The notes under the pieces: generated by a model
Databases searched by the model: none
What the model saw: the letters and a program-made list of their open reading frames with translations, nothing else
What the model was told of the DNA's origin: nothing
Program-made: the position numbers and the translations under genes
Source of the DNA: Candidatus Scalinduaceae bacterium
GTDB lineage: Bacteria; Planctomycetota; Brocadiia; Brocadiales; Scalinduaceae
NCBI GenBank assembly: GCA_046759445.1
Contig: JBHICG010000044.1
Location: forward strand, 1 to 27,762
DNA: 27,762 nt
Reading direction: 5' to 3'
In this document: piece by piece, positions 1 to 27,762 of the stretch
Numbering within the stretch: the first letter of the stretch is position 1
How the letters are laid out: the number at the start of each line of letters is the position of its first letter

Positions 1-199
1 ACACAATATACTACATCTTGCATCTACGGCAGTCAACCGGATAAGCCTATAAAATAATATTAAATACAAACATACTAAGGCAATTAATGCTAGAAAAATT
101 TAACCCTCCCACTTAATACCTTCCAGTTTTTTATTTCCCACATATAGCGTCTTAATATCTCATGTGAATGAAGATAATGTCTCATTCGAATTTTATATA

Positions 200-249
200 T
201 TACTATATATAGTAAAAAAACAAGAAAAATATACAATATTTTGTATATT
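200..249. repeat. Two palindromes (candidate operators) upstream of the small RHH-like gene
   Basis: Perfect 16-bp palindrome TTACTATATATAGTAA (200-215); inverted repeat AATATACAA-N4-TTGTATATT (228-249) ending 4 bp before a TTGACA box. AT-rich, so chance cannot be excluded. Confidence 0.4.
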
Positions 250-253
250 ATTC

Positions 254-284
254 TTGACAAATAGTTTTGTTTTTGTTATACGAT
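254..284 (+). promoter_or_regulatory. Putative sigma70 promoter
   Basis: TTGACA at 254-259; -10 is either TGn-TATACG (277-282, 17-bp spacer) or TACGAT (279-284, 19-bp spacer). Confidence 0.45.
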
Positions 285-338
285 GCAAGTAAAGGCAAGG
301 TAAGTCAAAGTAAATTGATTAGATTTGAAAGGTAAGAA

Positions 339-521
339 ATGGGTAAATGTTTGCAGATATACTATGATGAAAAAAGGGATGGAGACATCAAAGGATTGAT
401 TCAAGAATTAAGGAAAACCAAAAATTCTCCTTATTACAAGCGTAGGTCAGATAGCGAGGTAGCTCTGATATTATTAAGTAAGGCACTAAAAAGTGAGGTT
501 AAAAAGTTTAGGGATACATAA
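339..521 (+). CDS. Small basic hypothetical protein, possibly ribbon-helix-helix DNA-binding
   Basis: 60-aa ORF with GAAAGG RBS; N-terminal strand-like CLQIYY, a helix, then S-x-S-E-V-A helix cap as in RHH proteins. Confidence 0.55.
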   Translation: MGKCLQIYYDEKRDGDIKGLIQELRKTKNSPYYKRRSDSEVALILLSKALKSEVKKFRDT

Positions 522-590
522 AATTATGATAAAAGAACACAAAAACAACCAAGAATATCAAGCTAACATTTGGTTTTTTCAAAAATTAAT

Positions 591-784
591 TGAGTACGGG
601 GGTAAATGTGACCGGAGCCTTCATCTCCGCGACTTCAAGCCTCGCCCTCCCGTGTGCTGTCACAGTGTAATCGGGCTTTGCCGTACTCATTTCGGCGGGG
701 GTCTTTCTCCTTTCCCCCCTCGCCAACTGACGGCAGAAGGGCTTTTGAAAGTTAATCTTATGCAAAAAGTCCTTTTCTGCCGTC
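591..784. ncRNA. Candidate structured non-coding RNA (three stem domains), family unrecognised
   Basis: About 59% GC over 591-740 (89/150 counted) in an AT-rich context. Stems: 591-599/681-689, 607-612/659-664, 613-617/625-629, 694-701/717-724, 729-747/763-784. Confidence 0.6.
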
Positions 785-1000
785 GATAAACATCTTATGC
801 TTTGTTTTGATCAATACAAAATCCACTAAGCATAAGGACTTACTATGGTTTAATCTTTACTTTTTGAATCCTATTTGGAGTATTGTGTTATGCTTTTTTA
901 GTAAATTACTTCTATAGAAAAAAACTCTCCAATTTACACATATTCTTAAAATGGAATATTTTAAAAACCAGTCAAAACACAAGTTTAGAAAGGACAAAAA

Positions 1001-1135
1001 ATGGCAAAAAAGATAAGTAAAAAAACCAGCCCCAAAGCAAAAACTCCCCTCAAGAAAAAAACCAAACCGAATACAAAAATTAAGAAGAAAACTCAGAAAA
1101 CAAAGCCATTTATAGATTTAAAACAGAATGTATAA
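1001..1135 (+). CDS. 44-aa lysine-rich peptide (histone H1-like composition) or N-terminal gene remnant
   Basis: AGAAAGGA RBS just upstream; translates MAKKISKKTSPKAKTPLKKKTKPNTKIKKKTQKTKPFIDLKQNV; shorter than any ORF in the supplied track. Confidence 0.5.
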   Translation: MAKKISKKTSPKAKTPLKKKTKPNTKIKKKTQKTKPFIDLKQNV

Positions 1136-1566
1136 GGTTTGAGGCTCCTTATCAGTTTCAAGAAAAATATTTACTTAACAAATCCAAATCTCCTATTCTA
1201 TAGAGTCTTAGTTTCCGTATCGGTAATTTTCCAGTACCAAAAACAACCACAGACAACTCCACTCACCCACAACTTTACGATAATATCGAATGACTAATGA
1301 GCCAACCAAGAATAACACTTACAACCCTTCTTATTACAACGAGTTAAAAATCAGTTAAGCAAATATAAGCTATCAACGCATATGGTACCAGAAAATTATA
1401 TATTCTATTCTTCTTATAATATGTCAAGCCTATTAATTATATTATTTTTTCTATACTGCTTCCATTTAAAGCAAAAACCTTTTGATTTTTTACAGAAATT
1501 AATTATCTTTAATCCCAATTTGTTTAGTTAAAATTAAGTTTATTGTAAAATAGATTGGAGGTAAAG

Positions 1567-2052
1567 ATGTTACTTAATAAATTAGTTTTAGTTGTTCATT
1601 GGCTTCATCTTTCTGCTTCTGCCCTATTGATAGGAGGTATGGTATTTCTTGTAACTGTATTAAGTCCTATACTGAGAAGAAATTCTTCTGCTTCTGGAAT
1701 AGGAACTTTAGCATATGAAATTCATGAAAGATTTCGCAAATATGTTGGTATATTAATAGGAGTAATTATTCTTACGGGAATCATTAATTCTTTTAACAGT
1801 ATTATAACTGGTATAGAAACCAGCTTAGGTGCAGGATATATAACTATTATAAGAATAAAGGTTTTTTTAGCAATTTGTCTTTTTATAATCTACGGTGTTA
1901 ATGCTTTTTTGATAAAAGAACAGAAAGGGGACGAAGATGAAAGTTGCTCTTGTATAGTCCATCCCCCACTTTATAAGAAGATTTTACAGATAATTGCATT
2001 GTTATTAGTTTTTGCAATACTTTTTCTAGCCGTTATATTAAGATTTTTGTAA
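1567..2052 (+). CDS. Four-TM membrane protein, CopD/DUF4149-like
   Basis: GGAGG RBS before ATG 1567; WLHLSA..LLIGGMVF motif, TGIIN, IK motif, four hydrophobic segments. Confidence 0.7.
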   Translation: MLLNKLVLVVHWLHLSASALLIGGMVFLVTVLSPILRRNSSASGIGTLAYEIHERFRKYVGILIGVIILTGIINSFNSIITGIETSLGAGYITIIRIKVFLAICLFIIYGVNAFLIKEQKGDEDESCSCIVHPPLYKKILQIIALLLVFAILFLAVILRFL

Positions 2053-2221
2053 ATTAATCAGCAACTATAAGTAAATAATTTATGTCAGTCAACCGATTTC
2101 GCAAAAAATTTAAATAACCACAATTTTTCTTAAGTACTTTTTTTGCTCATCCATTAAATTTTTTAGACAAAATTTTACATTTCCTATTAATTTATCAAGG
2201 TTTAACAGATTTAAAAAACCC

Positions 2222-2249
2222 TTGACTTTTATAATATGCAAAGTAGAAT
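2222..2249 (+). promoter_or_regulatory. Putative sigma70 promoter of the queD-clpC run
   Basis: TTGACT (2222-2227), 16 bp, TAGAAT (2244-2249), 40 bp upstream of queD. Confidence 0.55.
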
Positions 2250-2288
2250 TAATTCAAGGTTTTTGAGATATTTCCGATAAAGAAAGTA

Positions 2289-2654
2289 ATGTATGAACTA
2301 GTAGTGCAAAAATCATTTGCAGGTGCGCACTCCTTGCGTGATTACGATGGAGAATGTGAAAAGTTACATGGACATAACTGGAAGGTAGAAGTAACACTTA
2401 AGGCTAGAACATTAAATAAGCAAGGTATGGTTGTTGATTTCAAAATTGTTAAAAAGACACTTGAAGAGATACTTTCTCGTTTTGATCATTCCTATTTAAA
2501 TGAACTTAAAGAATTTTATCAAGATAATCCTACGACTGAAAATGTTTCAAAAATAGTGTACGATAATTTAAACAAAAAGTTGCCACCTGAAGTATCAGTT
2601 GCAAAAGTAAGAACCTGGGAATCTGAAAATTGTGCTGCAGCGTATTATGCATGA
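2289..2654 (+). CDS. queD: 6-carboxy-5,6,7,8-tetrahydropterin synthase
   Basis: F..AH.L, C..LHGHNW, G.V.DF, FDH..LN, NPTTEN, WES motifs. Confidence 0.95.
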   Translation: MYELVVQKSFAGAHSLRDYDGECEKLHGHNWKVEVTLKARTLNKQGMVVDFKIVKKTLEEILSRFDHSYLNELKEFYQDNPTTENVSKIVYDNLNKKLPPEVSVAKVRTWESENCAAAYYA

Positions 2655-2675
2655 ACTGTTCTTTTACAAGTTATT

Positions 2676-3980
2676 GTGAAAACCAATCTTGACTCTCCAA
2701 TCCTTCAAGTAGCTTTAGATTTTATAAACTTAAAACGTGCTGTAAACATAGCTAAAGAAGCTATAGATGCAGGAGCCGATTGGCTTGAAGCAGGTACGCC
2801 TTTAATTAAAAGTGAAGGGTTGGATTCTGTCAGAGTCCTTAAAAAAGAATTCCCATCCACAACAATAGTTGCTGATATGAAGACGATGGATGCAGGACGT
2901 ATTGAAATGGAAACGGCAGCAAAGGCGGGTGCAGATATTGCTGTTGTACTGGGCGAAGCATCAGACGGAACAATAAAGGAATGTATTAATGCAGGAAGAA
3001 ATTATGGTATAAAAATATTGGTAGATTTTCTTTCTGCCACTGATTGTACTGATCGAGCTATAATGGTTGAAAAATGGGGAGCTGATTTCATAGGTGTTCA
3101 CACTGCTATTGACGACCAAATGTTGGGATGCTATCCGTTCGAAAGACTTTCAAGAATTTGCTCTAAAGTTAATATACCTGTTGCTGTTGCGGGAGGAATT
3201 AATTCAGAAACGTCATTGTATGCAATAAAATCAGGCGCAAGAATTATAATAGTGGGTGGTGCAATATGCAAGGCAACTGACATAAAAGTTGCTACTGCTA
3301 ATTTGAAAAAGGCAATCCAAGATAAGAAGAGGATAACCTCTAGCCTTTTTAAAAGGGTTTCAAATGGGGATATCCGTAAGATATTAGAGAAGGTTTCAAC
3401 AGCAAATATATCAAATGGGAGTCATCGTAAAAAAGGCATAACGGGATTCCAATGCATAAGCCTTAAAAATAAGATGATTGGACAAGCTGTAACAGTCCGT
3501 ACATATCCTGGTGATTGGGCAAAACCAGTTGAAGCAATAGATAAAGCCGAAAAAGGGGACGTAATAGTAATTGATTCTGGAGGTGTTGGACCCGCTGTTT
3601 GGGGCGAACTTGCAACACACAGTGCTATACAGCGGGAGATCTCTGGTGTTATAGTAAACGGAGCAATTCGAGATAGTAATGAAATAAAGAGCTTGAGTTT
3701 TCCTGCTTTCGCAAAATTAGTAATGCCAAATGCAGGGGAACCCAAAGGCTTTGGCGAAATTGGCATACCCATAAACATTTCAGGAATTACAATCAATCAT
3801 GGCGATTGGATTGTTGGTGACAATGACGGCATAATAGTAATACCAAAGCAGGAAGCAAAAGAAATGGCCAACCATGCAATGGATTGTTTAGAAAGGGAAA
3901 ACCGCATACGCAAGGAAATATCACAAGGAAAAACTTCTCTTGGAGAAGCAATGGAGTTGTTGAAGTGGGAAAAAAAATAA
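2676..3980 (+). CDS. hxlA: Fusion: 3-hexulose-6-phosphate synthase (OMPDC-fold) + RraA/HMG-aldolase domain
   Basis: N-terminal LQVALD, EAGTPLIKSEG, ADMKTMDAG, VAVAGGI; C-terminal G.AVTV, AVWGEL, GAIRD, GDWIVGDNDG. GTG start. Confidence 0.9.
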   Translation: MKTNLDSPILQVALDFINLKRAVNIAKEAIDAGADWLEAGTPLIKSEGLDSVRVLKKEFPSTTIVADMKTMDAGRIEMETAAKAGADIAVVLGEASDGTIKECINAGRNYGIKILVDFLSATDCTDRAIMVEKWGADFIGVHTAIDDQMLGCYPFERLSRICSKVNIPVAVAGGINSETSLYAIKSGARIIIVGGAICKATDIKVATANLKKAIQDKKRITSSLFKRVSNGDIRKILEKVSTANISNGSHRKKGITGFQCISLKNKMIGQAVTVRTYPGDWAKPVEAIDKAEKGDVIVIDSGGVGPAVWGELATHSAIQREISGVIVNGAIRDSNEIKSLSFPAFAKLVMPNAGEPKGFGEIGIPINISGITINHGDWIVGDNDGIIVIPKQEAKEMANHAMDCLERENRIRKEISQGKTSLGEAMELLKWEKK

Positions 3981-4002
3981 AAACTTTAAGGATTTAATAT
4001 AA

Positions 4003-4503
4003 ATGAAATGTGAATCGTGTAACAAAAAACTTGCGACCGTACATCTTACTGAAATAATAGGAAATGAAAAAAAAGAGAAGCATTTCTGCGAGGATTGTGC
4101 TCAAAATGTTACAAATCATTTCCCAAAAGCTCCTTCCCCATCAGATATCTTGACAAGTATTATTAACCAAGTATCTCCAGAAATTAGAGAAATGTCTAAA
4201 ACAACTTGTCCCGTTTGTGGTCTTTCTTACTTAGAGTTCAGGTCTCAGGGACGCTTAGGTTGTCCCATGGATTACAATATATTTAAGAAGGGCCTTTTGC
4301 CTCTTATCGAAAAGATGCACAGTGGTACTCAACATGTAGGCAAAATACCTTCAAATGCAAGCACAGAAGTTATTAAGAAAAATGAACTGATACAATTACG
4401 TAAAGAGTTGAACGAAGCTGTTGGAAAAGAGGATTACGAGAGAGCAGCACAAATAAGAGATAAAATTTATGAACTTTCAGGGAACATTGACGATGGAGAT
4501 TAA
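4003..4503 (+). CDS. mcsA: McsA, arginine kinase activator (CxxC motifs + UVR domain)
   Basis: CESC..ATVHLT, CEDCA, CPVCG, GRLGC, H.GKIP, EDYERAAQIRD. Confidence 0.93.
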   Translation: MKCESCNKKLATVHLTEIIGNEKKEKHFCEDCAQNVTNHFPKAPSPSDILTSIINQVSPEIREMSKTTCPVCGLSYLEFRSQGRLGCPMDYNIFKKGLLPLIEKMHSGTQHVGKIPSNASTEVIKKNELIQLRKELNEAVGKEDYERAAQIRDKIYELSGNIDDGD

Positions 4504-5545
4504 AGACCTTTCAGATAAAACTGGTGAATGGCTTAGAGGAAGTGGCAAAGAATCCGACATTGTAATAAGCAGCAGAATTCGTTTAGCAAGGAATATCACA
4601 GGATTTCCTTTCCTTTCGAGGTCTAACTTAAAACAAAAAAGAGAAATAGAATCCCTACTAAAAGAAACAATAAACAAATCAGACATAACAAAAGAGTTAT
4701 CTTATATCAATCTAAAAAATACTAATGTAGTCGACAAATTGTTTTTGGTTGAAAGACATTTAATCAGCAAAGAACACGCTGAGGGTGAGGGAGAAAGGGG
4801 AGTTGCTTTTGGGAAATCTGAAACCATCAGCTTGATGATAAACGAAGAAGACCACCTTAGAATACAGGTCATTCGTTCAGGCTTTGAGCTAAAAAACATC
4901 TGGACAATAATAGATGAAATTGACAACAATATTGGGGAAAATTTAAACTTTGCTTTTTCTTCAAGGTTTGGCTACTTAACTGCATGTCCAACAAATGTGG
5001 GAACAGGGATGAGAGCTTCAGTAATGTTGCATCTGCCAGCACTCGGCATGACAAAACACATAGAAAAAGTCTTTAATGCAGTAGGTAAACTTGGGTTAGT
5101 GGTAAGAGGCTTATATGGAGAAGGAACAAAGGTCTCTGGGGATCTGTATCAAATTTCAAATCAATTTACCTTAGGCAAATCAGAGAATGAGATATTGGAA
5201 ATAATAGAAAGCGTGATACCGCGTATTACAAGCTATGAAAGAATGGCTAGAAAAGCACTAATCTTAGAAAGTAAAGATCAATTAGAAGATAGAATTTGGC
5301 GTTCTTATGGTATGCTCAAGGTGGCGAGAATGATTACGTCTGAAGAAATATTACAATTACTTTCGCAAGTTAGAATGGGAGTTAATCTAGGTTTGATAAA
5401 CGATATTGAAATTAAAACACTAAATGAACTTTTTATTTTAACACTTCCAGGGCATCTGCAAAAATTGCAGGGTCGGGAACTGGATTCCACACAAAGGAAT
5501 ATCATTAGGGCTTCTTATGTAAGAAAGAGGCTTGAAGATTTATAA
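4493..5545 (+). CDS. mcsB: Protein arginine kinase McsB
   Basis: SSRIRLARN, NEEDHLR, GYLTACPTNVGTGMRASVMLHLP; second ATG (4493) chosen as start, overlapping the mcsA end. Confidence 0.95.
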   Translation: MEIKDLSDKTGEWLRGSGKESDIVISSRIRLARNITGFPFLSRSNLKQKREIESLLKETINKSDITKELSYINLKNTNVVDKLFLVERHLISKEHAEGEGERGVAFGKSETISLMINEEDHLRIQVIRSGFELKNIWTIIDEIDNNIGENLNFAFSSRFGYLTACPTNVGTGMRASVMLHLPALGMTKHIEKVFNAVGKLGLVVRGLYGEGTKVSGDLYQISNQFTLGKSENEILEIIESVIPRITSYERMARKALILESKDQLEDRIWRSYGMLKVARMITSEEILQLLSQVRMGVNLGLINDIEIKTLNELFILTLPGHLQKLQGRELDSTQRNIIRASYVRKRLEDL

Positions 5546-5560
5546 AAAAGGTGAATAAAA

Positions 5561-8026
5561 ATGTTTGATAAATTTACTGATAGAGCAAGAAAGGTAATGG
5601 CACTTGCCAGGGAAGAAGCAAAAAGGTTCAATCATGAATATATAGGAACTGAACACATTTTACTTGGTCTGGTGAAAGAAGGCAGTGGCGTTGCTGCAAA
5701 TGTCTTGCAAAACATGGATATAGATTTGAAAAAAATACGTCTAGAGGTCGAAAAGATAGTTCAAGCAGGACCAGACTTAGTTTCTGTTGGACAATTACCT
5801 TTTACCCCAAGGGTAAAGAAAGTATTGGAATATGCTATGGAAGAGGCAAGGGCTATGGGGCACAATTATATAGGCACTGAACATCAACTGCTCGGATTAC
5901 TAAGGGAACAGGAAGGAGTAGCTGCACAGGTATTATTAAACTTGGGTGTAAAGCTGGAGGATGTGAGAGAAGAAGTTGTTGAGCTTCTGGGAGCAGAAGT
6001 AGCTCAAGGGAATAAAGAGGAAAAGAGGGGAAAGTCAAAGACTCCTGCTCTAGATTCTTTTGGGCGTGATTTAACACAGCAAGCAAAAGAACAAGATCTA
6101 GATCCAGTAATTGGCAGAAAGTCAATAATTGAACGTTTGATTCAAATTCTTAGCCGACGAACAAAGAACAACCCAGTATTACTGGGAGAGGCCGGAGTCG
6201 GAAAGACTGCTATTGTGGAAGGATTGGCACAATCAGTAATAAGCGGAAATATTCCAGAACTTTTACGTGACAAGAGAATAGTGGCCCTAGATCTGGCAAT
6301 GATGGTAGCAGGTACAAAGTATCGTGGCCAATTTGAAGAAAGAATTAAAGCTGTAATGGCAGAAGTTCGTAGATCAAAAAACATAATTATTTTTATAGAC
6401 GAGCTACATACATTAGTAGGTGCAGGAGGAGCAGAAGGTGCAATAGATGCTTCTAATGTCTTAAAGCCTGCCCTTTCCAGAGGAGAAATACAATGCATTG
6501 GTGCAACCACACTTGATGAATACAGGAAGTATATCGAGAAAGATGGTGCCCTTGAAAGAAGGTTTCAAACAATAATTGTTGACCAACCCACAAAAGAGGA
6601 AACAGTTGAAATATTAAAAGGTTTAAGAGATAGATACGAAGCTCACCATAAAGTTCAAATATCAGACAATGCATTGAAGGCTGCTGCGGAGCTTGCGACA
6701 AGATATATTACTGGAAGATTTTTACCAGACAAGGCAATAGATATTATAGATGAGGCCGGTGCACGTGTGAGATTAAAAGCTACCACACACCCTCCGGATC
6801 TAAGACATATAGAGGAGGAGATAGAAAAACTTGAAAAGGAAAAAGATGAATCAGTAGCGGTGCAGGACTTTGAGAGAGCGGCAAAACAAAGGGACAAAAC
6901 GGACAAATTAAAAAAGAAGAAGAATAACATAGAAAAAGAATGGCGCGAAAAACATACAGAAATAGAAGGTGTGGTAGATGAAGATGTAATCACAGAAGTT
7001 GTCTCAACCATGACGGGAATACCGCTCAAACGTATGGAGGCAGAGGAAGCAAAAAAATTACTCAATCTTGAACAAGAGTTACAAAAAACTGTTGTTGGAC
7101 AGAACGAGGCAACTAGTGTAGTAGCTAAGGCTGTCAGAAGATCAAGAGCTGGCCTGAAAGATCCAAATAAGCCAATTGCCAGTTTTATTTTCATAGGGCT
7201 CTCAGGTGTAGGAAAAACCCTTCTATCAAAGGCTTTAGCGAAGTTTATGTTCGGAGAAGAAGACTCACTAGTTCAAATAGATATGTCTGAATATATGGAG
7301 AAACATAATGTATCAAGATTAATAGGCGCACCTCCCGGTTATATCGGTTTTGAGGAAGGAGGCCAACTGACTGAAAAGATACGAAGGCGTCCCTATGCTG
7401 TGGTACTTCTTGATGAAATAGAAAAGGCACATCCTGATGTATTTAACATGTTGTTACAAGTTATGGAGGAAGGAAGATTAACGGATAGTTTTGGTCGTCA
7501 TATCGATTTTCGTAACGTAATTTTAATAATGACTTCAAACATTGGTGGAGAAATAATCAAAGATATATCAAATTTAGGTTTCAAAAAAACTTCTGATGAA
7601 CAATCGTATGAATCTATGCGTGAACAATTGATACAGGCCGTAGAAAAACACTTTCGTCCAGAATTCCTTAACAGGGTAAATGATATTGCCGTGTTTAGGA
7701 ATCTTACAAAAGAGAACTTAAGAAAAATTGTTGAGATTGAACTAGAAGGTATACGTTCAAGGCTCAACAACTATAAGATAACACTCTCAATAACTAAGGA
7801 AGCAATAGATTTCCTAATTAATAAAAGCTATAAACCGCGTTTTGGTGCTCGTCCACTTCACAGAGCCATTGAAAATCTAATAGAAGACCCTCTCTCCGAA
7901 GAAATACTTAAGGGGAAATTCAAGGAAAAAGATTCTATTAGGGTAAAGTTGCGTGAAGGAAAACTGTTTTTTGAAGAAATGGCAATTGAGGGAGAATTAG
8001 TAACAACCCATTCAAATGACAAGTAA
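5561..8026 (+). CDS. clpC: ATP-dependent Clp protease ATP-binding subunit ClpC
   Basis: Clp N repeats, GEAGVGKT and GLSGVGKT Walker A motifs, UVR middle domain, LGF loop; follows mcsAB. Confidence 0.97.
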
Positions 8027-8237
8027 TTAGTATCTGCAGAAACACTCTATATTGTCACCACAAACTCGTTTTCAGGGTCTTTTAACATCTTGACATACAA
8101 AGATCCTGAATTGAATTCAGGACACTGTTCAAGTGTGATTTTACTCAGCGAGTAAAATCACATAAGCAATTTTACTGTTGCGAAATTGTCAATGACATTT
8201 TTAGGCATTTTAAGCTTTCCACAAGAGATACTAATTA
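8024..8237. mobile_element. MITE-like element with terminal inverted repeats and REP-like internal palindromes (copy 1)
   Basis: TAATTAGTATCT (8024-8035) / AGATACTAATTA (8226-8237); internal TCCTGAATTGAATTCAGGA (8104-8122); homologous in inverted orientation to 26132-26310. Confidence 0.65.
8134..8162. terminator. Perfect 13-bp hairpin, possible terminator or stabiliser after clpC
   Basis: TGTGATTTTACTC-AGC-GAGTAAAATCACA; no clear U-tract. Confidence 0.35.
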
Positions 8238-9009
8238 GTAAATTGAAAAAATTGAATGGTTTTTAAAGGGGTAAAATACATCTTTTTTATTCAACTCAAA
8301 GGAATATTTGTTTGCAAGTCACTCCTTCTTACCAGTTTCTTTATACTTTCCATAAAATTACTTGCTCAAACCTGATTCTCAGCTGTAAAACACTAGCCTT
8401 ACTAACTTACATCCCAAAATATTTTTAAATTTTAAGATTTTCAAAAAACTGCATTTAAAGGCATAAAAACGTCTACCTTATGTTAATCCGTAAATCATAT
8501 CGTGTTGTCTTAGTCATCAGTCCATCGCCTAAAGAGAAAGGCATATACCACCTTCCATTTTATTGCCGAATTGCTATTGACAGATAACCTCATTAGATAC
8601 TGGTAATTAACCCACTCTCTTGTTATTGACCTAAAATTAGTTTCCTCAGCTAAGATGTACTCATCGTTAAACTGATATGTAAACTTACCATAAATGTCAC
8701 TCCCCGTGCTAATTCATCTTCTTCTATCCATGGTTACAGCATCTAAAATAGCCTTTTTTCATATCAACTTAGAGCATATAAGACATTTTCTTGGAATCAT
8801 TATATGCCAGTATCTACTGTTTTTATTCCAAAGTCAAATTGCATTAAAACTTACGGTAAAATAACGTTTTCACATGAAAAGGAAAAAATAAACATTATAT
8901 GCAAAAATTACTCATTAAATTTTTGCAATATGTCAAGACATGTATTTTGTTATTTCTATAAATATATATTAATCAAAAACTTAAACCAAATCTAAAAATA
9001 ATAAATTAT

Positions 9010-9024
9010 TGGCATAAATGTTGC
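9010..9024 (+). promoter_or_regulatory. sigma54 (-24/-12) promoter
   Basis: TGGCAT-AAATG-TTGC with exact GG-N10-GC spacing, 27 bp before ATG 9052. Confidence 0.75.
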
Positions 9025-9051
9025 TACTTTCAAACGTTAATGGAGGCTATT

Positions 9052-9279
9052 ATGTTTATGACAGAAAAAGAATTTGAAAGAAGAAATTTTCTAGACTGGT
9101 ATTGCAGGTATGCCACTCAAGAAGAAATTAAAAAAGCAAAAAAGATTAATAAAAAAGCAATAGAAAGATTAATTGCCGAATATGAAGATGAAATAGAAAA
9201 GATAAACAAGTCTAAACACATTTATGAATTAGTATTGAATTCGAAACAAACAATAAATGAATTCGGTCTGCATAAATAA
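9052..9279 (+). CDS. Small helical hypothetical protein
   Basis: GGAGG at 9042-9046 before ATG 9052; sigma54 promoter upstream; 3' end runs into the sodC remnant. Confidence 0.7.
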   Translation: MFMTEKEFERRNFLDWYCRYATQEEIKKAKKINKKAIERLIAEYEDEIEKINKSKHIYELVLNSKQTINEFGLHK

Positions 9280-9723
9280 TTAGAGAGCGACCCTTCAAGT
9301 TACTAACCTTAACCCTTGGAGCTAGTACAAGAGCATCTGCTTTGCCATCAGAATTTACCCATAAAACTGGCAAATCGTCCAAGTGGCCCTCCAGATAGGA
9401 TCCTAAATGTTTTCCTGTAATTGCTGGATCGTAGTGGCTGCCTACTCCTAATCCCGGAATCATTTTCCCACCTTTTTCTTTTGGGCTACAGTCAGGATTC
9501 TGATGAACATGAAATCCATGGAGACCTGTAATGGTCCTTTCAAGAGATGGACTTAACAGTAACCAATCGGGAGTATCTTCCGCAATTATGTAACCAATCT
9601 GTTTATCATAAACTATAGTTTCAGATAATTTAAAAACTGGGATTTCAACTATTCTGCATACGACAAAGGTGTCAAAAAAATTGAAACAAACACACATGTT
9701 CCTAATTTATTAAAAAGAATCAA
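9268..9723 (-). pseudogene. sodC: Cu/Zn superoxide dismutase pseudogene
   Basis: HGFHVH..PDC, GSHYDP, KHLG, HLDDLP and GRSLII motifs. GGAGG + TTG 9723 gives a signal peptide that stops at TAG 9651-9649 (frameshift). Last Cu ligand His reads Tyr; C-terminal GGDN...RIACG segment absent. Confidence 0.88.
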
Positions 9724-9756
9724 TATATAGCCTCCATTTTAAAATATTTTATTGGT

Positions 9757-10104
9757 TTATTCAGTCTTTAGTAAGTTGCCACAGCCTGTACCCTTTGTAC
9801 CCATGCCACAAATTGGGCACATCTCATGAACTGGTTCACCAACAGGTTGTTTCCACTCGTCACCATAGCATCCACAAAAATATACATTCATTTTACCTTT
9901 AGTTTCCTTTTCTTCCACAGTTGTTTCTTCAGCTTTTGATTTCTCGGCATTATCCAGCTTAAAAATATACAACGTTTCAGCATTTATACCGTAATATTGT
10001 TCTCCAGCAGAAGTATCTAAAGCAATTGATGTATTAGCGGAAAAGAATAAATTACATGAGAGAAAAAGAGCAACAAATATATAAGTCCTTAGATTCACAA
10101 ACAT
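9757..10104 (-). CDS. Exported hypothetical protein with C-terminal Cys cluster (CGC...CPICGM...GCG)
   Basis: AGGAGG RBS, signal-peptide-like N-terminus, charged linker, five C-terminal Cys. Confidence 0.75.
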   Translation of the reverse strand: MFVNLRTYIFVALFLSCNLFFSANTSIALDTSAGEQYYGINAETLYIFKLDNAEKSKAEETTVEEKETKGKMNVYFCGCYGDEWKQPVGEPVHEMCPICGMGTKGTGCGNLLKTE

Positions 10105-10192
10105 TTTATTAACCCTCCTTTAACTTATCTTTTTTCTTGCCTGGTACTCAGGTTTATTTTATTTATACTTTTACATATTACTTAAGTAAAGC

Positions 10193-10207
10193 GCAATGCT
10201 TATACCA
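10193..10207 (-). promoter_or_regulatory. sigma54 (-24/-12) promoter
   Basis: Minus strand TGGTAT-AAGCA-TTGC, about 90 bp upstream of ATG 10104. Confidence 0.65.
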
Positions 10208-10977
10208 ATAAACGATAAAAATACAAGATTATAGTACAATATAAAGTAAGTATTGTTATAAAAAAAGATCATGACATATTATGCTATACTATAGAATAAC
10301 TATTAATAAAATGTTTGCACCATTAATAAATTGTTAAATTCAAAAAATTGGAAAACTATTCTAATACATTAGAATTAGAAGATATGGAACTTGGCAATCA
10401 TTCCACTGCTATCAACAAAGTTACAGAAGTAGGTAAGAACAGTGCAGTGCAAGAGCCAGCCTAGATGACACTACACCAGTTGCCTGTTGTGCATTTTGTT
10501 TATCTATTTTATTTTTTGCTGATAATGCGTTACAATATTAATATATTGCTATAATTTATTAAAATTTTTTTTACAAGATACTAATAACTTAATATTTCTT
10601 AATCTTTTTATTTTACATATTTAATTTATAACAACATCGTCTTAAAACATTAATGCTTTTCTTTCCAATACGAGTTTAAATAAACAGATAGTCACAATTC
10701 CAAATACATAGATTTTAATTCTAATAAATTTGAAAAAATAGACATTTATATAGGGCCGACATCCGTTCGTTGACATATAGAATATCCAATTCTAAGTTTT
10801 AAAATGCTGGAGAATAGTAAATTAATAAATTTAAAACTATTTTCTAATAAACCTATGTATACTTTGTGACTATAATTGTGTTAAGGTTTCAACAAAAACA
10901 TGATACGCTGGGTGAGGGAGTAAACTTTTTACTACTAGCTTATTAATAAGGAGTACATTTATTAATTTCTGTTTTTT

Positions 10978-10992
10978 TGGCACGTTAATTGA
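10978..10992 (+). promoter_or_regulatory. sigma54-like promoter (variant -12)
   Basis: TGGCAC-GTTAA-TTGA (GA instead of GC), 65 bp before ATG 11058. Confidence 0.5.
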
Positions 10993-11057
10993 TTTACTAT
11001 CTAAACATACGAAAAACCATATACATTTCTAATTCATTAGATAAAAGGAAGGTAAAT

Positions 11058-11573
11058 ATGCTAAAAAAACTTCTAAAGATGAATCTATTTTTAATAATAA
11101 TTTTATTTTTTACAAGCGCTATAACAACTGCAAAGGAATCTCCAAGTGACGAGGATATAGATCGAGCTAGAAAGATGGTGAAGTTGCTTGATGATTTATA
11201 TAAGACATTTATTGAACTTATCACAGAAGAATATGTCAAAAACCCAGCTCTATTGCCCGCGGCAACCCTGTCTAAAAGGGTTTTTGAGGTGATGGAAGAA
11301 AAGGGGTGGCATAAGGCTAGACTACTGGATGCAACTGGCACTCCATTTAACCCAGATAATAATCCTAAGGATGCATTTGAAAGAGATGCAATTAACGCCT
11401 TTGCTTGGGGAAATTCATATATTGAAAGGGTAGAGAATATCGAAGGTAAAGATTATTTAAGGGCGGCTACAAGTTTAACTGCCGTTACAGAAGGATGTAC
11501 GATTTGTCATCCAGGCAAAAAGGTTGGTGATTTACTAGGAGCAATTTCGTATACCATTCCTTTGCAGGAATAA
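11058..11573 (+). CDS. Exported monoheme c protein, DUF3365/Tll0287-like
   Basis: Signal peptide; P.NPDNNP.D.FE..A, YLR, CTICH, K.GDLLGAIS motifs; AAGGAAGG RBS before ATG 11058. Confidence 0.85.
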   Translation: MLKKLLKMNLFLIIILFFTSAITTAKESPSDEDIDRARKMVKLLDDLYKTFIELITEEYVKNPALLPAATLSKRVFEVMEEKGWHKARLLDATGTPFNPDNNPKDAFERDAINAFAWGNSYIERVENIEGKDYLRAATSLTAVTEGCTICHPGKKVGDLLGAISYTIPLQE

Positions 11574-11638
11574 AACAATTAATTATCGTAAGAGGAAAAT
11601 AAAGCTTTTATAAATTTTTTTATGGAGGGTAAAAAGAA

Positions 11639-12001
11639 ATGACATTATTTTGTAAGTTAAATAAACCTGAAGATGTGGAGGCAGATTCTCCATTAGTCAA
11701 GAAACATGTACCCGTCATTACTATACCTCAGGTCTTAAAGGCTGGTGAATTTCACGAAGCAAAGATTAAGGTCGGAGAGATAGAGCATCCAAATGAAAAT
11801 GAGCATTTTATACAATGGATTGAATTTTATGTCGGAAATGTATATCTGGGTAGATTTGATTTTGCACCAGTAATGACAAAACCTGAGGTAACCATACCCA
11901 TTCAATTAGGACATCCTGGACTTGATTCGACATTAAGGGCAATAAGTCGTTGCAATCTTCATGGACTTTGGGAAGGCACGGTTCAAATAAAAACTGAATA
12001 A
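11639..12001 (+). CDS. Superoxide reductase-like (class II SORL / neelaredoxin-type) protein, copy 1
   Basis: KKHVP, HPNENEHFIQWI, CNLHGLW: His4Cys iron site; GGAGG RBS. Confidence 0.9.
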   Translation: MTLFCKLNKPEDVEADSPLVKKHVPVITIPQVLKAGEFHEAKIKVGEIEHPNENEHFIQWIEFYVGNVYLGRFDFAPVMTKPEVTIPIQLGHPGLDSTLRAISRCNLHGLWEGTVQIKTE

Positions 12002-12074
12002 AGACAGTTAACTATTTTCAAGCAAAAGGAATATAATCACCTAACATATCATACAACCATATGTATAGTAAATT

Positions 12075-13529
12075 ATGATCCTTTGCAAAATAAAAACGTT
12101 GATTAGCATAACAAACAAACAATATCGTATAGAGAAAGACACTTTAGGTGAAATAAATGTACCTAAGGAAGTGTATTATGGTGCTCAAACTGTCAGGGCA
12201 CTAGAAAACTTTCCAATAAGTGGCATAAAGCCACATCCAATATTTGCCAAGTCTATGGTATACATAAAAAAAGCTGCAGCAACTGTAAATAAGGAACTTG
12301 GGTGCCTTAGTAATGATAAGGGCGAATCGATTATAAAGGCTACAGACTTGATAATTGATGGTGAATTCCAAGATCAATTTGTTGTAGATGTTTATCAGGC
12401 TGGTGCTGGCACATCTTTTAATATGAATGTAAATGAGGTAATAGCTAACATTGCGATAGAGTCTTTAGGTGGAGGAAAAGGTGACTATTCTGTAATTCAC
12501 CCAAATGACCACGTCAATTTTGGGCAATCAACAAACGACGTATTTCCAACAGCTATGAGGATTTCGGGATTGTTGCTGTTAAAGGAATTATTCCCTGTGG
12601 TGGATGAGCTTGTAGATTTACTCAACGAAAAGGCAGAGGAATTTGACAAGATTGTTAAGTCAGGAAGAACACATTTACAAGACGCAGCACCAATAAGACT
12701 TGGCCAAGAATTTTCTGGCTATGCGGACGCTGTTTCTAAAACAGTAGAGAAGATAGAAAAAGCAAGTGATGCATTAAAAGAATTAGGCATTGGTGGCACC
12801 GCAGTAGGAACAGGACTTAACACACACCAGGACTATACAAAAAAGATTATAAAAGAACTTCAGAAAATCACAACTTTGGATTTAAGAGCAGCTTCTAACC
12901 GTTTTGAGGCTATGCAAAGTAATGCGCCTATTGCAGAAGTTTCAAGTGCCTTAAAGGTGTTCGCAATAGAGTTAATAAGGATTGCAAATGACATACGTCT
13001 GATGAGTTCAGGACCTAAGACTGGTCTGGCAGAGATAAATTTGCCAGCAGTACAGCCGGGTTCTTCAATCATGCCCGGTAAAGTTAACCCTGTTATAGCA
13101 GAAATGTTGAACATGGTTTGCTTTTCAATCATAGGAAACGACCTCACAATCACTATGGCCTCTCAGGCAGGTCAACTTGAATTAAATGTAATGATGCCCG
13201 TTATGCAATATAAACTTCTAGATTCTATTTCAATGATAACAAATGCACTAAAGGTTTTTATAGCCAAGTGTGTAAAAGGGATTAGGGCAAATGAGGATAA
13301 ATGTTACCAATATGCCATTAATAGCATGGGTATCGTAACAGCTTTAAATCCTTTTATTGGATATTCAAATGCAGCAGAGGTAGCAAAGGAATCTCTGTTA
13401 AAGGGTGAATCTATAAGGGAAATTGTATTAAAAAAAGGTTTAATATCCGAAGAAATGATCGATAAAATACTTTCACCTGCATCAATGACTGAACCTGGTG
13501 TCACTCAAACTAGCAATTTAAAAACCTAA
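12075..13529 (+). CDS. aspA: Aspartate ammonia-lyase / class II fumarase family (start uncertain)
   Basis: YYGAQT.RA, QAGAGTS.NMN.NEVIAN, GRTHLQDA, GSSIMPGKVNP, GQLELNV; the GAGTS variant favours aspartase over FumC. Confidence 0.8.
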   Translation: MILCKIKTLISITNKQYRIEKDTLGEINVPKEVYYGAQTVRALENFPISGIKPHPIFAKSMVYIKKAAATVNKELGCLSNDKGESIIKATDLIIDGEFQDQFVVDVYQAGAGTSFNMNVNEVIANIAIESLGGGKGDYSVIHPNDHVNFGQSTNDVFPTAMRISGLLLLKELFPVVDELVDLLNEKAEEFDKIVKSGRTHLQDAAPIRLGQEFSGYADAVSKTVEKIEKASDALKELGIGGTAVGTGLNTHQDYTKKIIKELQKITTLDLRAASNRFEAMQSNAPIAEVSSALKVFAIELIRIANDIRLMSSGPKTGLAEINLPAVQPGSSIMPGKVNPVIAEMLNMVCFSIIGNDLTITMASQAGQLELNVMMPVMQYKLLDSISMITNALKVFIAKCVKGIRANEDKCYQYAINSMGIVTALNPFIGYSNAAEVAKESLLKGESIREIVLKKGLISEEMIDKILSPASMTEPGVTQTSNLKT

Positions 13530-13630
13530 TTTTTTTTTAAATATTAAGTAGTTCATCAAACAAGGTTAAAGATTAATATTTTTTTAATCGGTTGATTACT
13601 GTATAAAAATACTTTAAGCTAAAAAGCAGG

Positions 13631-14215
13631 ATGAGTAAGGCATTAGGAATAGCTGGCAGTCCAAGAAAAAATGGGAATACTGAATTACTTTTAAAAGAAT
13701 TTTTACGAGGTGCTAAAACCAGTGACATTTATACTGAGTTGTATATTTTAAGTGAACTTAATATATCACCATGTACGTCTTGCGATTCCTGTCAGAAGGA
13801 TGGACAGTGTGTAATCGATGACGATATGCAATTGATGTATTGTAAACTTTTAGAAGCAGATTATGTTGTTTTAGCGTCTCCTATTTATTTCAAAGGCGTC
13901 AGTTCACAGATGAAGGCATTTATCGACCGTTGCCAGGCACTCTGGTCAAGAAAATATATTCTAAAACAGAAATTAATTGGCCCTGATAGGTCAACGCGCA
14001 TAGGGTATTTTATTGCCACTGCAGGATCAACAGGTGACAGTAATGTTTTTAGAGGGGCAATAACTACAATAAAGGCTATCTTTCATGTACTTGACATAGA
14101 ATACAAAGGCGAGCTATTATTTCACGGTATGGAAAAGAAGGGAGATATTATCAAACATCCCAACGCATTACAGATAGCGTTTGAGACGGGAATATCTTTA
14201 AAAAAAGATACTTAA
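13631..14215 (+). CDS. Iron-sulfur flavoprotein / NADPH-dependent FMN reductase family
   Basis: GSPRKNGNT, CxxCxxCx5C (CTSCDSCQKDGQC), DDM, ASPIYF, KAFIDR. Confidence 0.9.
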   Translation: MSKALGIAGSPRKNGNTELLLKEFLRGAKTSDIYTELYILSELNISPCTSCDSCQKDGQCVIDDDMQLMYCKLLEADYVVLASPIYFKGVSSQMKAFIDRCQALWSRKYILKQKLIGPDRSTRIGYFIATAGSTGDSNVFRGAITTIKAIFHVLDIEYKGELLFHGMEKKGDIIKHPNALQIAFETGISLKKDT

Positions 14216-14255
14216 TAAGAATTTTCAGAATTTGTTAAACAAATAAAGTAGTAAA

Positions 14256-14870
14256 ATGGTGAAATATATAAAAAATATCAATATTATAAGTTTTGTTTTT
14301 ATTCTTGTTCTCTTGTTGGGTACATTGGAAGCCGAGCAATTTGACCTTCAAAGAAACGAATCAAAGTTACAACCAGAATTAGAAGCTACAGAGCCTGATG
14401 TATTACAAGAAACCTATTTAAGGGGAAATAGAGAAGAAAAAGGTCAACAATGCAGTAGTGAGGTTGCTTCTCCATTGGGAGAAGAATGTTCTTACTGCCA
14501 CAATGACGAGGCAACAGTCTTTACGGAAAAAGGAGAGAAGACAAAAGAGATGATGAAGGCGTCGGTGGCAATTGGCGTACGGTGCGATTACTGCCATGCT
14601 GGAAAAGAACAGTTTACTGAGAAAAAAGAAATATCAGATAAAATGTTTGAATTGTCAGAAATGATGGGCACAGAATGTAAATACTGTCATGCGGGAAAGG
14701 ACATTCTTACACTTGAGGGAAAAACTGCCAAGACAGCAATGATATTACAAGAATGGGCCAAGAATGGTAATAAGAAGTGCCTGGAATGTCATGTGGAAAA
14801 GAAACAATTTGAACTGAATTTCCATGGATGGGAAGTATTAAATACCCAGAAAGGACTACTTGGCCTGTAA
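14256..14870 (+). CDS. Exported tetraheme c-type cytochrome with tandem heme repeats
   Basis: Signal peptide; CSYCH, CDYCH, CKYCH, CLECH. Confidence 0.9.
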   Translation: MVKYIKNINIISFVFILVLLLGTLEAEQFDLQRNESKLQPELEATEPDVLQETYLRGNREEKGQQCSSEVASPLGEECSYCHNDEATVFTEKGEKTKEMMKASVAIGVRCDYCHAGKEQFTEKKEISDKMFELSEMMGTECKYCHAGKDILTLEGKTAKTAMILQEWAKNGNKKCLECHVEKKQFELNFHGWEVLNTQKGLLGL

Positions 14871-14981
14871 AAAGAGACTGTTTTTCCCTTTATGTTTCAA
14901 GATAAGGAGGTAGTGAAGAAAGTTGTGTTTATATTTATTTTTGAAACAAAAACTTTTATATTTTATGGAGGAGTTATTTTT

Positions 14982-15176
14982 ATGATAAAAGTAAAAACGT
15001 TCGGTTCACAGCTCAGAATATTTCATGTAAAAGAAGAGTTAGAAACACTTGACAAGACTGTTAATGAATTTATAAAGAAAAACAAAATAAAAAAGGTTAT
15101 ATCTGTGAGCGATTCAACAACAGCTAATGTTGACGGTGGAACGATAGGGATGATACGTGTAATTGCCTACGAATAG
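14982..15176 (+). CDS. Small hypothetical protein (64 aa)
   Basis: GGAGGAG RBS before ATG 14982; VKTF...LD..VNEF...VISVSD pattern of a small alpha/beta protein. Confidence 0.75.
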   Translation: MIKVKTFGSQLRIFHVKEELETLDKTVNEFIKKNKIKKVISVSDSTTANVDGGTIGMIRVIAYE

Positions 15177-15208
15177 AAAATAAGTAACTAAGAAGGGAGA
15201 AAAAAACA

Positions 15209-15550
15209 ATGATGTTTTCAAGGATATTTATAATATTAATCATACTAGTTGCCACAGGTTATTTTGTATTACCAAAAATAATAGCTGATGAGATTGATGC
15301 ACAAGCATTGTTCAAAAAGCACTGTAAAATATGTTATGGAGAAGATGGTAAGGGGAAAACTGATCTGGGAGAAGGACTTGGTGCACGGGATTTTACTGAT
15401 AAAGAGTTCCAGGATTCTATTACTGATGAAGAGATTATAGAGCAGATTACAAATGGAACACCGGAAAAGATGTTTCCCTTTAAGGATAAACTTACACCAG
15501 AAGAGATGAAGGCATTGGTTCCTTTTATAAGGGCATTTAAAGGAAAATAA
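15209..15550 (+). CDS. Class I (c6-like) cytochrome c homologue with CxxCY instead of CxxCH
   Basis: N-terminal TM/signal; LFKKHCKICYGEDGKG, DFTD..FQ...TDE.I...ITNG, KMFPF; paralogous to the next gene. Confidence 0.85.
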   Translation: MMFSRIFIILIILVATGYFVLPKIIADEIDAQALFKKHCKICYGEDGKGKTDLGEGLGARDFTDKEFQDSITDEEIIEQITNGTPEKMFPFKDKLTPEEMKALVPFIRAFKGK

Positions 15551-15671
15551 CTTAATCAAAGATTAAATTACGAGTACCGATTTTAAAAGCCATTTATATA
15601 GTAAGATGCAAATTAAGTGAATGTTGAAATTCGGAAATGATTAAATATAATTGTATGGAGGAATTGAAGAA

Positions 15672-16028
15672 ATGAAGAGAGCAATTATTTATAGTTTTGT
15701 AATTACATTGATCTTATCTTTAACGCACTTTAATTTATCAAGTGCCTTTGGCGAGAGAATAGATTACAAAAAGTTATACAGAAAACATAAATGTATTAAA
15801 TGCCATGGCTGGGATGGGAAAGGGACTAAAAGAGGCAAGAAACTAGGCGCTCAAGATTTTACAGATGCTGAATGGCAGGCTTCTGTAACGGATGAGCAAT
15901 TAATCAATTCTATAACTAACGGAAAGAAAAAAATGCCAAAACAGGGAGGTAGTAAAATGACCCCGGAAGAGATTAAGGCGATGGTAAAATATGTAAGATA
16001 CTTTGCCCCGAAAAAGAAACGCAGATAA
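15672..16028 (+). CDS. Class I monoheme cytochrome c (His/Met)
   Basis: GGAGGA RBS; signal peptide; CIKCHGWDGKG, DFTD..WQ, ITNG..KMP. Confidence 0.92.
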   Translation: MKRAIIYSFVITLILSLTHFNLSSAFGERIDYKKLYRKHKCIKCHGWDGKGTKRGKKLGAQDFTDAEWQASVTDEQLINSITNGKKKMPKQGGSKMTPEEIKAMVKYVRYFAPKKKRR

Positions 16029-16219
16029 ATTTTCTTTATCGAGATTAAGAAAATTATTTAGTAAGAAAGGTGAGAAGAAATTGAATGTACATAGTAAATT
16101 TAGATTTTTTCATAGTTATTCTTTTCTCGCTTTTTATTTCGAACCATATAGTGTGCAGATAGACAGGTTATAATAGACTAAATTAACCTCAATGACCAAA
16201 AAAGAAAAGTATTCGGAAT

Positions 16220-16417
16220 ATGAGCAAAAATATTGAAACGGATATAAATAATTTAAAAAAGGCATTAGAAAAGAAGGAACATTCAATTGAACGTTATTCA
16301 GACCAGATAAAGGTTTTTGATGACTCTTCAATTAATTCTCTCCTGGAGGGCATTTTACATAATGAGATAATCCATAAATCAGAAATTGAGGAAGCAATTA
16401 AGCGGTTAGGTGGATAA
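16220..16417 (+). CDS. Half ferritin/rubrerythrin-like two-helix protein
   Basis: L..ALE.KE.SI..Y...L..I...EIIH pattern (ExxH); weak RBS. Confidence 0.65.
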   Translation: MSKNIETDINNLKKALEKKEHSIERYSDQIKVFDDSSINSLLEGILHNEIIHKSEIEEAIKRLGG

Positions 16418-16521
16418 CCTTTGGCATATTACCTGGTTCCTATAACAAAGATGTTTTACACTTAAACAAAATGAAATATACAAAAATAAGATACTTATGA
16501 CAACTAATAATGGAGGATGAA

Positions 16522-16878
16522 ATGCGAGAAGGATTTAAGACCGTTTTAGAATTCTTAGAGAGTAATATAGAAGTAGAAGAAGAACAAGGGCATCTTTACA
16601 ATCAATGTGTAAATGAATCAAATGATGCAAAGGTTAAAAGAATTTTTTATAATCTTGCAAGGGCTGCAAGAGGGCATAAAGACGCTTTAAAAAAAATTAT
16701 AACTAATATTGAAGCAGATGATCATACGATAAGTCATTACTGCTTGGTGTGTGGTTGGGCGGTTGATTTTGGGAAAAGTCCATCCATAGGCAATGAAGAA
16801 AGATGTCCTCTATGTTGCCAGAAATTTGCATTAGTGGAAACAGATGGTGATTATGCATTAAAGGCTTTACCTCAATAA
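16522..16878 (+). CDS. Half ferritin-like domain + C-terminal CxxC...CxxC metal ribbon
   Basis: GGAGG before ATG 16522; EVEEE...LY, F..LA.....H..AL; CLVCG and CPLCC. Confidence 0.8.
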   Translation: MREGFKTVLEFLESNIEVEEEQGHLYNQCVNESNDAKVKRIFYNLARAARGHKDALKKIITNIEADDHTISHYCLVCGWAVDFGKSPSIGNEERCPLCCQKFALVETDGDYALKALPQ

Positions 16879-16943
16879 AGCTAATGAATTCTACAATTAT
16901 CAAATATTTTTTTTAAACTTGCAATTATAAAGGAGAAAAAGCG

Positions 16944-17312
16944 ATGGCGAACGAAAAAGATTTATTATCAGGCGTCAATATTCCAGAAGACATTAACAAT
17001 CTCACAGACACAGAAAAAAAACATCTCCCTGTTATTGATGCGCCTGCTTCAGCTAGTATAGGCCAACCAATCAATGTTACTATAGAAGTGGGCAAACAGC
17101 TTAACCATCCTAATGAACCAGCTCACCATATCGAATGGTTAGATCTTTATGAAGACAAACTATACCTTTCGAGAGCAGACTTTACTGGTGGCAAGGTTAA
17201 TCCAAAGGTTACTTTTGAAATAAGTCTCAAGAAAAGCGGTACCCTTCGTGCGTTTGCATGCTGTAATCTGCATGGAATATGGGAAAGTAGGAAAGACATT
17301 AATATAGTATAA
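16944..17312 (+). CDS. Superoxide reductase-like (class II SORL) protein, copy 2
   Basis: EKKHLP, HPNEPAHHIEWL, CNLHGIW; AAGGAG RBS. Confidence 0.9.
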   Translation: MANEKDLLSGVNIPEDINNLTDTEKKHLPVIDAPASASIGQPINVTIEVGKQLNHPNEPAHHIEWLDLYEDKLYLSRADFTGGKVNPKVTFEISLKKSGTLRAFACCNLHGIWESRKDINIV

Positions 17313-17377
17313 AAAGATTCAGGAACAGACACACAAGTTATTGACAAGCTTACATAACCGAGCGTTCACACTTCTTA

Positions 17378-18535
17378 TTAATTTACCGTTCTTCCTTTTA
17401 ACATTAATATGACAATTATTAGATATATAGTTACTGCTTGAAGAAGAAGCAATAAAGCATCTATTAATCTACCATTTTTCAATACTAATGCACTCAATCC
17501 TAATGAAGCGACAAGAAAGTAAATAAAGAAAATTGTTTGCTTACTACTTAAACCTAGATTTACAAGTCTGTGATGAAGATGGTCCTTTCCTGTGTATCCC
17601 AACCATTCCCAGAAATTGGCAACTTTTTTAGAAGCAATCCTTAAAACAGTAGTATACGTCATGTCAAAAATAAAAATACCCATTATAAGTATGGGCATGG
17701 CATACGCTTTTATGGGATCTTGAGTACCCCAATCTCCCATGATAACCATGCCAGCCAGCATAAATCCCATAAAAGTACTTCCTGTGTCTCCAAGAAAAAT
17801 AACAGCTGGTTTTTTATACCTTAGATTATACGGCAGAAAACCAAGGCAGCTACCCACTAATGCAATTGACAGAAACATCAAAAAAGGTTGGCTTGTCTGA
17901 ATAGCAAGTATGCTTAGAAACATAGAACTTATAACGGTAAGACCTGTAGCGAGTCCATCCATTCCATCAAAGAAGTTTAAAGAATTTGTTATTCCAAGCA
18001 TCCATATGACAGTTATGAAAATTTCCAATAACCTACCCCACCAAACATTTGGCAAAAAGTCTGCAACCACACCATAATAAATCATAATAAACACAGCTAT
18101 TATCTGAACAAACAACTTTGACGTTGCAGAGAGGTGTCTTATATCGTCAATGAGTCCTATGAAAAATACTATTGTGGCACCAATTGCAATACCCTTCAAT
18201 TCTAATGAAAAAACGTCGTTATAAATTATTGCACTTGCAAATGCTATATATACGACTACACCTCCAAGAAGAGGAGTAGGTTTTTCATGCATTTTTCGTT
18301 TATCTGGACTGTCAACAATATTTAATCTTAGCGAAATACTCATAACTACAGGGGTACACAAAAAGACAACCAGAAACGAAAAGGAAAGTATATACAACCA
18401 TGTCAGATTATAATTGATAAATCAGTCTCTTACCCCTGGAAATATAAGGAGAAGGAATATTAAGAAAAATATTGCTATATACTGTTTATAAGGAATAATG
18501 CTTTTAGCTTGGAGATAATTAAGCAAATTTTTCAA
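17378..18535 (-). pseudogene. WecA/TagO-like (GT4/MraY family) transferase with an in-frame TGA at codon 38
   Basis: PTPLLGG, GLIDD, NFFDGMDGLA, FLGDTGS, HLHHRL motifs. Frame continues upstream of 18397 through TGA (18424-18422) to TTG 18535 with a GAGGT RBS. Confidence 0.75.
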
Positions 18536-18543
18536 TTAAAACC

Positions 18544-19603
18544 TCATTTTTTTAGATACTGTTTTAACACATCTAAAACCATGCATATTTCCTCATCTTT
18601 TATGGATGGATATATTGGTATAGATATAGCATTGTTCCAGGCTGCATTAGTATTTGGAAATCCACGAAGTGGAATGTATTTATGAAGTGGCCTATAAACT
18701 GGTCGCATGCAGGCCACACCTCTTTTAGAAAAAAATCGAGAGCTTTTGAAACGTTTCCACTAACCTGAACAACAAAGCGATAAAAAACATGTTTCCTGTC
18801 CTTATAGTAAATGGCCGGTGTGTTACAAATACCGCGTAGTTCTGAGGAATACTTTTTTGCAATGTTAATTCTTTTAAGTAAAAATGAATTTAACTTTTTA
18901 AATTGGGACAGGCCCATTGCCGCATGAATATCCGTCATTTTATAATTGTATCGAATTGCGTAGTTTTTTCTATTATCGTATTCTCTGATATCTCTTATTT
19001 TTTTTAACAAATTCTCAGAATCAGAGATTACCATTCCGCCTTCCCCCGTGGATAGAACCTTTGTTGTATAGAACGAGAAACATGAAAGCCTGCCAAAGCT
19101 ACCAACTTTTTTCCCTTTATAAACCGCCCCAACTGCTTGTGCGCAATCTTCAATAACCGGTACACCAAGAGACATTATTTCATCAATATCTGCTGGCAAG
19201 CCAAATTGATGTGGGAGAATTATTGCTTTAGTAGATTTAGTTATTTTTTTTTGAGGTCACAGATGTCTATATTATATGTCTCATGATTTAGATCAACCAA
19301 AGTTGGATGTGCGCCAACGTACTTTATCACATTTAGTAAAGCGGAACACACAAAACTGGGTATCGCTACGTTGTCGTTCCTTCCAATTCCCATTGCAATA
19401 AGAGCTAGATGTAGCGCAGACGTTCCCGAATTTGTTGCCACTGCGCCATGCATCCCTATATATCTCGCCATCTTTCTCTCAAATTTCTCCACCATTTTTC
19501 CCTGAATGATTTGTCCCGAATGTATTACTTTCGATACAGAAGATACATCGCTTTCATCTAATAAAGGTTTTGAATGAGGGATAATAGTTTTCTGTACCAT
19601 CAA
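18544..19603 (-). pseudogene. DegT/DnrJ/EryC1/StrS sugar aminotransferase, two frameshifts
   Basis: NSGTSALHLAL, IEDCAQA, FSFY.TK, GEGG, SIPIYP spread over three frames; shifts at homopolymers 19244-19252 and 18729-18735. Confidence 0.9.
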
Positions 19604-19630
19604 TACATTTAATACAGGTGAAGGGTTAAC

Positions 19631-20244
19631 CTATATATTTACAAATAAGCGTAATGATTGGAACGCTTCAGCGTATTTTACTCTGCCTTGAATACCTCTA
19701 AAATTTGCTGCTGATTTAGCAACCTCTATAATGGATAGGTCTTTAATATTTGTCTTTGAAACTCGAGAAACATGTGCCTTCAGACACTCCAATTTTTTAT
19801 TTAGAACAGTCTCAATATCTACAAACACATTAGGTATAAAATTTTTGTTGTAGGCACTTCATAAAAAAGTACATTTTTAATATACCTCGTTGCAGACATT
19901 GCCGATCTAGCCAGGTTTCTATGGCCTTGATGGGTATCATCTATATAGTTAACAAAAATAAAATCTGGTTTTACTTCATTCAATACATTTTCTATTTTGA
20001 TTATAAGTTCTCGGTTCTGTACAATTTCTGTATCCACGTAATCACCAAAGTACAATTATTCTACTTTTATTATGTGAGCTGAGGCCTCTTGTTCCTTACA
20101 CCTGATTTCAGTATCTCCTCCTTTTCCCCCTTTTGAAAATACTAGTAGATATATCTTATGCCCCCTCTCACTATATTTCAGTAGAGCACCCCCACACCCA
20201 AATTCAATGTCATCCGGATGAGCGCCAATGGCAAGTATGTTCAT
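19631..20244 (-). pseudogene. PIG-L family deacetylase, nonsense codon plus frameshift
   Basis: GAHPDDIEFGCGG, HQGHR (usually HxDH), FYE, FVDI, YAEAF; in-frame TAA 20058-20056; frameshift at 19842-19846. Confidence 0.9.
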
Positions 20245-20397
20245 CAGAAAGTATTCCTCTTAATTATATTTTCTTAGAATCTACACAACTTATTTTACAT
20301 TATCTATAAAAATATATATAATATTTCATGGTTTTTTAAAAAAGTTCACAAGTAAACATTAACAGCCTATTTTAATAAAATTTATCTATTGAAAGTT

Positions 20398-20637
20398 ATG
20401 CAACCTGATTTTATATTAGATTGCTATGGTTTGCTATGTCCGATGCCTATATTTAAGGCTTCTCAAAAAATAAAAGAAATGGATATCGGACAAATCTTAG
20501 AAATCATCTCAACCGATGATGGAATAAAGACTGACATAAAAGCATGGTGTAAAAAAACTGGAAATGAATTGCTAAAAATAGATGAGATCGATGGAGAATA
20601 TCACACCTACGTGCGTAAGCTAACATCACCTGACTAG
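20398..20637 (+). CDS. TusA/SirA family sulfur carrier
   Basis: LDC.GLLCPMP, G.ILE..STD, DI.AWC..TGNEL. Confidence 0.9.
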   Translation: MQPDFILDCYGLLCPMPIFKASQKIKEMDIGQILEIISTDDGIKTDIKAWCKKTGNELLKIDEIDGEYHTYVRKLTSPD

Positions 20638-20838
20638 ATATTTTTAGTTAGCAGAAACACATGGAATGCTTTATATATGTTTCTCATAATGGTTCGATAG
20701 TCAGCCCTTAATAAACCTATACCTGACAATTTGGCACATACAGTTAAGAAGTAATTAAAAATTTAGTAATACTTCTGCTTTCAAATATAAAGAAAACCAC
20801 TTAAAAGCTTTTTGCGAAAAGCGGAGACAAAATGTATT

Positions 20839-22194
20839 ATGTCAAAATTTAGCACGATTTACATCTGCCAGCAATGCGGGTGGAATTCTAATAAATGGGT
20901 AGGAAGATGTTCAAATTGTGGTGAGTGGGATTCTATGGTAGAAGAAAAATATGAACCCACGTACACAAATACATTTCCAAAATTTGATACAGAAACGCCC
21001 ATCTGCATATCAGACGTAAAGCCTATAAAGAAACTTAGAATAGAAACAAATATAAGCGAATTTGATAGAATCTTAGGTGGTGGTATTGTAGCAGGTTCGG
21101 CAGTTTTGATTGGAGGCACGCCGGGAATTGGAAAATCAACCATTCTTTTGCAAGTATGCCAAAAATTTAGCGAACAGGGACATTTATCATTGTATGTAAC
21201 AGGAGAAGAATCAACTTCACAAATAAAATTACGCGCAGATAGGCTTTTTATCTCGTCAAAAAACATTTTTTTGGTTGCCGAAAACAATTTAAATGTTATC
21301 CTTGAATACATAAAAAATTTGAATCCTAAACTTATTATAATCGATTCAATACAGGCGGTGTTCAAGCCAGATCTTGAATCGTCACCAGGTACAGTTACCC
21401 AAGTAAGGCAATGTGCGAACGAATTAATTTATTTGTCAAAGAAGACTGAATCTTCTGTATTTTTAGCGGGACATGTCACAAAACAAGGTATAATTGCAGG
21501 ACCAAAGGTACTGGAACACTTAGTCGACACAGTATTGTACTTTGAAGGTGAAAAATTCATGTTATTCAGGATAATAAGGGTAGTTAAGAATCGTTTTGGA
21601 TCCACAAATGAGATAGGAATTTTCGAAATGAGCAAAAATGGGCTTAAAGAGATAAAAAATCCTTCAGAAATATTCCTTTCAAGAACACGAAGACTAAATT
21701 CTGGTTCTGCCATAATTTCATGTATTGAAGGCACAAGGGCTTTTCTTGTGGAAGTACAAGCACTTGTAACTAAATCAAATTATGGCATGCCGGAACGCAA
21801 AGTCAGCGGTGTTGACTACAACCGTGTTGCTATGACAATAGCTGTGTTACAAAAAAGGGTTGGACTTCTTTTGGGTGGACACGATATTTTTGTAAATGTT
21901 GTCGGCGGTGTAAAGGTAGATGAACCCGCAGCAGATCTCGGGATTGCAGTTGCAATTGCGTCCAGTTTTAAGGACAAAATAATACCAAGCGAAATGATAA
22001 TGATAGGTGAGTTAGGTCTGGGTGGTGAAGTCAGAGGGGTAAACCAATTCGATATTAGAGTGAGAGAAGCTGGGAGATTAGGATTTAAAAGTGTAATTAT
22101 CCCAAAAAATAATAATAGAGATGGTTCCGGAATAAAATCACTCAAAATGATTGAATTCTCTTCTCTTGCAGAAGCAATTGATAAGATCCTGTAA
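20839..22194 (+). CDS. radA: DNA repair protein RadA/Sms
   Basis: C4 zinc finger (CQQC..CSNC), GTPGIGKST, KNRFG, Lon-like C-terminal DEPAADL. Confidence 0.96.
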   Translation: MSKFSTIYICQQCGWNSNKWVGRCSNCGEWDSMVEEKYEPTYTNTFPKFDTETPICISDVKPIKKLRIETNISEFDRILGGGIVAGSAVLIGGTPGIGKSTILLQVCQKFSEQGHLSLYVTGEESTSQIKLRADRLFISSKNIFLVAENNLNVILEYIKNLNPKLIIIDSIQAVFKPDLESSPGTVTQVRQCANELIYLSKKTESSVFLAGHVTKQGIIAGPKVLEHLVDTVLYFEGEKFMLFRIIRVVKNRFGSTNEIGIFEMSKNGLKEIKNPSEIFLSRTRRLNSGSAIISCIEGTRAFLVEVQALVTKSNYGMPERKVSGVDYNRVAMTIAVLQKRVGLLLGGHDIFVNVVGGVKVDEPAADLGIAVAIASSFKDKIIPSEMIMIGELGLGGEVRGVNQFDIRVREAGRLGFKSVIIPKNNNRDGSGIKSLKMIEFSSLAEAIDKIL

Positions 22195-22208
22195 AGAAAG
22201 GTATTTTC

Positions 22209-23087
22209 ATGTTTATAAAACAATCTATTTTTTTAAGATTAGCCATTACTTTTTTCCTGTTTATTTCCACAAACGTTGGTTGTTTGTTCAACAAACCATA
22301 TAAAAAAAGCAACATAGTAGGATCCACAATTAACGATCAAGATACATCTGTTGAAATCAGAGAAGAATTAGATCAAGACGGAAAACTAACAAAAAAAGGT
22401 TTTAACCATCCGTACTATTTTACAAAAGAAGGATTGTCCCATATTTTTTCTTCTATTTACTATAAAGAGAGGGCGTTTTTTGCGGGTGAAGGCAAAAGAA
22501 AGTTATTTAGACACGAGGAATTACAGAAGATTATACCTCCAATAATAAATGCATTTTCTATGGCTACTGATTCTCAAGATATCTTGGTTTTTTCTACGTC
22601 ACATAAAGTTCTCTTATCTGACAAACAAAGTTACTTTAGCATGTTTGTATTAGATAACGAACTTCACATTGTCTTCAGCACAATTAAACGTAAAAAGAGC
22701 TATAAGGACGGAAGGACATATAAACTAATAAATAAGAATAAATTAAAAGACCCATTGGATGTAAAGAGAAGATCTTCCTGGAATCTCATCCCCATGGGGG
22801 GACAAAGGTTTGCAAAAGGGCATCATAATTGGCTTATTATTGACTTAAGTAGCGACTTGTATGGCATTGCAAGTAATGCCAGTATCAATACTAATACAAT
22901 AGGCACAGGTAGTAGGATAAAAGCCATGGAAGATCGAGTGATTACGAATAGGAGTTTTATTAAGGAAAAGGAAAAATACCAGAGTGTTCGAGAAAAACTG
23001 AGAGAATTAAAAAACTTAAAAGATGAGGGGCTAATTTCAGAAAAAGATTTTGAAGAGAAAAAAAAGGACCTTTTGAACGAATTCTAA
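22209..23087 (+). CDS. Lipoprotein with one C-terminal SHOCT domain
   Basis: Lipobox-like NVGC; KLRELKNLKDEGLISEKDFEEKKKDLL. Confidence 0.8.
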   Translation: MFIKQSIFLRLAITFFLFISTNVGCLFNKPYKKSNIVGSTINDQDTSVEIREELDQDGKLTKKGFNHPYYFTKEGLSHIFSSIYYKERAFFAGEGKRKLFRHEELQKIIPPIINAFSMATDSQDILVFSTSHKVLLSDKQSYFSMFVLDNELHIVFSTIKRKKSYKDGRTYKLINKNKLKDPLDVKRRSSWNLIPMGGQRFAKGHHNWLIIDLSSDLYGIASNASINTNTIGTGSRIKAMEDRVITNRSFIKEKEKYQSVREKLRELKNLKDEGLISEKDFEEKKKDLLNEF

Positions 23088-23111
23088 AATCTATAGGATG
23101 GATAAGCAAAA

Positions 23112-24263
23112 ATGCCATGTAAAAAATTAAGTTCTATTTTACTATTTTCCTTTTTCTTTGGAACGGTTGGATGCTTTAACCTTAATTATTTTACCGGGGG
23201 TAGTCCAGCTCAAAGTCAAAGCGCTTATAGCATATATAACAAGGGCAAGACGTATGTTAAACTTGAGGAAATGAAGGGTATAAAAGGAACATCAAAAACT
23301 TTTTTCGATCACCCTAAATATTTAAGAAACGATATATTATCAAGTGCAATTTCCTCCATCTATTTTAAAGAAAAAGTCATAAAAGGATGGGGAAAAGAGC
23401 AGAACGTTTTTCAAGAAAGCGAACTGCTGAATTTAGTGCCACATATAGTAGATGCATTTTCAAGGGCAACTCCATCACAGTATGTGTTAGTAAATTCTAA
23501 TTATACAAAGGGCAAAAAGAAGTTCTTTTCATCAGAATTGTATACAATATTTGCTATGTTTATTTCAAATGACACTTTGACTGTTAGGTTTTCAAGAATT
23601 CAATATATACCCATAATAGAAAAAGGCGAAAGCAGTATATTTACAAATCCTGAGGACGTATTTACCGATCCATTCAGTATTAAGAGAAATCCTTCTTGGA
23701 AATTAATTCCCCACCCTGGTCAACGATTTAAGGAAGGATACGACAATTGGCTTATAATAGATTTAGAAAAAGATGCATTTGTGAAAAAAGAAGACCACGG
23801 CAAAGAAGTAACTTTGAATAGTAGATTAGAGGATTCTAATACTCATCAAAAACAAGAAGTAGCCAAAGATTATGGTACCGCAGAAACATCATACCGTTCT
23901 CCTGAAACGTCAAAAGCAAGAAAGAGCATAAAGGAACAGCTTTTAGAGCTAAAGGAGTTAGAAACTACAGGACTTATTACCAAAGAAGATTATGAGCGTA
24001 GAAAGGCAGAAATTTTGGTTGGCGAACAAGAAAAGAGCATAAAAGCCAAATTTGTTGAACTTCGTAACCTTAAAGAAGAAGGGTTTATTAGCGATATGGA
24101 CTACAACATAAAAAAACGAGAACTCTTAGACGAAAATGAAGAAATGGAAAGAGAAAGAAATATTAAAGAAGTTCTTGCAGAGTATCTTGAATTGAGAGAT
24201 GAAGGTTTTATAACAGACAAAGATTATGACTACAAAAAAAAGAAATTATTAAGAGAATTTTAA
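23112..24263 (+). CDS. Lipoprotein with three C-terminal SHOCT repeats, paralogue of the preceding gene
   Basis: Lipobox-like TVGC; three L.EL..L...G.I...DY..KK..LL-type repeats. Confidence 0.8.
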   Translation: MPCKKLSSILLFSFFFGTVGCFNLNYFTGGSPAQSQSAYSIYNKGKTYVKLEEMKGIKGTSKTFFDHPKYLRNDILSSAISSIYFKEKVIKGWGKEQNVFQESELLNLVPHIVDAFSRATPSQYVLVNSNYTKGKKKFFSSELYTIFAMFISNDTLTVRFSRIQYIPIIEKGESSIFTNPEDVFTDPFSIKRNPSWKLIPHPGQRFKEGYDNWLIIDLEKDAFVKKEDHGKEVTLNSRLEDSNTHQKQEVAKDYGTAETSYRSPETSKARKSIKEQLLELKELETTGLITKEDYERRKAEILVGEQEKSIKAKFVELRNLKEEGFISDMDYNIKKRELLDENEEMERERNIKEVLAEYLELRDEGFITDKDYDYKKKKLLREF

Positions 24264-24279
24264 ATACCACATGCCTTTC

Positions 24280-24975
24280 TTATTTGCTCAATTTATATAG
24301 AGATTCTGCTAATTGTAAATCTTCAAGTGTTGTAATCTTAATATTATCATATTTCCCCAAAATTACTTTCACCGTATACCCATCTTTTTCTACTACCTCA
24401 GAATCATCCGTAAATTCTACATCTGTATCTTTAATCTTTTCGTAAGCCTCTACTATTATATCCCTTTTAAAGCCTTGTGGTGTTTGTGCCATCCAAAGGT
24501 CATATCTAGGAATTGTTTTAATTATACAATGATTTGTGTCAACTTTTTTTACTGTTTGCTTCATTGGGGTTGCTACAATGGCAGCACCACTCTCATCTGT
24601 ACTTTCGATAACGGCCTCTATTATTTCGTTATTTACAAAAGGCCTCACTGCATCATGTATTAAAACTATTTTTGTGTCAGAGTTTAAATGACAAAGACCA
24701 TTATAAACACTATCTTGCCTTCTTTTACCCCCAGCAATAATTGTAACTACCTTGTAAGTTTTGAGCTCATCAGACCATTTTCCAACAACTGTAGACAAAT
24801 CCTCTTTATTTACTACAAGAATAATTTCTTTTATGCGTTTTAGCTTGCAAAACTTTTCTAACGTATAAAAAATGATAGGCTTTTTGCCTATCATTATAAA
24901 TGGCTTTCTTATATTACCACCCATACGTAGACTCAGTCCCGCAGCTGGAATAATCACAGAAACGTCTTCTTTCAC
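24280..24975 (-). CDS. ispD: 2-C-methyl-D-erythritol 4-phosphate cytidylyltransferase
   Basis: PAAG.S.RMG...K, GG.RRQDSV, IHDAVRP, QTPQGF, TDD, NIKITT; GTG start coupled to the dgt stop. Confidence 0.95.
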   Translation of the reverse strand: MKEDVSVIIPAAGLSLRMGGNIRKPFIMIGKKPIIFYTLEKFCKLKRIKEIILVVNKEDLSTVVGKWSDELKTYKVVTIIAGGKRRQDSVYNGLCHLNSDTKIVLIHDAVRPFVNNEIIEAVIESTDESGAAIVATPMKQTVKKVDTNHCIIKTIPRYDLWMAQTPQGFKRDIIVEAYEKIKDTDVEFTDDSEVVEKDGYTVKVILGKYDNIKITTLEDLQLAESLYKLSK

Positions 24976-26126
24976 TATACCCTTTCATACGGATAAAAAA
25001 GCTTTATATACTCGTCTTGCGCATATCTATCCGTCATTCCTGCAATATAATCACAAACTCCCTGATAAAGGCCTGCCTCTTCAATCCACTTCTGATATTC
25101 AGGGGGAAGTTGCATAGGATTCCTAATAAACACTTTAAATAACTCTTCAACGAACCGTTTTGCTTTATCAGCCATTCGTATAACTCTATAATGATTGTAC
25201 ACATTTTGTTGTAATGTTTCCTGCATTTCGTGTTTCTTTTTAGCAATATCAGCCGAAAAACATACCAGCCTTTTTTCGCACTGTTTTACGTCGTTGGTTG
25301 TTTTTATTCCCATCTTTTTAATCATTAACTGAGTGTTCTCTATAATGTCTGTAACCTCTAAATCAATTAAATTTTTTATGGCATGTGTCTTTTCCATATC
25401 AATGCTGAGATTACCATATTGTTTCTTAACTTTCTCTTTTGCATGCCTCCATAATTCAATTTTTTCTAAATCAAATTCTGTGATTAAACCTGCTTTTAAA
25501 CTATCATCTATGTCATGATTATCATACGCTATAGAATCAGCAATATCTACTATTTGCGCCTCAAGAAGAGGTTGTTTATCTACCTCAAATTGAGAAATAC
25601 TCGGATTGTCATAAAGTGTCTTATGCTTGGCGATTGATTCTCTAACTTCCCACGAAAGGTTCAGACCAGGAAATTTTGAATACTGTTTCTCTAGTATGTC
25701 AACGACTCGCAATCCTTGAATATTATGTTCAAAGCCACCATGGTCCTTCATCAACTCTCTAAGGACATCTTCTCCTGAATGGCCAAAAGGTGTATGTCCG
25801 AGGTCATGAGTTAAGGCAATTGCTTCTACAAGGTCTTCATTTAGATTTAATGCCCTCGATATACACCTGGATATCTGAGCAACTTCCAGAGTGTGAGTGA
25901 GTCGTGTGCGATAGTAATCTCCTTCATGATTTACAAAAACCTGTGTCTTGTATTCCAATCGCCTGAAAGCTGTTGAGTGGATAACCCTGTCCTTGTCCCT
26001 CTGGTAAACACTTCTGTAAGGATGTTCATCCTCTGGATGTACCCTCCCGTGAGTATACATACTCTTCATAGCATAAGGAGCCAATAATATTTCTTCCCTT
26101 TTCTCTAAATCTTCTCTTGTTATCAT
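24975..26126 (-). CDS. dgt: dGTP triphosphohydrolase-like HD protein
   Basis: YQRD.DR..HS.AFRRL..KTQV, RTRLTH.LEV, HDLGH.PFGH.GE, DYIAGMTD. Confidence 0.95.
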   Translation of the reverse strand: MITREDLEKREEILLAPYAMKSMYTHGRVHPEDEHPYRSVYQRDKDRVIHSTAFRRLEYKTQVFVNHEGDYYRTRLTHTLEVAQISRCISRALNLNEDLVEAIALTHDLGHTPFGHSGEDVLRELMKDHGGFEHNIQGLRVVDILEKQYSKFPGLNLSWEVRESIAKHKTLYDNPSISQFEVDKQPLLEAQIVDIADSIAYDNHDIDDSLKAGLITEFDLEKIELWRHAKEKVKKQYGNLSIDMEKTHAIKNLIDLEVTDIIENTQLMIKKMGIKTTNDVKQCEKRLVCFSADIAKKKHEMQETLQQNVYNHYRVIRMADKAKRFVEELFKVFIRNPMQLPPEYQKWIEEAGLYQGVCDYIAGMTDRYAQDEYIKLFYPYERV

Positions 26127-26131
26127 CGAAT

Positions 26132-26310
26132 ATATTTGTATTTGTTGCGGAATTGTTTAGGTGATTCTAATACCTGAACCAGGCCCTGAATAATCCTGAA
26201 CTAATTTCAGTACAGGATCTCTGGTTTCAGAATCTATATATCAAGATGTTAAGAGACTCTGAAATGAGTTTAGGGTGATAAGATAGTGTCTCCACAATAG
26301 ATACTAATAT
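26132..26310. mobile_element. MITE-like element, copy 2 (inverted, more degenerate left end)
   Basis: Right end TCCACAATAGATACTAAT (26291-26308), degenerate left end ATTTGTATTTGTTGCGGA; interior aligns by eye with the reverse complement of 8026-8110. Confidence 0.6.
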
Positions 26311-26324
26311 TAAACCAAAAATGA

Positions 26325-26798
26325 TTACAAATAGTTTTTCAATTCCAAATACAAGTCATCTAGTGATTGAGGTATTACCTTTGTCTCGGCTACAACTGGC
26401 ATAAAGTTTGTGTCTCCTCTCCATCTCGGTACAATATGTATGTGTATATGGTCTTCAACCCCAGCTCCGGCAACCTTTCCAAGATTGATTCCTATATTGA
26501 AACCGTCAGGTTTCATCTTTTTAGTCAGGATATTTTTTACGTCTCTTGTCAATGTTAAGAGTTCCAACATCTCTGCATTATTTAACTTAGACAAGTCATC
26601 CTTATGTTTTTTTGGTGCCACCATTAAATGACCGTTATTATAAGGATATTTGTTTAGAATACAAAAACACTCTTTACCCCTATGTAAAACCAGATTCTTA
26701 CGATCCTGATTGCCATTTATAGCTTCACAGAAAAAACAATTTCCCCCCTTTTTGCTTAGTATAAACTCTTTACGCCAGGGCGCCCATATGTTTTTCAT
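26325..26798 (-). CDS. HIT family hydrolase (Ap4A phosphorylase-like)
   Basis: WAPWR, CFFC, LNKYPYNNGH, HIHIHIVPRW.GDTNF. Confidence 0.93.
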   Translation of the reverse strand: MKNIWAPWRKEFILSKKGGNCFFCEAINGNQDRKNLVLHRGKECFCILNKYPYNNGHLMVAPKKHKDDLSKLNNAEMLELLTLTRDVKNILTKKMKPDGFNIGINLGKVAGAGVEDHIHIHIVPRWRGDTNFMPVVAETKVIPQSLDDLYLELKNYL

Positions 26799-26911
26799 AA
26801 TTAATTTATTAGCAGAAAAGATTCAATTATTTTATTTCGTTCTGTCACACTATGGAAATATTCTTCAAGCTTAGGCTACACCTGTTCCATTGATATCCTT
26901 ACATAGGCATT

Positions 26912-27667
26912 TTACTGCAAATAATATGATGGGTTTACGGGAACTCCGTGCAAGAATATTTTAAAGTGAAGTTTGTTCTGCTTTGCTCTCCCTGTGCTTC
27001 CAGCCCTTGCAATTATCTGTCCCTGCTTAACTTTATCTCCCTTTTTGACGAGTATCTTGGAATTATAAGCATACCACGTATAAGAACCGTCACTATGTTG
27101 GAGAATAACAACCTTGCCCCATCCATCTGGTGTGTCAGATGTCAATGCAACTATCCCTCCTTTTGACGCATGTACACTCTGCCCTTTAACGGCTTGTATA
27201 TCGATGCCCTTGTTTTTGTCGCCACCTATCCATTGCTCAAAGTCAGTCAGTGTTTTACCCCGCAAAGGCCATGTAAAAGACTCATTGGATTTATTTGTTA
27301 ATGTTAAGGCCGTCGTCTCTATAGGTATTTTTTTCGTGCCCGTAATACCTGGTGGTATATTCAGTCGTTGTCCCGGCTTTATATTCGTAACATCTTTGAT
27401 GTGATTAAGTTTTATTATATTATCAGGAGAAACACCATAATTATAAGCTATCCTCCATATAGTTTCACCCTTTCTAACCGTATGCCTTGTAGTTTTAGCA
27501 TATTTATTTTTTGAAATTTTTGTGCCAGAGTTTAATGCGTCTAATTCCTCTTTAAATCTTTGAGGTGGCACTACGCTTGGTTGATGTATTGCACATCCTA
27601 TAAAAGTATTTACAATAAAAAAAATAGCTACAATGCAAACAAAATTATTTGAAGCAGGAAACTTCAT
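26912..27667 (-). CDS. LysM + degenerate M23 lipoprotein, NlpD-like
   Basis: Lipobox FIGC; LysM HTVRKGETIWRIA; M23 NKGID...KLHF lacking Zn ligands. Confidence 0.85.
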   Translation of the reverse strand: MKFPASNNFVCIVAIFFIVNTFIGCAIHQPSVVPPQRFKEELDALNSGTKISKNKYAKTTRHTVRKGETIWRIAYNYGVSPDNIIKLNHIKDVTNIKPGQRLNIPPGITGTKKIPIETTALTLTNKSNESFTWPLRGKTLTDFEQWIGGDKNKGIDIQAVKGQSVHASKGGIVALTSDTPDGWGKVVILQHSDGSYTWYAYNSKILVKKGDKVKQGQIIARAGSTGRAKQNKLHFKIFLHGVPVNPSYYLQ

Positions 27668-27707
27668 TATTTCGCTTTTTATTTATCTTAATTAGAACTT
27701 GATATTA

Positions 27708-27762
27708 AGCGGGCGATGGGATTCGAACCCACGACACCCAGCTTGGGAAGCTGGTATTCTAC
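27708..27762 (-). tRNA. tRNA-Gly(CCC), 5' part cut by the window edge; CCA not encoded
   Basis: Minus strand: CCAGC-TTCCCAA-GCTGG anticodon arm, GTGGG-TTCGAAT-CCCAT T-arm, 3' CGCCCGCT. Confidence 0.93.

Follow-up and report, generated by a model that had tools for sequence, protein, structure and literature searches.

A structured and probably regulatory non-coding RNA conserved in Scalinduaceae genomes

The window analysed here is the whole stretch of 27,762 nucleotides corresponding to positions 1-27,762 (+ strand) of contig JBHICG010000044.1 in assembly GCA_046759445.1, from a Candidatus Scalinduaceae bacterium, and all coordinates refer to it. The features found near its start are collected in Table 1. 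They end in an island of DNA (590-784) with a GC fraction of 0.56-0.59, against 0.23-0.30 in its flanks (per 100-nt segment, 0.59 at 601-700 and 0.56 at 651-750, compared with 0.26 at 501-600 and 0.27 at 801-900). This agrees with the GC-rich island of the original prediction, whose three stems (P1, hairpin 2 and hairpin 3) were also recovered where it had placed them. In relatives, the conserved block extends from the very foot of P1 to GCCGTC (779-784), and the DNA on either side of it is unalignable. We consider it very likely that 590-784 is a real non-coding RNA encoded on the + strand.

Table 1 Features of the locus, in window coordinates, with the evidence on which each is based.
Feature	Position	Strand	Basis
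Inverted repeat 1, TTACTATATATAGTAA (TTACAA-N4-TTGTAA type in relatives)	200-215	.	Relatives have similar palindromes 5' of the small gene or of the RNA
Inverted repeat 2, adjoining the -35 box; core ATACAA-N4-TTGTAT (231-246)	221-256	.	Arms 221-236/241-256, 16 nt, 94% complementary
Sigma-70-type promoter, TTGACA (254-259), 17-nt spacer, TATACG (277-282)	254-282	+	Conserved motif
5' leader of the small gene; contains TTGA-type repeats, and GAAAGG ahead of the ATG	290-338	+	Start inferred from the -10 box
Gene for a conserved small protein of 60 aa with an RHH-like pattern	339-521	+	ORF; coding signature
Spacer with T-rich motif TGGT(A/T)TTTT (571-579)	522-589	+	Motif 9-11 nt 5' of the RNA in most relatives
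Non-coding RNA, about 195 nt	590-784	+	Model R1: 197.8 bits, E 2.9e-59
Domain 1, P1 (9 bp) enclosing two predicted arms	591-689	+	RNAalifold consensus
Hairpin 2, 8-bp stem (694-701/717-724) and 15-nt pyrimidine loop (702-716)	694-724	+	Two-sided changes in the stem
Hairpin 3, long, with variable loop, terminator-like	729-784	+	Two-sided changes; U run

P1 is formed by TGAGTACGG (591-599) and CCGTACTCA (681-689). Within domain 1, the first predicted arm consists of the helices 600-603/639-642, 608-612/629-633 and 614-617/625-628 and is closed by the loop CCUUCAU (618-624), and the second of 649-652/672-675, 655-657/667-669 and 659-660/665-666. The loop of hairpin 2 contains CUCCUUUC (707-714), and its core, CTCCTTT, is invariant across 26 sequences. 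In hairpin 3 an inner GC stem is followed by a run of four to five T situated within the outer stem, and 28 of 30 sequences have CCTTTT(T/C) after the inner stem. With a GC-rich hairpin at the 3' end and a U run, hairpin 3 looks like an intrinsic terminator by its sequence. A terminator scan of 150-1250 reported no site, hairpin 3 included, which in the case of hairpin 3 is due to the loop limit of the scan (8 nt). Both strands fold stably, with energies of -74.6 kcal/mol for the + strand (z = -4.25, equalled by 1 of 200 dinucleotide shuffles) and -72.3 for the - strand (z = -3.71, equalled by none of 200), so the strand is not decided by energy alone. The + strand had been favoured on account of G-U pairs, and the alignment of homologues agrees: G-U accounts for 215 of the 1536 pair cells, which would all read as mismatches if the - strand were the RNA, and all the variation seen in P1 (four of nine pairs, on one side only) goes to G-U in the + strand sense. 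The U run also trails the inner stem of hairpin 3 on the + strand only.

Covariation was examined in an alignment of 30 sequences that are close kin and were fitted to the model. Standard pairs make up 99.2% of the 1536 pair cells, against 44.5-51.9% when the partners are shifted by one to three columns, and two-sided changes occur in 13 cells, a number reached by none of 500 shuffles. The compensatory changes expected among homologues of a folded RNA are present in hairpins 2 and 3, where two of eight pairs (for instance A-U to G-C in seven sequences) and two pairs (C-G to U-A in three sequences), respectively, vary on both sides. No two-sided change was seen in this alignment in the inner helices of domain 1, which are hence predicted rather than proven. 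Two of the five covariation measures fall within the range of the shuffles, namely the number of pairs with two-sided changes (4, equalled by 49 of 500) and that of further pair types (23, equalled by 330 of 500). The sequence itself is strongly conserved: 104 of 205 aligned window bases show no variation among 26 sequences that represent four genera, mostly in 591-724 and in stems and junctions alike. Identity to the window amounts to 88.6% in 591-724, 78.6% in the adjacent protein gene and 65.7% in hairpin 3, in which the pairing is retained. The pyrimidine motifs CCUUCAU and ACUUCAAG, and UCUUAC in the consensus, recur.

Two open reading frames, 493-789 (+) and 586-765 (-), overlap the element, and both were rejected as genes. 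Each of the 29 homologues carries a frameshifting indel within 590-745, and there is no codon periodicity (20, 17 and 16 variable columns of 52 at the three codon positions), so the non-coding reading, for which codon-pattern conservation of the longer frame had been named as one of the refuting outcomes, stands. Some frame is open across the whole element in 12 of 30 sequences, which indicates that open frames arise by chance here. A narrower coding possibility is that the RNA has a dual function and also encodes a hydrophobic peptide of 26 aa at 590-670, MSTGVNV(T/A)GAFISVTSSLALPCAVTA. Of the 30 sequences, 29 have an ATG precisely at the 5' edge (TTG in the window), and the frame is unbroken in 21 of the 30, but in the remaining nine it is truncated (two) or frameshifted or extended (seven), in one case from codon 9. 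Most changes would alter the peptide, and the ATG lies inside P1 and is not preceded by a Shine-Dalgarno sequence. As variable columns are spread evenly over the codon positions (6, 7 and 6 of 26), there is no third-position excess, and we regard such a peptide as improbable.

The covariance model R1 finds the RNA in all 27 other Scalinduaceae genomes and in none of 64 genomes from other Brocadiales families; with laxer filters it was found in none of five genomes. The same distribution is obtained with blastn (24 of 24 other Scalinduaceae genomes at 81-91% identity, and none of 16 from other Brocadiales families). When a 16-mer was looked up in 185,579 species genomes, nine of the 80 matches listed scored with R1 (E <= 3e-56), and the others are mostly chance matches. 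Eight of the nine carry Scalindua or Scalinduaceae in the title, the ninth 'Brocadiaceae bacterium'. The genome to which the window belongs (G000) contains one full copy, its remaining matches being 14-22 nt long (E >= 0.65), and the relatives have one copy each, rarely two. In the whole window, the only match to Rfam 15 at gathering thresholds is a cut tRNA at 27708-27762, and a permissive scan of 450-950 gave seven matches of 14.8-18.4 bits (E >= 0.34) against cut-offs of 47-90. ARAGORN reported no tRNA or tmRNA, and none of the Rfam riboswitch and ribozyme models matches the RNA.

It could be asked whether the element is a divergent housekeeping RNA, since its size and its single-copy, clade-wide presence recall 6S RNA, or a mobile repeat of the MITE kind. 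All four housekeeping RNAs were located on other contigs above the Rfam cut-offs (6S on C83 with 58.4 bits, SRP on C4 with 71.9, RNase P on C2 with 278.4 and tmRNA on C47 with 178.1), and a single genome copy with a fixed neighbour is not what a MITE would give, which makes these identities extremely improbable. The original prediction had set the island apart from tRNA, SRP, 6S, tmRNA and the common riboswitches and proposed a new non-coding RNA, and the absence of any Rfam family at 590-784, together with the distribution described above, upholds both statements. No such RNA is described in the titles and abstract openings returned for Scalindua small RNA, anammox non-coding RNA and Planctomycetes RNA motifs. 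The RNA is thus undescribed there, and it is specific to the Scalinduaceae and universal in the genomes of this family that were examined.

The small gene is found on the same strand, 26-194 nt upstream of the RNA, at 26 of 29 loci. It has a clear coding signature (identity to the window of 88.0% at codon positions 1 and 2, and 59.9% at position 3), and its product has 63 small relatives, 71-100% identical, of which the named ones all come from Scalindua or Scalinduaceae. A search of 401 sampled genomes of the phylum, a sample without other Scalinduaceae, returned two matches, G000 itself and a weak one (E 1.3e-4). The protein had been read as a ribbon-helix-helix (RHH) protein, an identity suggested by its sequence pattern. 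No family was found in Pfam and NCBIfam even at E 10, the best E in a profile search against the PDB was 1.2, and hhalign against four NikR-type RHH domains gave a probability of 0.28% with only Y-x-RS(E/D) aligned. The AF2 monomer (pLDDT 75) has helices at residues 11-28, 31-34 and 38-59 and an unstructured stretch at 1-10, and structure searches with it returned generic helical matches only (Foldseek E >= 2.9, VIA-align Z <= 5.9). The Atlas lead is TraM (PF05261; 0.91, 162 shared features), which is below the trusted level.

This gene had been proposed as one side of a cassette made of an RHH protein, the RNA and a lysine-rich basic peptide. The linkage to the upstream gene is real, and the peptide (1001-1135) has to be dropped from the cassette, as a relative of it occurs at only one of 25 loci, in the same genus, and the downstream genes differ between genera. 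What follows is an epimerase gene, an oppositely oriented histidine kinase gene or the set seen in the window, and a leader of a downstream gene was rejected on this ground. A type III toxin-antitoxin system of the ToxIN kind was rejected as well: the RNA is a single unit without repeats, and the neighbours vary between genera, none belonging to a toxin family. Nor does the RNA track the protein family, as judged from eight metagenome loci with distant relatives of the small protein, where the best R1 match has an E of 0.09 with the filters off. Four of these eight loci run directly into a gene with a signal-peptide-like start (secreted protein), and none of the loci has TACAA-N4-TTGTA repeats upstream.

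The promoter region is likewise linked to the RNA. TTGACA-N16-18-TAnnnD is present at 29 of 30 loci, with the general form TTGACA-N17-TAnAnT; that the promoter of the window is not listed by a consensus scan is explained by its -10 box ending in G. One or both palindromes occur at 28 of 30 loci, and their symmetry survives changes in the arms among relatives (CTATA/TATAG versus CAATA/TATTG). The leader that follows can be aligned over all four genera, in contrast to the other intergenic DNA, which is unalignable.

Three species (G014, G015 and G020) have the RNA without the small gene, and in these the promoter and the RNA are retained. The end points of the ORF deletion in G014 differ from those in G015 and G020, and the distance between promoter and RNA is reduced to 77 or 137 nt, compared with about 300-480 nt otherwise. 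The small protein was not found elsewhere in the three genomes (the control genome, G006, gave E 4.5e-39), while R1 scores their RNAs at 235.7, 228.6 and 226.4 bits. The inverted repeats are intact in all three, so the protein may not be what binds them. Since the ORF was lost and the promoter and the RNA were kept, the RNA rather than the ORF is the constant part of the unit. The deletions amount to a free genetic experiment, which shows the RNA and the promoter to be the parts under selection. They also bear on the simplest explanation of the locus, according to which the RNA merely acts in cis on the mRNA of the small gene, as a stabiliser or terminator in its 3' UTR with no function of its own. 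Its position directly behind the ORF on the same strand and the terminator-like hairpin at its end are what such an element would have, but three species without the ORF or the protein keep the RNA at full model score, and 130 nearly invariant bases upstream are more than a terminator calls for. We therefore find this explanation very improbable.

It remains to be considered from which promoter the RNA is expressed. The T-rich motif TGGT(A/T)TTTT in the spacer could be an extended -10 box, an operator half-site or a processing site. In the first case the RNA would be a separate gene with a promoter in the spacer, and the small gene no more than a neighbour or the regulator of the RNA. The distance between motif and RNA is indeed constant at most loci while the spacer varies between 26 and 77 nt, and the motif is retained in both types of deletion. 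Against this, no -35 box is seen by inspection 16-18 nt from the motif, no + strand promoter at this place appears in the consensus scan, and in G017 a repeated element of 141 nt separates the motif from the RNA. In addition, the motif is similar to the right half of inverted repeat 2 with its T run, and it could therefore be an operator half-site. All in all an own promoter appears rather unlikely to us, and we think it fairly likely that the RNA is driven by the upstream promoter (254-282).

Assembled contigs of two RNA libraries lead from the small ORF over its stop codon and the whole spacer and extend 12 and 28 nt into the RNA, which is short of the 31 nt required for a contig to count as bridging. 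The RNA-library contigs cover 49-617, 591-641 and 670-878; being assembled, they are mute on ends, strand and level, and they may stem from carried-over DNA. In X1, a 56-nt contig over 591-641 has a word depth of 91, compared with 3-9 for its neighbours, a depth that sums over other organisms and cannot rank genes. There is no contig over 618-982 in X2, and none on the locus in X3.

Taken as a whole, the reading that we favour, if only slightly, is that of a co-transcribed, trans-acting regulatory RNA terminated by hairpin 3. The unit would consist of the promoter with its two inverted repeats, the 60-aa gene, a spacer of 26-194 nt and the RNA as its distal part. Transcription would start at the upstream promoter and end at hairpin 3, the transcript may be trimmed at the foot of P1, and the small protein may serve as a regulator. 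The RNA would then act in trans through its invariant, unpaired C/U-rich segments, the proposed points of contact being the loop 618-624, the junction 634-653 and the loop 702-716, which could pair with purine-rich, Shine-Dalgarno-like sequences of mRNAs. That the RNA is regulatory is probable; that it pairs with mRNAs through its pyrimidine loops is rather less likely than not. In the loop of hairpin 2, CUCCUUUC is identical to an 8-nt part of the 16S tail GGAUCACCUCCUUUCU, which was taken from two relatives because 16S rRNA was not found in G000. Since 330 of 5000 dinucleotide shuffles also share at least 8 nt with this tail, the match is not significant alone, and mimicry of the anti-Shine-Dalgarno sequence is put forward as a hypothesis only. 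An exploratory exact-word search, made without statistics, found words of 12-14 nt in the genome that are complementary to the hairpin 2 loop, three of them 4-8 nt before an ATG. Pairing of the RNA with the leader of its own operon was rejected, the duplex z-scores being -0.7 to +1.8 in 15 loci, and an A-to-G change in UUCAAG in one genus, which has no matching change in the leader, also counts against it.

What speaks against regulation by seed pairing is that the near-invariance of about 130 nt, stems included, exceeds the needs of such an sRNA. The RNA could instead work as a folded object, that is as a scaffold, a protein sponge or a ligand-binding RNA with 591-724 as its functional surface. 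This would account for bases being invariant in stems and junctions alike and for a core that is better conserved than the adjacent protein gene; the recurring pyrimidine motifs, and the fact that Hfq was not found in the genome, may be placed on the same side. The adjacent small protein is dispensable for retention of the RNA, which argues against it, as does the lack of a riboswitch or ribozyme match. A CsrA sponge in particular was rejected: a csrA gene is present, but the core has a single GGA (615-617), which is in a stem, and the loops are pyrimidine-rich. We hold it to be unlikely that the RNA works in this way, and similarly unlikely that it represents, rather than a plain pairing sRNA, a new autonomous class of structured RNA of marine anammox bacteria whose nearly invariant core of about 130 nt is a surface for a ligand, a protein or catalysis. 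If the latter were true, it would be an RNA tied to something that Scalinduaceae do and freshwater Brocadiaceae do not, expressed from a tightly controlled promoter that has outlived its own small gene.

The regulatory RNA preferred here can be compared with several known systems. RNAs of the RsaE/RoxS type are Hfq-independent sRNAs that block ribosome-binding sites with C-rich unpaired motifs. Like them, the Scalinduaceae RNA is stand-alone, has unpaired C/U-rich loop segments and a terminator-like hairpin, and is conserved across a bacterial family, but it is about twice as long, has a nearly invariant branched domain of 99 nt, belongs to the phylum Planctomycetota and has no match in Rfam. 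With 3'-UTR-derived sRNAs it shares the position on the same strand behind an ORF, with no terminator found between the two, the terminal hairpin, a conservation higher than that of the ORF and the sharp start of this conservation; the difference is that here three species have lost the ORF but retain promoter and RNA. The likeness to 6S RNA (RF00013) lies in the length of about 190 nt and in the presence of one copy in every genome of the clade, yet 6S RNA is a rod with a central bubble and the Scalinduaceae RNA has three separate modules. Finally, raiA and OLE are orphan structured non-coding RNAs of restricted lineages, and the multi-stem fold, the very high conservation that includes the junctions and the narrow lineage are similar here. 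The Scalinduaceae RNA matches neither model, is smaller than most such RNAs and has a small gene as fixed neighbour.

There is no pure culture of anammox bacteria of the Scalindua group, and to our knowledge almost nothing is known about their gene regulation. The anammox guild to which they belong may, as put forward in PMC7438415, account for around half of the nitrogen loss from the oceans. The RNA described here is a ready addition to the catalogues of RNA families and a clean marker sequence for the Scalinduaceae. It occurs in all Scalinduaceae examined, was not found in the sister families searched and is more strongly conserved than the gene next to it, and so it offers a handle on regulation specific to this lineage.

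The window covers the first 27.8 kb of contig C44, one of 145 contigs in an AT-rich bacterial genome of 3.6 Mb, and its positions 590-784 have a GC content of 0.56-0.59 against 0.23-0.30 on both sides. The GC-rich island and three-part fold of the original prediction were reproduced by the GC profile and by folding. The folding energy is -74.6 kcal/mol for the + strand (z = -4.25) and -72.3 kcal/mol for the - strand (z = -3.71), values too close for the strand to be chosen from folding energy alone. The direction of reading is indicated by G-U pairs, which make up 215 of the pair cells in an alignment of homologues and would become C-A mismatches on the opposite strand, and by a run of four or five U, present after the inner GC stem of hairpin 3 on the + strand of 28 of the 30 sequences. 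These features argue that the RNA is transcribed from the + strand, as had been preferred before any comparison. The 3' end resembles an intrinsic terminator, in which the U run is itself paired, to A-rich sequence further upstream, and GACGGC/GCCGUC lengthens the stem.

Features of the RNA and of the region upstream of the small gene (window coordinates)
Feature	Position	Strand	Remark
P1, 9-bp stem	591-599 with 681-689	+	encloses branched domain
Hairpin 2, GC hairpin	694-701 with 717-724	+	15-nt pyrimidine loop
Hairpin 3, long hairpin	729-784	+	from the fold
Inverted repeat 1, TACAA-N4-TTGTA type	200-215		upstream of small gene
Inverted repeat 2, TACAA-N4-TTGTA type	231-246, extending to 221-256		upstream of small gene
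TTGACA, perfect	254-259	+	followed by 17 nt
TAnAnT box	277-282	+	followed by leader with TTGA-type repeats

Pair support was evaluated on 30 sequences (29 distinct) in an alignment fitted to the covariance model; the sequences are closely related and the alignment is biased towards the model. Of 1536 pair cells, 99.2% are standard pairs. Sliding the 3' partners by 1-3 columns as a control gave 44.5-51.9%. Changes on both sides of a pair, which had been proposed as a check on the element, are seen in two hairpin 2 pairs (A-U to G-C, seven sequences) and two of hairpin 3 (C-G to U-A, three sequences), while four of the nine P1 pairs vary, every change being to G-U. Within domain 1 (591-689), the inner helices have no both-side change in the 30 sequences because they are almost invariant. 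Percent paired, cells changed on both sides and covariation score lie above all 500 shuffles; the number of pairs with a both-side change (reached by 49 of the 500) and that of further pair types (330 of the 500) do not. Pairing in P1, hairpin 2 and hairpin 3 is thereby supported on comparative grounds, and the interior fold of domain 1 is only predicted.

The conserved block starts exactly at the foot of P1 and ends with GCCGTC at 779-784, the flanking DNA being unalignable on both sides. Mean identity to the window is 88.6% over 591-724, where most of the invariant positions fall (104 of the window's 205 aligned bases among 26 sequences); hairpin 3 is only 65.7% identical, its pairing nevertheless being kept. 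The 60-aa ORF upstream (339-521) has a coding signature, with a DNA identity of 78.6% that divides into 88.0% at codon positions 1 and 2 and 59.9% at position 3, and is a genuine gene. The RNA has no such periodicity in the 493-789 frame (20, 17 and 16 variable columns of 52 per position), and within 590-745 every one of the 29 homologues has one or more frameshifting indels, so the codon-pattern conservation that would have spoken for a protein-coding ORF is absent and a non-coding RNA is favoured. In 29 of 30 sequences the block begins with an ATG, the start of a 26-codon hydrophobic frame that is intact in 21 of the 30, and the RNA might additionally encode this peptide; such a dual function is improbable, as nine frames are cut short or shifted (one from codon 9), third positions vary no more than the others (6, 7 and 6 of 26), and the ATG, which sits within P1, has no ribosome-binding site ahead of it.

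Scanning the whole window against Rfam at gathering scores gave no match on the RNA, and a permissive scan of 450-950 gave seven matches, all with E of at least 0.34 and far under the family cut-offs. The only gathering-score hit is a tRNA gene cut by the contig end (27708-27762, - strand; 37.3 bits, model positions 18-71), which ARAGORN, calling nothing, did not report. The genome's 6S, SRP, RNase P and tmRNA all lie on other contigs, above cut-offs, which rejects these identities for the element, and such an RNA is not mentioned in the titles and opening abstract text examined. By blastn, the RNA is present in all 24 other genomes of the family (81-91% identity) and in none of 16 taken from four other families of its order. 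With a covariance model trained on 26 sequences, and with the stricter filters that apply above 40 genomes, it was detected in 27 of 27 family genomes and in 0 of 64 from the order's other families; laxer filters on five good genomes of those families gave no RNA up to E = 1. A 16-mer of the conserved core has many chance matches across genomes, and of 80 such loci fetched, among the matches listed, only nine score with the model, each at full length. The taxon names on RNA-bearing contigs and on relatives of the small protein are Candidatus Scalindua or Scalinduaceae, marine anammox bacteria of the Planctomycetota. The expectation of a new ncRNA is thus confirmed: this is a genuine structured ncRNA on the + strand, specific to the family and undescribed. 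Its own genome has a single copy, which rejects a mobile repeat (MITE); two MAGs, G013 (loci L059, L076) and G090 (L058, L075), have two copies on separate contigs, which may reflect duplication or mixed strains. L075 lacks the promoter pattern, and its adjoining small gene has decayed to residues 20-60, at 48.8% identity.

At 26 of 29 loci the small gene precedes the RNA on the same strand, at a distance of 26-194 nt, while the lysine-rich ORF 1001-1135 has a relative at only 1 of 25, in the same genus. Genes further out vary by genus (upstream a CsgG-like protein or an amidase, downstream an epimerase or a histidine kinase in opposite orientation), so the conserved unit is the small gene plus the RNA, and of the proposed RHH - RNA - basic peptide cassette the upstream member holds and the peptide drops out. 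ORF 1001-1135 (+; 44 aa) has a promoter-like site at 933-962 and AAAGGA before its ATG, is covered by RNA-library contigs, and is possibly a genus-specific small basic protein, its one relative being 52% identical. Elsewhere in the window, a single 434-aa ORF (2676-3980, +), following a 6-pyruvoyl-tetrahydropterin synthase gene, joins an OMP-decarboxylase/HUMPS-type domain to an RraA-like domain. In G017 the spacer between small gene and RNA holds a MITE-like 141-nt insertion with inverted ends (L050:1710-1850), of which the genome has one further copy (80% identity, 130 nt) and a 57-nt fragment.

Conservation is unusually high 5' of the small gene, with the promoter pattern at 29 of 30 loci and at least one inverted repeat at 28. 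The leader (window 290-338) is conserved across four genera, in most relatives as GTGACTTGATTTAACTTGAATAGATTTGACGAAAGG, where three TTGA-type units are spaced by roughly 10-11 nt; the leader could be bound by the small protein. Two independent deletions with different end points have removed leader and ORF, one in G014 (L049) and one in G015 and G020 (L056, L054); one type also lacks part of the spacer, and the other leaves a remnant of C-terminal codons. Both retain the inverted repeats and TTGACA promoter, now 77 or 137 nt before an intact RNA (usually about 300-480 nt). The small protein was not found elsewhere in these three genomes (82, 95 and 89% complete); the same search gave E 4.5e-39 in a control genome. 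It follows that promoter and RNA are the selected parts and the small gene is dispensable, and that the promoter most likely drives the RNA. As the repeats are kept where the small protein is lost, they may be bound by something else.

The small protein has 63 small relatives (71-100% identical). Its RHH label fits the sequence pattern (a short hydrophobic N-terminal stretch, two helices, RRSDSE before the second) and went unconfirmed by every tool used: Pfam and NCBIfam give no family even at E 10, a sequence search of solved structures nothing below E 1.2, and hhalign against four NikR-type RHH domains of this order a probability of 0.28%. In the AF2 monomer (pLDDT 75) a disordered N-terminus precedes two long helices, for which Foldseek and VIA-align find generic helical hairpins only; TraM is a weak lead from the protein atlas. 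Among 1.84 billion proteins, a profile search recovered 33 relatives, mainly 58-85 aa long. At eight metagenome loci that carry such relatives no comparable RNA is present, and at four of them the relative directly precedes a gene with a signal-peptide-like start; this would fit a small regulator of the downstream gene, whatever that gene is. At one metagenome locus (L209:1675-1990), long nested inverted repeats (CACCGCTAAGTAAG ... CTTAGCGGTGA), with no similarity to the covariance model, lie downstream of a distant relative and might form another kind of structured element following a related small gene.

Of the words sampled from 330-900, 73% and 48% are present in two metatranscriptomic runs from a single study; the contigs assembled from these runs span 49-617, 591-641 and 670-878. 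Two contigs run from within the small ORF over its stop and the entire spacer, 12 and 28 nt into the RNA, the longer reach falling short of the 31-nt bridging rule. Being blind to strand, ends and level, and possibly including DNA, these contigs are compatible with co-transcription of small gene and RNA, nothing more.

The invariant unpaired parts are pyrimidine-rich: the loop CCUUCAU (618-624), the junction ACUUCAAGCCUCGCCCUCCC (634-653) and the hairpin 2 loop. The latter contains CUCCUUUC (707-714), the same eight bases as within the 16S tail GGAUCACCUCCUUUCU of two relatives, and could base-pair with Shine-Dalgarno regions; the genome contains 12-14-nt complements of the loop, three of which lie 4-8 nt ahead of an ATG. 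As these words are uncalibrated and an eight-base match to the 16S tail also arises in 330 of 5000 dinucleotide shuffles, this pairing is put forward as a hypothesis. Hfq was not found in the genome; CsrA is present, and a CsrA sponge is rejected, the GGA loops of such sponges being absent. Pairing with the leader of its own operon is no better than chance. The stems and junctions are near-invariant, beyond what a seed-pairing RNA needs, and we therefore give about the same weight to a folded object that binds a protein or ligand as to mRNA pairing. The RNA is the constant member of a small unit made up of promoter, small gene and RNA. Small bacterial RNAs that are regulatory or structured and end in a terminator hairpin are a known kind; the RNA family is new.
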